Assembly: GCA_963794325.1 (NCBI GenBank)
Contig: CAWCDG010000003.1
Location: 160,001-224,000, forward strand
DNA length: 64,000 bases
Direction: 5' to 3'
Origin: an uncultured delta proteobacterium
GTDB taxonomy: Bacteria > Desulfobacterota > Binatia > Binatales > Binataceae
The translations under genes and the position numbers were made by a program. The notes under the pieces are model-generated. The model did no database searches. It had not been told where the DNA came from and worked only from the letters and a program-made list of their open reading frames with translations. Each line of letters opens with the position of its first letter. Within the stretch, counting starts at the first letter, position 1. Shown piece by piece: positions 1 to 64,000 of the stretch.

Positions 1-420
1 GCCGGCGGCGGGTTCCATCCCGACTCGACGCACGCATCGAACCAGCTCGGCGGTGATTTCTTCTTCATCATTGTAGATGCGATTCAGGCCCGCGAGATCG
101 ACCCAAGCGCATCCCGGCGCGCCCGCTTCGACCACCGGCGAAACCGATTCGACCGCGTCGAGCAGCGCTGAATGCGCCGAGCTTTCCGCGGCGGGCGAGC
201 GATGGACCACGATCAGATCTGACGAGATCGCGCGCGACTGCGCGATCGTCATGCCGGGGCGGATTCCAAGTTCACGCGCGCGCGGCGAGATAGCGTCGAG
301 CTCGGCATGCGGGGCGAGGCTTTTCGCTATAGCCAGGACCTGGTCCGCGAGCGCGGGATTCGAACGCACGAGAGCCGCAATAGAAAAATCTGCGACCATG
401 ATGCACGCGATACGAGCCAT
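1..420 (-). CDS. imuB: ImuB / Y-family polymerase-like protein, N-terminal part (runs off the left edge)
   Basis: Not in the ORF track. My translation from ATG 420 gives MARIACIMVADFSIAALVRSNP...ARELGIRPGMTIAQSRAIS...SPVVEAGAPGCAWVDLAGL, with the GIxPGM and VE..x..DL motifs of DinB/ImuB. It lies directly downstream of imuA. Confidence 0.8.
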   Translation of the reverse strand, partial: MARIACIMVADFSIAALVRSNPALADQVLAIAKSLAPHAELDAISPRARELGIRPGMTIAQSRAISSDLIVVHRSPAAESSAHSALLDAVESVSPVVEAGAPGCAWVDLAGLNRIYNDEEEITAELVRCVRRVGMEPAAG

Positions 421-432
421 CGGAACACCGTG

Positions 433-1257
433 TCAGCTGCTTGCGGAAATCAGAACCTGCGCTTCGGTCCGATCGGAGTGCGGATGCGCCTCGAATGGAT
501 TTGGAATTGGATCAACGAGTGCGCGCACGCGAACATGCCGTCCCGTCCCGCCCATCTTGTTGCGCGCGACCATCGCATCGACCGCGAGTCCGTCAAACAT
601 CACCGGTGCGCCGGGCGCGAGCCGGCTGAACGACGTCTCGGCGCGGCTGGCGGCAATGCTGAGCGCGGCGAACGTCCCGCACATCCGCCATGGCGCGATT
701 GCGATCACGGCGGCGCCACTGCGCTCGGCCGCGCGCGCGATTCGTAGCGATGACGCATAGCTGAGTGCGCGCGGTGCTTCGCCGAAATCGACGACGACCA
801 GGCCGAAGCCGCCGGCCTCGAGCACCAGCTCGGCAGCTTTGACGATCGCCGATTGAGGGCGCGCGAGCGGGCCGGCTGCGAAGCGAGCGTGCGGCAGAAT
901 CCGCGACGCCGCCGCCGTCTTCATCGACGCCCACAGCATCCGGCGAAGCTCTACTCCGGCGGCCGCCATGCTCTCGGGATCGAAACTGCCCGAACTGTCG
1001 AGCCATGCGGCGACCTCGCCGCAGCGGGTGGCGAAACTGGCGAACGATGCGGCAATCGAGGTCTTGCCTGAACCGGCGCGCCCGGTGATTTCGCTGATTC
1101 GCCCGCGCGGAATTCCGCCGTCGATCAGAGCGTCGAGCGGTGCGAGACCGGAGCTTAATCGCCGGTCCTTGCGAGTAAGCTCATGCCCACGAAAAACCCC
1201 TGAAAATTCAAGCTGTTGCGGTCTTTTGACGACCTGAATCGGGATTGAATGAGCCAT
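433..1257 (-). CDS. imuA: ImuA / RecA-like SOS mutagenesis protein
   Basis: SSGLAPLDALIDGGIPRGRISEITGRAGSGKTS (RecA/RadA N-terminus and Walker A), AAWLDSSGSFDP, LVVVD. Short, and upstream of imuB. Probable start ATG 1257. Confidence 0.85.
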   Translation of the reverse strand: MAHSIPIQVVKRPQQLEFSGVFRGHELTRKDRRLSSGLAPLDALIDGGIPRGRISEITGRAGSGKTSIAASFASFATRCGEVAAWLDSSGSFDPESMAAAGVELRRMLWASMKTAAASRILPHARFAAGPLARPQSAIVKAAELVLEAGGFGLVVVDFGEAPRALSYASSLRIARAAERSGAAVIAIAPWRMCGTFAALSIAASRAETSFSRLAPGAPVMFDGLAVDAMVARNKMGGTGRHVRVRALVDPIPNPFEAHPHSDRTEAQVLISASS

Positions 1258-1297
1258 CAATGACGAAGGTGTCGGAAGAGCAGCCACAAGATACGTT

Positions 1298-1313
1298 TTC
1301 GCTCTTTCTTCGC
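1298..1313. promoter_or_regulatory. Candidate LexA/SOS box (direct repeat TTCGC-N6-TTCGC)
   Basis: ttcgctctttcttcgc about 40 bp upstream of imuA. The 11-bp period matches the GTTC-N7-GTTC direct-repeat LexA boxes of Alphaproteobacteria and Acidobacterium. Confidence 0.5.
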
Positions 1314-1421
1314 CACATGTCAACGGCGATTATCCGGATGGTGACACGCTATGAAAATTAGCCTGATAATCCCTCGTCAAATGGCGAAGAAGAGTCTAAG
1401 CCATTGGCGGGGGTGCATTCG

Positions 1422-2117
1422 ATGCGAAATTTCTTGCTGTGGCTCAAAGCCGTGCTGATCGACGGCGTTCTCGGCTGGATTGGTGCAGGAGCTACGACTA
1501 TTGGGATCGTCGGCTTCTTCTCTCCTACTTTCGCTGAATGGTTACAGACCTACCACGTTCAGAAAGAACCAGTCCTCGTTCTTGGTATTGCGATGATCTT
1601 CTTTGCAAGTTTTGTCGCTTGGAATGCGGAGCGTACTCGCCTGAGCGAGCAGGATAACGACGTTCATTTTGCTCTCGAAATTCCTCAAGTCGAAATCATC
1701 AAAGAGGGGCATGTAGTACGAATCTGGTTCGCACTGACAAACACTAGCGAGCGGGTTGCTGAGAGAGTTGAATTTCTCCGAACTGGCCGATTCGCACAGG
1801 CGCATTCATCGTCCACGTCCGGGGGTGCAGTGGGGACGCTTTCTCCGAAACAAACGAATTCCGGCTATTTGGATTTGATGATCACGATTAACGGTTGGGT
1901 GCTTTGGGACCACATTCGCGAGAATCAAGTGGGCATCGGCATCACTGGATACATCGAGTATTCTACAAGAGCGTTGAAGACTCGTTTTCGTCAGACGTTC
2001 AGCGCATCATTCGACCATAAGATCTATCAATTTGTCTGTCATCTGAACCCAGTGGAGTACGCTCCGAAAAGCACTTCATGGTTCGCAAGCATTCTAAAGA
2101 CAATCGATGCCGGTTAA
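1422..2117 (+). CDS. Hypothetical membrane protein (2 N-terminal TM segments plus a beta-rich domain), AT-richer than its neighbours
   Basis: ORF 1404..2117 with hydrophobic stretches GVLGWIGAGATTIGIVGFF and VLVLGIAMIFFASFVAW; no family recognised. Confidence 0.6.
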   Translation: MRNFLLWLKAVLIDGVLGWIGAGATTIGIVGFFSPTFAEWLQTYHVQKEPVLVLGIAMIFFASFVAWNAERTRLSEQDNDVHFALEIPQVEIIKEGHVVRIWFALTNTSERVAERVEFLRTGRFAQAHSSSTSGGAVGTLSPKQTNSGYLDLMITINGWVLWDHIRENQVGIGITGYIEYSTRALKTRFRQTFSASFDHKIYQFVCHLNPVEYAPKSTSWFASILKTIDAG

Positions 2118-2121
2118 TAAG

Positions 2122-2155
2122 AAAAGCGAAAGGCCGAACCCTTGCGAGTCCGGCC
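2122..2155 (-). terminator. Rho-independent terminator
   Basis: Minus strand reads GGCCGGACTC-GCAA-GGGTTCGGCC then TTTCGCTTTT (GNRA loop, G-U pairs). Confidence 0.7.
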
Positions 2156-2179
2156 CATTCAAAGATGCGCGAGACGCGC

Positions 2180-2353
2180 CTATTTTTTGGCTTTAGCGAG
2201 GAGATCGTCCAGTTCGCGATTGACGCCATCCATCGTCTCAATCAGACGATCCAAGGCGCTATCCAGCGTGGCCTTGTCCAAACCCTTTCCGTTCGACGCG
2301 GAAGCCTGATTCAGTGCCTCCATCGTCTTTTGGCTTTTCTGTACGCGCGCCAT
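2180..2353 (-). CDS. Small helical hypothetical protein (57 aa)
   Basis: MARVQKSQKTMEALNQ...ELDDLLAKAKK; AGGA RBS before ATG 2353 and a terminator right after the stop. Confidence 0.55.
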   Translation of the reverse strand: MARVQKSQKTMEALNQASASNGKGLDKATLDSALDRLIETMDGVNRELDDLLAKAKK

Positions 2354-2526
2354 TAGTCCTGCGGCTTTCGCTTTCGATTCTGGGTAAGCGCGAACGTCTT
2401 TAACTCGCGTGCTTTCCCCGGTGCTTCGATTACAAGATGAATGAATCTTTCGCGTCTGTCCATGGTCTAAGAAAACCCGCAATTTTGGGTTTCAGCGTCT
2501 GCTGCAAATCACCATATCAACCACGA

Positions 2527-3727
2527 TTACTGCTCCGTCACGACGCGGGTGGCGCCGTTCAGGAATGGGCCGAAGCGCTTGGTGATAAAGCCGGCCAGGA
2601 AGGTTCTGGCGAAGGCGATCATCGGGGCGCTGACTATGATGCGGCTTAGGAGCGAGTTCGAGAGTAGGAAGCGCGGGCCGATTTGCTGCATGTCCTGGAT
2701 GGTTGTGATTTCGGGCCATCGCTCGGCTTGAATGTTGCGCGCGGCGAAGTCGAGCGTGGCTTGGTCTTCGCGCATCTTGAGCGCGCGGCCGAGATGGTTT
2801 GCGGTGACGACTGCGTCGCGAAGAGCGACGTTGATGCCTTGTCCGCCGACCGGAGACATCGGATGGGCGGCGTCGCCGATCAGCAGCAAGCCGGGTGCGG
2901 TCCATTCGCGCAAGCGATCGCAAATGACGTCGAGCAGGAACGGACGGGCGAGTCCGGATTTATTCGCGGCGAGATATTGTCTCAGGTCGGGTGACACATG
3001 CGGCACGAGCTCGTCGATCCATCGATCGCCCATCTTTTTGATATCGCCGAAGGTGCCTTTGTCTATCACCCATCCGATCTGCGTGTGACCTTCGGGGGAC
3101 GGATACGTGATGAGCAGATGGCCGTTTCCGATGTAGCCGCGCGCGGTCCGAGTGTCGGGAAATTGGCCGGGGACGTGCGCCCACACCACGTCGAAGCCTT
3201 GCATGATGCGATCCTGTGGGAGCGCGGCGCGTTTGCGAATCGCGGAGGCGCGGCCGTCGCATGCGATGACGAAGTCGCCGCGAAATTCGCGCGGACCGTC
3301 GTGCGCGTCGGCATGAACCCCGACTACGCGATCTTTTTCGTAGATGAGATCGCGCACGGTGACGCCGCGCTCGAGTTTGAAGCCGGGGAGTTTGGCGGCC
3401 TCGGTGACAATCATCTCGAGCATCGCGGGCTGCGGCACGATTCGCGGGCGCACCGCGAGGCCGTCAAGCGGAAAGGTGACCACGAGCTGTTCGCCGCGAA
3501 AAATCTGGGCGGTCTCCAATCGGCCGGTTCGGCAAGGCGTCGAACTGCGGACGAAGTCCAGCCTCGTGCATCGCGGCGATTCCCGACGGCATCAGTACTT
3601 CGCCACGAAACTCGCGGGAGAAATCAGTCTGTCGTTCGAGCAAAGTGACGGGCACGCCACGGCGGGCGAGCATGTAGGCGAGCAGGGCGCCTGCGGGTCC
3701 GGCGCCGACGACGATTGCGCCCGACAT
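2527..3727 (-). CDS. FAD-dependent monooxygenase/oxidoreductase (UbiH/PheA-like), one frameshift near 3520
   Basis: N-terminal IVVGAGPAG in ORF 3464..3727; IACDGRAS and LIGDAAHPMSPVGGQGINVALRDA in ORF 2527..3519. Confidence 0.85.
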
Positions 3728-4737
3728 TAGACTTCGCGCGAGGTCTGGTCGTCGATTAAGGTTGCGAGGCCGTCGCGATAGGGCGACGGTTCGAGCTGGC
3801 CGACAATCGAGCGCGCGATTGCGATCTGCTCCGCGGCCAGACCGCGTGCGGCGCCGATGATTTCAGGATCGCGCAGCAGGTCGAGCGCGCGGTCGAACGC
3901 CGCGCCTTCCATCTGAGTACCGTTCTGAAAGAGCGCGCGCAGTTCGGCGCTGCGCTCGACGCCGAGCACGACCGGCAGCGACGGAATGCCGGCGCGCAAA
4001 TCGGAGCCGACTGGTTTGCCGATTTTTTCTTCGGGCCCCAGGATGTCGAGCAGGTCGTCAACCATCTGGAACGCGAGGCCCATCGCGGTGCCGAGCTTCG
4101 CCATCGCGTCGATCGTCCTGGTGGATACGCGAGCCAGTTCCGCCGCGAGCCTGCCGCCTGCGTAGAACAGCGACGCGGTCTTGCGATCGATCACGTTGAT
4201 ATAATCGGCGAGCGTCGCAGCCGCGTTGTGACGGAACCTGCTCTCCATCACTTCGCCTTCGGTGAGCTGGATGCAGGCCTGCGCCGCGGTTCGCACGAGA
4301 CGTTCTTCGAAGCGGCCGGAGACCTCGAACGCGCGGCAGAACAGGTAGTCGCCGGCGATCAGCGACGGGCCGAATCCGTAGCGGGCGAAGGCCGACGGCT
4401 TGCCGCGGCGCAGCAGGCCGCGATCGATGATGTCGTCGTGGAGCAGCGTCGCCGAATGGATCAGTTCGAGTGCGATTGCCGCGTCGATCGGCTCGTCGAC
4501 TCGCGCGTCGGGCCCGCCGCAAGCACGATACACCAGCATGATGAAGGTCGGGCGCAGGCGCTTGCCGCCGGCGTCGACGAGGTAGTGGCAAATTTCCGCG
4601 ATGATCGGTTCTTTGGAGTCGAGCAGGCGCGACAGCTTCGCCTCGACCGCATTGAGGTCGGCTTCGACGAGGCGCGCGGGGTTCAACGCGTCAGGCGTCG
4701 ATGCGGCGGCGAGTTGTGTTGCCTTGGCTCTCTTCAT
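3727..4737 (-). CDS. Polyprenyl diphosphate synthase (IspB/HepT-like)
   Basis: GGKRLRP, LLHDDIID...RRG (FARM), RKTASLF, FQMVDDLLD (SARM). Confidence 0.9.
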   Translation of the reverse strand: MKRAKATQLAAASTPDALNPARLVEADLNAVEAKLSRLLDSKEPIIAEICHYLVDAGGKRLRPTFIMLVYRACGGPDARVDEPIDAAIALELIHSATLLHDDIIDRGLLRRGKPSAFARYGFGPSLIAGDYLFCRAFEVSGRFEERLVRTAAQACIQLTEGEVMESRFRHNAAATLADYINVIDRKTASLFYAGGRLAAELARVSTRTIDAMAKLGTAMGLAFQMVDDLLDILGPEEKIGKPVGSDLRAGIPSLPVVLGVERSAELRALFQNGTQMEGAAFDRALDLLRDPEIIGAARGLAAEQIAIARSIVGQLEPSPYRDGLATLIDDQTSREV

Positions 4738-4762
4738 CTTCTCAGTGAAATCGTGAATCGGA

Positions 4763-5515
4763 TCAACGGAATAAATCCATTTCAGCCGGACGAATCAATA
4801 TCTTCGCGCTGCCTTCGAACGGTTCGTATTGGAAGCCCCGCACGACGACTGCGGGAATGGCGCCCGCTTTTTCCATCAGCAGACCGGCGGCGGATGCGAT
4901 CTCGTCGGCGATCGCGACGACCGTGTGATGCAATTCGCGGCCACCAAGATCGGTGGTGCCGCGCAAATCGAGGATCGGATTCATGCCTGCGATGCCGAGG
5001 CAGATTTCGGTGAGTCCATCGCGCCATGGACGGCCGAAGGTGTCGGTGATCAGCACGGCGACGGTGACGCCGAGACGGCGCCGAATCTCGTCGCGAAGGC
5101 GTCGCGCGGAGGCGTCGGGATCTTCGGGCAGCAGGATCGCGCGTTCGTCCTCGAGGCTGTTGGATTCGTCGACGCCGGCATTTGCGCAGACCCATCCGGG
5201 GCCGGTCTCGACGATCAGCACGCCGCGATCGTTGCGGACGATTCGGCTGGTTTGGCGCAACACGATTTCGATCGCGCGCGGATCTTTCTCCCATCGCTTG
5301 GCGTAGGCCTTGGCGAATTCGGAGGGCTCGAAATCCTTGAAGTTCACGACGCGACCCTCAGACTTCGAGACTACCTTCTGACATACGACGAGAATATCGC
5401 CGGCCGCGAGCTTGAAGCCGGTATCTGCCAGTCCTTTGGCGATCAGCGCGGCGAGGTCGTCGCCCGCTTTGACCATCGGGATGTTCTCGACCGCTGTGAG
5501 ACTTATCGTGCGCAT
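4763..5515 (-). CDS. cofE: Coenzyme F420-0:L-glutamate ligase
   Basis: IPMVKAGDDL, QKVVSKSEGR, CANAGVDESN, LPEDPDASA, ITDTFGRPWRDG. Confidence 0.93.
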   Translation of the reverse strand: MRTISLTAVENIPMVKAGDDLAALIAKGLADTGFKLAAGDILVVCQKVVSKSEGRVVNFKDFEPSEFAKAYAKRWEKDPRAIEIVLRQTSRIVRNDRGVLIVETGPGWVCANAGVDESNSLEDERAILLPEDPDASARRLRDEIRRRLGVTVAVLITDTFGRPWRDGLTEICLGIAGMNPILDLRGTTDLGGRELHHTVVAIADEIASAAGLLMEKAGAIPAVVVRGFQYEPFEGSAKILIRPAEMDLFR

Positions 5516-5530
5516 TGCCGGACCAGAGTA

Positions 5531-6498
5531 CTACACATGTAGCTCTTGCAGAACTACTTCAGCGAGCGCGGCGGCGCGCTCGGGCGTGGTCATGATGGTG
5601 TCGGTTGCGAGCGCGCGCATCCCGAGGCGCTCGATCGGTTCGACGTAGCGGCGGTCGGCGTTGTCGAGAACGAACAGCCCTACGATGTCGCGATAGAGGC
5701 GCGCGACTCCGAGCGGCGAGACTTCCATCCCGAGGCCGCGGAGCATTTTGTCGGCGGGACCTTTGATCGTCTTGCCGCCGACGATCGGGCTGATAGCTGC
5801 GACCCGCGATTTCACTCGGCGGAGCGCGTCGCGCACGCCGGTCAGTTGCAGAGATGGGGCCGAGCGAGACGAATGGGTTCGACGGCGCCAGGATGACTGC
5901 GGCGGATTTGCGAATCGCGTCGAGGACTGCCGGAGTAGGGCGCGCGATTGCCGATTCCACGAAGTTCGATCTTCTCGACAGCGCCGCGTGCACGTCCGCG
6001 CACGAAGTATTCCTGGAACGGTATCGCTCGACGTCCGCGCAGCTTCACGAAGGTTCGCACGCGATCGTCGCTCATCGGGAGGATGCGCGATTTCACTTTG
6101 AATGCGTCCGCGATTTCCGCGGTGATTCGGCTGAGCGACGCGCCCTGACGGATTCGCTCGGTGCGATATAGATGAGTGGCGAGGTCGCGATCGCCAAGAC
6201 CGAACCACGGCTTGCCGTAGAAGCGCTCGAGCGCCGGGAGCAGGTTGAACGTCTCACCGTCGAGGCCCCAGCCTTGCGCGCGATTCACTACGCCCGCGAG
6301 CGTGTAGGTGACGGTGTCGATATCAGGCGAGACGTGCAGCCCGTAAAAGGTTTCGTCGTCGCCGGTGTTGACGACGACGGTCAGCCGCGCGGGATCGATT
6401 CGCCGACCAAGTCCCCGGATGAACTTAGCCGCACCCACTCCCCCCGCTAGCGTGGTTATCTGCCGAGGTGGGAGGGATCGCGATTGGCCGCGCGCCAT
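5531..6498 (-). CDS. cofD: 2-phospho-L-lactate transferase, frameshifted (about 5945 and about 5850)
   Basis: LAGGVGAAKF, VNTGDD, HVSPDIDTV, LGDRDLATH (ORF 5842..6588); LAPSNPFVSLGPI (5559..5993); ISPIVGGKTIKGPADKML (5531..6208). Confidence 0.88.
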
Positions 6499-7678
6499 TG
6501 GGTGCCTTTTTTCCGTAGAGCTTTTTGTAGAGCGTGGTGCGTTCGACCGCGACGCGGCCCATCTCGCGCGCTTTTTCCTCGAACACATCGACCGGGATGA
6601 ACTCGCCCGAGTCGCCGCCCGCCTGCGCCGTGATGCTTTCCTCCATCAGCGTGCCCGACAGATCGTTGCATCCAGCCTTGAGCGTGAGCGCGGCGAGATC
6701 GATGCCGCACTTCACCCAGGAGGTCTGGATATTGTCGATTTGCCCGCGCAGGAACAGACGCGAGACGGCGTACATCTGGAAATCGAGCTGGCCGCGATCG
6801 ACCGGCGACACCAGGCCTTTGCGGTAGAGCATCGTATTCTGATGGATGAACCGCAGCGGCACGAACTCGGTGAAGCCATGCGTCTGTTTCTGGATCGTGC
6901 GCAGCAAATCGAGATGATTCACGACATGCTGCGGACTCTCGACGTGCCCGTACATCACGGTGGAGGTCGTCGGCACGCCGACTGCGTGTGCGGTGGTGAT
7001 TATCTCGACCCATGCGGCAACGTCGACTTTCTTGTGGCTCAGGATCTCACGCACGCCGTCGTCGAGGATTTCCGCCGCGGTGCCGGGAATCGAGCCGAGG
7101 CCGTGCTCCTTGAGCATCGTGATGTATTCCGGGTAGTCCATCCGCACGCGCTTGGCGCCGTACATTATTTCCATCGGCGAGAACGCGTGGATGTGAATCT
7201 CGGGGAACGCGTGCTTCATCGCGTCGAGCAGGTCGCGATACTTGAACGGTGGCATGTCGGGGTTGATGCCGCCCTGCATGCAGACTTCGGTTGCTCCGCG
7301 CGCGACCGCGTCGGCCACTTTGCGCACGATCGTCTCGTCGGAATGATCGTAGGCGTCGGCCTCCCAGCGCTGACGCTTGAAGCCGCAGAACTGGCATCCC
7401 ACGAAACAGATGTTCGTGAAATTGATATTGCGATTGACGACGTAGGTGACTTCGTTGCCGATGTCCTCGGCGCGCGCGAGGTCGGCGCATTTCACCGTCG
7501 CCCGCAGATCGTCGCCCTCCGACGTGTAGAGCAGCAGCCCTTCCTCGGGCGTCAGCTCTTTTTTCAGGAGTGCATGCTCGAGCGCGGCACGCACCGCGGG
7601 CGACGATAGGCCGAGCAGAGCCTCGACGGGAGTCGCCTCGATTTCATCGACGTAAGTGCGCCAGTACTCCAGGTTCAT
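6425..7678 (-). CDS. cofH: FO synthase subunit CofH (radical SAM)
   Basis: VTYVVNRNINFTNICFVGCQFC, SIPGTAAEIL, GFTEFVPL, NIQTSWVK, GTLMEESI; ATGA overlap with cofG. Confidence 0.92.
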   Translation of the reverse strand: MNLEYWRTYVDEIEATPVEALLGLSSPAVRAALEHALLKKELTPEEGLLLYTSEGDDLRATVKCADLARAEDIGNEVTYVVNRNINFTNICFVGCQFCGFKRQRWEADAYDHSDETIVRKVADAVARGATEVCMQGGINPDMPPFKYRDLLDAMKHAFPEIHIHAFSPMEIMYGAKRVRMDYPEYITMLKEHGLGSIPGTAAEILDDGVREILSHKKVDVAAWVEIITTAHAVGVPTTSTVMYGHVESPQHVVNHLDLLRTIQKQTHGFTEFVPLRFIHQNTMLYRKGLVSPVDRGQLDFQMYAVSRLFLRGQIDNIQTSWVKCGIDLAALTLKAGCNDLSGTLMEESITAQAGGDSGEFIPVDVFEEKAREMGRVAVERTTLYKKLYGKKAPNGARPIAIPPTSADNHASGGSGCG

Positions 7679-8874
7679 GATTGGCCTCCGACAGGTCGAT
7701 CCCATATCGCGCGCACTTTAGTCGCGACCGCCGGGTCGAGCCATTCATCATTGATGTATTCGTTATAAATTGCGAGCCTTTCACCGAGCGTGAAACCAGC
7801 GCGCGCGCATTGATCGCCGAGGCGATCGATATGCGGCCACGGCGCCTCGGGGTTTACGTAATCCTTGCTGAGCGGCGAAATCCCGCCCCAGTCGTTGATT
7901 CCGGCATTCAGGAACAATTCGATTTGTCGCGGCGACAAGTTCGGCGGTGCCTGCACGTTCATCGAGGCGCCGAGCACCAGCCGCGCAGTCGCGATCGCGC
8001 GCGCCATGTCGTAAGCGTCAGGCTCCGGCGCGTCGGCCATCGCGATTTCGGGCTTGGCGCGAAAATTCTGGATGATCACTTCCTGGATATGACCGTGGCG
8101 CTCATGAGTGTCGCGAATCGCGGTGATACTCAGCGCACGCTCGGCCGGGGTCTCGCCGATCCCGAGCAGGATTCCAGTAGTGAACGGAATCCGCAGCGCA
8201 CCCGCGTCGTCGATCATCTTGATACGGAGCGCGGGATCCTTGTCGGGCGCCGCCTGATGCACACCGCCGCGCGCACGCAGCCGTGGCGAGATATTTTCGA
8301 GCATCAGGCCCATGCTGACGTTGAGCGGACGCAGCGCGCGCATCTCGTCGGAGGTCATCAGGCCGGCGTTGGTATGCGGCAGCAATCCTTCGTTGAGTGC
8401 GATCTCGCACGCACGGCCGACGTATTCAATCGTCGTGCGGACGCCGAGGGTCGCCAGCACGTCGCGATATTCCTTGAACGCGACCTCCGGCTTGTCGCCG
8501 AGGCACATCAGCGCTTCTTTGCATCCAAGCTCAGCGCCGCGCCGCGACCAGAGCGCAATCTCGTCGGGCATCATCGTCCACGCGCCTGGGTCGCCGGGAT
8601 CTTTGCGGAACGTGCAGTAGGTGCATCGATCGCGGCATAAATTGGTAATCGGTAAAAAAACTTTGCGCGAGTAGGTAACGTCGCGGCCCTTGCCGCGATC
8701 GCGAAGTTCAGCTGCCGCGGAGAGCATACTGTCGAGGTCGCCGTCGGGGCATTCGATCAACGCGATCGCATCACCATCGCTGAGGCGCGCGCCGGCCAGC
8801 GCGCGATCGAGGATTTCGCGGATCGGCGCGCGTTCTCGCGGCGCGGATGCGAGCGATGAATGAATCGAGGCCAT
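7675..8874 (-). CDS. cofG: FO synthase subunit CofG (radical SAM)
   Basis: VTYSRKVFLPITNLCRDRCTYC, GLLPHTNAG, FTTGILLGIGE, HIQEVIIQNF, QAPPNL, GINDWGGISP. Confidence 0.93.
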   Translation of the reverse strand: MASIHSSLASAPRERAPIREILDRALAGARLSDGDAIALIECPDGDLDSMLSAAAELRDRGKGRDVTYSRKVFLPITNLCRDRCTYCTFRKDPGDPGAWTMMPDEIALWSRRGAELGCKEALMCLGDKPEVAFKEYRDVLATLGVRTTIEYVGRACEIALNEGLLPHTNAGLMTSDEMRALRPLNVSMGLMLENISPRLRARGGVHQAAPDKDPALRIKMIDDAGALRIPFTTGILLGIGETPAERALSITAIRDTHERHGHIQEVIIQNFRAKPEIAMADAPEPDAYDMARAIATARLVLGASMNVQAPPNLSPRQIELFLNAGINDWGGISPLSKDYVNPEAPWPHIDRLGDQCARAGFTLGERLAIYNEYINDEWLDPAVATKVRAIWDRPVGGQS

Positions 8875-8983
8875 CAATCGCGTTTATAAGCCATCAGGTA
8901 CGGGGAGGCAACCTAGTTGCAAAAGAAAACTGCTCTCGCGAGCGGGCACTGTCCAGATCGCAAATGAAGGTGAGGCGCCTGAT

Positions 8984-9112
8984 TCAGCGCCACCAGTTAT
9001 CGACACCCACTCTGATCGCGTTGCTGAGCCAATAGTAGTTGTTCCACACGTACACCGCGACGAGACCGATCGCGATGAAGAGTACCCACTTCGATGCTAG
9101 TGCCCGGTCCAT
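8984..9112 (-). CDS. Small Trp-rich single-TM protein (42 aa)
   Basis: Below the ORF-track cutoff: MDRALASKWVLFIAIGLVAVYVWNNYYWLSNAIRVGVDNWWR; GGGGGAG RBS upstream. Confidence 0.5.
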   Translation of the reverse strand: MDRALASKWVLFIAIGLVAVYVWNNYYWLSNAIRVGVDNWWR

Positions 9113-9237
9113 CGTTTAGCTCCCCCCGACAGCCGTATTGCTTGCCGCATCTTACTCTCCGGTCGTTTGAACCGCGAATTCCGCTAGCGATCTGGTGGGT
9201 GAGATATCACAATCATTTGACCCTGGGAGGACAAATC

Positions 9238-10162
9238 ATGACGCCGACCGCCGACCAACTGGTTCACACTTACTCGATTGTCGCGCGCGATCCCGATACC
9301 GGGCAGCTCGGCGTCGCCGTGCAGTCGCACTACTTCGGCGTTTTCGTCGTCGCGTGGGCAGAAGCTGGTGTAGGCGCAGTCGCGTCGCAGGCGTTCGGCG
9401 ATCCGGCGTACGGGAAGCTCGGACTCGACATGATGCGTGCGGGCAAGAGCGCGCCGGACACGTCTCGCGGGTCTGCTCGCGGCGGATCCGATGAAAGAAG
9501 TGCGGCAAGTCGCGATGGTCGATGCGAAGGGCCAGGCTGCAGCGCATACGGGTTCGACGACGATTCCCGAAGCTGGGCACATCGTGGGCGAAGGATTTTC
9601 CGTGCAGGCCAACATGATGCTCAAGAATACGGTGTGGCCCGCGATGGCCGAGGCGTTCCGTAGCTCGAAAACAGAGTTGGTCGATCGATTTCTCGCGGCG
9701 CTCGACGCGGCCGAGGCTGAAGGCGGTGACATTCGTGGGCGGCAATCGGCGGCGATTCTGATCGTCGAACCAAAGAGCAGTGGCCGTCCGTGGATCGACA
9801 GGATTTTCGATCTTCGGGTTGACGACGCATCGGAGCCGCTGGTTGAGATTCGCCGTCTCGTCGCCGTCCGCCGCGCGTACATTCATATGCGGCTTGGCGA
9901 GGAGGCGGCTCAGCGCAGAGATCTGGAAACGGCCGAGCGCGAATTCACGGCGGCCGAGCGGCTGATCGGTAATAATCCCGAAATGCGCTACTGGCACGGG
10001 ATTGCCTTGCTCGGTCTCGGCAAGATCGACGACGGTCTTGCAATACTCCGCGAAGTCGGAAGCCGCGATCGCAATTGGATCGAGCTGACGCTGCGACTGC
10101 CGGACTTGCTGTTTCGGGGCGATGCGGAATTGAAAGACCGTGTGAGAAAATTGTTGGGTTGA
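9238..10162 (+). CDS. DUF1028 (Ntn-hydrolase-like) protein with C-terminal TPR, frameshift near 9460
   Basis: HTYSIVARDPDTGQLGVAVQSHYF, GVGAVASQA; RQVAMVD, SVQANMM, GGDIRGRQSAA, DLRVDD; GGGAGG RBS. Confidence 0.85.
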
Positions 10163-10247
10163 CTGTCGCGATTGCGACAAAAAAAGGTTTTGCCCCGCTT
10201 GGCCACCGGAGTTAGTCTGAACGGGATAGGCGAGACCGGAGTACCAG

Positions 10248-11300
10248 ATGCCCGAAACCAATGTTGCGCGCGGTGTTGCCGAGCCCGCTCCGCGCGTCGA
10301 GTACGAGCTTCAGCTCTATTACTGGATGAAGTTGATTCGCGCGTTCGAGGAGCGCGTGTCGCGATTGCATCGTCAGAACAAAATCCTCGGCGGGGTTTAC
10401 TCCGGCGCCGGCCAGGAGGCGATCGTCACCGGTATCTGCGCACCGCTGCACGACGGCGACTTCACCGCGCCGATCCATCGCGATATGGGCGTGTTCATCA
10501 TGCGCGGCGTCGATCCGGGGCGCCTGATGGCGCAGTTGATGGGCAAGGAAACCGGGCTCTCGCGCGGGAAAGATTCGTTTCTGCACGGTGGCGATTTGGA
10601 ACACGGCGTTTTCGGATCGACCTCGATGCTTGGATCGTCGCTGCCGGTCGCGGTCGGCGCGGCGCTCAAATTCAAAATGAAAAAGAACCCGAACGTCGCG
10701 GTCGCTTTCTTCGGCGAGGGCGCGGCGTCGCGCGGGGACGTTCACGAGGCGATGAACTTCGCGGGCGTTCACAAGCTGCCGGTGGTCTTCGTGTGCGAGA
10801 ACAATCGCTACGCGTATTCGACGCCGCTCGAAAAGCAGATGGCGATCGAGGACGTCGCGGACCGTGCGCAGGCCTACGGCTTCAAGGGTCACGTGTGCTC
10901 GGGCAACGATCTGCTCGCGGTGCTCGAGCTGAGCGAGCGGATGATCGCAAAGACCCGCGCGGGTGAAGGACCGGTGCTGATCGAATGCAAGACCTATCGC
11001 TACCGGGGGCATAGCGAGCACGACGCGGCGCTATACCGAGACAAGGAAGAGCTGATCGAATGGCAGAGCCGCGATCCGATTCCGCGCTTCGAGTACTACC
11101 TCGAAAAGAAAGGGCACGAGATCAAGAGCATCCGCGAACAGATCGACGAGCGGGTGAACAAGACGGTGCAGGCGGCGGTGGATTTTGCCGAAAGCAGCCA
11201 GCTGCCAGAACCTCAAGAAGCACTTGAAGATCTCTACGCGCCGCCGGGCGCTTCGAATTCTCCAAATTCGCCCAACTCCTCCTCCAACGGAAATCGCTGA
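10248..11300 (+). CDS. 2-oxoacid dehydrogenase E1 alpha (TPP-dependent)
   Basis: GQEA, FFGEGAASRGDVHEAMNFA...ENNRYA, TYRYRGHSEHD. Confidence 0.92.
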   Translation: MPETNVARGVAEPAPRVEYELQLYYWMKLIRAFEERVSRLHRQNKILGGVYSGAGQEAIVTGICAPLHDGDFTAPIHRDMGVFIMRGVDPGRLMAQLMGKETGLSRGKDSFLHGGDLEHGVFGSTSMLGSSLPVAVGAALKFKMKKNPNVAVAFFGEGAASRGDVHEAMNFAGVHKLPVVFVCENNRYAYSTPLEKQMAIEDVADRAQAYGFKGHVCSGNDLLAVLELSERMIAKTRAGEGPVLIECKTYRYRGHSEHDAALYRDKEELIEWQSRDPIPRFEYYLEKKGHEIKSIREQIDERVNKTVQAAVDFAESSQLPEPQEALEDLYAPPGASNSPNSPNSSSNGNR

Positions 11301-11303
11301 GTC

Positions 11304-12284
11304 ATGGAAGCTACCTACATCAAGGCGATCAACGCGGCGCTGCACGAGGAGATGCGCCGCGACGAAAACGTTTTCGTGATGGGCGAGGACGTCGCGGAGT
11401 TGGGCGGCGCATTCAAGGCGACTGAAGGACTGCTCGACGCGTTCGGCGAGGAACGCGTCATCGACACGCCAATCTCGGAGGCGTTGATCATCGGCGCGGG
11501 AGTTGGCGCGGCGGTGCTCGGGATGCGTCCGGTGGTCGAGATGCAGTTCGCGGATTTTATCTCGTGCGGCTTCGATCAGATCGTCAACACTGCCGCGACG
11601 TTGCGCTACCGTCACGGCGGCAAGGCTGCGTGCCCGCTGGTGATTCGCGCACCGTCGGGCGCGGGCGTTCATGGCGCGTTGTTCCATTCGCAAAATCCCG
11701 AGGCGTGGTTCACGCGGGTGCCGGGGCTCAAGGTTGTAGCGCCGGCGACGCCCTACGATGCGAAAGGACTTTTGAAGAGCGCGATTCGCGACGGCAATCC
11801 GATCGTGTACTTCGAGCACAAGCGACTCTATCGCAGTATCAAGGAGGATCTGCCCGAGGGCGATTTCACAGTGCCAATTGGAGTCGCTGAAATACGCAAG
11901 GAAGGCAGCGACCTCTCGATAATCACGTATGGCGGCACACTCGGGCAGTCGATCGACGCGGCGCGAATCGTCGAGAAGGAAGACGGTCTCTCGGTCGAGG
12001 TGCTCGACTTGCGCACGCTGTTGCCGCTGGATCGCGAAGCGATACTCGCGACTGCGCGCAAGACCGGCAAGATTCTCGTCGTGCACGAGGATCGACTGAC
12101 CGGCGGTATCGGCGGCGAGGTCTCGGCGATCATCATGGAGAACGCCTTCGAGTATCTCGACGGGCCGGTGCGCCGGGTCGCGGCTGCGGATGCGCCCGTC
12201 GCGTTCAGTCCGCCGCTCGAAGATTTCATTTTGCCCAACACCAACAAAATCGTGGAAGCGATTCGCAGCCTGGCGGCGTATTGA
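11304..12284 (+). CDS. 2-oxoacid dehydrogenase E1 beta
   Basis: VMGEDV, DTPISE, EMQFADF, HSQNPE, DLRTLLPLD. Confidence 0.93.
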   Translation: MEATYIKAINAALHEEMRRDENVFVMGEDVAELGGAFKATEGLLDAFGEERVIDTPISEALIIGAGVGAAVLGMRPVVEMQFADFISCGFDQIVNTAATLRYRHGGKAACPLVIRAPSGAGVHGALFHSQNPEAWFTRVPGLKVVAPATPYDAKGLLKSAIRDGNPIVYFEHKRLYRSIKEDLPEGDFTVPIGVAEIRKEGSDLSIITYGGTLGQSIDAARIVEKEDGLSVEVLDLRTLLPLDREAILATARKTGKILVVHEDRLTGGIGGEVSAIIMENAFEYLDGPVRRVAAADAPVAFSPPLEDFILPNTNKIVEAIRSLAAY

Positions 12285-12285
12285 A

Positions 12286-13671
12286 ATGGCGATCGAAGTA
12301 ACGATGCCGCAGATGGGCGAGAGTGTCGTCGAGGGCACGATCGCGAAGTGGCTGGTCAAGGAAGGCGACATCGTCACCGAGGATCAGCCGCTGGTTGAGA
12401 TTTCAACCGACAAGGTGGACACCGAGATTCCGTCGCCGGGCGCGGGACGAATCGCGAAGATCGTCGCGGAAGAAGGGCAGACGTTGCCGGTCGGCGCGAA
12501 GCTCGCGGTGATCGAGCCGGCGGGCGCTGAAGCGTCGGCGAAACTGAAAGTCGTCGCGCCGAAAGCCGCGCCGAAGCCGGAACCCGCTCCAGTACAAGCG
12601 AAGCCCGCGCCCTCGCCACAGCCCGCACCGCCCCCTCAACCGATGCAGTCGGCGAGTGGCGGCGTTCATGAAATTGAATCCGAGACCGGCGGTCCGCGAC
12701 GATTTTCGCCGGTCGTGCTGAAGATCGCGGCGGAAGAGGGAATCGACTTGAGTCGCGTTCCTGGCACCGGAATCGGCGGGCGCGTCAGCAAGCGCGATCT
12801 GCAGCGCTACCTCGATTCGTTGCGCAAGAGCGGAGTCGGCGCTACCGCGCAGCCGCAAACCAATGGCGCCGCGCAGACAAGTTCGCGTCCGGCGACGGCT
12901 ACCTCCGCGTCGCCGCAACCGCCGATGCAATCGGGGCCGGGGTTTAAGCCGCCCGTCTATCAGCCGATCGAGGGCGACGTCGTCGAGCCGTTCACTCGAC
13001 GGCGCAAATTGATCGCCGAGCATATGGTCTATTCGAAGACGCATTCGCCGCATGTTGGCACCGTTGCGGAAGTCGATGTTACGAATGCGATGCGTCTGCG
13101 CGAAAAGCATAAAACTGAGTTCGCGCGGCGCGAGGGATTCAATCTCACGTTCCTGCCGCTCGCGGCAGCGGCAACGGTTCGCGCGCTAAAGGAATTTCCG
13201 CGGATGAACGCGTCGGTGGCCGGCGACTCCGTAGCGATCCGCCGCGAGATAAATCTCGGCATCGCGATGGACACCGACGAAGGTCTGCTGGTCCCTGTAA
13301 TCAAGGCGGCGGAAGGAATGTCGGTGGTCGGGATTGCGCGTGCGATCGAAACTCTGCGGCGCAAGGTCGCCGAGAAGAAAATCACGGCTGATGATCTCAC
13401 CGGCGGCAGCTTCACGCTGTCGAATCCCGGGCGCGAGGGCAATTTGTACGGCTTCGCGATCATCAATCAGCCGCAAGTCGGCATCCTGCGGATGGGCGAA
13501 GTGAAGAAGCGGCCGGTGGTCGTCGAAGTTGACGGCGCCGACGCGATCGCAATCCGCACCATGATGTACCTGGCGCTGTCGTACGACCATCGCGTGGTGG
13601 ACGGCGTGCTGGGCAACAGCTTTCTCTATCGCACCGCTCGCATCCTCGAAGAAGCCGACTTCGAACTCTGA
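12286..13671 (+). CDS. Dihydrolipoamide acyltransferase E2
   Basis: Lipoyl domain EISTDKVDTEIPSP, subunit-binding GTGIGGRVSKRD, catalytic SYDHRVVDG. Confidence 0.92.
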   Translation: MAIEVTMPQMGESVVEGTIAKWLVKEGDIVTEDQPLVEISTDKVDTEIPSPGAGRIAKIVAEEGQTLPVGAKLAVIEPAGAEASAKLKVVAPKAAPKPEPAPVQAKPAPSPQPAPPPQPMQSASGGVHEIESETGGPRRFSPVVLKIAAEEGIDLSRVPGTGIGGRVSKRDLQRYLDSLRKSGVGATAQPQTNGAAQTSSRPATATSASPQPPMQSGPGFKPPVYQPIEGDVVEPFTRRRKLIAEHMVYSKTHSPHVGTVAEVDVTNAMRLREKHKTEFARREGFNLTFLPLAAAATVRALKEFPRMNASVAGDSVAIRREINLGIAMDTDEGLLVPVIKAAEGMSVVGIARAIETLRRKVAEKKITADDLTGGSFTLSNPGREGNLYGFAIINQPQVGILRMGEVKKRPVVVEVDGADAIAIRTMMYLALSYDHRVVDGVLGNSFLYRTARILEEADFEL

Positions 13672-13685
13672 TTCGTTTTCTGTTC

Positions 13686-13795
13686 CGTCATCCTGAGCGC
13701 AGCGAAGGATCTCGCGCGTAGCGCGTACTGCAGACGCCGGGCGCAGGAGCGTCCGTCGAGATTCTTCGCTGCGGCAGCCTCCGCTCAGAATGACG
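13686..13795. repeat. REP/MITE-like palindromic intergenic element
   Basis: Arms cgtcatcctgagcgcagcgaaggatctcg and cgagattcttcgctgcg(gcagcctcc)gctcagaatgacg, between convergent genes. Confidence 0.75.
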
Positions 13796-13823
13796 AAGTG
13801 GTTCGGTCCCTACGACGAACCGC

Positions 13824-14477
13824 CTACGCTGGGTGCGATCCTTGATGCGTGCGTAACTGTTGCAGCATGTTGGCGATCTGACTGCTTAGGTCGCCGATTG
13901 TGCGGCTGAGCGCAGCAGCGGCCTCGGTGTTGTCGCCGGGTTTCGAGGGCTGGGTCAGGTTCGACTCTACCGTGTACAAAACATTCTTTCCCGTCGAGTC
14001 GAGGATTGTCCATTTTGCCGACAGCGTCGCCGTGCCTTGGGCGTCGGTCTCGAAGCGGAAGACGTCGATTTGCACCTGCATGTCGATGTGCACGGTGTTG
14101 TACCAGGGGAACACGATCACTGCGGCGCCGGATTGGGCGGCGAGGTCGCGCTCCATTGCTCGCGTGAAACCGTTCTGGATCGATTCGCCCCATCGATCTT
14201 CTTTCGACAGCTCGAGACGGTTAGGCGCTGCGCGCGTTACCAGTTCAGGCCGATCAAGGTATGGAGGCAGTTTGATCGGTCCCAAGCCGAGTGTGAAATT
14301 ACCGCTCGTAGTCTGCGCGGTTGCTGGCGCCGCGGTGTCGGCGGTGGGCGTCAGGAGATAGAACTTCGAGATGTCTTTCTGCGGGGCGAGAATCGCCTTC
14401 GCCATGTACGAGCATCCCGTCATCGACGCCGCAATCGCGCCCGCGAGGAAAATTCTAAAAACTCTGGTCAAGGTCAT
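13824..14477 (-). CDS. PqiC-like ABC auxiliary lipoprotein
   Basis: Lipobox MTGC; LGPIKLPPYLDRPELV, DRWGESI. Confidence 0.85.
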   Translation of the reverse strand: MTLTRVFRIFLAGAIAASMTGCSYMAKAILAPQKDISKFYLLTPTADTAAPATAQTTSGNFTLGLGPIKLPPYLDRPELVTRAAPNRLELSKEDRWGESIQNGFTRAMERDLAAQSGAAVIVFPWYNTVHIDMQVQIDVFRFETDAQGTATLSAKWTILDSTGKNVLYTVESNLTQPSKPGDNTEAAAALSRTIGDLSSQIANMLQQLRTHQGSHPA

Positions 14478-14480
14478 CGC

Positions 14481-15458
14481 TTAGTCCTGGCTGAAGTCGC
14501 GGCCGCGGACGATCGCGCTCGGGTTGCGTTGGAGATAATCGGCCAGCTCCTTGATCGAATGGGCGGCGGCGGAGACGTCCTGCAGGGTCTGTACCGCCTG
14601 GTAGTTTATCGGAGAGTTCGGCTCGATCGTGGTCTGCACCGTGCCGAGCGTCAGGGTCGCCTGCTTCGCCGCGGCGTCGGCCGATAGCGAAGTTTTCTGC
14701 AACGAGCTCGACAGCGGAGGCACCTGCCGGTTCACGGTGCTGAGCGTTTCCTGCGCGCCGGCGAGCGTATGGTCCAGTTGCTCACGCGTTTTTTCGGAAT
14801 TGTTCACCGCTTCCTTGAGTCCCGGCGACGAGGTGATTTGCCTGATCGCATCCAGCGTACTCGTCGCCTGATTGAACACGGCGGCGAAGTCCACCTTGTC
14901 GAGACGTTCGAAAATTCGCACAGCAACGGCCTGCGCCTGTTCCAGCGTATTCGGAACTGCCGGAATTTCCTGGAGTGGAGAGCCGGGCGGCGCGACCATT
15001 TGAATCGGCGTGTTCGGCTGAATGTCCAGCGCCACGTACATCAGGCCGGTGACGAAGCTGTCGGAGCCGAGCTGCGCGCGCATCCCCTCGCGGATCAGGT
15101 TGGGAACGGTGTGCGGGTCGTCGAGGTCAATTGAGGTGCCGCCGTGAGAGACGATCTTGTCTTCGTCCAGCTCGATGATCACGGGGATGCGGACGTCGGC
15201 GCGGAGCTGGCCGTTCTGGAAGTTTACCTGCTGCTCGAGGCGCAGCTTGATGCGTTTGACCTGGCCTATCTCGACGCCCTTGAACTTGACCGGGGCGCCG
15301 ACCCTGAGGCCGTTGATATCGCCGGCGAAGTAGATGACGAACTCGTGCGTCTTGCGGAACAGGTTGCCCGATCCGAAGATCACGACTGCGGCCAATATCA
15401 GGCCCACCCCGCCGAGAACGAACGCGCCTACGGTTGCCGGATTGATTCGCTTACCCAT
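14481..15458 (-). CDS. MCE/MlaD-family protein
   Basis: ATVGAFVLGG TM segment; INGLRVGAPVKFKGVEIGQV; C-terminal LADYLQRNPSAIVRG. Confidence 0.9.
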   Translation of the reverse strand: MGKRINPATVGAFVLGGVGLILAAVVIFGSGNLFRKTHEFVIYFAGDINGLRVGAPVKFKGVEIGQVKRIKLRLEQQVNFQNGQLRADVRIPVIIELDEDKIVSHGGTSIDLDDPHTVPNLIREGMRAQLGSDSFVTGLMYVALDIQPNTPIQMVAPPGSPLQEIPAVPNTLEQAQAVAVRIFERLDKVDFAAVFNQATSTLDAIRQITSSPGLKEAVNNSEKTREQLDHTLAGAQETLSTVNRQVPPLSSSLQKTSLSADAAAKQATLTLGTVQTTIEPNSPINYQAVQTLQDVSAAAHSIKELADYLQRNPSAIVRGRDFSQD

Positions 15459-16305
15459 GATCCCTCGCTGATGTTTCCGTTTTGCCTTCTTCTGCTCCGC
15501 GGGTGAGGAAAGTTTGCACACGGTGATCTTTGCAATTCTTGAGCAGATCTTTCGGGTCGCCGTGCGCGATCATCGTTCTGCTCTCCGCGTCGAGAAAAAC
15601 GCTGTTGTTGCCGATTGCAAAAATACTGGCCAGCTCGTGAGTGACGACGACCACGGTGGCGCCCAGGTTGTCGCGCAGCTCGAGGATCAAGTCGTCGAGC
15701 AGGCGCGAACTTATCGGATCGAGGCCGGCCGACGGCTCGTCGAAGAAAAGAATTTCCGGATCGAGCGCAATCGCGCGCGCGAGTCCCGCCCGCTTTTGCA
15801 TCCCGCCGCTGATTTGGCTCGGATAGTAACCCTCGAAGCCCTTCAGCCCGACCAGCGCGAGCTTCAACGCGGCGACCTCGCGAATTTCCGATTGCGACAG
15901 ATCGGTAAATTCGCCGAGCGGCAGTCCGACGTTTTCCGCCAGGGTCATCGAGCTCCACAGCGCACCGCTCTGGTACAGAACGCCGAAGTGCCGCAGCATC
16001 TCTTCGCGCTCTTCCGGCTCGCCCTTGGTGAAATTGAAGTCGCCGTACCAGACCTCGCCCTTGGCAGGCTCGATGAGTCCCAGCATGTGGCGGAGCAGGG
16101 TGCTTTTGCCGCTGCCGCTGCCGCCCATGATGATGAAGATATCGCCATGATTGACGGTGAAGTTTATATCTTTCATCAGCACGAAATCGCCGTACGCCAT
16201 CGTAAGATTCTTCACCGTGATCGGCGGCGGTCCGTCCTTCGGAAACTTTATCTTGGAAACCGGCTTCCCGTCGGAGGCCGTTATCGATGGATGCGTCGTG
16301 CTCAT
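15451..16305 (-). CDS. MlaF-like ABC ATPase
   Basis: GGSGSGKS, ISGGMQKRAGLARA, FFDEPSAGLDP, VVTHE. Confidence 0.92.
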   Translation of the reverse strand: MSTTHPSITASDGKPVSKIKFPKDGPPPITVKNLTMAYGDFVLMKDINFTVNHGDIFIIMGGSGSGKSTLLRHMLGLIEPAKGEVWYGDFNFTKGEPEEREEMLRHFGVLYQSGALWSSMTLAENVGLPLGEFTDLSQSEIREVAALKLALVGLKGFEGYYPSQISGGMQKRAGLARAIALDPEILFFDEPSAGLDPISSRLLDDLILELRDNLGATVVVVTHELASIFAIGNNSVFLDAESRTMIAHGDPKDLLKNCKDHRVQTFLTRGAEEGKTETSARDHG

Positions 16306-17582
16306 TTCAGCGCGTCGCGCTCAGTCTCGCGACCGGAGCCCTGGCTAATTTGATCGGCGAGATACTGAAAGACTTCGCGCCACTGTCGCGGGTCGATTCC
16401 ATCGTCGTCGGCCGTCCGTATGATCACGACTTTCGTCCTTGGCGAGACGAAGATGAACTGGCCGTAGGTGCCGATGCCTATAAAGCTGTAGTCGCTCGGT
16501 CCCTGCGAAATACCCCACCAGAAGTATTTGTAGTAACCACCCTTGTCTTGCCATCGAGAGAAGGTTTCCCAGGGCCGATGGTCATTCGGATCGGGGCCAG
16601 TCGATTCGTGGACCCAATTGGCGGGGACGACCTGCCTGCCGTCCCAGTTGCCGCCGTTCAGATAGAGCCTGCCGAACTTGGCGAGGTCGATCGCTCGCGC
16701 GTTGAGCAGTATGGGCGTCAGCTCGAAGTCATCGGCGTGGCTGTCGATGCTCCAGGTGGCCGGATACTCCATGCCGATGGGCTGCCAGATTTTTTCCTGC
16801 AAGTATTGGCTGGGCTGCCGATGCGTGGTTCGTTCCAGGATCATGCCGATCAGTTCGGCGTTGAAATTGTTGTAGTGAAACGATTGACCCGGCGGCTCCA
16901 TGATCTTCAGATCCGACAACAGCAATTGCCGGATATCGGGGTAATAGCCGGCCAGCACGAATTCGTCCCATGGGAAGAAGTTGATACGGTACTGAATGCC
17001 CGAGCCCATCGTCAGAAGATTCCTGACCGTAATCGCGCCGAAGCCCTGCGCCTTCAACTCCGGCAGGTAGTCTACGATCGGATCGTCGAGGCTTTTGATA
17101 TAGCCCTCGGCGATCGCGATACCGACCAGCGCCGAGGTGACGGATTTCGACAGCGACCATGCCGTGCACAGAGAGTCGCGCGAGAAACCGTTGAAATAAT
17201 CCTCGGCGAGCAGCTGGTTGTCCCTGACGACAATGAACGCATGAGTGCGCGTCGTGCGAAGCAGGTCGAGCAACGCGACCCGCTTCACGACATCGCCGTC
17301 GGCATACTCCACCGTAGTGGGAATCCGATCGTTGCCGCCCGGCGCGAAATGAAACGCGGCCGGCGACTTGTTGATGGTATGATATCCGTAACTCAGGTAA
17401 TCGTCGGAACGAGGCGAGACGACACGTTGCGCACCCCACACGAAATAGCGGTAGAGATAAGCCGGTTGAGTCCATGCCGCGGCGCTCGCGGGCAAATCGA
17501 GCAGGACGACAGCCGCTATGCTGACCAACAGCGTCACGAGCCGCGTTGCGATCCGGGGTTTGTGAATTACCGGGATAGGCAC
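16302..17582 (-). CDS. Secreted serine hydrolase (class C beta-lactamase/NylB-like fold)
   Basis: Signal-like N-terminus, SxxK (SLSK), LLTMGSG, YxN (YNN), DLAKFGRLYL. Confidence 0.85.
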   Translation of the reverse strand: MPIPVIHKPRIATRLVTLLVSIAAVVLLDLPASAAAWTQPAYLYRYFVWGAQRVVSPRSDDYLSYGYHTINKSPAAFHFAPGGNDRIPTTVEYADGDVVKRVALLDLLRTTRTHAFIVVRDNQLLAEDYFNGFSRDSLCTAWSLSKSVTSALVGIAIAEGYIKSLDDPIVDYLPELKAQGFGAITVRNLLTMGSGIQYRINFFPWDEFVLAGYYPDIRQLLLSDLKIMEPPGQSFHYNNFNAELIGMILERTTHRQPSQYLQEKIWQPIGMEYPATWSIDSHADDFELTPILLNARAIDLAKFGRLYLNGGNWDGRQVVPANWVHESTGPDPNDHRPWETFSRWQDKGGYYKYFWWGISQGPSDYSFIGIGTYGQFIFVSPRTKVVIIRTADDDGIDPRQWREVFQYLADQISQGSGRETERDALK

Positions 17583-18734
17583 TTAGATTCCCAGCACGTT
17601 GAAGACGAAGGCGAAGATCCCGCACGCCACGATTACGTACACGATTCCGGTGACCACTGCCTCAGTCGCCGCATCGCCGACTGCCGACGAGCTGTTGCCG
17701 CACTGGAAGCCGCGCAAGCATCCGGCGACTGCGATGATAATTCCGTAAACGGCAGCCTTGAAGACGCCGCCCATGATATCGCCGAGCGTGATCGCCGCCT
17801 TGGTTTCGCGAAGATAGGTGCCGAACGGAATGTGCAGCATCGTCGCACTGACGAACGCGCCGCCCGCGACGCCCAGGCAATCGGCGTAAACGCATAGCAG
17901 CGGGATCATCAGGAACAGGGCGAGGACGCGCGGCAACACCAGGAATTCGAGGGGCGAGATGCCCATCGTGGTCAGCGCGTCGATCTCCTGCGTCACCTTC
18001 ATCGAGCCGAGCTGCGCGGCAAACGCGGCGCCGGTGCGGCCCGCCATGATGATCGCGGTCATCATCGCTCCCATGTCGCGGCTCATCGCGATGCCGACCA
18101 GGTCGGCGACGTAAATTGTCGCGCCGAATTGCTGCAACTGCACTGCGCCCATGAACGCCAGAATCACGCCGACCAGGAAGGTGACCAGGGTGACGATGCC
18201 GAACGCGTTGGCGCCGCAATCCTGGATAATGATCATCAGGTCGACTCGGCGAAAACGCGCCTTGCCGACGGTCAGCCTGGCGAATGAGATCGCGACTTCG
18301 CCGAGGAAGCGCAGGAATTCGTCGAGTCCTTGCGCATACGAGAGCGCCTCGTGGCCAACCTCCGCGAGAAACGACGAATGCGACGCTTCATGCCGCGCTC
18401 CGGTTTTCTCCGGCACCGCCTCGGCCAGTGAGATAAGGCCGCGCACGCCCTCGGGAAGCGGGCTCCATTCAGCGGGCAACTTGCGCTTCTGGCAGATCTC
18501 GCTGACGCCCATCAGGAACGTGAGCAATCCGCTGTCCCAGTCGCCAAGATCGGCGGCGTCGAAGGTCAGCCTGGTTGGCTTCGGCGCGGTGTCGAGTTGT
18601 TTTTCTACTAAGGCCGCAGACGGCAGTCCGCGACGAAGATGCCAATCGCCGGCGAGGCGGAGGACCAGCGTCGAGTTATCGGCGCGTGCAAACGAAAGTT
18701 CGCCCGATTGTTGGGATTGTTTGTGCGCCTCCAT
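17583..18734 (-). CDS. MlaE-family permease with N-terminal STAS-like domain
   Basis: DWDSGLL; AGRTGAAFAAQLGSMKVTQEIDALTTMGISPLEFLVLPR. Confidence 0.9.
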   Translation of the reverse strand: MEAHKQSQQSGELSFARADNSTLVLRLAGDWHLRRGLPSAALVEKQLDTAPKPTRLTFDAADLGDWDSGLLTFLMGVSEICQKRKLPAEWSPLPEGVRGLISLAEAVPEKTGARHEASHSSFLAEVGHEALSYAQGLDEFLRFLGEVAISFARLTVGKARFRRVDLMIIIQDCGANAFGIVTLVTFLVGVILAFMGAVQLQQFGATIYVADLVGIAMSRDMGAMMTAIIMAGRTGAAFAAQLGSMKVTQEIDALTTMGISPLEFLVLPRVLALFLMIPLLCVYADCLGVAGGAFVSATMLHIPFGTYLRETKAAITLGDIMGGVFKAAVYGIIIAVAGCLRGFQCGNSSSAVGDAATEAVVTGIVYVIVACGIFAFVFNVLGI

Positions 18735-18845
18735 CGATGCGGCTCAATAGCACGCCGCTAAAAGGTAGCACAATTCGCCGCTTTTCGATGAGTTAACAGG
18801 CCGTTTGGCAAGCCAATGACGGGCGCATGGAATACAATATTTCCA

Positions 18846-19847
18846 ATGAAGGCGATGGTGGTCGAAAAGCCGGCACCGATCGAATCGGATCCGCTCCACG
18901 CGGTCGAGGCGCGCGTTCCCGAACCCGGTCCCGGCGAAATTCTGGTCCGCGTGAAGACCTGCGGAGTTTGCCGCACCGACCTTCACGTCGCCGAGGGTGA
19001 CCTGCCGCCGCGTCATCCGCGAATAATTCCCGGTCATGAAATTGTAGGCGTCGTGGACAAGCGCGGTGTCGGCGCGGCTCGATTCAAGCAGGGTGATCGC
19101 GTCGGTATCGCATGGCTGCGCGAGACCTGTGGCGTCTGTGTCTATTGCCGTCGCGGCCGCGAGAACCTATGCCCGAACGCGCGCTTCACTGGCTACGATC
19201 ACGACGGCGGCTACTGCGAATACGCTGTCGTGCGGGAGGACTTCGCGTATGCGCTCCCCGACTCGCTCGGCGATGAGGAAGCGGCGCCGCTGCTGTGCGC
19301 CGGAATAATTGGATACCGCGCAATCAAGCGCGCCGACATCAAGCCCGGCGCGACGGTTGGCCTCTACGGCTTCGGCGGCTCGGCGCATCTTGCGATCCAA
19401 GTGCTGCGGCATTGGGGATGCCGGGTGTTCGTGATGAGCCGCGGCGGAGCGCATCGCGATTTGGCGAAGGATCTCGGCGCCGAATGGATCGGCAATGCGG
19501 AAGATACGCCGCCCGCGCCGCTCGACGCGGCAATCCTGTTCGCGCCCGCAGGAAATCTCGTGCTGCCGGCGATGCAAGCGCTCGATCGCGGTGGTATCCT
19601 CGCCGTCGCGGGAATCTACCTAAGTCCGATTCCCACTCTCGATTACGAAAAACATCTGTTCTATGAAAAAGAGCTTCGCAGCGTGACCGCCAACACCCGC
19701 GCCGACGGCGAAGAGTTTCTGAAACTCGCAGCCGAGATTCCCGTTCGCATCAGCACAATGGCCTTCGGCCTCGCCGAAGCAAACGTCGCGCTCAAGATGC
19801 TGAAGCACGACGAAATCAAGGGAGCAGGGGTGCTCAGGATCTCGTAG
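18846..19847 (+). CDS. Zinc-dependent alcohol dehydrogenase
   Basis: CGVCRTDLH, GHEIVG, CGVCVYC...C, APLLCAGIIGYR, GFGGSA. Confidence 0.93.
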   Translation: MKAMVVEKPAPIESDPLHAVEARVPEPGPGEILVRVKTCGVCRTDLHVAEGDLPPRHPRIIPGHEIVGVVDKRGVGAARFKQGDRVGIAWLRETCGVCVYCRRGRENLCPNARFTGYDHDGGYCEYAVVREDFAYALPDSLGDEEAAPLLCAGIIGYRAIKRADIKPGATVGLYGFGGSAHLAIQVLRHWGCRVFVMSRGGAHRDLAKDLGAEWIGNAEDTPPAPLDAAILFAPAGNLVLPAMQALDRGGILAVAGIYLSPIPTLDYEKHLFYEKELRSVTANTRADGEEFLKLAAEIPVRISTMAFGLAEANVALKMLKHDEIKGAGVLRIS

Positions 19848-19887
19848 TCGCGTTGACTACGCCGAGGCCGGGATGCATCCTCAAGGC

Positions 19888-20283
19888 ATGAGCGTTTTCG
19901 TAAGCTACTCATCGACCGATCAAAAGTGGGCGAAAGAGCTGATTTCGCACCTCGAAGAGGAAGGACTCAAGATTCGGGACCCTCGGTCGGAGTTCTTCCC
20001 GGGTGACAATTGGTCGCTTGAGATCGGAAAAGCGCTGGAATCCTCTAATGCGCTCGTTCTGCTGGTCTCACCTTCAGCGATAAAATCTGAGTCTTTTCGC
20101 CGCGAGACTGAGTACGCCCTTGGCTCAAAAAGATTCCGCGATCGCCTTATTCCCGTGATCGTGAAAGACACGCCCAAGTTGCCTTGGATTCTTCGGCACC
20201 TTAATCCTGAAAAAGGAGATCCGTCCAGGGTGAGCAAGCGAATTCTCAAGAGACTAACGGCGGCAGAATCATCAGCAAACTGA
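19888..20283 (+). CDS. Stand-alone TIR-domain protein 1
   Basis: VFVSYSSTD, PGDNWSLEIGKAL, LLVSPSAIKSESFRRE (putative catalytic Glu), LIPVIV. Confidence 0.85.
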   Translation: MSVFVSYSSTDQKWAKELISHLEEEGLKIRDPRSEFFPGDNWSLEIGKALESSNALVLLVSPSAIKSESFRRETEYALGSKRFRDRLIPVIVKDTPKLPWILRHLNPEKGDPSRVSKRILKRLTAAESSAN

Positions 20284-20290
20284 CGATCTG

Positions 20291-20695
20291 GTGCCGGTTC
20301 CAAAAAAGCTATTCCTTTCGCACGCGAGCGTAGACCGTCCATTCGTAAACAGGCTGGCTACATTTCTGATGGGACGAAAAATCCCTTTCTGGTACAGCAA
20401 GCGTCATCTTGTAGGGGCTCAGCAGTGGCACGATGAGATCGGGAAAGCACTCAAGAGTTGTGATTGGTTTCTGGTGGTTATTTCTCCTGCGGCGGTGAGA
20501 TCCAAATGGGTAAAGCGGGAATTGATGTACGCGTTGAATGACGATCGCTACGAAAACCGGATTATTCCGTTGCTTTACAAGCCGTGCGACACCGAAGCGT
20601 TGTCATGGACGCTCGCGAGCCTGCAGCGTGTCGATTTTTCTAAAAACTTCGAAGAGAGCTGTCGCGAGTTAACCAAGATCTGGCGGCGTAGTTAG
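20291..20695 (+). CDS. Stand-alone TIR-domain protein 2
   Basis: LFLSHASVD, WHDEIGKAL, VISPAAVRSKWVKRE (putative catalytic Glu), IIPLLY. Confidence 0.88.
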   Translation: MPVPKKLFLSHASVDRPFVNRLATFLMGRKIPFWYSKRHLVGAQQWHDEIGKALKSCDWFLVVISPAAVRSKWVKRELMYALNDDRYENRIIPLLYKPCDTEALSWTLASLQRVDFSKNFEESCRELTKIWRRS

Positions 20696-20712
20696 CTTTC
20701 ACGCGTAAAGCG

Positions 20713-21538
20713 CTACGGCAATATCGCGAATGCGCGAGCGGGGAAGCCCAGGCCATGCTGTGGCTTCGGCCAGCTCACTACTATCAACGCGCCGGTGGCC
20801 GGCACCTTGTCGAGATTCGCCATCACCTCGATCTGCCAGTGGCCGTGCCTGAGCAGCCAGGTCTCGGACTCGAGAGTGGGCGTCGGGTCCGTGTCCATCG
20901 ACTCGTGGCCGTTCGCGATGATGCCGCGCTGCTCATATAGAAATCGGATCGCCGCGGGTGACCACGCCGGGAATGGATTGCGCTCGAAGCGCGCGGGATT
21001 GTTGTCCCAGTCCTTGTACATGTCGGTGCGCAACGCGGCGAAGCAGCCCGCCGGGACGCGGCCGTGGATCTGCTCCCACGCTTGAATGTCGTCGACGGTG
21101 AGCAGGTGATTGGGATCGCTCTTGAGCATCGGGGTCAGATCGAAAACCACCAGTTGGCAGGATCATCTGTTTGACGGGAATCTCGTCCACCGTTGCGCCT
21201 GCCGCGTCGAAGTGCGCAGGCGGATCGATATGCGTGCCGTACTGTCCGACCATCGCGAAGAACTGCGCGCGAAATCCGTCGTAATCGATAGTGTAAGGCC
21301 GGCCGGTCGCGGGGTCCGCGGCCGCGGAGAAAGTTGCGGGGCCGAATCCTTTCCACACCGGCGTCAAGGGACTGAACGAATGCGTCAAATCGACGAACTG
21401 CTTGGACTCGATTGTCCGGTACGCGTCCGCGAGCGATTGCGACTGCGCCGACGCGATCGCTGCCGCATCGACGATGAAAGCTACGACGAAGAGCAGCAAC
21501 AACGCGCACGTGACCAAACGGGCTGGCGTTCTTTCCAT
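20713..21538 (-). CDS. Secreted cyclase-family (kynurenine formamidase-like) protein, frameshift near 21152
   Basis: VDLTHSF, GQYGTHIDPPAHF; ALRTD, GHESMDTD, QIEVMANLDKVP, GFPARAFAI. Confidence 0.85.
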
Positions 21539-21706
21539 GGGCTACCTCTTCGTGGATGGTTCAGAGACCTTCAACTTTCTCTAACAGCGAAAGTTTCGCT
21601 TCACTCAGGAAGCCCGCTTCATTAGTATTCGTTGACGGGTCGACGGGATGCTTGCTAGCCTTCAACTGTAACGAATTAACCTATATATCAAGCGCCAGAG
21701 GCATCA

Positions 21707-22240
21707 ATGGCATTAACTAAAAGCGGGCTCGAGTCGGCCAAGGGCGACGAAATCCTGCTCGGCGATACCGCGGTCCTGACCCGGCTCGACAAAGCTATCG
21801 GGTGGGCGCGAAAATTTTCGATCTTTCCGTATCCGTTCGCGACCGCGTGCTGCGCGATGGAATATATGTCGCTCTCGATGACGCCCTACGACATCGATCG
21901 TTTCGGCGCGCTGCTGCCGCGCTTCACCCCGCGCCAGGCGGATCTGTTGATGGTGATCGGCACCGTGACGGTTCGCCAGGGGCCGATTCTGCGCCGGGTT
22001 TACGAGCAGATGGCGGAGCCGAAATGGGTGATGGCGTTTGGCGCGTGCGCTTCGACCGGCGGTTTTTACGACAACTATGCGACGCTTCCCGGTATCGACC
22101 GGATCGTCCCGGTTGACGTGTATGTTCCCGGATGTCCGCCGCGGCCCGAGGGCGTGCTCGACGCGCTGATGGCGTTGCAGCGGAAAATCCAGGGGCAGAA
22201 GCAGAAACTGATGGCGCTCAGCGAAAAGCATCCCGCCTGA
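21707..22240 (+). CDS. nuoB: NADH-quinone oxidoreductase subunit B
   Basis: ATACCAMEY, PRQADL, GACASTGG, VYVPGCPPRPE. Confidence 0.93.
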   Translation: MALTKSGLESAKGDEILLGDTAVLTRLDKAIGWARKFSIFPYPFATACCAMEYMSLSMTPYDIDRFGALLPRFTPRQADLLMVIGTVTVRQGPILRRVYEQMAEPKWVMAFGACASTGGFYDNYATLPGIDRIVPVDVYVPGCPPRPEGVLDALMALQRKIQGQKQKLMALSEKHPA

Positions 22241-22256
22241 CGGAAACTGGACTCAA

Positions 22257-23546
22257 ATGGAACGGATACTGACTCGCTGGCTGGATATCCCTGATCTTCG
22301 CAAGCTCGACGTGTACGTCGGCAACGGCGGATACAAGGCGCTGCGCAAGGCGCTGTTCGAGATGAAGCCCGAGGAGATTATCAACGAGGTCAAGAACTCG
22401 AATCTCCGCGGACGCGGCGGAGCGGCGTTTCCCACCGGCGTGAAGTGGAGTTTCATTCCCAAAGATTCCAAGAAACCGGTGTACCTGTGCTGCAACGCCG
22501 ATGAGAGCGAGCCCGGCACGTTTGCGAATCGCTACGAGATCGAATTCGATCCGCACTGCATCATCGAGGGTATCGCGATCGCATGCCGCGCGGTCGGCGC
22601 GCATACCGCGTACACCTACCTGCGCGGCGAGTTCACCGTGCAGAAGAGAATTTTCGACGCAGCTGTCGCGGAGGCATACGCCAACAACTACCTCGGCAAG
22701 AACATCCTCGGCAGCGGCTTCGACCTCGACATCTACACGCATCGCGGTGCCGGCGCGTACATCTGTGGCGAGGAAACCGGATTGCTCGAATCGCTCGAAG
22801 GCAAGCGCGCGTATCCGCGCAATCGCCCGCCGTTCCCCGCAATCCAGGGGGCGTTCGGATGCCCGACGGTCGTAAACAATGTCGAGACGCTGTCGAACGT
22901 CCCGCACATCATCAATCGCGGCGCCGATTGGTACAAATCAATCGGCCCCGAGAAAAGTCCCGGACCGAAACTGTTCTGCCTCTCCGGCCACGTCAACAAA
23001 CCGGGCCTGTACGAATTGCCGATGGGGTTTCCGCTGAAGGATCTGATCTACGATATCGGCGGCGGAATTCTCGACGGCAAAGCGCTGAAGGGAGTAATCC
23101 CCGGCGGCTCCTCGTTTCCAATCTTCACCGCCGATGAGGCCGTCAAAGTGAACATGGATTTCGATTCTGTGCGCGCCGCGGGCTCGCTGATGGGTACAGC
23201 CGGCGTGATGGTGATCGACAGCGATACGTGCATGGTCGACGCGCTCAAGACGATCGCGCATTTTTATCATCACGAATCATGCGGACAGTGTACGCCGTGC
23301 CGCGAGGGATGCGGCTGGATCGAAAAGTTGCTCATCGAGCTAGAAGCGGGCCGCGGCAAGATGGAAGACCTCAAGGTCATGTACGAAGCCGCCGCCAACA
23401 TGGAAGGCAACACGATCTGCGTGCTGGCCGACAGCCTCTCGATGCCGGTGAAGAGCTTCCTGCCGAAATATCGCGACGAATTCGAAGCGCACATCAAGCT
23501 CGGGCGCTGTCCGTTCAAAACTGCTCCCGCACAACAGGCGGCGTGA
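22257..23546 (+). CDS. nuoF: NADH-quinone oxidoreductase subunit F
   Basis: LRGRGGAAFPTGVKW, NADESEPGT, GAGAYICGEETGL, ESCGQCTPCREG. Confidence 0.95.
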   Translation: MERILTRWLDIPDLRKLDVYVGNGGYKALRKALFEMKPEEIINEVKNSNLRGRGGAAFPTGVKWSFIPKDSKKPVYLCCNADESEPGTFANRYEIEFDPHCIIEGIAIACRAVGAHTAYTYLRGEFTVQKRIFDAAVAEAYANNYLGKNILGSGFDLDIYTHRGAGAYICGEETGLLESLEGKRAYPRNRPPFPAIQGAFGCPTVVNNVETLSNVPHIINRGADWYKSIGPEKSPGPKLFCLSGHVNKPGLYELPMGFPLKDLIYDIGGGILDGKALKGVIPGGSSFPIFTADEAVKVNMDFDSVRAAGSLMGTAGVMVIDSDTCMVDALKTIAHFYHHESCGQCTPCREGCGWIEKLLIELEAGRGKMEDLKVMYEAAANMEGNTICVLADSLSMPVKSFLPKYRDEFEAHIKLGRCPFKTAPAQQAA

Positions 23547-23555
23547 GATAGTCGG

Positions 23556-25142
23556 ATGCCGAAGCTGACGATCGACGGCAAGGAAGTTGAGGCTGGCGCC
23601 AACCTGAATCTGATTCAGGCGGCCGAACTCGCCGATATCGAGATTCCGCACTACTGCTTCCATCCTGGCTTGTCGATCCCGGGCAACTGCCGGATGTGCC
23701 TGGTCGAAGTCGAGAAGGCGCCCAAGCTGCAAATCGCCTGCAACACGCGCGTCGCCGAAGGGATGGTCGTGCATACCACCAGCGACAAGGCGAAGATCGC
23801 GCAGAAGGCGGTGCTCGAATTCCTGCTGATCAATCATCCGATCGATTGTCCGGTTTGCGATCAGGCCGGCGAGTGCAAGCTGCAAGACTACTACATGGAC
23901 TACGATCAGCAGCCGTCGCGCTTTCCGCTGCCCGAGAAAAATCACAAGGGCAAGGCGATCGACATCGGATCGGGCGTGATGCTCGATCAGGAGAGATGCA
24001 TCCTGTGCGCGCGATGCACCCGCTTTTTCGACGAAGTGACTCACACGTCAGAACTCGCGATATTCGGGCGCGGCGATCACAACGTCATCGACATCAATCC
24101 CGGCCAGCCGGTCAACAACAAGTACGCCGGCAATGTCGTCGATATATGTCCGGTCGGCGCGCTCACTGAAAAAGATTTCCGCTTCCGGATGCGCGTATGG
24201 TACCTGCATCGCACGGCGTCGGTGTGCGGCGGATGCGAGCGCGGATGCGCGATCGACATCCATCACCATCGCGGACGCGTCTACCGCTTTAAGCCGCGCT
24301 TCAATCCGGGCGTCAATGAGTACTGGATGTGCGACGAGGGCCGCCACAGCTTCCCAGCGCTGCAGATGGAGACGCGGCTCACGTCGCCGCTAGTGCAGGC
24401 GAAGGATCAGCTGGTCGTCGAGGCGTGGGGCGAAGGCGTCCGGCGCGCGGCGTCGATCATCGCAGACTACAAGCGGACATACGGCCCCAATTCGATCGCG
24501 GCGGTAGTCGATGCGACCTCGACTAACGAGGAGGCGTTCGCGCTGAAGCAGTTTATGAAGACTGCGATCGGATCGGATCGAATCGCGGCGCTAAGTTGGT
24601 CGCCGCCCGGCGCCAGTAGCGATGATCCGTTGCTGATCCGCGCCAATAAAAATCCCAACACGCGCGGACTCGCGGCGCTCGGGTTCTCTGCCGACAGACT
24701 CGACGGCCTTGCGGCGGCAGTCGCGTCGGGCGAGCTCAAGATGCTGATCGCATTCCGCGCCGACCTGGTCCGCGCACTCGGCGAAGAGGAGTTCGTCAGG
24801 CGCTTCGGCGCGCTCGACTACATGCTGGTGCTATCGACCGACGCCAACGAAACCTGCCAGATGGCGAACCAGGTGTGGCCGATTGCGGCGTATCCTGAAC
24901 TCGACGGCAGCTTCACGAATTTCCAGGGCCGCGTGCAGCGAATCAACGCCGCGTTCCCGCCGCCGGGAAACGCAATCGCGGGCATCGAAGCAATCGCGCG
25001 GCTAGGTCATGCGCTCGACGGTACCGATCGTCCGCACACACCGGACGCAGTATTCGCCGCTATGGCATCTGCAGAGCCGGCCTTCAAGGGACTCAACCTC
25101 GCGATGTTGGGCGAGCACGGCACCGACCTCGCCGCCAGCTGA
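23556..25142 (+). CDS. nuoG: NADH-quinone oxidoreductase subunit G (short form, 528 aa)
   Basis: IPHYCFHP...GNCRMCLVE, NHPIDCPVCDQAGEC, CILCARC, CGGCERGC, MCDEGR. Confidence 0.9.
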   Translation: MPKLTIDGKEVEAGANLNLIQAAELADIEIPHYCFHPGLSIPGNCRMCLVEVEKAPKLQIACNTRVAEGMVVHTTSDKAKIAQKAVLEFLLINHPIDCPVCDQAGECKLQDYYMDYDQQPSRFPLPEKNHKGKAIDIGSGVMLDQERCILCARCTRFFDEVTHTSELAIFGRGDHNVIDINPGQPVNNKYAGNVVDICPVGALTEKDFRFRMRVWYLHRTASVCGGCERGCAIDIHHHRGRVYRFKPRFNPGVNEYWMCDEGRHSFPALQMETRLTSPLVQAKDQLVVEAWGEGVRRAASIIADYKRTYGPNSIAAVVDATSTNEEAFALKQFMKTAIGSDRIAALSWSPPGASSDDPLLIRANKNPNTRGLAALGFSADRLDGLAAAVASGELKMLIAFRADLVRALGEEEFVRRFGALDYMLVLSTDANETCQMANQVWPIAAYPELDGSFTNFQGRVQRINAAFPPPGNAIAGIEAIARLGHALDGTDRPHTPDAVFAAMASAEPAFKGLNLAMLGEHGTDLAAS

Positions 25143-25211
25143 ATTCCAAATTCTCGCCACAATAGATGTCGGCCTTTTTATTCGGAGGGCCGCAGGTCTA
25201 GCGCGCCGCGT

Positions 25212-26597
25212 CTAACGCGCGGGTTTTGGCGGAACGTAAGGGTCGGGAGTGCCCGGTGGAATAGGGGGCTCCTTCTTCAAGGACGCGAGATGTTCAGCTA
25301 GCGACTTGGTGATCGGGAAGCGGGCCCACAAGTCCTCAAGGACGCGCGGATCGGTTGGATGTTCTTCCTTGGGATCGATCAAGAGATCGAAGAACAGCGG
25401 AGTACTGTAATTGCTCACCGGCTCGCCGAAGCCTTTCGAAAACGTCTTCATCATCATTTTCCAGTCCCGCCACTTGACGCCGAAAAGATCGTTGCCGACA
25501 TAGATGATAACCGAATCCCTGTTCGAGCGTGGCTGCGTTCCGGTGAGAAAGTCGAGTTGGTCGACACCGTCGATGATGCGGTCGGCGGGCACCTTGCCCC
25601 CGGCGATTCGGGCGAGCGTGGGAAAGAGATCCATTTCATGAATAATTTCGTTGCTGACGCTTCCGGGCGGAAAGTGTCCCGGCCAGCGCATGAGCAACGG
25701 TACTCGCAGTGAGCCCTCCATGGCCGTGAAGTAGGTGCCGCGCCACGGCCCGCTGAAGCCGTAATATGGTTCGAACATTTCGGGGCCGTTGTCTGAGGTG
25801 AAGATGAAAATCGTGTTGTCACGCACGCCCATCTGGTCGAGGGCATCGAGTAGACGACCCGCGTAGTCGTCCATCTGTACAAGCACGTCGGCGAAGTCGC
25901 CGTTTCCGGTTTTACCCTGGAATGGAGCCTCCGGCAAAGTCGGAAAATGAAGTTGCGTGTAGGGAATGTAGGCGAAGAAGGGATTGTGGGCCGTGACACT
26001 GCGCTGCATGAAGTCGATGGCATGCTCCGTCAGCTCCCGGTCGATCGTTCTCCGCTCATTCAGATCGTAGACCTTTACGTTTTTTGGGGTTTCTCCTTTA
26101 CGTGCTTCCATCACGTACTCAAATTTCGCCAGAGGACTCGAGTCGGAGCGGAAGCGCGAACTCTGCGGCCAAAAGGACTCGTCTGATGAATTCGGTATGC
26201 CGTACCATTCGTCGAATCCCCGGTCGGTTGGAAAGCGCCCCGGTGTGTCGCCGAGATGCCATTTGCCGAATGCACCCGTGGCGTAGCCGGTCTGGGACAG
26301 CATTTCCGAAAGCGTGACTTCCCACCGGGTCAAACCGTAATTCTCGGCGAATAGCGGCACCGTGCCGTTGCCGGTGCGCACCGCATATCGCCCCGTCATC
26401 AGAGCCGCGCGGCTGGGTGTACACTGAGCCTCGACGTTGAAATTGAGCGCGCGAAATCCTTCGCCGGCCAGTCTATCGAGCCGGGGCGTCGGAGCGCCTC
26501 GCAGGATGCCGCCTCCATAAACGCCAAGTTCGCCCCAACCAAGATTATCCATCAGCACCAAAACAATGTTGGGTTTGGCGCCCTGTTCTGAATTCAT
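25212..26597 (-). CDS. Arylsulfatase (Cys-type, formylglycine-dependent)
   Basis: PNIVLVLMDNLG, CTPSRAALMTG (CxPxR), GKWHLG, FTSDNG. Confidence 0.92.
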   Translation of the reverse strand: MNSEQGAKPNIVLVLMDNLGWGELGVYGGGILRGAPTPRLDRLAGEGFRALNFNVEAQCTPSRAALMTGRYAVRTGNGTVPLFAENYGLTRWEVTLSEMLSQTGYATGAFGKWHLGDTPGRFPTDRGFDEWYGIPNSSDESFWPQSSRFRSDSSPLAKFEYVMEARKGETPKNVKVYDLNERRTIDRELTEHAIDFMQRSVTAHNPFFAYIPYTQLHFPTLPEAPFQGKTGNGDFADVLVQMDDYAGRLLDALDQMGVRDNTIFIFTSDNGPEMFEPYYGFSGPWRGTYFTAMEGSLRVPLLMRWPGHFPPGSVSNEIIHEMDLFPTLARIAGGKVPADRIIDGVDQLDFLTGTQPRSNRDSVIIYVGNDLFGVKWRDWKMMMKTFSKGFGEPVSNYSTPLFFDLLIDPKEEHPTDPRVLEDLWARFPITKSLAEHLASLKKEPPIPPGTPDPYVPPKPAR

Positions 26598-26615
26598 TTT
26601 CCTTGCCTCCAAGCG

Positions 26616-27497
26616 CTAGGGAATCTGCTCGCGGATGAACTTGCCGATGCCCTCGATCGCTTGCTGGGCCTCGGGCAGAACGCCGGCGTACGACTGAAAG
26701 CGATGAATCATTTCCGGCCAGACTTCAAGTTTGACCTGAACTCCGGCTGCGCGTGCGCGTTGCGCGAGGCGGGTCGAGTCGTCCAGCAGAACCTCGTGGT
26801 CGCCAACCTGGATCAGCAGCGGTGGGAATCCCTTAGGATCGGCGTAAAGCGGAGAGGCCAGCGGGGCGCGCGGATTCTTGCCGGCCAGGTAAGCGTTCCC
26901 CAGCAGTCCGACGCCGTCGGCCGTGAAAATCGGATCGACGTCCTTCCGTGTCTTCATCGACTCGCCCGTGAACTCCAAATCGATCATCGGCGAAAGGCAT
27001 ACGGCCGCCGCAGGCATCGCGAGTCCGGCGTCGCGGCCAGCAACCAGTATCGCGAGCGTCAACGCGGCGCCTGCAGAATCTCCCGCTATAGCAATGCGCG
27101 ATGGAGGCAGTCCCTGTGCGAGCAAGAACCGATAGCCCGCGACGGAGTCGTCCACCGCGGCCGGAAACGGATGCTCGGGTGCAAGGCGATAGTCCAATCC
27201 CAGCACGCGGGCCTGCGCGGCGCGCGAAATGCGGCCCATCAGATTGCGATGGGTATTCAGGGAGCCCATTACATAGCCGCCGCCATGTAAGTAGAGCACG
27301 GTACGATCGGCGGCAGCGCCCGGCGCGCTGATCCATTCTGCCTTGACCCCGTTAGCAAGAACGGGCTCGCTTTTGACGTCGGGTTCCGCTGGCCGCGCCA
27401 TCTGTTCGTTGAGCGCGCGCATCTCCGCAATGCTTCCGGCCTTACTGATCAGGGCTTTAATCGTGTCGATTACCTGCTGCAACTGTGGACTCGCCAT
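26616..27497 (-). CDS. Alpha/beta hydrolase (HSL-family esterase)
   Basis: LHGGGY, DYRLAPEHPFPAA, GDSAG, EVLLDD, MIH. Confidence 0.92.
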   Translation of the reverse strand: MASPQLQQVIDTIKALISKAGSIAEMRALNEQMARPAEPDVKSEPVLANGVKAEWISAPGAAADRTVLYLHGGGYVMGSLNTHRNLMGRISRAAQARVLGLDYRLAPEHPFPAAVDDSVAGYRFLLAQGLPPSRIAIAGDSAGAALTLAILVAGRDAGLAMPAAAVCLSPMIDLEFTGESMKTRKDVDPIFTADGVGLLGNAYLAGKNPRAPLASPLYADPKGFPPLLIQVGDHEVLLDDSTRLAQRARAAGVQVKLEVWPEMIHRFQSYAGVLPEAQQAIEGIGKFIREQIP

Positions 27498-27570
27498 CGT
27501 CGGAAACACTCCTTAGTGGGTAAAGCACGCCGACCAGCGCGCGTTTTTTCGAAACTAGCCCGAGTTATCC

Positions 27571-28839
27571 TCAGGCGCAAATATTTTGGCTGGTGCTTGA
27601 AAGTTTGACAGCCGTGTCTCGCCCACGATCGATCGTCACGTTGAGGATCTCGCTTGAGCGCGCCATCGGCGGATCGCAGTGCGGCGCCAACTGATCGAAG
27701 AAACTGTCCGGCTCGATTACCGCCTCGGGCGCGAACACTCCGGGTGAGGCGAGGCGTCCTTCCAACAATTGCCGTAACCCGAGCGCCAGCGGCACGCCCG
27801 TCGACTTCGCCATTCCTCTCGGAACAGTGCTGACCGATACGCCGACGCGCGCCGCCTTCCCGTCCTTGGTTCCAGCGGCGAACGCGAAGAACGGAGGCAA
27901 ATCGCCATGACCTTTGAGGCCCAACGACTTTACTACCGCCTTGAGGGTTCGAAGCGCGCCTGGGGCAATCATGATCGCTGCTGCCTGCTCGTTCGTGAGG
28001 GTCTTTTGATCCAGCGCCGCGTTGAGATCCTTTAGAAGGGAAAGCGCTTGAGTCGTAAGGATCATCAAGCATGCGCTCCGCCCATGAATCCCTAATGTCT
28101 CGCGCATAGTCAGCGGCTCGGGATGACCGACGGTGTAGGCCGTGCCGCGCCCGCGGCCGGGATAATCAAGCTCCACCGCATCAAGCGGCGGTCGATTAAC
28201 GAGTCGTCCGCCCTCGACTACGCGAATTACCCCAGAAATCTGCTGCATCAAATGACTGACTGCCGCGCTCGGCTTTCCGTTTTGATCCACCAATGACTCT
28301 TTGTCTTCGCTAATCGAAACACCGCCGATCGGCACGTCCAAGGGCCACGCGGTATACAGGTCGGTGACTTCGTCGAGCTCGCGCGCAGCCACCTTGGCGA
28401 GCAGGTTCGACACGCCTGGGCTCGCTCCCATGCCAATCACCGCCACAACCCCGGCGTTGGTTGCGTTCTGATGCTCGCGCATCATATCCAGCGTCGGTTC
28501 CCAGTCATCGCAGATATCCAGATAGTGCGTGCGCGCTTCGATCGCTGCACGCAGGATTGGAACTCCGAACTTATGAAATGGCCCGGTTGTATTGAGCACT
28601 GCGCCCGCTTCGCTCAGCAGTCGCCGGAGCGCCATGCTATCGGTAACGTCGATTCGTTCGGCGCGTATCCTGACCCTGGCCGATGTGGCCGTCTCCGCGG
28701 CGATCCTTTCCGCAGCCGCGAGATCGCGATCGCCGACGATAACTTCGCGTATGCCATCAAGTGATGCCGCAGTCCGCGCCGCGACACGGCCCATGTTTCC
28801 GGCACCGCCGAGCACCACGATTCGTTCGATTGGTTTCAT
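27571..28839 (-). CDS. Saccharopine dehydrogenase-like NAD(P)-dependent oxidoreductase
   Basis: VLGGAGNMG, NTTGPF, HYLDICDD, GMGASPGVSN, GVFAPE. Confidence 0.85.
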   Translation of the reverse strand: MKPIERIVVLGGAGNMGRVAARTAASLDGIREVIVGDRDLAAAERIAAETATSARVRIRAERIDVTDSMALRRLLSEAGAVLNTTGPFHKFGVPILRAAIEARTHYLDICDDWEPTLDMMREHQNATNAGVVAVIGMGASPGVSNLLAKVAARELDEVTDLYTAWPLDVPIGGVSISEDKESLVDQNGKPSAAVSHLMQQISGVIRVVEGGRLVNRPPLDAVELDYPGRGRGTAYTVGHPEPLTMRETLGIHGRSACLMILTTQALSLLKDLNAALDQKTLTNEQAAAIMIAPGALRTLKAVVKSLGLKGHGDLPPFFAFAAGTKDGKAARVGVSVSTVPRGMAKSTGVPLALGLRQLLEGRLASPGVFAPEAVIEPDSFFDQLAPHCDPPMARSSEILNVTIDRGRDTAVKLSSTSQNICA

Positions 28840-28862
28840 AGCAGATATCACAACCCCAAAAG

Positions 28863-28929
28863 TTGAACAGTAGTCAGTTTATAACAAAGCGATCTCTTTG
28901 TGGCAAGCCCGATATTGAACATCCGTCAA
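28863..28929. promoter_or_regulatory. Two candidate TetR operators in a divergent promoter
   Basis: TTGAACAgtaGTCAG (28863-28877) and TTGAACAtccGTCAA (28915-28929): quasi-palindromic and repeated. Confidence 0.55.
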
Positions 28930-28953
28930 GTTTGGATGTATCTTCTCAAACCT

Positions 28954-29601
28954 ATGGCGAAGACTCCGAGGAAAAGCCGTGAGCGGACGGTATCGCCGGC
29001 GGGGCGGCGAGCCATTCCCAAGCAGGAGCGGTCCCGAGAGCGGGTCGCCACGATTCTCGCGGCGACCGCCAGACTCCTCGCTCAATCCGGTTTCGATGCG
29101 TTGAATACGCGTCAGATTGCGGCCGCCGCCAAGCTGCCCCCAGGCCTCATCTATCACTACTTTCCGAATAAAGGAGCCATCGTGATGCTTCTGGCCGAGC
29201 AGACTGTTCAGCCGCTGCGCCAGGAACTCGCGCAAATGCTCAGTGGGGCAAAGGCGATATCTTGGAGAGAAGCGATCCGTCGGTTGATCGGCAAGCTCAC
29301 CGCAGCCTACCGGGCAGAGCCGGCGGCAACCGCAATCCTGCAGGCACTGCAGAGCGATCCGGAGCTCAGGCAGTTAAACATGGAGATGAACGATCGGTTC
29401 GCTCGAATGATCGCAAAATTCCTGCGCGCAGCAGGAGCCCGCGTCGATTCGAGAACTCTGCTCCGCGCGGCTCGTCTGGTCGTTCTGGTTTGCGACGCCG
29501 TAGCTCCTGACCTTGTCAGCGCCGGCCCCTTTGCCGCCGAGCAACTGCGGGACGAAGTGTCAGAGCTGTTGGTCGCCTACCTTGGAAAATACGTGCGCTG
29601 A
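28954..29601 (+). CDS. TetR-family regulator
   Basis: PKQERSRERVATILAAT...NTRQIAAAAKLPPGLIYHYFPNK. Confidence 0.92.
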   Translation: MAKTPRKSRERTVSPAGRRAIPKQERSRERVATILAATARLLAQSGFDALNTRQIAAAAKLPPGLIYHYFPNKGAIVMLLAEQTVQPLRQELAQMLSGAKAISWREAIRRLIGKLTAAYRAEPAATAILQALQSDPELRQLNMEMNDRFARMIAKFLRAAGARVDSRTLLRAARLVVLVCDAVAPDLVSAGPFAAEQLRDEVSELLVAYLGKYVR

Positions 29602-29651
29602 GTCCAGACTGTTGCAGTGCTTGTGACCTGGCTGCGGGATGATCTGAGTTA

Positions 29652-29792
29652 TCACCCGTGGCAGTTGAAGCGGAAGCTTGATTTGCCAGTGCGGATTTGG
29701 GCGATTCGAGTTTTGATCTTCGGCGTGATCGGCAAATCCGGGAATGCTTTGAGGAATGCCTGCAAGCCTGCGGCCGTCTTGGCGGCGTCTTG
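29652..29792 (-). pseudogene. Orphan 3' fragment of a paralog of the 31117..31866 gene
   Basis: Encodes QDAAKTAAGLQAFLKAFPDLPITPKIKTRIAQIRTGKSSFRFNCHG*, versus EDAGRTAEGLQAFIVAFPDLPITPKIRTRIVQIRSGKSSFRFNCYAG*. Confidence 0.75.
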
Positions 29793-30909
29793 TCGGAAGG
29801 GTAGTTCCGCTCGATGGAGACTCCGACGCTACCATATAAAGGTTCTTCCCAGCACTCCCAGAAAGGTCCCTTGACGGTCGGGCGCCCAGGAACGGCGCAG
29901 CTTTCTGCGTCTGCCCAAGACTCGCGGGCGCGGGGCTTTGTGTCAGAATTCCGTGCGGAATCAGTATCAATTGATCCTGCGGGCCAGAAGCGTCTGCGGC
30001 ATTGAAGCACTGAAGCTCGATCGCCACCCAGTCTTGATTGAAGCCCAGAATAGGCATGTCGGGAAAAGGGTAACTTGGTTGTGGCGTTGAACATACGTTA
30101 GGAACTTTGTAGTAGTTCCAGCCTTGGGTCGCATCGGAAGTCTTGCTAAACGCGAAGTAGAGGTCTCCGTGGCTGTGGTCTGGAAAAGATTCTACAGACG
30201 CGAGCCACCTTTGTGCGTTGGGCTCAAACGCTATTTGCGTGTCAGAGAGAGTGTTGCTACCGGGCGAGTTCGCGGACCAAAAGCCAGTTAAGCCTGTTAA
30301 ACTTTTCGGATATCCCTGAGAAGCTCCCAACGGATTGCCGGACTTGTCGAAGATCCATATCGCGTCGTTCAACTGCTCTACTGCTTGCGACCCGGAGACA
30401 TCGCCCGCGACATCAGGTGGCTGATTAGCAGTGGTTGCGGGCGGAGAACTAGTACAAGTATCCCAAGTCCCTCCGGTAAATGGTGCTGGACTTGGGGGCG
30501 GGCCGACCACGCTCGCCTCGCTTAAAAGCGGTGCGAGGACGTTACTGTTGGAAGACGATCCGTCTGGAGTCGGTGTTGCGAGTGGTGAATTGTGAAATTG
30601 GGGCTGCGGACTCTCTAGTGGCGGTTCGGGCTGCTGATTCAAGCCCCACGACAAAGACATGCATGCCTCTGCCGCTGAATTGTCAAGAGGGCTGAATCGG
30701 ATGTGAGCTGCGTCCTTGTCTGCCAGCGCCTGACAACGACCCCGCGCAGCGTCCCAATCGTTCTGAGACCATCTGCCGGGCGCTTGGCTAGGAAGGCCGA
30801 TCGGAACATGAGGCAGGGGGGTCGGCTGCTGGGCGCTGGCGCTCATCGCGACCGCCGCTGCTCCAATCGCGAGAACAAACACTATTGAGGTGGGTTTTAC
30901 GAAGTTCAT
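29793..30909 (-). pseudogene. Secreted beta-rich protein truncated by a deletion junction
   Basis: Signal peptide, Pro-rich linker, PPDVAGDV...IFDKSG...FPDMPILG. Past about 29792 the ORF reads out of frame through the paralog fragment. GGAGG RBS. Confidence 0.6.
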
Positions 30910-31116
30910 GTTCCCTCCTTTTGCTTACGCACTGAAATGGCGATCAAGACGCATTTTGTTAGCTAGAAGTTAAGCTTTGTCTACCGAGAGTTAAGAACCG
31001 GATCGCGCTGAAAGTCAACCGAGAGTGTTACGAGCATATGAAAGCGTAGCGTCTGAGCACATGGTTTAGGGCATGGCGCGCCACTTCGACGCCGACGTAG
31101 CCGCGAGCCGACGCGC

Positions 31117-31866
31117 TCACCCTGCGTAGCAGTTGAACCTGAAGCTTGATTTGCCGCTGCGGATTTGGACGATGCGGGTTCTGATTTTTGGCGTGATGGG
31201 CAGGTCCGGGAATGCGACGATAAAGGCTTGGAGGCCTTCCGCGGTTCTTCCTGCGTCTTCGCAGGTGCAGATGCCTGAGAACAGTTCTGTCTCGAGGCTG
31301 TCGATTTCGCCTTGCGCTTCGGATGCATAGGCGTCGGGGTAGGTCGTGCGGAAGGTCAGCCAGCCGCGGTAGAGTTCGACCATCAGCTTTCCGTCGAAGC
31401 GGGTGCATCCGGATTCGTCGGTCTGTTGCTTGATGTAAGCGGGAAAGGGGCCGTTATCGTCGGGTTCGGTGCGCTGGTAGATATCGAAAAACGCGCGGTC
31501 CGCTTTGGTGCCCTGTCTGCGCGCGAGGCTTTTGAAGTAGTCGACGCTCGGACGCACGACTATCACCGCTTCCCGCACCACGATGAACCCCTGCATCTGG
31601 TGCTGGACTTCCTGATATTGCGATTCGCTGAGATCGGGCAGGACTGCCTGTATCTGCGGGCTCGCTTGCATGCCGGCCTCGAACACCGGCTCGATCGGCT
31701 GCTTTCCGCGCGAGGTTCGCAAGTCGTCCATCGCTGCCGCATATGATTCCACCGCAGGCTGGATGTCGCCGCCGGCAGCGCTCGCGTGAATCGCGAAACA
31801 TGAAACGGCAATCGCGACAAATAGCGCGCGGATGAGCGCGGCAGATGGAGTGATCGAAGTGAGCAA
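31117..31866 (-). CDS. Secreted hypothetical protein
   Basis: Signal peptide (IHASA), WPAY-like FPAYIKQQTDESGCTRF, Cys-containing C-terminus; a paralogous fragment lies nearby. Confidence 0.7.
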   Translation of the reverse strand: MLTSITPSAALIRALFVAIAVSCFAIHASAAGGDIQPAVESYAAAMDDLRTSRGKQPIEPVFEAGMQASPQIQAVLPDLSESQYQEVQHQMQGFIVVREAVIVVRPSVDYFKSLARRQGTKADRAFFDIYQRTEPDDNGPFPAYIKQQTDESGCTRFDGKLMVELYRGWLTFRTTYPDAYASEAQGEIDSLETELFSGICTCEDAGRTAEGLQAFIVAFPDLPITPKIRTRIVQIRSGKSSFRFNCYAG

Positions 31867-31921
31867 GCAACTTCGATCGCTAGCATCGAGATCGTACTGC
31901 GCGCAACATGCCGGCGCCTGG

Positions 31922-32236
31922 TTATTCCCTGGACGGCTGGAAGACGACCTCGACGTGATCGAGATAGCTGAGCAACTGGCGTGCGAGCGTAGTCACGGCG
32001 CCATCGTCGCGTATCGCGGCGGCGTTCTCGAGTGAGCGGCCAATTTCGGTCATCGCGTCGAAGCCGTAGCTGCCTCCTTCGCCCTTGACGCGATGCGCGA
32101 TGCGGCTGATCTCGGCGTAGTCGCGGCGCGTGACCGCGTCGAAAATCGTGTCGATATCGGTGCGTTTATGCGCCAGAAATCCCGGGATCAGGTCGCTGAG
32201 ATCCTGATCAACTTCCACAATTACTCGGTCCGGCAT
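31922..32236 (-). CDS. Hpt phosphotransfer protein
   Basis: IAHRVKGEGGSYGF (HxxKG motif). Confidence 0.9.
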   Translation of the reverse strand: MPDRVIVEVDQDLSDLIPGFLAHKRTDIDTIFDAVTRRDYAEISRIAHRVKGEGGSYGFDAMTEIGRSLENAAAIRDDGAVTTLARQLLSYLDHVEVVFQPSRE

Positions 32237-35200
32237 GTTTCCTCCTTGAGCCTTGTAACCTCAGTCGGTTCGTCATCCAGCATGTTCCCTTCTATTGCGT
32301 CGCGAATTCCCTCGAGCAGCGTCGATTTTTTGACCGGCTTGGTTATGTGCGCGTCGCATCCCGCCGCCTTGCTGCGATTCACCGCTTCTTCGAGCGCCGA
32401 TGCGGTAAGCGCCACGATGGGCGTGCGGCGGCGGCTGTTCGCCAGCTCCCAGGCTCGAATCGCCGAGGTCGCTTCGTAGCCGTCAACGTTCGGCATCTGG
32501 ATGTCCATCAGCACCAGGTCGAAATTGCCGGCGACAAATTTATCGATCGCATCCTGGCCATCTTCGGCTTCGACCAGGAGGTAGGGAGTCTTTTTCAGAT
32601 AGGCCCGAATCAGCGCGCGGTTATCGTTCGAATCGTCGGCCATCAGAATCTGCAATGGCCGATTGAGAATCGCCGATGACGCCGAGTGCGGGTCGATTGA
32701 TAGCGACGCGGGCCGGTCCCCGCGCAGGTTGTGCGCGCCAGCGCATGCTCGCGCGACCGCCGCGAACAACTCTGCGCGTCGCACCGGCTTGACTATGTAG
32801 TTGTCTATCCCGAGCGCGCGCAGGCGCGAGACCTCGCTGGTCAAGTCGCTGGTGCGCAGCATCATTACGATCTCCGGCCGTCCATGCCCCGCGGTGAAGA
32901 TCTGTTCCGCGAGATTGAACCCTCGCTGCAAGGGACTCGCGATGTCGAGCAGTACGACCTGGACGTGCGATCCCTGGAGCGCCGTCATCGCGTCTGTCGG
33001 CGACGACGCCTGGATTACCTGCGCCCCTTGCCCTTCGAGCAGTTCCGCGAGGATTGCCCGGCTGTCGGCGTTGTGATCGACGACGAGTATTCTGGCGTCG
33101 CCGAGTGCCTGCGCCTGCTGGACCGGAATGCTTTTCGCAACTCCGAACTGCGCGGTGAATGAAAATGCGCTGCCTGCTCCCGGCTCGCTCGCGACCGCGA
33201 CCTCGCCATGCATCAGCGCAACCAGCCGCGAGACGATCGCCAATCCGAGCCCGCTGCCGCCGTATTTTCGTGAGGTCGAAGAGTCGGCCTGGCTGAATGC
33301 CTTGAAGAGCAGGTGGCGCTGATCGGCGGGAACACCGATTCCGGTATCGGTGACCGTGAACTTGAGCATGCCCGCGATGGTCGAGTCCGGATCGCGCCCG
33401 ACCGACACGAGGACTTGTCCATGGTGGGTGAATTTGATCGCATTGCCGACCAGGTTGATCAGGATCTGGCCGAGTCGCAGCGAATCGCCCAGCACGACCT
33501 CGGGGACCTCCGGCGCAAACCGCACGATCAGCTCGAGGCCTTTCTCATGCGCGCGAATCGCCAGCGCCTCGAGCACCTTCTCGGTCTCGTCCTTGAGATT
33601 GAATTCGACCGCCTCGAGGCTGATCCGCCCACTCTCGACCTTGGCGAGGTCCAGGATGCTGTTGATCAATGCGAGCAGGGCGTGGCCGTTGCTGATAACG
33701 GTGCTCAAGTATCGTCGCTGCTCGTCGTCGAGCGCGGTTTCCATCAACTGATCGGACATTCCGAGTATTGAGTTCATTGGCGTGCGAATCTCGTGCGACA
33801 TGCTCGACAGGAACTCCGACTTGGCGCGCGACGCCGCCAGCGCCGCCTCGCGCGCGGCGACCAGCTCGCGGTGGGTCATTTTGACATCGGCGATATTCCG
33901 ACAGATCGTGAGGCAACACATCTCGCCGTGGAGTTCCAAGTTGATCGCCGAAAGGAGCACGGGCTGCTCCGATCCATCTTTCATCCGGAAAGCCACCTCG
34001 AGGTTTCTCACTTCGTTGGTCCGGGTGAGTTGGTCGGCGAAGCGAATCATTTCGTCGGGATGGATCCACAGGTTGAGCTCGGTGAAGTGATGGCCGATGG
34101 CCTCTTCGCGCGAGTAGCCGGTGGTCTTGATAAATTCCTGGTTGACATCGAGGTAGGTTCCAGTGATGCCGCCGAGCGTCATGCTGTCGAGGTTTGCGTC
34201 GAACAGTTTGCGGAAAGTCTCTTCGCTATCACTAAGGGCTTTCACGCTCTGTTCGAGCTTGTGCGAGGCTTCCCTGGCCGCCGTCATATCGCGAATCATC
34301 GTGACGACGCAGTCTTCGCCCTCGAGTTCGACGCGGACCGCGGACACCACCGCCGGCATCACGATCCCATCGGGCTTCAGGAAATCCGCTTCCATGTTGC
34401 GGACGACGCCGCCGGATGCGATCCGATCGCGAAACTCCTGATGCTGTCGCTCGTTTGCCCAGAGCTGGCGCTTGCCGATGCGGGAATCGTCGAGATCTTT
34501 TTGCTGATAGCCGATTCGCTCAAACTGCTGGTTGAAATCGACATAAGCGTTATCTGACAGTCGGGTCACCACGATAATGTCGAGCGTCGCGTCGAAGATC
34601 TTGCGCAGCGCCGCGTGACTGGCGCGCAGGCTGGTCTCGACGCGCTTTATCTCGGTGATGTCCCTGATCATCGAGATCACGCACGGCTCACCGTTCACTT
34701 CGATGGTCGAGGCCGAGATGAGATGTGTCTCGTCGTCGGTGCCGCCCTTGCGGCGCTGCACGGTCTCCATGTTCTTGACGCGACCGGTTTGCCTGAGGGT
34801 CTCGAGAAACCGGTTCATTTGCTCTTCATGCCGCCACATCCCGAGCTCGATCACGCTGGCCTTCATCACATCGTCGCGAGTGTAACCCGCCACCTGGTAC
34901 TCGTCGTTGACGGCAATGAAACGTCCGTCGACAAGGCTATTGACCGCGATATTGTCCGGCGACGCTTCGAACATTTTCCGCAGCATCGCCTCGCTCGCCT
35001 GCAGCCGGACGTGATCGCGTTCCAGCGCAGCCGCCGCTTCCGCGCGCAGATCCATTTCGCGCCTCAGCAGACGATCATTCTGCGCCAGTGCCGCGAATTG
35101 TTCGGCCAATTTCCGCCGATAGCGGACGCTAAGCACTGCACTCAGCTGCGACAACAGCGCCCCGCTCGCGAGCACCATCCAGGCGATCCCAATACGCGGA

Positions 35201-35829
35201 TTTGGGTCCGTGGTTTGCGACGAGTACGCCAGCAACCCGATCGCTCCAATCCCCTCGAGCGCCGCCTGGCATCGCGCGCTCCACGGAAGCAGGGTCCCTG
35301 CGCCAAAGAAAAACAACAGGAGCGACGCCACCAACACGTCGCTGTCGCGGTTGACCACCGCAATCGACGCCGTGCTCGCCAATAGCGACGAAAAGAGTAT
35401 CAGCGTGATTGCCCGCCAGTTCCGCATCGCGCGCGGCGAGAGCGTTGCGACGAGTGCAGCAAGGCCGAAGGTTACGCTCGCGATGTGAAGCGGGAGAGTG
35501 ATCGCAAACGTCTGCGGATACTCCCCGCCGTCAAGCGCCGTATATCCAATTTCAAAAGCTATTATCGCGTACAGGCACGCACGCAGTACCGGCGACACCA
35601 ATTCCGGATTGTCGTCGGCGACCGCGATGATGGTCACCCTATCGTCCCGACGCTGCGCCGGGTCGATCGCGATACCACCGGTTATCGGAGCCGAGTTGCC
35701 AACTCCATTGGGCACAATGGTGCCGTTGGTTGAAAGGCGCGCGTTACCGTCGCCAATCCACTCGGCCGACGGATCTGCCTGAAGGTCCACATTTGAGTAG
35801 CAAGCAATTCCAATGCCTCTGCGGAGCAT
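32221..35829 (-). CDS. Membrane hybrid histidine kinase (TM, 3 PAS, HisKA, HATPase, 2 REC); start uncertain
   Basis: SMSHEIRTPMN, NLVGNAIKFT, DTGIG, GGSGLGL, VLMDIQMP. Confidence 0.92.
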   Translation of the reverse strand: MLRRGIGIACYSNVDLQADPSAEWIGDGNARLSTNGTIVPNGVGNSAPITGGIAIDPAQRRDDRVTIIAVADDNPELVSPVLRACLYAIIAFEIGYTALDGGEYPQTFAITLPLHIASVTFGLAALVATLSPRAMRNWRAITLILFSSLLASTASIAVVNRDSDVLVASLLLFFFGAGTLLPWSARCQAALEGIGAIGLLAYSSQTTDPNPRIGIAWMVLASGALLSQLSAVLSVRYRRKLAEQFAALAQNDRLLRREMDLRAEAAAALERDHVRLQASEAMLRKMFEASPDNIAVNSLVDGRFIAVNDEYQVAGYTRDDVMKASVIELGMWRHEEQMNRFLETLRQTGRVKNMETVQRRKGGTDDETHLISASTIEVNGEPCVISMIRDITEIKRVETSLRASHAALRKIFDATLDIIVVTRLSDNAYVDFNQQFERIGYQQKDLDDSRIGKRQLWANERQHQEFRDRIASGGVVRNMEADFLKPDGIVMPAVVSAVRVELEGEDCVVTMIRDMTAAREASHKLEQSVKALSDSEETFRKLFDANLDSMTLGGITGTYLDVNQEFIKTTGYSREEAIGHHFTELNLWIHPDEMIRFADQLTRTNEVRNLEVAFRMKDGSEQPVLLSAINLELHGEMCCLTICRNIADVKMTHRELVAAREAALAASRAKSEFLSSMSHEIRTPMNSILGMSDQLMETALDDEQRRYLSTVISNGHALLALINSILDLAKVESGRISLEAVEFNLKDETEKVLEALAIRAHEKGLELIVRFAPEVPEVVLGDSLRLGQILINLVGNAIKFTHHGQVLVSVGRDPDSTIAGMLKFTVTDTGIGVPADQRHLLFKAFSQADSSTSRKYGGSGLGLAIVSRLVALMHGEVAVASEPGAGSAFSFTAQFGVAKSIPVQQAQALGDARILVVDHNADSRAILAELLEGQGAQVIQASSPTDAMTALQGSHVQVVLLDIASPLQRGFNLAEQIFTAGHGRPEIVMMLRTSDLTSEVSRLRALGIDNYIVKPVRRAELFAAVARACAGAHNLRGDRPASLSIDPHSASSAILNRPLQILMADDSNDNRALIRAYLKKTPYLLVEAEDGQDAIDKFVAGNFDLVLMDIQMPNVDGYEATSAIRAWELANSRRRTPIVALTASALEEAVNRSKAAGCDAHITKPVKKSTLLEGIRDAIEGNMLDDEPTEVTRLKEETCRTE

Positions 35830-35913
35830 TGCGACGATTTGCTATTGCAGCTTGGGGTTGGCTGCGGTCGTCGAATTTTTGTCGTGTCGCGCCGGGTGTC
35901 CCAAAATGCGGCG

Positions 35914-37080
35914 TCAGCGGTCGCTGCCGCCTAGCGCGGTCTCGAAATCCTCGAGCAGGTCGTCGCTCGATTCGAGGCCTACCGACAGCCGCACCAAGCC
36001 GTCGCCGATTCCGGCCCGCGCGCGCTCCGTCGCCGACATGCCCGAGTGCGAAGTCGTTGAAGGCCGCGTGATCAGAGTCTCGACGCCGCCGAGACTGGGC
36101 GCGCTGATCGGGATCGTCACGCGCTCCATGAAGCAGTCAGCCGCATCGAGGCCGCCCTCGAGCTCGAAGCTCAGCACGCCGCCGAAGCCGTCGAACAGTT
36201 CGCACGCGCGGAGGTGATTCGAATGGCTCTCGAGGCCGGGATAGTTAACCCGCGCGATTGCGCGATGCTGCTCGAGCCATCGCGCAATCTTGAGCGCGCT
36301 CTCATTCTGATGACGGACGCGCACGCCGAGCGTTTTCATCCCGCGATGCAGCAGAAAGCAAGCGTGCGGATCGAGCGTCCCGCCAAGATGGTTCAGCGTA
36401 TGGGTTATGCGCTCGACGAGGTCCGCGCGTCCGATCACGGCGCCGGCCACGATGTCGGTGTGCCCGTTGAGGTACTTGGTGCCGCTATGCAGCGAGAGAT
36501 CAAAGCCGATTTCCGCGGGACGAAAATTAATCGGGCTCGCGAAGGTGTTATCGATGATCGAGAGGAGCCCATTCCCGGCTGCGAAATCCACTGCCGCTTG
36601 CAAGTCGCTGACTTGCAGCAACGGATTGGACATCGCCTCGACGTAGATCGCCTTGGTGTTGGGACGAAGCGCCTCGCGCCATGTAGCCGGCTCGTCACCG
36701 TCGATGAAATCAACCGAGAGCCCGTAGCGCGGGAACTCCTCGACGAACAGATCGTGGGTGCCGCCGTAAACGCAGTCCTGCGCAATCAGATGTCCGCCGC
36801 CGGCGAGCACGGTGAGCAGCGTCGCCGAAATCGCCGCCATCCCGCTGCCCGCCACCAGCGCCGCCTCCGCGTTCTCGAGCGCCGCCAGCTTGGCGTGCAG
36901 CACCGCGTGATTGGGCGTGTTGTTCAGGCGGATGTAGCGCAAGTCGTGGTAGTTGGTCTGCCCCGCGTACTCGTAGGTCGAGGATTGAAAGATAGGCATC
37001 GTGACCGCGCCTGCGATCAACGGTTCCGGCTCGCCTGCATGAATCAGCTTCGTGTCGAGTCCCTTGATAAGTCGCGCCAT
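35914..37080 (-). CDS. PLP-dependent Cys/Met metabolism enzyme (cystathionine/methionine gamma-lyase family)
   Basis: PIFQSSTY, SGMAAI, DNTFASP, HSGTKYLNGH, SLGGVE, RLSVGLE. Confidence 0.92.
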   Translation of the reverse strand: MARLIKGLDTKLIHAGEPEPLIAGAVTMPIFQSSTYEYAGQTNYHDLRYIRLNNTPNHAVLHAKLAALENAEAALVAGSGMAAISATLLTVLAGGGHLIAQDCVYGGTHDLFVEEFPRYGLSVDFIDGDEPATWREALRPNTKAIYVEAMSNPLLQVSDLQAAVDFAAGNGLLSIIDNTFASPINFRPAEIGFDLSLHSGTKYLNGHTDIVAGAVIGRADLVERITHTLNHLGGTLDPHACFLLHRGMKTLGVRVRHQNESALKIARWLEQHRAIARVNYPGLESHSNHLRACELFDGFGGVLSFELEGGLDAADCFMERVTIPISAPSLGGVETLITRPSTTSHSGMSATERARAGIGDGLVRLSVGLESSDDLLEDFETALGGSDR

Positions 37081-37116
37081 GCTGCCTCCGCAGCACGACA
37101 TTTATCACCCGGCGCG

Positions 37117-38658
37117 TCAGGGAAAATAGGTGTCGGCTGGCTTACCGTCGATGCCAGCGACGTTGCCGACGACTGGTTGCTGGCCGGGCAGGGCGTTGCG
37201 TCCGAACAGCGCCGCAGTTTGATCGCTATATAGTAGATGCCAGCGCGGGTCTTTTCTCACCACGTCGGCGCCCTTGTCGTGCACTCCCATCAGCACGTAG
37301 TCGTGGGGGTAGGCGTCGAGCAGTTTATCCGCGCCGTCCATTCCATAGAAAAAAATCGCGTAGTCGCCTTCCTGCTTGTCGGTGTAAACCAGCTCGCCGC
37401 GCGGATCGATATAGACCTTGAAAGCGTCACCCATGTGCCAGAGGACGTAGGAGCCCCATTCGAACTGGGGAAGGATATTGCCGTGAAGTTTGTGCTGCTG
37501 CATGAACGCGAGCGCGCCGGTGGGCATCGGCTTCCAGGTTCTGAGCCGATTCGAGAAGGTTCCACCGACCAGCGCAAGTGCAATCGCGCAGACGGCCAGC
37601 AGAGCCGCAGGCTCGTTCTCGCCGGCCGGCGCGGGAGGTTGGATCTCGCCTCTTCGCGCTAACGCGAGACTGGCATGACGCGCCAGGGGAATCGCGACTG
37701 CGATCACCCCGACCGCCACGTTGCGCGCGGCATAGAAGGCGGCGCCGATGAAGATCGCCGCGACTGCGATTAGCGGCGCGTCCTCGACGTGGGGAGCGAT
37801 CGCAACTGCCACGACAAAACCGCCAAACATCAGCATCGGCGCCACGTACTGAAGCAATTCCGTCGGAGAGCTCCGCCAATTGGAAAGCATCATCGTCGGC
37901 AGAGGCACCCAGTCAGCGATCACTTTTCTAATCAGCGGGTCGCCGACCGAATGCGCCACTCCGGTCCACAAGCCTACGCCGAACGGATTGATAATCGTGG
38001 CCGCCGCGCATCCGAGCGTGATCAAGGCGAGCCGCCATCCCGACGCGATGCGGCCGGCGTCGCCAAGCCATCCCTGGACGAACATGATCGCAGCTGCGAT
38101 ACCCATCGCGCCGAGGCCGACGATGTAACCGCCGTGAAAATTGGCCCACAACGCGAACATCGGAATCAGCGGCCACAGGATTGCGCGGCCGCGATAGACC
38201 TCGATCGCAAGCGCCATCATCACGAGGCTTATCATCATGAAAGTGAAGAGCTGCGGCCGAAATTGCATCTGAGTCGAGATCGCGACGGCGCTGAGAATGA
38301 GCGTGAGACGCTGTACTCGCGCTGAAGCGCGGGTCGCGGAGATCCCGACCGCCAGAGCGATGATCAAGATGCTCGAGCAGATCACTTTCAGGAGCTTCAG
38401 GCCGAAGACGCCGAGATGCGCATAGAAAAATGCCAGCGCCACCTGCGACAGCCATTCGTGATTGTGCCACACTGCCCCGGCCGCGCTGTAAGAGTAAGTG
38501 TCGAAGCGCGGGATGTGACCGGTGCGCAGAGTCGTCTGCCCGGTAAGCATATGAATCCACAGGTCGGGCTCGGCAAAATTGTCGGCCGTCGCCAGTGCGA
38601 TCGACACGATTACCGTCCATCGTGCCGCGGAAAGTAGCGAGTAGCGCTGACTCTTCAA
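37117..38658 (-). CDS. Polytopic membrane protein, GT-C-like
   Basis: EPDLWIH...W.NHEWL, RPQLFTF, LWANFHGG, INPFG, YIDPR; many TM segments. Confidence 0.7.
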   Translation of the reverse strand: MKSQRYSLLSAARWTVIVSIALATADNFAEPDLWIHMLTGQTTLRTGHIPRFDTYSYSAAGAVWHNHEWLSQVALAFFYAHLGVFGLKLLKVICSSILIIALAVGISATRASARVQRLTLILSAVAISTQMQFRPQLFTFMMISLVMMALAIEVYRGRAILWPLIPMFALWANFHGGYIVGLGAMGIAAAIMFVQGWLGDAGRIASGWRLALITLGCAAATIINPFGVGLWTGVAHSVGDPLIRKVIADWVPLPTMMLSNWRSSPTELLQYVAPMLMFGGFVVAVAIAPHVEDAPLIAVAAIFIGAAFYAARNVAVGVIAVAIPLARHASLALARRGEIQPPAPAGENEPAALLAVCAIALALVGGTFSNRLRTWKPMPTGALAFMQQHKLHGNILPQFEWGSYVLWHMGDAFKVYIDPRGELVYTDKQEGDYAIFFYGMDGADKLLDAYPHDYVLMGVHDKGADVVRKDPRWHLLYSDQTAALFGRNALPGQQPVVGNVAGIDGKPADTYFP

Positions 38659-38750
38659 CGACGTGCGAGTGAATCATCGGCGATGCGCTTCCGCAATAGC
38701 CCACCGCCAGCGTACTTTCACAGCCTCGATCGCGCCGGTAGTCTAATCGC

Positions 38751-40052
38751 GTGAAATCTCCCGTAATCGGCGGCGACTTGGATCCTGCGTCGAGTCCGGG
38801 CGTGGCCGGCGCGAACGGCTCCCCGCCTCCAAACCGGGAGGGGGCTTTCATCGGCGGGTTAAGAGAGGCCAGCTGGATCAATTCCGAGCGCATCCGCGTT
38901 TACGCCCGTATGCTCTGTGCGTGCTACCTGGCACTTTTCGTGGCCTGGTTGGTACTGAGGCCGGGCGGAATCCTGGCGACCTTGCAACCGGTCGGTGGCG
39001 ACTTTCCACCTTATTGGGCAGCTTCTTCGCTGGCGCTGCGCGGACATCCTGCGGCGGTGTACGATCACCGAAGCTGGACGCCGTCGAGAAAGCGGTGATG
39101 AGGGGCAAAGGTCCGGGCTTCCAGCCATTCTTGTAGTCCGCCCATATTCCTCGTGATAGTGCTCCCGCTCGCGATGCTTCCGTACAATGGCGCGCTGATC
39201 GCGTGGACGCTGGTCGGGGTGGCGGCCTATCTAATCGTAGTGCGGAAGATCGCGCCTGAACGCGATACGCTCTGGGTCGCTCTCGCATTTCCAGGCGCCC
39301 TGCTAACTATTCTCGACGGACAGAACGGCCTGATAACCGCGGCGTTGTTCGGAGGCGGATTATTGCTGCTGGAACGCCGCCCGTGGATCGCTGGCGCGCT
39401 GTTCGGACTCCTATGCTACAAGCCGCAGTTCGGTATCCTGTTACCTGTGGCTTTGGTAGCAGGGCGCCAATGGCGAGCTGCTACCGCCGCGGCGCTGGTG
39501 GTGTCCGCGTTGGTGGTACTCTCGGCCGCGTTGTTCGGGATGCAGACCTGGCGAGCGTTCATGGACGGCATCCCGTTAGCGACCCACAGCATGATGGGTC
39601 AAGGCGACGTCGGATTCGGCAAGCTTCAGAGCATCTTCGGCGCGGCGAGACAGTGGGGTGCATCGGCCGCGGTCGGTTACGCGATGCAAGCAATTGTCGG
39701 CTTGCTCACGGCGGGCGCGGTGCTCTGGATCTGGCTCAAGTCTGGCAGATTTCCAGCCAAAGCCGCGGCGTTGGTCACTGGAACCCTGCTGGTCACGCCG
39801 TATCTGCTCGACTACGACCTGGTGCTGCTGGCGCTGCCCATAGCGTGGCTGTCGTGGGACGCGATGAACTCGGGTTTCCTCCCATTGGAAAAATCGATCT
39901 TGTTTCTCATATGGTTGTTTCCACTGTTCGCCCGAGCGCTGAGCCTGCTCGCGTCGTTGCCGCTGACGCCATTGCTGCTCGCGCTGCTGATGGTTGCCAT
40001 CGTCCGGCGCAGCTCGGTGGTAACGAGTCCCGCCAGCATATCGACTGAGTAA
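38751..40052 (+). CDS. GT87/DUF2029 glycosyltransferase, disrupted (indels near 39070 and 39134)
   Basis: GGDFPPYWAA; PFL*SA where FxYPP is expected; GQNGL, YKPQFG, TPYLLDYDL. Confidence 0.75.
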
Positions 40053-40129
40053 CAACGAAGGTGCATGCAGGCGACCATGCACTATCGTGATCCTGAATCA
40101 GATTACAAACCGTCAAGGTTTTTTTTGCG

Positions 40130-40848
40130 CCACCAGCAACAGCGAGACGCCGAAAGGCACAGAGAAGTGGCCGAGCGCATACCGCTCGCTCGATGAACAC
40201 GGTTCGCAGGAGCGAATTGACAAAGCCGGAGTGGGCGCGGAGGTCGTGCTCATGCTGCGGGCTCGATTTGCGCAAACGGCCCAGCAGACGTCCCGCCGCG
40301 ATCACCGGAAATAACAGGAAGTTGTAGTAACTGAGATAAGCTACGGCATAGCCGGAGCGCTCGAAAAGCGCGCGCAGATCGCTCGCTACATACCGTCGTT
40401 GGTGGTGGTGCGTGACGTCATGCGAGCTCCACAGCCAGGAGAACGCGGGGACGGTCGCCAGCAGCCACCGCCCGGCTTAGCCGATCGCGAAGAGCGACTA
40501 GCGCTTCCTGATCGCGATCGAGATGCTCCAAAACATCGGTCATCACGAACAAATCGAAGCGGACACTCTCGAACGGAATTCGATCGGGCAGTTGGCCCGG
40601 CTCGACAATCGCGGTTCTTCTCGCGCTGGAAAATCTGCATGCCTCGAGGTCGGAGTCCATCGCGTAGACCTCGCCAAGCGAGCTAACATCGCGAGGTTGC
40701 CGCCAGTGCCGCAGCCCGGCTCGAGAATGCGGGCGCCCGTGGACAAGCCCAGGCGCGACAGTGCGCTTCCGACAATCGCCCGGCGGGAACAAAACCACCA
40801 GTGACTGTCTTCAACTCGCGCCATCAGCGGATAGAGATTGGAGTCCAC
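40130..40848 (-). pseudogene. Class I SAM methyltransferase with multiple frameshifts
   Basis: EDSHWWF, LEPGCGTGGN; DVLEHL; TVPAF..LWS.HD spread over several frames; 3' end approximate. Confidence 0.7.
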
Positions 40849-40851
40849 GCG

Positions 40852-41770
40852 TCAGGTGCGATTTTCGTACTGATCGAAGCCGTGCGTCTCGCGCAAAAGA
40901 TAGAGGGGACGGTGTTTGACCTCGGTGTAGACCCGGCCCAGATATTCGCCGATGACGCCCAGAGTGATGAGTTGAATGCCGGCCAGAAACAACACGACCA
41001 CCATCAACGAGGTGTAGCCGGGAACGTCGATTCCGCGCACCAGCTTGAGCAGCGCGAGAAAAATTGCGTAGGTAAAGGCGAGCAATGAGATGACGACTCA
41101 CGTAGCTGCAGATCTCCAGCGACAACGAAGAACAAGCGACCCAGAGTGCACAATTCCAATGCGGCAGTCCTCCACGGCTCGGCCGGCAGCGCGCCTTCGT
41201 CAAAGCGAATCGATCGCGAAGCCGAGCAGGCGAACAGTCCTTTCATGAATCGCAACGTTGGGGAGCCGTAGCAGCGCATGACCACGCCGGTCAGCAGACG
41301 GAAATCTCCCGCGTTGGGCGGAATCGGAACCTCGGACACGGCGTCAAACAGACGATAGAACACGCTGGCGGTGAGCCGCTTGACGAGTCCGTCGCCAGGC
41401 CGCGCATGCCGGGTTGCATACACCACATCGTAGCCAAGGCGCCACTGCGCCATCATCTCTTCGATCAGCTCGGGGGGATCCTGCAAGTCACAGTCAATCG
41501 GGATGATTGCCGCGCCGCAGCTATGCTCCATGCCTGCGCTGAGCGCCACTTCTTTGCCGAAGTTGCGAGAGAGGCTTAAGATTTTGATCCGAGGGTCCTG
41601 GACCCGCTGTTCGAGCAGGCGGGCTAGCGTCTCATCCGTGCTCCCATCATCGACGCAGATCACTTCGTAGCTGACCGCCAACCCTTCGAGCACCGCGAGC
41701 AGCCGCCGGAAGAACTCATCGAGGTTGGCGGCCTCGCTATGAATCGGGCCTACGATCGAGAGTTTGACCC
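40852..41770 (-). pseudogene. GT2 GtrB-like polyprenol-phosphate glycosyltransferase, heavily indel-disrupted at 41090-41300
   Basis: VDDGSTD, LSRNFGKE, DCDLQDPPE, GDFRL, RFMKGLF; C-terminal GEYLGRVYTEVKHRPLY. Confidence 0.8.
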
Positions 41771-42048
41771 CCGATTCTCCCAACTGCTTTGCGGATGTGG
41801 ATCTGTTGCGCCGCAAAGTCCTGATCGGTATTCACACTGTTATACAATGAGTCCCCGCTTAGCTCCTCGCTTTCAACGTGCCGATTGGCAGCACTTAGTA
41901 TGCCAGAATTGCCGCCACTAAAAAGCCATCTGAAATTTTACCGGCTTACTTCGAAGCTCGTCATGTCCGGGTTGTTGCATCGACGCAACAGACTCTCTAA
42001 GTCCGCCGCGCGCTTTCGCCTGCTCCACCTCGTCTGTAATCTGATCGC

Positions 42049-43191
42049 GTGAAAGCTCTGGTAATCGGCGGCGGTATAATCGGCAGTTCGGTCGCGTGGC
42101 GGCTCGCGTCTGAAGGCGTACAGGTCAGCGTTTTCGAGCGTGGCCGTCTCGGCCTCGAAGCCTCGTGGGCGGCGGCTGGATTAATCGGACCGCAAGCCGA
42201 GGCGCACGAGCCCGGCGCGTTTTTCGATCTTGCGCTTGCCGGCAAGCGCTCCTTCGACGCCATCGTCGATCGCCTCACCGCCGAGAGCGGCGTCGATCCC
42301 GAGTACGACGACCACGGCGTGCTCTACGTCGCCTTCGACGATGCGGCGCGCGCCGAGCTCCAGTCGCGCGCACGATGGCAGCGTGCGGCCGGTGGCAACG
42401 TCGAGGAGCTGTCCCCGCGCGAGGCCTTTAGACTCGCGCCGGTGCTCTCGGAAAAGATCATCTTCGCGCTGCACATGCCTAGCAACCGGCGCGTCGAGAA
42501 TCGCAAGCTCACCCTTGCCTATATCAACGCCGCCACCAACGCCGGCGCCGAGTTCCGCGAGGGCGCGCGCGTCAATTCGATCGCAATCGAAGGTGGGCGC
42601 GCGACTGGCCTGCGGCTGGCAGATGGATCGCTCGAGACCGGCGACGTCATCATCAACGCGGCCGGCGCATGGGCCGGCGACATTCGCGGACTCGAGGACG
42701 ATCGCCTTCACTTCTACCCGGTCCGCGGACAAATCCTATGCTTCGACGCGCGCCCCGGGCTGGTCGGCCCTTCGCTGTTTTCCGCATCCGGCATAGTGGT
42801 TCCGCGGCGCGACGGCCGCATCCTCGCCGGCTCGATTTTCGAGGAGGCCGGCTTCAACAAATCCGTCACACTCGACGGGATGGAACGGATACTGCGCGCG
42901 GTGCGCGCGATGGTCCCGTCGATTGCCTCGATTCCTTTCCGCGAGGCATGGGCAGGACTGCGCCCGGCGAGTGACGACTTGCTCCCAGTGCTGGGCCCGT
43001 CGCCGACGGTCGCCAACGTCCTCTACGCCGCCGGCCACTTCCGCAGCGGCATCCTGCTGTCCGCATTAACCGGAGAAGTGATCGCCGATCTGGTCAAGCA
43101 GCGCACGCCTTCGATCGATCTGACACCATTCTCACCGGCGCGCTTCCGCAACGGCACCGCACGACCGGTGAAACTCGCCGACATGATATGA
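42049..43191 (+). CDS. thiO: Glycine oxidase ThiO-like
   Basis: IGGGIIG, ASWAAAGL, PVRGQ, WAGLRP, GHFRSGILL. Confidence 0.85.
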   Translation: MKALVIGGGIIGSSVAWRLASEGVQVSVFERGRLGLEASWAAAGLIGPQAEAHEPGAFFDLALAGKRSFDAIVDRLTAESGVDPEYDDHGVLYVAFDDAARAELQSRARWQRAAGGNVEELSPREAFRLAPVLSEKIIFALHMPSNRRVENRKLTLAYINAATNAGAEFREGARVNSIAIEGGRATGLRLADGSLETGDVIINAAGAWAGDIRGLEDDRLHFYPVRGQILCFDARPGLVGPSLFSASGIVVPRRDGRILAGSIFEEAGFNKSVTLDGMERILRAVRAMVPSIASIPFREAWAGLRPASDDLLPVLGPSPTVANVLYAAGHFRSGILLSALTGEVIADLVKQRTPSIDLTPFSPARFRNGTARPVKLADMI

Positions 43192-43556
43192 GCCGCATCA
43201 TCGCACTCGGATTAATCCGCGATTTATTCTTTCGCGCGAAAATCGACGCAGTCGCCGCTGCGCTCGGTGCCGAGGTCGAATACGCGTCGTCGCTCGACGC
43301 TGTCGCCCCACGATGTGCCGCGACGCATCCCGCGATCATCTTCACCGATCTCTCCGACAGCGCATTTCCCGCCCTTGAAACTCTGACGCAAATCCGCGCC
43401 GCAGCACCGCACGTTCGGGTGATCGGATTCGCGTCGCACGTCGATCTGAAATCTCTCAAGGCGGCCCGCGAGTCCGGCTACGATTTGACACTCTCCCGCA
43501 GCGAATTCACCGCCCAACTCCCGATCATGCTGAAAGCATCCGCTTCTTCAATCTGA
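43188..43556 (+). CDS. Atypical single-domain receiver (CheY-like)
   Basis: DLFF...IFTDL...IGFASHVD; ATGA overlap with thiO. Confidence 0.6.
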   Translation: MSRIIALGLIRDLFFRAKIDAVAAALGAEVEYASSLDAVAPRCAATHPAIIFTDLSDSAFPALETLTQIRAAAPHVRVIGFASHVDLKSLKAARESGYDLTLSRSEFTAQLPIMLKASASSI

Positions 43557-43572
43557 CTGTTAGTTCCCGCGA

Positions 43573-44376
43573 CTACACGCGCCGTGCGACGAACCGTGCC
43601 TGAGCTATCTTGCCCGCGCGCGCCATCTCGTGGAGAAAGCGAAACCCATCGACCAGTGTCTCCAGGAGTTCCGCGCGGAACGCGAGGGTTCGCAACACGT
43701 CATAAGTGAGTTGCATCTCGATCATCTTGAGGTACAAGTCGAAATGCGAAGCGAACCGCCTAGTGTCTTCCGCGACGCGCACCTCGCAGCCGCTTGCCGT
43801 CAGCAGCTTGGCGTAGCCTGCAATATCCTCGACGTTCGCGATCGTCATCATCCCAAGGAAGCGCTGCGCCTCGGCGTCGTTCAGTCCCGCCGGCCCTTCA
43901 ACCCAGTCCGTGAACGCGATCACGCCTCCGGGGCGAACGATGCGTGCCGTCTCCGCAATCAACCTTGGCTTGTCAGCGACGTAGCACCACGCATCCTCGC
44001 TCCATACGAAATCCGCGCTGGCCGAGGGCAGGCCGCTCTGACAGGCGTCAGCGTGCACTAACCGGATCGTATCGTCCAGACCTTCTTCATGAGTCAGCCG
44101 CCGCCCGCGCTCGACCACGGCCTCGGTCGCATCGACGCCCACTATCGACGCGACGCCTCGGAAGCGAACCAGGAAACGCATTCCAGCGCCGTTGCAGCAG
44201 CAGAGATCGACCCCGCTCGATCCGGCCGCGATTCCCGCCCGTTCGGCCAGATCAATCGACGCTTTCATTCCTCCGATGTGAAGTTGCTGTCCAAACACCA
44301 GTTGCATGAAATCGCCCTGCGTACCGCTGTACACCGCGACGACATCCGCCAACCCGACACCTCTAATGGACTTCAC
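43573..44376 (-). CDS. Class I SAM methyltransferase, sarcosine/dimethylglycine N-methyltransferase-like, Cys-rich
   Basis: FGQQLHIGG, VDLCCCNGAG (motif I), WSEDAWCY, RIVRPGGVIAFTDW; GTGA overlap with arsM. Confidence 0.8.
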   Translation of the reverse strand: MKSIRGVGLADVVAVYSGTQGDFMQLVFGQQLHIGGMKASIDLAERAGIAAGSSGVDLCCCNGAGMRFLVRFRGVASIVGVDATEAVVERGRRLTHEEGLDDTIRLVHADACQSGLPSASADFVWSEDAWCYVADKPRLIAETARIVRPGGVIAFTDWVEGPAGLNDAEAQRFLGMMTIANVEDIAGYAKLLTASGCEVRVAEDTRRFASHFDLYLKMIEMQLTYDVLRTLAFRAELLETLVDGFRFLHEMARAGKIAQARFVARRV

Positions 44377-45176
44377 GGCTTGCGCGCTCGCACGAATGCG
44401 CTCATGAACTTGCCGTCCGCCATCTGGACGATTCTCTCCACGCTTTTGTTGTCCCCGAACAATGCCTTCGCGTCAGCCGCGGTGTAGATTCGCGTCGGCT
44501 CGACGTCGATCTGTTCGAATCCCGCCGCCCCGAGCTTCGCGCGATACTCGGATTCCTCCAGTGCGCCCGCGATACATCCGGCCCACAACTCGACGCTGCG
44601 GCGGACGTCCGCCGGCATCTCGCCGCGCACCACGATATCCGAAACTGCGAATCGCCCGCCCGGCTTGAGCACCCGGAAAGCCTCGCGCAGCACCCGGTCC
44701 TTGTCGGTCGATAGATTGACCACGCAGTTCGAGATAATCACATCGACGGAATTTTCCGGCAGCGGAATATACTCGATCTCGCCTTTCAGAAATTCGACAT
44801 TCTGGACGCCCGCTTTGCGCTGGTTGTCGCGTGCGAGTGCGAGCATCTCGTCGGTCATGTCCAGTCCGTAGGCCTTGCCGGTTGGTCCTACTCTCCGCGC
44901 CGAGAGGATCACGTCGATCCCGCCGCCCGATCCAAGATCGAGCACCGTCTCGCCCGGCTTCAGCTCGGCAAGTGCGGTCGGATTCCCGCATCCGAGCGAT
45001 GCTGCAAGCGCCGCGGCTGGGATCGACTCTTTCTCTCCGTCGGCGTAGAGATTCGACGTGATCGGGTTGATCGCAGGTGCCGCGGTACCGCAGCACGCGC
45101 CGCCCTGGTTTGCGACACGAGTCGCCGCTTGCGCGTACTCCTTCCTGACCGTCTCCCTTATCGATTCATTGCTCAT
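44373..45176 (-). CDS. arsM: Arsenite S-adenosylmethionine methyltransferase
   Basis: CCG, SLGCGNP, LDLGSGGGID, GLDMTDEM, IISNCVVNL, WAGCIAGAL; GGAGG RBS. Confidence 0.93.
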   Translation of the reverse strand: MSNESIRETVRKEYAQAATRVANQGGACCGTAAPAINPITSNLYADGEKESIPAAALAASLGCGNPTALAELKPGETVLDLGSGGGIDVILSARRVGPTGKAYGLDMTDEMLALARDNQRKAGVQNVEFLKGEIEYIPLPENSVDVIISNCVVNLSTDKDRVLREAFRVLKPGGRFAVSDIVVRGEMPADVRRSVELWAGCIAGALEESEYRAKLGAAGFEQIDVEPTRIYTAADAKALFGDNKSVERIVQMADGKFMSAFVRARKP

Positions 45177-45201
45177 GGTAACCTCCAATATTTCGATCCA
45201 G

Positions 45202-45771
45202 TTAGATTGATGCATTCCGCGCGATTGCATTCGAAGAAGGCGTCAGCGCGAGACGTCGATGCCATCGATTCAGAGCGTTGAGTATCAGCGGGACTCCGAT
45301 CGCGCTGGGTATTAGCCAGTACGCAACGTGCGGAAGATCCCTCCACAGCGGCAGGTTCTTACCGTTATCCACGTAAAACGCGGTGAACATCAGAATGTAC
45401 GACACGCCCATCCCGCTAACATGAAAGTCGACCCATCGATGCCACAACTGTCGCCGCGCGAGACGACCGACGTGAGCCGCCGCAAAGGAAAGTGCGCCGA
45501 GAATAAACAGGTAATAGTCCTGAGCCCATCGCATCGCGGCCAGCATCGACGCGGTCGCAAACAGCGCGCAGAGGCTCCAGTAGTACAAAGTCCCGGATCG
45601 CGGATGCCGCCCGCGGCGTTTTGTACTCAGCATGGCGACGACTCCGAGAACCACGCACTCCAGGCCGAGCAGGACGTGAATACTCAACACACCGATGAAG
45701 ACCGGAGAGTCCGACGGCAGCGGGAATCCACCGAATGTTTTCAAGGTGGCGTCCATTTCACTTCTTGCCAC
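45202..45771 (-). CDS. DUF2306-like membrane protein
   Basis: About 5 TM segments; KRRGRHPRSG.LYY, H..GM..SYI..FTAFYVDNG. Confidence 0.7.
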   Translation of the reverse strand: MARSEMDATLKTFGGFPLPSDSPVFIGVLSIHVLLGLECVVLGVVAMLSTKRRGRHPRSGTLYYWSLCALFATASMLAAMRWAQDYYLFILGALSFAAAHVGRLARRQLWHRWVDFHVSGMGVSYILMFTAFYVDNGKNLPLWRDLPHVAYWLIPSAIGVPLILNALNRWHRRLALTPSSNAIARNASI

Positions 45772-46087
45772 TGGCGGAGCGCCTGGGCGCCGCGCCGAGA
45801 GTCGTGTGAAGCTCGGCGCAGCAGTCTTCGGTCATGAACCGGATGAGTTTCGCAGTCTTGGCCCAATCGATTGCGTAATAGATAAATCGTCCCGAGCGAC
45901 GCGCCGTCAGCAGACCGCATCGCGTTAATGCATCGAGGTGATGTGATAACGTTGAACCCGGCATCCGGACGCGGCGCTTGATCTCGTCGACGCATTTCCC
46001 CTGCGGCCCGGCCCGGACCAGCAGCCGAAAGATCTCGAGGCGGTCCTTCTGCCCGAGCGCGTTAAATTGTTCGACGTAAGCTTTCAC
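45758..46087 (-). CDS. arsR: ArsR/SmtB repressor with C-terminal vicinal Cys pair
   Basis: ALGQKDRLEIFRLLV, STLSHHL, GRFIYY, MTEDCC. Confidence 0.9.
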   Translation of the reverse strand: MKAYVEQFNALGQKDRLEIFRLLVRAGPQGKCVDEIKRRVRMPGSTLSHHLDALTRCGLLTARRSGRFIYYAIDWAKTAKLIRFMTEDCCAELHTTLGAAPRRSASGKK

Positions 46088-46089
46088 TA

Positions 46090-46109
46090 CGACAATACTA
46101 GTATTGTCG
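46090..46109. promoter_or_regulatory. Candidate ArsR operator: perfect 20-bp palindrome
   Basis: CGACAATACTAGTATTGTCG, 2 bp upstream of the arsR GTG. Confidence 0.8.
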
Positions 46110-46431
46110 AAATGATTACAGCAAGAGCCTTCGGCACTGGTTCCAGTTAACGAGGAATCGCTATCTTAAGGGATAGAAAAACATATCGCTGACAAAATCG
46201 CGCGCCGCTGCCGGCAGCTGACTCTCCGAAGCATCGGGTGTCGCTTGCTTCAATCAGCCAGTCGTTCAAAATATAAGAGTTGCTCAGAGAGTGACGTCCG
46301 GTTCGCGCTTCCTGAAGGATCGAACCGGGCGGCGGAGGAGGCGTCCGCGCCGCTGGGCGCGTGGAGTCGTGGACGGCTTCGCCCCCGATTCTGCTGATGG
46401 AATCGCCCGGGAGGGCCATGGAGTCATTGGT

Positions 46432-47850
46432 GTGAAGGCTCAGACCGCTTTGGGATCAATTGCGTTGATGGTGTGTGCGCTGGTGACCATGGTGCCCTCG
46501 ACGGCGTTCGCAGGGCCAGCCAATAACAAACAAGGTCCGCCACCCAGCTTCCCGGTCAACCTCGACGGCTTCGGCGCGCCATTACCAGCCATTGCGAGAA
46601 GCACTTCAGATCTGGGAATTTTCGCCAACGCGCAGCTCAACTTCAAACACATAATCACCCTGCCGGAACTGGGACCGATCTTCGACGGCACCACCTGTGC
46701 TGCATGCCATTCGCAACCGACTACAGGCGGCGGCGGCTTATTTATCGACGAGGTGCGGGTGCGCAACAACCCGTCCGGCGAGCCGGTGCACATCTTTGCC
46801 GTCGATAACATGCTCCGCAACGGCCCGCAGACCCAAGCCGGCATACCAATCTTTCCAGCCGGGATTTCGGCGGAGCCAATCGGATGCCAAATCTCGTCTC
46901 CGGGATGCCAACTGTCGCCCTGCCAGCAGGAAGAGGCAACCAAGACTACGTTCAGTGGCGACCTGCCGACTTGCGATCCGTCCAGCGCCGACTTCGCAAG
47001 CGGCGGCAACTGTGTGAGCGGGCGGGCCGCGCTGCCGCTGTTCGGCGACGGCCTGGTCGAGGCGGTATCGGATCAGACGCTGAGCCAGTTGGCCGCCAGC
47101 GAGCCTTCGTCGGTTCGGGGCGTTATCAAGATGGTTACCGAGAATTTCCTGACCGTTCCACACGTCGGGCGTTTCGGGTGGAAAGACGATCACGGGTTGC
47201 TGCGCGGGTTTGCCGGCGATGCATCCCTGAACGAAATCGGTGTGACCAACCCCGACAACCAAACTGAGAACAGCACTTGCGCGCTTGGCGTGACGCAGTT
47301 CGGCGTCACGCTGGAGGACACCGGCGTCGAAGACACCCCCGGTCCCGACGGTCGCGCCGATATCGACCGGTTTACGGACTTCATCCGTGGGCTCCAGCCG
47401 CCGCCGACGCTTCCGCAGAATGCCTCCGCAAATAACGGCGAGAAACTGTTCAATCAAATTGGATGCGCTGGATGTCATACGCCGACGCTCACGACAGCCT
47501 CCAACCCGACGTCATTCATCCCGCCGTCAACTGGCGGCACACCGATGAGCAAGGGGTATATCCAGGCTCTGTCGCACCAAACCTTTCACCCTTATGCCGA
47601 CTTTCTGTTGCATGACATGGGTTCGCTCGGCGACGGAATAACTTCCGGAACGGCGGGGCCGACGATGATGCGCACGGCGCCGCTATGGGGTGTTCGCGCC
47701 AAGTCGGAGTTGTTGCACGACGGCCGCGCCACCAGCTTGCCGATGGCGATTTCACTGCATGACGGCCAGGGAAAAGCAGCGTCGGAAGCATTCCAGGCGC
47801 TCTCGACATCGCAGCAGCAGGACGTAATCAATTTTCTGAACACGCTCTAG
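46432..47850 (+). CDS. Secreted di-haem oxidoreductase (DHOR-family); start uncertain
   Basis: LGPIF, CAACH, GRFGWK, CAGCH, DFLLHDMG, RTAPLWG, LLHDGRA. Confidence 0.88.
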   Translation: MKAQTALGSIALMVCALVTMVPSTAFAGPANNKQGPPPSFPVNLDGFGAPLPAIARSTSDLGIFANAQLNFKHIITLPELGPIFDGTTCAACHSQPTTGGGGLFIDEVRVRNNPSGEPVHIFAVDNMLRNGPQTQAGIPIFPAGISAEPIGCQISSPGCQLSPCQQEEATKTTFSGDLPTCDPSSADFASGGNCVSGRAALPLFGDGLVEAVSDQTLSQLAASEPSSVRGVIKMVTENFLTVPHVGRFGWKDDHGLLRGFAGDASLNEIGVTNPDNQTENSTCALGVTQFGVTLEDTGVEDTPGPDGRADIDRFTDFIRGLQPPPTLPQNASANNGEKLFNQIGCAGCHTPTLTTASNPTSFIPPSTGGTPMSKGYIQALSHQTFHPYADFLLHDMGSLGDGITSGTAGPTMMRTAPLWGVRAKSELLHDGRATSLPMAISLHDGQGKAASEAFQALSTSQQQDVINFLNTL

Positions 47851-47933
47851 GCGTAGAAGGGACTGCCGGAGGTTGTAATTCACGCTGCCGCGATCGCGCC
47901 TCGATGATAAGCTGATCCTCGAGGTAACCTGGA

Positions 47934-48722
47934 TTGCGCAACGAGGTCGGGCCGCTGACAACCCTCGAGAAGGTCGGCCTGGCGTTCACGATGACGTGGG
48001 CGGCCGGCTTCGTCGATCTCGTCGGTTACGTCTCCCTTTACGGTCTCTATACCTCACACATGACCGGTAACACGGTTGGGATGGCGCGGCACGTGTCGGA
48101 ACTGGATTGGGTGGGAGTTGTGCGTCGCGGATGGCCGATCGTGACGTTCGTCTTCGGGCTGATGCTCGGCGCGTTCATCTACGAGGCGGAGAAGCGCCGC
48201 AGCATTCAAGTGCCCTTTCCACCCGCCATCGCGCTCGAAGCATTGTTGATCGCGGTCTTCATCGCATGCGGCAGCGGAGCCCATTTCAAAGCCGACATTC
48301 CGCCTCAACCGGCCGGCAGGTTCTTCGTGATGGTGGCGCTGCTGGCGGTTCCGATGGGCATTCAGAACGTGGTGATCAGAAAGGTCGGCGGAATAAACGT
48401 GTACACGACATTCGTCACCGGCACGCTCGTGAAATTCGCCGAGAACCTGTCCGAATATCTCTTTTGGTTCCGCGATCGAACTCACGGCCGTCTGCGCTCG
48501 CGCATCTTGAAGGTGCTAAGAGTCTCACCCCGGCAGGTTACCGCCCAGCGCGCCGCGTTGACGCTTGGCTTTTGGATAATCTACCTGATTGGAGCGGTAT
48601 GCGGCGGCCTTTCGATCCAGCAATGGCGCCTGCTGGCGATGCTGGCACCGTTCGCACTGCTAGTGCTGATCGCACTGTACGGAGCTTTCCGCCCGTTCCT
48701 TGCCCTGCACGAAGAATGGTGA
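47934..48722 (+). CDS. YoaK/DUF1275 membrane protein
   Basis: AGFVD, TSHMTGN, MGIQN, TTFVTG. Confidence 0.85.
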   Translation: MRNEVGPLTTLEKVGLAFTMTWAAGFVDLVGYVSLYGLYTSHMTGNTVGMARHVSELDWVGVVRRGWPIVTFVFGLMLGAFIYEAEKRRSIQVPFPPAIALEALLIAVFIACGSGAHFKADIPPQPAGRFFVMVALLAVPMGIQNVVIRKVGGINVYTTFVTGTLVKFAENLSEYLFWFRDRTHGRLRSRILKVLRVSPRQVTAQRAALTLGFWIIYLIGAVCGGLSIQQWRLLAMLAPFALLVLIALYGAFRPFLALHEEW

Positions 48723-48801
48723 CCGCTCCCGAGCCTCCTGCCAGTCCCCTGTCAGCATGTCTTTTTCGTGCGATCGCTCCCAAGTGTTATAGTCTCCCGT
48801 C

Positions 48802-51800
48802 ATGCCCACTGCGCTCGACGATTTCCATCCCAGTGTTCGCGCATGGTTCGAGCGGCGCTTCGATGCGCCGTCGCGCGCGCAGGAGCTCGGCTGGCCGGTT
48901 ATCGGCGCCGCAAACGATGCAGTCGGGTACGACGTTTTGCTTTGCGCGCCGACTGGCAGCGGCAAGACGCTCGCCGCCTTCATGTGGGCGATCAACGGTC
49001 TCGTGCTCGACGCCGCGAGCGATCAGCTCCGTGACGAAGTCTCAGTCCTTTACGTTTCCCCGCTGAAGGCGCTCGCCAACGACATCCGCCTCAATCTCGA
49101 GGAGCCGCTCAACGGCGTCCGCGACGTCGGCGCCGAGTCGGGCCTGGATCTCTCGCGCATCCGCGCCGGCCTTCGCACCGGCGACACCTCTGCGAGCGAG
49201 CGCACTGCGATGCTCCGTCGGCCGCCGCATATTCTCGTCACGACCCCCGAGTCGCTGTTTATCCTGCTGACCTCGCCCAAGTTCCGCGAGAAGCTCGCCG
49301 GTGTCCGCCACGTGATCGTCGATGAGCTCCACGCGCTCGCGGGCAACAAGCGCGGTGCACATCTCGCGCTGACGCTGGAGCGTCTCGAACGCTTCGTGAG
49401 CAGTCGTGGGAATGCGCGCCCGAATCGAATCGGCTTGTCGGCCACCTTGAATCCAATCGAAAAGCTTGCGGGATTCCTGGCCGGCTACGATGTAGCCAGC
49501 GACAACTCGCGCACGCCGCGTCCAATCAAAATAGTTCGCGCTGACGACCGCGTTCGCGCGATGGATCTCCAGGTCATCGCGCCGGGGCCCGAGCTTGGGC
49601 CGCTGGCCACCCATCCGCATTGGGAGGCGATGTACGACGAAGTCGCGCGCCTCATCGGCGAGCATCGCACGACCCTCGTGTTCACGCTGAGCCGCCGCCA
49701 TGCGGAGCGCGTCGCCATCAATCTGCAGAAGCGGCTCGGGGCTGACGCCGTGATGGCGCATCATGGCAGCCTCGCTCGCAGTGAGCGATTACTTGCCGAG
49801 CAACGCCTCAAGCGCGGCGAGTTGAAAGCGATCGTCGCGACCGCTTCGCTCGAACTCGGCATCGACGTCGGCGCGGTCGATCTCGTCTGCCAGCTCGATA
49901 CGCCCAAATCCATTTCAGCCGCGATTCAGCGCATCGGCCGCTCCGGACACAGCCTCGGCGCCACCCCCAAGGGCCGCTTCTTCGCGCTCACCACCGACGA
50001 CTTGCTCGAATGCGGTGCTGCGGTGCGCGCGATTCGCCATGGCCATCTCGACGAAGTGGAAATCCCGATGGGATGCATCGATATTGTCGCGCAGCAAATC
50101 GTCGCAATCGCCGCTGAGGATGAGGAAATCTCCGAGGCCGATCTCCTACGCGTTATCCGCCGTGCATACAACTTCGCCGATCTCGACGCCGCCAAACTGC
50201 GTCATCTCCTCGAACAGCTCTCCGCCGAATTGCCCGAGCGGATAATGGGTGCGGCGCCGAAAATTTTCTTCGATCGTGTCAACGCTCGCGTCCGCCCGCG
50301 CCGCTCCGCACGATTGTCGGTGATCACTTCCGGCGGAACGATTCCCGAAGCGGGCAACTACGATGTCGTGATCGAATCCGAAGGACGCAAAGTCGGCGAC
50401 GTCGAAGAGGACTTTGCGCAGGAGTCGTCGCGCGGCGACGTTTTTTCGCTGGGCTCGATGCCCTGGCAGATTCAGCGCATCTCGCGCGGACGCCTGATGG
50501 TCGAGCCGGCGCCCGGGATGGCGCCGACGCTGCCGTTCTGGATCACCGAGGCGGGCGGCCGCTCGCCTGCGATGTCGGCCGAGATAAGCGATCTGCGCCA
50601 CGAGATTTGGAATCGCATCCAGCGCAACGAATCAGCCGAAGACTGGCTGATGACCGAATGCGCGATGAGCGAGCGTGCGGCCACGCAAGCCGCCGACTAC
50701 GTACGTCGCGGAGTCGAGGCGCTCACTGCGATTCCCGACGCGAAGACCGTCGTCATCGAGCGCTTCTTCGACGGCCTCGGCGGTACCCAAATCGTCATCC
50801 ACACGCCGTTCGGTATCCGCTTGAACCGCGGCCTTGGCCTCGCGATTCGAAAGCGCCTGTGCCAGTCGTTCGATTTCGAAATCCAGGCGTCCGCGATCGA
50901 CGATGGCGTGCTGCTCGCGCTGAATTCGCGCCACAGTTTTCCGCTCGACACTCTCTTCAGCATGTTGAAGGCGCGCAACGCTCGCGACGTGCTCGTGCAG
51001 GCTCTGCTGGCGGCGCCGATGTTCGAAGTGCGCTTCCGTCATGTCGCGACCCGCGCGCTTGCGGTCATGCGCTCGTCGCGCGGCAAGAGAGTTCCCGCGT
51101 GGATTCAGCGCCTGCGCTCGCAGGAGCTTTTGTCGTCGATTTTTCCCGGGCAGCAAGCATGCTTCGAGAACCGTCCGGGCGCGATCGAGCTGCCGGACCA
51201 TTTCGTGATCGACGAAACGATCCGCGAGTGCCTCGAGGAATCCACCGATTTGCCGCGCACGATTCAACTGCTTGAGGGAATCGAGAGCGGCGCGATTCGC
51301 ACTGTCGCGGTCGATGCGATCGCGCCATCGGTGTTTGCGCATCGCTTGTTGCTCGCGTGGGACTACTCGTTCCTCGACGACGGCGAGCGCGCCAATCGCC
51401 GCTCGCGCACGGTCACGATGAATCGTGGCATGGCCGAGGACGTTTTCCGCAAAGAGGATCTTTCCGATTTGCTCTCGGCCGATGCGGTCGAAAGCGTCGT
51501 TGCCGAAGTCACGGGCCGCGCCGCTGGACGCAAGCCGCGATCGCGCGACGAGCTGTTCGAACTGATCAAGGCGCACGGCTCGCTGACCTTGTCCGAGATC
51601 GAAGAACGGGTAGACGAGGGTGCGCGCGCGATGATCACTGAGCTGGACGCGGAGGGCAGGCTCGCGCGGGTCAGCGTCAGCAGTCGAATCAGTCGAAAGA
51701 ATTATTGCAACCGAAGATCAACCGCTCTTCGCTGCTGCGTATGCAAGTGCTTCGACCGAGAGAGACGCGGCGCGTATCGAACTCGTCCGGCGCGCAATGA

Positions 51801-53293
51801 AAACCTGCGGACCGACCACCGCCGCTGAAGTCGCGGCGCGATTGCGTCTCAGGGAATCGGACGTCGAGCAAAATCTCGCTTCACTGGAGGGGCAGGGCGC
51901 AATCTTCCGCGGACACTTCACGCGCTCCGACAGTATTCAGTGGTGCGACCGCTACAACCTCGAGCGCATCCATCGGATGACCTTGGCGCGCGTGCGCGCC
52001 GAAATCGAGCCGTGCGCCGATCACGAGTACGCTAGTTTCCGCCTGCGATGGATGCATGTCGGCAGCACTGAGCTTCCCGCCGATCAGACCGGCGTGGCAA
52101 CGGTGCTCGATCAGCTTTCGGGAATCGCCGCGACCCCGGATCTCTGGGAGCATGCGATCCTGCCCGCGCGAATCGCCGGCTATCGTCCCGAGATGCTCGA
52201 CCTGGTTTGCATGAGCGGCCAGATGAAATGGGTCAGCGTGCCGGGAGAGAGCGTCGAAGATACGCCTCCAGTGAGCATCCCGTCGCGAGTCACCTTTATC
52301 CCGCGCAAGGCCAGCCTCTTCGTGCAGGGCAACGAATCCGCGGCTGAAGACCCGAAGGAACAAGCAGTGTTGGAGGCTCTGGGAGCCGCCGGAGCGCAAT
52401 ACCTCGACGAGATTGCCGAGCGCGCGAACGTCTCCGAGCGCGACGCGCTGTCCGCGCTCTGGCAGATGGCCGCGGCAGGACGCGTCAGCAACGACAACTT
52501 CGCGCCGCTCCGGATGTTCTCGGACGACCGCGGCGCCGAGCGCGCGCTCGAGTCCGTCGCGCGCCGCCCGACGAGTCGCCACGACGCCGCGGTCCGCGCG
52601 CGCCTCAAGTCCAGCCTCGCCGGCCGCTGGTCTCTAATCCGCGCCGCTGAAACTCCAGTTGTTGGCGCCGACGAAACCCGCGAGCTCGCGCTCAAGCTGC
52701 TCGAACGTAACGGAATTCTCGCACGCGAAATGCTCACTCTCGAATCGACGCACATCTCGTGGAGCGAAATCTCATTTGCGCTTAGACGGCTCGAATACGG
52801 CGGCGCGATTCGCCGCGGATGGTTCGTGCGCTCGCTTTCCGGCGAGCAGTACGCGCTGCCGGAAGCCGTCGAGATGCTGCACACCGCGCGCACTCTGATT
52901 CCCGCGCGCGAGAAGCCCGTGGCTCTAAGCGCGATCGATCCCGCCAACCCGTACGGTGCGCTCATCCCCGGATGCGGCATCGCACGCGAGGCCGGCAACG
53001 TGATCGTGCTGCGCGCGGGCCGCGTCATCGCCGGATTGCAGGGACGCGCGATGATCACCGGTAGCGACAACGAAAGCGCAGTTGACGACGAGAGTTTCGG
53101 CGCAGCAGTCGCCGCTCTCATGACGTTAAAGCCGCGTATCACCCTTGATTCAATCGACAGCGTCGCCGCGCTCGAATCGCCGCGAGTGGGAATCCTTGCC
53201 GCGATGCGCTTCCATTCCGATGGCCGCTCGCTCGTTTTCGACGGACTGCACGGTCCGGCGCCCGCGAAATCAAAGCGTGCAAATCTAAAGTGA
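48802..53293 (+). CDS. lhr: Lhr-family SF2 helicase (long form), frameshift near 51690
   Basis: APTGSGKT, YVSPLKALAND, DELH, GLSAT, HHGSL, SLELGID, QRIGRSGH; C-terminal IRRGWFV...GEQYA, DPANPYG in ORF 51797..53293. Confidence 0.9.
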
Positions 53294-53419
53294 TACTTGA
53301 GGACTCTTTTTTCAGTACTAAGGCCGCGCTCCGTTGTCGCGCGCGGATCGCAGAAGCTTGAGTTCCTGAGATTGCGTTTTGCCGGTTGATTGGGCGCGCT
53401 CGCGCGCTATTCTGGACGC

Positions 53420-56181
53420 ATGACGACCAACAGTTTTGGTGCTCGTTCGACGCTTACCGTCGATGGCAAGAGCTACACGATCTACAAGATCGACGCGCTC
53501 GAAAAGCATGGGTTCTCGCTGGCGCGGATGCCGTATTCGATCAAGGTGATGATCGAGAATGTGTTGCGGCGCGAGGACGGAGTGATCGTGACGAAGGGTC
53601 AGATCGAAGCGCTGGCGCGATGGAACGGCAAGGGCGGCGAGCGTGAAGTCTCGTTCATGCCGGCGCGCGTGCTGCTGCAGGATTTCACCGGAGTGCCGGT
53701 GGTCGCGGATCTCGCCGTGATGCGCGACGCGATCAAGAAGCTCGGCGGCAATCCCGATAAGATAAGTCCCCTGCAGCCGGTCGATCTGGTGATCGATCAC
53801 TCGGTGCAGGTCGATTCTTTCGGCACCCGCAACGCGTTCGCGGCGAATGCGCAATTGGAGTTCGATCGCAATCAGGAGCGCTATCTGTTCCTGCGATGGG
53901 GGCAGGGCGCCTTCGACAATTTCCGCGTCGTGCCTCCCGACACCGGAATCGTTCACCAGGTGAATCTCGAATATCTCGCGCCGGTGGTGTTCGCGTCGGA
54001 AAAAGGCGAGGCGTACCCCGACACGGTTATCGGCACCGATTCGCATACGACGATGATCAACGGGCTCGGCGTCGTGGGATGGGGTGTCGGCGGAATCGAG
54101 GCCGAAGCTGCGATGCTCGGGCGCTCGATGCCGATGCTGATTCCCGAGGTGATCGGATTTCGTCTGGCGGGCAGCCTGCGTCCCGGCGCGACCGCGACCG
54201 ACCTGGTGCTGACCGTCACCCAGATGCTGCGCAAGAAGGGCGTCGTCGGCAAGTTCGTCGAGTATTTCGGGCCGGGACTCGCGTCGTTGCCGGTCGCGGA
54301 TCGCGCGACGCTCGGCAATATGTCGCCCGAGTACGGCGCGACGATGGGATATTTTCCGGTCGACGAACAGACCCTCACTTACCTGCGGCTGACGGGACGC
54401 AGCGACAGCCAGATCAAATTGATCGAGGCGTACTGCAAGGCGCAGGGCCTGTTCAATTCGCCCGACGCGCCCGAGCCAAAATTTTCCGACACGCTCGAAC
54501 TCGATCTCGGCACCGTCGTTCCGAGCATGGCGGGCCCGCGCCGTCCGCAGGATCGAGTCGCGCTGACAGCGGCCAAGGGTGATTTCCGCCGCGAGCTCGG
54601 CAAGGAATTTGAGGAGCATCCGGGTGTCGATCGCGAAGAGCTGGCGAAGTGGGTCGCTGAAGGCGGCAACGGCGCGATGGCAGACGAAGGGACAATCCTT
54701 CATTCGAAGCTCGGTCATATCGCGCGCAAGGTCGAAGTGCATTCCGAGATGGGGAACTTTCCCTTGACGCACGGCGCGATCGTGATCGCGGCTATCACCA
54801 GCTGCACCAACACCTCGAATCCGTCGGTGATGCTCGCGGCAGGGATTCTCGCGAAGAAAGCGGTCGCGCGCGGCCTGACCGTCAAGCCGTGGGTCAAGAC
54901 CAGCCTCGCGCCGGGATCGAAGGTCGTCACGCAGTACCTCAAACGCGCGGGATTGACCGAGTCGCTCGAGAAATTGCGCTTCAACCTGGTCGGTTACGGA
55001 TGCACGACGTGTATCGGCAACAGCGGGCCGGTTGACGAGGCGATCGCGGGCGCGATCAAGCAGGGCAACCTGGTCGCGTGCGCGATTCTGAGCGGCAATC
55101 GCAATTTCGAGGGGCGCATCAATCCGGCGGTGCGCTTCAACTACCTCGCGTCGCCGCCGCTGGTGGTCGCATACGCGATTGCCGGCACGATGGATATCGA
55201 CGTCGAGCATCAACCGCTCGGCACCGGTTCCGACGGGCGTCCGGTTTTTCTGCGCGACATCTGGCCGTCGCAGGAGGAAGTCGCGTCGGCGGTGACCGGC
55301 TCGGTGCACGCCGAGATGTTCAAGAGCGAGTACGGGCAGGTGTTCGAAGGCGACGAGCGATGGAAGAGCCTCAAGGTTCCTGAGGGCAATCTGTTCCGCT
55401 GGGCCGAGGATTCGCTGTACGTCAAGGCGCCGCCGTTTTTTGAGGGCGTGACTGCCAAGGTGGGAGAGTTCACGGACATCAACGGCGCGCGCGCGCTGGC
55501 GGTGCTCGGCGACAGCGTGACGACCGATCACATTTCGCCGGCGGGCTCGATCGCGCCGGACAGTCCTGCCGGCAAATATCTGATCGAGCATGGCGTACAG
55601 CCCAAGGATTTCAATTCGTACGGCGCGCGGCGCGGGAATCATGAAGTGATGATGCGCGGGACGCTCGCGAATATCCGGCTAAAGAACCTGATGGTGCCGG
55701 GCGTCGAAGGCGGCTTCACTGCCCATCAGCCGGACGGCGATAAGATGACGATCTTCGACGCGTCGGAGCGCTATCGCAAGGAAGGCGTTCCGCTAATCGT
55801 GATCGCGGGTAAGGAATACGGCACCGGCTCGTCGCGCGATTGGGCCGCCAAAGGCGTGCAACTGCTCGGCGTGCGCGCGGTGATCGCGGAGAATTTCGAA
55901 CGAATCCATCGCAGCAACTTGATTGGGATGGGCGTGCTCGCGCTCGAGTTCAAGCCCGGCGAGAATCGGAAGAACTTGGGCTTACCGGCAAGGAAGTGTT
56001 TTCGATCACCGGATTGAAACTGGGAATCAAGCCGCGGCAGACGTTGAAGGTGCGCGGGGAGTTGGCTGGCAAGACGACCGAGTTCGAGGTGACGATGCGC
56101 GCGGATACGCCGGAGGAAGTCGAGTACGTCCGGCACGGCGGCATCCTGCCGTTCGTTCTGCGCGAACTGATTCGCGCGTGA
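53420..56181 (+). CDS. acnA: Aconitate hydratase A, frameshift near 55970
   Basis: LQDFTGVP, DHSVQVD, DSHTTM, SCTNTSNP, GCTTCIGNSG, GSSRDWAAKG; final GGILPFVLR in another frame. Confidence 0.95.
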
Positions 56182-56188
56182 GCTCTGG

Positions 56189-56383
56189 TTCCCTCCCCGA
56201 CTGGGGGGAGGGTTAGGGTGGAGGACAATTGTGCGGCGCGATTGTCTGTTGCGCCGCACATTCTGATCTCAGGCAGATTTGGTAGCCCCGCCACTCGAAC
56301 GAATTCGAAGAACCTAACCCCTAACCCCTTCCCGAGCGGGAAGGGGCCGGAGACGAAGGGAGCCTTCCCAGGGAAGGGGAACA
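56189..56383. repeat. Cluster of REP-like GC hairpins
   Basis: ccctcccc-gact-ggggggagggttagggtg, inverted copy cctaacccctaaccccttccc-gagc-gggaagggg, and ccttccc-a-gggaagg. Confidence 0.65.
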
Positions 56384-56401
56384 ATCGCGCTTGGAGAGCT
56401 G

Positions 56402-56707
56402 CTACTGCATGTGACCGGCGGCGGCGCCGGAGAGAGTCGAGATGCTTGGGGCGCCGGCCGCGGTGTGGGGCGGCTTCAAAGCGGGGTCGTCGCTGGAGAC
56501 GCACTTGTAGAATGGCTGCACCGTCTTCAATTGCGCCTTGCAGGCTTCTTCGGACTTCAACGTCTTGAACTTGAGCCATTGGGACAACGGCGCCGCGGTG
56601 TTCATCTTGTAGTCGCCCGACGCGTCCTTGACCGGCGGCATAACTGGCGGCGGAAGCATCAGGAACCAGCTAATCAACAACAACGGGGCTGCATAGCATT
56701 TTCGCAT
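56402..56707 (-). CDS. Small secreted protein with a Cys pair
   Basis: LISWFLMLPP...APLSQW...C...KCVSSDDP. Confidence 0.6.
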   Translation of the reverse strand: MRKCYAAPLLLISWFLMLPPPVMPPVKDASGDYKMNTAAPLSQWLKFKTLKSEEACKAQLKTVQPFYKCVSSDDPALKPPHTAAGAPSISTLSGAAAGHMQ

Positions 56708-56758
56708 GCCAATCAGTTACAGATTTTCTCGCCCGAATGCGATAGATGCGCGAGCATT

Positions 56759-57844
56759 TCACGCCGGCTGCGGTGCGATCGTATCGAGGCGGACCGACGC
56801 GCCGCTTTTGCGCGTCGCGTAGCGGCTTAGCAGTCGCACGACCGCAGGCGTGACTTCGTCGATCGCCTCGCGGCGGAAGCCGACGAATTCGGGACCGCGC
56901 ACCCGCATCATTCCCATCATCGAGAGCCGCAGCAGCGCCGCGACCGCCTGGCAGTAGCGGAAGCGCTCGAAGTCCATCGGCGCCATCGCATGGTAGAGCG
57001 GCATGTACAGCGCCGCGAAGCTCGCGCGAAGCCCGTTGCCGACAAGGTTGTCACGCATCCATCGCGGACGCTCCATCGCCGACGACGACAGAATCACCGC
57101 CGTCATCGCAGCGTCGAGGTGACGATCGCCAACGTCGGTATTCACCCAGTCGATCACGCCGGTCACGCGCACGCCTTGCACCATCACGTTGAGCGGATGG
57201 TAGTCCATGTGCACCAGTGAATCCGGGCTGCGGCGGAATTTGGGGGCGCGCTCGGTGACCAGATTCAGCGCCTCGCGAAGACCGGGCAGCGGGCCGGTCT
57301 CGACCCGATTGGCGATGATCGCGAGGACCCGATCGAGCAACGGCGATGCAGCGGTAGCCTCACCGATTGGCGCATATGCGCGCGGAATCTCGCGCAGGCC
57401 CGCACTGGCCGGATCGAGTTTGTGGAGTCGCGACTGGGTGCGGACGAACGAAAAAAATGCCATCGAAAAAGTCTTGAACGCATTCGGAAAGCTGCGGACC
57501 GCGAACAACTGGCCGCCCGCCAGCTTCTGCATGATGAGGAACGGTGCGCCGAGCGCGCCATGGTCACTCTCGAAAACGTACGGCCGCGGGACCGGATAAT
57601 CGGCGGCGAACAGTCGATCGATAGTGGTGTGTTCGCGAGTGCCCTTCGCGTCGGCGACGGAGCCCTGGTAGAAGCGCAAAACCATCGGCACGCCTGCGGG
57701 GATCGCCGCGAACCGTTGTGACGGCGCTTCGAGCGTGAATTCGAAGACTGTGGTTTCCCATCCGCTGGCAAGCACGCTCAAGCGCGCGACCGGCGCGCCG
57801 AGATAGGAAGATAGACGTTGTGCAATGTCGCCAAGGTCAAGCAT
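56759..57844 (-). CDS. APH/choline-kinase-family phosphotransferase
   Basis: LVHMDYHPLNV, GVIDW, GAPFLIM. Confidence 0.85.
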   Translation of the reverse strand: MLDLGDIAQRLSSYLGAPVARLSVLASGWETTVFEFTLEAPSQRFAAIPAGVPMVLRFYQGSVADAKGTREHTTIDRLFAADYPVPRPYVFESDHGALGAPFLIMQKLAGGQLFAVRSFPNAFKTFSMAFFSFVRTQSRLHKLDPASAGLREIPRAYAPIGEATAASPLLDRVLAIIANRVETGPLPGLREALNLVTERAPKFRRSPDSLVHMDYHPLNVMVQGVRVTGVIDWVNTDVGDRHLDAAMTAVILSSSAMERPRWMRDNLVGNGLRASFAALYMPLYHAMAPMDFERFRYCQAVAALLRLSMMGMMRVRGPEFVGFRREAIDEVTPAVVRLLSRYATRKSGASVRLDTIAPQPA

Positions 57845-57945
57845 TAGATCGATGCGCGCCGAAAATCCGCGCGAACCGCAGCGTAGTACACACGGAAATC
57901 GGGCGCAATTGAACTGACACGCGTGTCAGGTGCGGGGTGATGCGG

Positions 57946-59121
57946 CTAGTGCAGCGGATTGATGAAATGCTGCTCCGTTCCCGTGTTCGGTGGCGGCTCT
58001 GTCGACGGTTGAGACTCGGGCGCCATCTGCAATGTTTCGTTCGGGAGCGTCTGGCCGTTCTTCTGGTAATGCTCCTGCACCATCGACGAGAGCAATGGGC
58101 CGCTGCGATCGGTCAGATCGATTGAAACTTCGACCGACAGTCCCAGGCGCAACGGTTTGTCTTCCGGGCGCGGTCCGTCGATCACAATCTTGACCGGCAC
58201 GCGCTGCACGACCTTGACCCAGTTGCCGGTCGCATTCTCGGGCGGCAGCAGCGAGAACGCCGCGCCGGTGCCCATGCTGATCGAATCGACGTGCCCCTTA
58301 TACGTGTAACCTGGATAGATGTCGGCGACGATTTCCGCCTTCTGCCCGACGCGCACGTCGGTCAGCTGGGTCTCCTTGAAATTCGCGGTGAGGTACAGCT
58401 TGCCCAGCGGGACGATCGCCAGCAAAGGCTCTCCGACTTGCACGCGATTCCCGACATGGGCCGTCTTGTGAGTGACGACGCCGGTAAACGGCGCGGTGAG
58501 CCTGGTGTAGCTAAGATCGAGCTTGGCGGCTTCCAGAGCGGCTTCGGCCTGCTTGACGATTGGACGATCATAGCGCGACTGATCGTCGGTTTGGGTTCCG
58601 AGCGCGGCCTGCGCCTGGGTCAATTGATGCTGTGCCAGCGCTTCATCGGCCTGCGCGATACGCAGTCCGGTGTTGGCCTGATCGTATTGCTCGGCCGAGA
58701 CAACACCTTGCTCCTTCAACGATTTGGCGCGCTCATAATCGATGTTCGCCTGCTTGAGCTGCGACTGCACCAGCGACACGCCCGATCGCGCCGCCTGCAC
58801 TCCCGCGTATAGCTCATCGACCGATTGCCGGGCGCGCTCGAGCTGGGCCTGCGCCTGTTGGATCCTGACTTCGAAGTCGCGCGGATCGAGGGTCAATAAC
58901 AACTGCCCTTCCTTAATCGTCCAATTATCCTCGACGTAAACGTTGGTGACGGTGCCCGCGACGCGCGAGGACACCAGCGCGACGGTGCCGTCAACATAGG
59001 CGTCGTCGGTGCTGACGTGACTCTCGAGGTAGCTGTAGTAGTGATAAGCGGGAATCGCAGCGGCGGCGATTGCGATGATCACGACGGCCAAAACTACCCG
59101 GCGCACGAGCTGCGAGTTCAT
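57946..59121 (-). CDS. HlyD/EmrA-family membrane fusion protein
   Basis: STDDAYV, ANFKETQL, FSLLPPENATGNWVKVVQRVPV. Confidence 0.92.
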   Translation of the reverse strand: MNSQLVRRVVLAVVIIAIAAAAIPAYHYYSYLESHVSTDDAYVDGTVALVSSRVAGTVTNVYVEDNWTIKEGQLLLTLDPRDFEVRIQQAQAQLERARQSVDELYAGVQAARSGVSLVQSQLKQANIDYERAKSLKEQGVVSAEQYDQANTGLRIAQADEALAQHQLTQAQAALGTQTDDQSRYDRPIVKQAEAALEAAKLDLSYTRLTAPFTGVVTHKTAHVGNRVQVGEPLLAIVPLGKLYLTANFKETQLTDVRVGQKAEIVADIYPGYTYKGHVDSISMGTGAAFSLLPPENATGNWVKVVQRVPVKIVIDGPRPEDKPLRLGLSVEVSIDLTDRSGPLLSSMVQEHYQKNGQTLPNETLQMAPESQPSTEPPPNTGTEQHFINPLH

Positions 59122-59287
59122 AGGATCGTTTCAGATGCGGTGAGATCGAGGTGCTTTGTCGAGTCGCTCACTTGCTTCTGAGGCTAACTATGATGATTAC
59201 AGGAAGCTGTCAAACGTAGCGAGTCGATTGAGGACTGCGGGCGGATTACCCAGCGGACGCGCGCGCTGACTCAACCCATCACGCGAG

Positions 59288-59974
59288 TCATGGCTGGCGG
59301 ATCGTCAGGTTGGGACCCTTGCTAAACGTCGGCACGACCACCAATCCGTCGAGCGTCATGTTAGCGGTGAAAGTGGTGTGGTTGTTAGGTCCAAAGAACG
59401 TAGCGTCCACTTTACCGTTGGGGGTGTCGAAGACTATCAGAGTCGGCGCGCGTGACTGGATTATGAATCCGGTATTGATGTCCTCGACCAGCGCCTGGTA
59501 TCGCACCTTGAACGGACCGCTCAGGAATATTCGGAGATCGGGGAGCGCCGCCGACGGCACCGCGGTCTGCATACCAACCTGCACTGTTACGGTGCCAAAA
59601 GGCGCCATCGTCTCCTGAAGATCCTTGATGTGATTGCCGGTAATTATCTCGGCGCTCAGCAGGTTGTTGTCGGCGCTCGTCTTGGTAACCGTCAACTGCG
59701 CTTCATTCGAAGGAGGGTTGCAGATCGAGATGCTGAGCGGGACATTTCCCTGGAACGTCCAGTACGAGCGGGCATCCGATATAGTCGCAGTGAACGGTGT
59801 CCCGGTCGTGCCAAGGATTTGGTACGACGGCAGCTTCGGACCGTTCGGAGTGTTGCCGACGCTCCCGGAAAATCCAGTCTGGTTGTTGCAGGCCGCGACG
59901 CCAACCGCGATCGCCGCACCGATTAGGCTCATCGACAGAGTTCCCACGAAATGTCGCATCTTCCGCCTCGTCAT
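59288..59974 (-). CDS. Putative lipoprotein
   Basis: Lipobox VAAC; beta-rich mature part. Confidence 0.65.
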   Translation of the reverse strand: MTRRKMRHFVGTLSMSLIGAAIAVGVAACNNQTGFSGSVGNTPNGPKLPSYQILGTTGTPFTATISDARSYWTFQGNVPLSISICNPPSNEAQLTVTKTSADNNLLSAEIITGNHIKDLQETMAPFGTVTVQVGMQTAVPSAALPDLRIFLSGPFKVRYQALVEDINTGFIIQSRAPTLIVFDTPNGKVDATFFGPNNHTTFTANMTLDGLVVVPTFSKGPNLTIRQP

Positions 59975-59979
59975 CACGG

Positions 59980-62274
59980 TCACGGTATCGGCACGGACAT
60001 GTTGTTGCAGAGGCCGGGGCAACCGCCGCCAGGGTTCGAACAGGTGGTCGGGCACTTTAGACTTGGCGTCGAAGTCGCGGTAGCCGTTGCGCCAGTCGGA
60101 GTCGCAGTAGGCGTGGGCGAGCCAGACGGGGTCGGTGCCGGGCCGTTGACCACCGGGGCCGGTGGAATCGTCACCGGGATGAGGCCGCCATCAGGTGACG
60201 ATGTGGGCATCGCAGTCGGCGTCACGTCTGCTAAGGGCGTCGGCAACTGAAACCGTTGCACGTCGTAAGTGTCGGCAGGGGCGCAGAACGAATAGTTGCT
60301 GCTGGCGTCAGGATTCGGCGCCTGATTTAGTACCAGGCTATTCGTCAACTGCACATCCTGCATCGACACAGGGTCCTGCTTCGACAGAATCACCGACGTG
60401 CCGAGATTGGCGTTCGCGACCGACCCCGTGATGCTGCCGTGGCCGACACAGTTGATCGGATCCGCGACAGAAAAATCTGCGTTCGCAGTGGTATTGCACA
60501 TTCCCGGGCCGGTCGGCGGCGCCGGCGCTGCAACGTCCGATAGCACCACGATGTTGTGGCCTTGATAAGGATCTGCGATGCCCTGGTAGAAATCAATCGT
60601 GCTGGCAAACAGATCAAGCGCGGAGAGCGGAACGGTAGCGGAGGTTGGAACATTCAGTGAAAAATTAATGCAGGAAAACAGTGGATTTCCCGGGCAGGTG
60701 CCGACGTTTGAGTTCGTGACCTTAATCGGCATCGGGAGCGCGCTTTCAATCTTGTTGGTTGTGGAATCCTCGGCAAAAACCTCGACCGAGGTGGTCTGCC
60801 CCGGGTTGGGCGGCGTGATCGGGATACTGCCCGTTATCAACCCGGTGTTCATCATCAGCTTGCAGACGGAGAAGGTATTGCCCTGATCGGTGCTGCATGC
60901 ACCGCCGCTTTTCTTGCCACCGCCACCCGGCTTTACGAGGACGATTTGATCGTCGTAGCCGGGCGCTGTGATCTTCATCACGTAGCTGTTCTTCGCGATT
61001 ATCGGAACGTTGGAGAATTGTGGGGGAGCCGTGAGCGTTCCCGGCAACGGGAAGGCGCCGGCGTTGTCGGTATTCGCCGTGGCGACTGTCACGCATTGTT
61101 CGGGGGTCATTGAACAGTCAGCGCCGCTGTTGCTATCCGGCGGAATCAACAATTGCAGCGTCGCGCCGACAATCGGGTTGCCGGTGCAAATATCCTTGAC
61201 CGAACCGGTTATATTCCCAAGCGTCTGATTTCCGGTGACGGTGAAGTCGAGGGCTTTAGCCTGTAGCTGGCCCGGATATACCGGCAATAACCGCTCCGCG
61301 TCGTAAGTATCTGCTCCGCCAGCTACTGCGAGGTCGTAAAGAGTTCCAAACCCGGGCGACGTGGCTCCGTTGGCCGCGGGAAGCGCGAACGTAAAACATC
61401 CTCCCGGGGAAGGAGGGCAATTCGTTTTCGTGATCGGGTTCATGATTCCGCTCTGCACCGGACTGGTGGCAATTGCCGTATTGGTCCCGATCGATTCGGC
61501 GGTCACCGACAATTTGCGGACTTTTACAGTTGTACCGGTTCCGGTGCCGGTGCCTGATTTGACGGTTATCGATCCGGTAACCGTGGCGAGCAATGGATTC
61601 CCGAGCACCGCGCCATTTGGAACCGACTGCATGGTGATCGTTGCGAGGAATGCGCCGCCCGGATTGACCGGCATCTGATTGACCATCACCGTTAGTTGCA
61701 GAACCAGAATCCCCAGGTTGTTGTTGCCCGCCGAGATCAGACCAGTGCTGCTGGTGTCCGTCACCAGGATGACGTTGCCGTTATTCAACGCGATCGGGTA
61801 ATTGATACAGCCTTCGAGGCGGCCGAACGCTTGCGGACAGTTGGGGATCAAGAAGCCGGGATTGTTCGGGTCGAGCAGAATCTCGGCCGTGCGGTAGGTA
61901 TTCTTCTTCACGTCGGAGGTGTTGAAGAGCTGGGGGATGTTCTGCGAGGCGTTGAGATCGATCTGCAACTCCGCAGTCCCGCTCTTGTTTCCAATCCCCG
62001 GGGGAGTTGGAATTTTTTGCCAGCCGCCACCACTTGGCGCCGCATTCGCTTTCGGATTGATGCGCACCGCCTGCACGTTGAGTAGAACGCTTTGGAAGGC
62101 CAGCGGATGACCTTGTGAGTCGGTCGGCGGCGAGCCCACAAATCCAACTTCGACCCGCGCATTCTTGGCGGCGTCCGCCGGAAGGGCTGTAGCCACGATC
62201 GCGCAAAACATCAGAATGAGGGGTACAGTCAGACGGCGGACAGTCCGATACACAAAAAAATCTTTCACTAACAA
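59980..62274 (-). CDS. Large secreted Cys/Pro/Thr-rich multi-beta-sandwich protein (DUF4382-like N-terminus)
   Basis: Signal peptide; FQSVLLNVQAVRI; repeated GxITGSV/ITAPGY carboxypeptidase-regulatory-like units; PT linker; Cys-rich tail. Confidence 0.65.
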   Translation of the reverse strand: MLVKDFFVYRTVRRLTVPLILMFCAIVATALPADAAKNARVEVGFVGSPPTDSQGHPLAFQSVLLNVQAVRINPKANAAPSGGGWQKIPTPPGIGNKSGTAELQIDLNASQNIPQLFNTSDVKKNTYRTAEILLDPNNPGFLIPNCPQAFGRLEGCINYPIALNNGNVILVTDTSSTGLISAGNNNLGILVLQLTVMVNQMPVNPGGAFLATITMQSVPNGAVLGNPLLATVTGSITVKSGTGTGTGTTVKVRKLSVTAESIGTNTAIATSPVQSGIMNPITKTNCPPSPGGCFTFALPAANGATSPGFGTLYDLAVAGGADTYDAERLLPVYPGQLQAKALDFTVTGNQTLGNITGSVKDICTGNPIVGATLQLLIPPDSNSGADCSMTPEQCVTVATANTDNAGAFPLPGTLTAPPQFSNVPIIAKNSYVMKITAPGYDDQIVLVKPGGGGKKSGGACSTDQGNTFSVCKLMMNTGLITGSIPITPPNPGQTTSVEVFAEDSTTNKIESALPMPIKVTNSNVGTCPGNPLFSCINFSLNVPTSATVPLSALDLFASTIDFYQGIADPYQGHNIVVLSDVAAPAPPTGPGMCNTTANADFSVADPINCVGHGSITGSVANANLGTSVILSKQDPVSMQDVQLTNSLVLNQAPNPDASSNYSFCAPADTYDVQRFQLPTPLADVTPTAMPTSSPDGGLIPVTIPPAPVVNGPAPTPSGSPTPTATPTGATATATSTPSLKCPTTCSNPGGGCPGLCNNMSVPIP

Positions 62275-62417
62275 TCCATCAATGAAGAATTTGGTCAGGG
62301 TTTGGGATAACCTAATGGAGGAGCGAAGGCAAGAATACGATTGCTCGTTTGAACGTCAAATAGATCGCGGAGCTTGACTGATCGCCTTCCTAATCCGGAG
62401 AATTACTACTGCCCTCG

Positions 62418-64000
62418 ATGAAATCGTCGACTCGAAACTTCGGCCGCTGTCTGTTTACGCTTTTTTTCCTGTTCGGTTTCGCTTTTCAGGTTTCAACCGC
62501 GAACGCGAGCCTGAAAATCACCACCGGAAACCCGGGCCTCGAGCATTTTGACGCCGACGGCGGCGTCCAGCTCGACTTCGGTCTGACCGATCAGAACGGC
62601 AATCCGGTCGGCAATCTTCGCCCCGACAACGTGAAAGTTTTCGAGGACGGCAAGGAAGCCAAGATTCTGGATTTTCGCGGCGTCGGCCAGGGCCGTCCCG
62701 TCGATATCGTATTCGTGCTCGATGTCACCGAGTCGATGCAGCCATATATCGACGCAGTCAAGCAGAACGTGATCTCGTTCGCGCAGGACCTGCAATCCAA
62801 TAGCCGCGACTACCGCCTCGGCCTGGTGACCTTCGAGGACTACGTGGTCTCGGCGTACCCGGACTGTAACTGCGCCTATCGCGATTCGTTTACCTCCGAC
62901 GTCAAGCAGTTCACCGATTGGGTCGGCACCCTGCACGCCGGCGGTGGCGGCGACATCCCCGAAGATCAGCTCGACGCGCTCTCCTATGCGGCCAAGTTTC
63001 CGTTCCGCCCCGAGGCCGAGGGCATCATCATCATCGTCACCGATGCGCCGCCTCATCATGACGGCGACGGGTCGGCCGACTCCGCGCATGACCAGGCCTT
63101 CTGGGACCATCACACTAAAGGTGTGCAGGTGACGGATCTAACGGGCACCAAGGTCGCCGACCAGCTCAAGAAGAACGGGCTCACTCTGTATGCGGTGGTG
63201 CCGCCGCCCTTCATCGCGCCCGAGTACCAGGAAATCGTCGATGCGACCCACGGCCGCTCGTACAACATCATCACCGAGGAGGGCCGCTTCCCTTCGCTGG
63301 TGCGCGAAATCGGCCACTCGATCGCGACCGAGTATTCGCTGACCTATCGAACCCCGCGTCCAATCGAGGACGGCACCAATCGTAGCGTCCAACTCAAGAT
63401 TGACTACAACAGCGAGACCGGCGAAGCCGACACGGCGTACCAGGTCCGCGGCCTCGGCGGCGCGGCGATCAACGTCCCCGAAGATGAAGGCACGCCCGGC
63501 GGGAACTCGACCGGCACGGGGCTAAAGCAGTTCTCATTCAGTTGGTGGAACGGAGCTGTGCCGTTGATTGCGATCCTCGGGCTGTTCGGGTTGTCGCGAA
63601 TGAGATTCGGGCTCCCGGCCGACGAACTCAAGGCGATTGTCGCAGCGCAAGGTGCACCGTCGATTCGGATGCCGCCTGCGGCCCCGCCAGCGGCACGCAC
63701 TGCGCAACGCGCGCCCAATCGACCGATGCCTTCGCAATCACCGGCTACCGCGCCTCGCGGCGCTGGAAATACGCAAGGCGCACGCCTGGTCGCCGTCGAT
63801 CGAATCGATCCGGTACCGGCCGAATACTCGCTGATGAAGGACGAGATCTCGATCGGGCGCGGCGAGGACAACGACGTCGTCATCCCGCACGCGAGCGTGT
63901 CGCGACAGCACGCGCGCCTGATGCGCCGTGACGGCGGCTTCGAGCTGATGGATCTGAACTCGACCAACGGCAGCTACGTCGAAGACCGCCAAATCCACGG
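62418..64000 (+). CDS. Signal peptide-VWA-TM-FHA protein (runs off the right edge)
   Basis: Not in the ORF track. From ATG 62418: MKSSTRNFGRCLFTLFFLFGFAFQVSTANA; DIVFVLDVTESM (MIDAS-like), GGGGDIPED, IVTDAPPH; TM AVPLIAILGLFGL; FHA IGRGEDNDVVIPHASVSRQHA...DLNSTNGS. Confidence 0.85.
   Translation, partial: MKSSTRNFGRCLFTLFFLFGFAFQVSTANASLKITTGNPGLEHFDADGGVQLDFGLTDQNGNPVGNLRPDNVKVFEDGKEAKILDFRGVGQGRPVDIVFVLDVTESMQPYIDAVKQNVISFAQDLQSNSRDYRLGLVTFEDYVVSAYPDCNCAYRDSFTSDVKQFTDWVGTLHAGGGGDIPEDQLDALSYAAKFPFRPEAEGIIIIVTDAPPHHDGDGSADSAHDQAFWDHHTKGVQVTDLTGTKVADQLKKNGLTLYAVVPPPFIAPEYQEIVDATHGRSYNIITEEGRFPSLVREIGHSIATEYSLTYRTPRPIEDGTNRSVQLKIDYNSETGEADTAYQVRGLGGAAINVPEDEGTPGGNSTGTGLKQFSFSWWNGAVPLIAILGLFGLSRMRFGLPADELKAIVAAQGAPSIRMPPAAPPAARTAQRAPNRPMPSQSPATAPRGAGNTQGARLVAVDRIDPVPAEYSLMKDEISIGRGEDNDVVIPHASVSRQHARLMRRDGGFELMDLNSTNGSYVEDRQIH

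Follow-up and report, generated by a model that had tools for sequence, protein, structure and literature searches.

The stretch of 64,000 nucleotides that we analyzed (hereafter the window; positions 160,001 to 224,000 of contig CAWCDG010000003.1, assembly GCA_963794325.1), which derives from an uncultured soil bacterium with Candidatus Binatus/Binataceae as its closest relatives, contains a new version of the ars operon, one that carries a conserved and uncharacterized SAM methyltransferase behind arsM. This methyltransferase is hereafter abbreviated as MT2. The operon is real, consisting of a conserved operator, arsR, an optional membrane gene, a genuine arsM and MT2 (table 1). On the basis of sequence comparisons, we tentatively propose that MT2 may methylate a neutral trivalent methylarsine coming from ArsM to form an arsonium ion, trimethylarsine to tetramethylarsonium being the likeliest form of the reaction.

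Organization and control of the operon

All five elements of the operon lie on the minus strand and follow the order given in the initial annotation, which had also correctly placed a GTGA overlap between arsM and MT2 (positions 44376-44373). The overlap that it described between arsR and the membrane gene, instead, holds only if the latter starts from the GTG at 45771; with the ATG supported by homologues, the gene abuts arsR, beginning 1 nt after its stop. The reported absence of arsC and acr3 from the window is confirmed by tblastn searches of the genome, which matched these genes only on another contig, C4. An arsR-arsI-arsC-acr3 operon is found there (C4:1849795-1852237), as is an isolated arsS scoring over its cut-off (C4:248299-249201).

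Table 1. Elements of the ars operon, with positions counted from the first nucleotide of the window
Feature	Position	Strand	Basis or remark
Predicted promoter	46095..46124	-	Read from conserved upstream alignment; not called by the consensus scanner
Operator, perfect 20-bp palindrome, predicted ArsR site	46090..46109	.	Overlaps the -10 element
ArsR/SmtB repressor, 109 aa	45758..46087	-	NF033788, 70.2 bits (cut-off 55)
Optional DUF2306-like membrane protein, 184 aa	45202..45756	-	Five helices in model; homologue-supported ATG at 45756
arsM, As(III) SAM methyltransferase, 267 aa	44373..45176	-	PRK11873, 364.7 bits (cut-off 263)
MT2, PEAMT/SDMT-fold SAM methyltransferase, 267 aa	43573..44376	-	Fold model, profile searches and family alignment

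The palindrome, indeed perfect as first noticed, ends 2 nt before the GTG of arsR and represents the perfected version of an imperfect repeat that is conserved upstream of all 30 other arsR starts listed. The operator consensus pattern has a single match in the window, at this very site, against a chance mean of 0.01. The predicted promoter comprises a -35 element TTGCTG (46124-46119) and, after a spacer of 18 nt, a -10 element TAGTAT (46100-46095), which in relatives reads TAGAA(A/T/G/C); since the predicted -10 stops 7 nt short of the arsR GTG, the arsR message is likely to be leaderless. A general scan for promoters and terminators returned no promoter and a single terminator-like site, the latter being at chance level.

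The repressor contains Cys32, Cys57 and a C-terminal Cys89-Cys90 pair with no third C-terminal cysteine, the same C-terminal arrangement that is described for the MAs(III)-selective SpArsR; the pair is also present in AfArsR (PMC11868830). The conserved Cys32 is a possible additional ligand, the third. In the efflux operon on contig C4, ArsR combines the CC pair with two more cysteines, and one operon for As(III) efflux beside another for methylarsenic would be a plausible division of labour. With its arsenic-type Cys site and the conserved operator at its own promoter, this ArsR supports the identification of the cluster as an ars operon.

The arsM gene is preceded by the Shine-Dalgarno sequence GGAGG and its product has all the canonical cysteines attributed to it, namely Cys28/Cys29, Cys63, Cys151 and Cys201; the corresponding motifs CC, CGNP, SNCV and WxGC are conserved in relatives, in line with membership of the ArsM family. 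An ArsR with its own operator before a canonical ArsM is shared with known arsR-arsM operons such as ArarsRMC of Arsenicibacter rosenii (PMC11868830), from which the operon of the window differs in adding the translationally coupled MT2, of a different subfamily, and in having the genes for efflux and reduction in a separate operon.

Linkage of MT2 to arsM and its wider family

To describe the distribution of MT2 we define as clade A the copies with at least 73% identity, and as type B the other 50 loci of a genome-wide scan, which show 58-67% identity. An MT2 match is present in 26 of the 151 genomes of the family, 25 of these having a clade-A copy and one only a copy of 66% identity, whereas arsM is found in 85 of the 151 genomes and in 24 of the 25 with clade A. 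In 22 of these 25 genomes, MT2 shares the strand of arsM and follows it downstream at a distance of no more than 2.5 kb. In the genome-wide scan, which covers the best 80 of at least 600 matches (78 loci) and overlaps the set of family genomes, arsM accompanies 24 of the 28 clade-A loci and is not nearby in the other four; the adjacency to arsM and arsR seen in the window is thus supported for clade A. Counting against our proposal, 63 of the 85 genomes with arsM do not have the MT2-arsM pair. Among 301 genomes of the phylum only three have a match, all within the class, and a search of plasmids for MT2 at E 1e-15 gave none.

Inspection by eye showed flanks other than the lhr/thiO region of the window at about 10 of the 24 clade-A loci with arsM, indicating that the MT2-arsM pair moves as a unit. 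The pair also persists when a TauD dioxygenase or the membrane gene is inserted between its members. Elsewhere, the slot after arsM holds other enzymes, namely TauD (in six of six close copies), rhodanese and GST; matches to TauD on plasmids amount to 27 records, all below 60% identity. MT2 is under purifying selection, its dN/dS being 0.10-0.18 as compared with 0.11-0.14 for arsM (nine pairs).

Such persistence, at many sites and across insertions, weighs against the possibility that MT2 is a passenger, namely a methyltransferase of amines or other small molecules that arrived behind arsM on one occasion and has been inherited since. This possibility would fit the trees that we constructed, a quick one and then a careful one of 54 rows, built without SDMT and PEAMT sequences: the link with canonical arsM has one origin in both, so the linkage counts given above are not independent. 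Clade A alone has 91/62 support in the 54-row tree, rising to 100/99 when two unlinked paralogues from genome G317 are included. It would equally fit the majority of arsM genes having no MT2, and the existence of unlinked and broken copies; MT2 is frameshifted in two loci (L059 and L068), possibly by assembly error. These frameshifts, the four clade-A loci with no arsM nearby and one genome with arsR, membrane gene and arsM at the same site without MT2 (G404) also count against our proposal. Considering also the low SDMT score and the absent catalytic His of MT2 (see below), we deem a passenger very unlikely.

The membrane gene found between arsR and arsM accompanies the arsM unit only optionally, since it occurs in nine of the 28 clade-A loci and also beside arsM without MT2. 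Its product has no Pfam match in the window; close homologues carry DUF2306 (PF10067), and Atlas clusters of its relatives are named DUF2306 at 0.97. Three histidines (His27, His51 and His112) are invariant in 72 homologues. The best fold match, cytochrome b561, is not significant (E 0.2), and the identification of the protein as an exporter or a cytochrome was rejected because the fold search gave no significant match. The role of exporter or redox partner of the operon originally envisaged for it finds no support, given that the gene is optional and the genome already has Acr3; a haem redox role would be a lead only.

Outside clade A, the MT2 family has a different context. Type-B loci are found in Binatia, Myxococcota, Planctomycetota, Verrucomicrobiota, Lentisphaerota and others; we additionally considered metagenome loci recovered by means of a distant alignment (the 80 best of at least 600 matches). 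Close homologues of Binataceae ars genes, as detected by tblastn within flanks of up to 5-6 kb (less than 5 kb for 37 of the 130 non-A loci), were found near none of the 50 type-B and none of the 80 metagenome loci. Consequently, the objection foreseen in the initial annotation, that MT2 homologues occur mostly away from ars genes, is valid for the family as a whole and not for its Binataceae branch. Double-cubane reductase or activase genes flank 22 of the 50 type-B and 43 of the 80 metagenome loci, while selA, selB or selD lie near 12 and nine of them, respectively. The operon most often met around these loci contains a double-cubane reductase (over the NF040772 cut-off), two HGD-D paralogues and the activase; double-cubane proteins have been noted as co-occurring almost always with SelD (bioRxiv 2022.07.06.499078). 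Moreover, five type-B genes from at least three separate branches adjoin ArsM-like methyltransferases with scores too low for ArsM itself, an arrangement that we count in favor of our proposal. In Binatia three are arranged head-to-head; one is downstream, within a nitrogenase-like cluster, and the fifth directly upstream. A TGA in frame, likely encoding selenocysteine, takes the place of the last catalytic Cys in four of these five neighbours, the upstream one being the Cys form. The common context of the non-A relatives points to selenium or low-potential reduction; the family keeps the company of metalloid or chalcogen genes, and only its Binataceae branch sits behind true arsM.

The same context lends weight to the main alternative, in which MT2 would, as perhaps do its relatives, methylate species of selenium, sulfur or tellurium (methaneselenol, dimethylselenide, dimethylsulfide), having been taken into the ars operon for a general role under metalloid stress; the hydrophobic pocket without catalytic His, common to the entire family, would suit it too. 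However, no sel or double-cubane gene is present at any of the 28 clade-A loci, nor was any found in this genome, which is 85% complete. Control of the operon by an ArsR with ars-type cysteines, together with pocket changes coinciding exactly with the arsM-linked branch (see below), also speaks against this alternative, which we regard as rather unlikely.

Fold and binding pocket of MT2

The structural model of MT2 (pLDDT 95.8) has its nearest fold in PEAMT (Z 31.0, rmsd 2.4, 256 aligned), closely followed by SDMT (2o57: Z 30.1, rmsd 2.2, 250 aligned; TM 0.85), and the likeness to onium-forming methyltransferases initially noticed in its motifs is therefore valid at the level of fold. Because PEAMT and SDMT are makers of quaternary ammonium ions, their fold counts in favor of the arsonium reading of MT2. 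The motifs FGQQLHIGG, DLCCCNG and WSEDAWCY, as well as the six cysteines (residues 59, 60, 61, 112, 131 and 197), are present as originally quoted.

MT2 cannot be equated with either of these enzymes, or with ArsM. It shares with SDMT, beyond the fold, similar HxG and WSxDA motifs, but scores 52.5 bits against an NF041675 cut-off of 550, has DAWCY in place of DAFLH and is without a GSMT partner in the operon; no gene in the genome exceeds the same cut-off. Identity with ArsM is rejected by a PRK11873 score of 34.5 against 263 and by 25% identity over 116 aa to the neighbouring ArsM, none of whose catalytic cysteines is kept: Cys151, at the SNCV position, aligns with Asp128 of MT2. Finally, MT2 shows 19-22% identity to PEAMT proteins (PfPMT 3uj6 and 4krh; AtPMT 5wp4/5wp5) and is not a PEAMT, its Tyr19-His132 dyad being broken and its phosphobase site replaced.

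The latter conclusion derives from mapping the pocket of MT2 to that of PfPMT, for which the roles of residues in catalysis and phosphobase binding are described (PMC6705855; PMC6661969), by sequence profile alignment and not by superposition of side chains. Tyr19 (Tyr16 in MT2) and Asp128 of PfPMT are kept, whereas the catalytic His132 is replaced by Tyr132 in 80 of 80 family proteins. The tyrosine, arginine and lysine residues of the phosphobase site give way to hydrophobic ones, with Tyr27 becoming Met24, Tyr160 Trp158, Tyr175 Phe173, Arg179 Met177, Tyr181 Ile179 and Lys247 Leu248 in the MT2 of the window; the equivalent of Tyr181 is Ile or Phe across the family. A pocket that has neither a general-base His nor, at the positions mapped, a basic residue suits a small neutral nucleophile for which deprotonation is not required, such as an arsine, a selenide or a thioether.

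The family signature comprises Y16, H33, D128, C131, Y132, W158, M177 and F179. The MT2 of the window deviates by changes of its own where the family is almost invariant (M78I, F106L and F179I), which count against our proposal. Trp24 is kept in 48 and Lys178 in 49 of the 51 type-B proteins, and both in 74 of the 79 metagenome matches with the full signature (among the best 80 of at least 600 taken), while neither is found in any of the 29 clade-A proteins. Their loss exactly in clade A suggests that the pocket changed upon recruitment to arsM; the changes in the arsM-linked branch involve positions Trp24, Met28 and Lys178.

The loss of Lys178, the sole invariant basic residue of the pocket, also disfavors arsenobetaine, one of the products suggested by the initial annotation. 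MT2 might make arsenobetaine or a trimethylarsonio-sugar from reduced dimethylarsinoylacetate or an ArsS-derived arsenosugar, in agreement with SDMT as the second-nearest fold and the arsS gene of the genome, and the biosynthesis of arsenobetaine is described as unresolved (PMC9609160). Yet no basic residue remains at the pocket positions checked, and the operon includes no recurrent gene for carboxymethyl transfer. Additionally, arsS is present in 20 of the 25 clade-A genomes versus 107 of 151 overall (counted by hand from the rows listed and from tallies per genus) and is never adjacent to MT2; a coupling of MT2 to arsenosugar synthesis was rejected because arsS is not enriched. These products are, in our judgment, scarcely probable.

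The three consecutive cysteines of DLCCCNG, initially interpreted as a thiol-using arsenic site, are as conserved in the 51 type-B proteins outside ars operons as in the 29 of clade A, hence not specific to arsenic; the motif becomes DLCSALG in 20 of 28 distant matches. Lying in the SAM-binding loop, they were rejected as an arsenic-binding triad. We found no selenocysteine in MT2, since there is no in-frame stop among 80 aligned matches. Conversely, Cys131 adjoins the catalytic position and is retained in 29 of 29 clade-A proteins, 50 of 51 type-B proteins and 79 of 79 metagenome matches. Perhaps via this residue, MT2 might aid ordinary arsenic methylation without forming an onium, either by speeding the conversion of DMAs(III) to TMAs(III) or by S-methylating thio-arsenicals. 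The arsM linkage would be explained equally well, and the TauD, rhodanese and GST genes in the slot after arsM suggest add-ons for product handling. Nevertheless, the lack of ArsM catalytic cysteines, the family-wide rather than arsenic-specific presence of Cys131 and a fold class that ends in quaternary products render such an auxiliary function improbable.

A possible route to quaternary arsenicals

Of the original idea that a second enzyme finishes arsenic methylation or builds an arsonium, the linkage, the fold and a pocket for soft neutral substrates thus stand, while the thiol site and arsenobetaine do not. In the pathway that we envisage, ArsR would leave the operator on sensing an arsenical in trivalent form, possibly MAs(III); ArsM would then use its Cys thiols in methylating arsenic to DMAs(III) or TMAs(III). 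MT2 would carry out a direct SN2 reaction, with SAM as methyl donor and the lone pair of arsenic as acceptor, in a hydrophobic pocket and without a general base, yielding an inert cation. Given that trimethylarsine is the end product of ArsM, the simplest reaction for MT2 is its SAM-dependent methylation to tetramethylarsonium. MT2 likely derives from a single recruitment event in Binataceae, its family of origin being otherwise tied to double-cubane reductases and selenium genes.

ArsM is paired with a second SAM enzyme extending arsenic chemistry also in arsM-arsS, for arsenosugars, and, as described, in arsQML, for arsinothricin. The partners in those systems are radical SAM enzymes, whereas MT2 belongs to the class I methyltransferases and arsS has a separate place in the genome. 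A model that works similarly is provided by mammalian TPMT and INMT, which act in sequence to form trimethylselenonium, INMT taking the neutral methylated substrate in a hydrophobic site (PMC10844679). This pair differs in acting on selenium, and no homology of INMT to MT2 emerged from the 50 fold-search rows listed or from the PDB sequence matches, though it may exist.

Textbook microbial methylation of arsenic ends at trimethylarsine, TMAs(III), a volatile compound that is described as nontoxic (PMC11868830), so that the benefit of a fourth methyl is questionable, a point against our proposal. Rice grain from soils has been reported to contain tetramethylarsonium (PMC5339872). Our literature search, in which subscription journals were thinly covered, found neither an enzyme making tetramethylarsonium or arsenobetaine from methylarsines nor a description of the arsR-arsM-MT2 cassette. 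MT2 may be the first arsonium-forming methyltransferase, producing tetramethylarsonium or another trimethylarsonio compound, within a wide S/Se/As family that partners double-cubane reductases and ArsM-like selenoproteins, an interpretation that we consider possible though by no means assured. If true, it would provide a genetic source of quaternary arsenicals in soil bacteria, and a single candidate that is small and soluble makes the question of arsonium origin directly testable. Should the substrate be selenium or sulfur instead, an assay of MT2 would still reveal the first function in a family whose members extend over Binatia, Myxococcota, Planctomycetota, Verrucomicrobiota and others.

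Setting of the cassette and other arsenic genes

The ars cassette of the window is inserted between a pair of thiO-like and response regulator-like genes and a block formed by a di-haem oxidoreductase, DUF1275 and lhr, a site that carries different cargo in relatives. The genome also contains dozens of copies of a REP-like, perfect 22 bp palindrome (CCCCTTCCC-4 nt-GGGAAGGGG) across all ten of the contigs examined; several sites on these contigs are parS-like.

Elsewhere, the same genome encodes further arsenic genes (see table), among which arsS is commoner than arsM in the family, being present in 107 of the 151 Binataceae genomes.

Features discussed here (L numbers, homologous loci; G000, genome of the window; C4, one of its contigs)
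Feature	Location	Remark
Cassette flanks	window 43188-43556 and 46291-47850	
arsR-arsI-arsC-acr3 operon	G000 C4:1849795-1852237	separate from window cassette
arsS, stand-alone	G000 C4:248299-249201	no arsM alongside
Type-B double-cubane operon	L073, L086, L106, L110, others	
TauD/TfdA dioxygenase	L048:4979-6001	directly behind arsM
Pfam-less proteins after MT2	L055:3464-4768, L057; L020:752-1453	

Type-B and distant relatives of MT2

Type-B relatives of MT2, the second methyltransferase of the cassette, stand first or within a conserved operon encoding a double-cubane reductase, two HGD-D paralogues and an activase, in which selD/selA/selB and DUF3034 are frequent. In other Binatia, type-B genes are adjoined by ArsM-like methyltransferases (L251, L258, L153 and L254), three of which contain the sequence W-x-x-TGA-I-A-G. 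ArsR, MerR and HMA genes are also found at L254.

Distant MT2-family members lie downstream of three nitrogenase-like subunit genes at L187 (2-6920) and L189, followed at L187 by an EamA protein and then an ArsM-like gene bearing an in-frame TGA.

Genes behind arsM and MT2

In a few ars operons MT2 precedes a protein of 435 or 233 residues, neither having a Pfam match; at L047 the gene of clade A (the arsM-linked Binataceae branch) precedes a type-B paralogue. Genomes devoid of MT2 have GST, rhodanese or ArsA in the position following arsM (L129, L130, L134, L135).

A TauD/TfdA dioxygenase gene lies immediately 3' of arsM in all six close copies, which belong to five of the 151 genomes, and MT2 comes next in three of these six. 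This dioxygenase is a second, uncharacterised partner of arsM.
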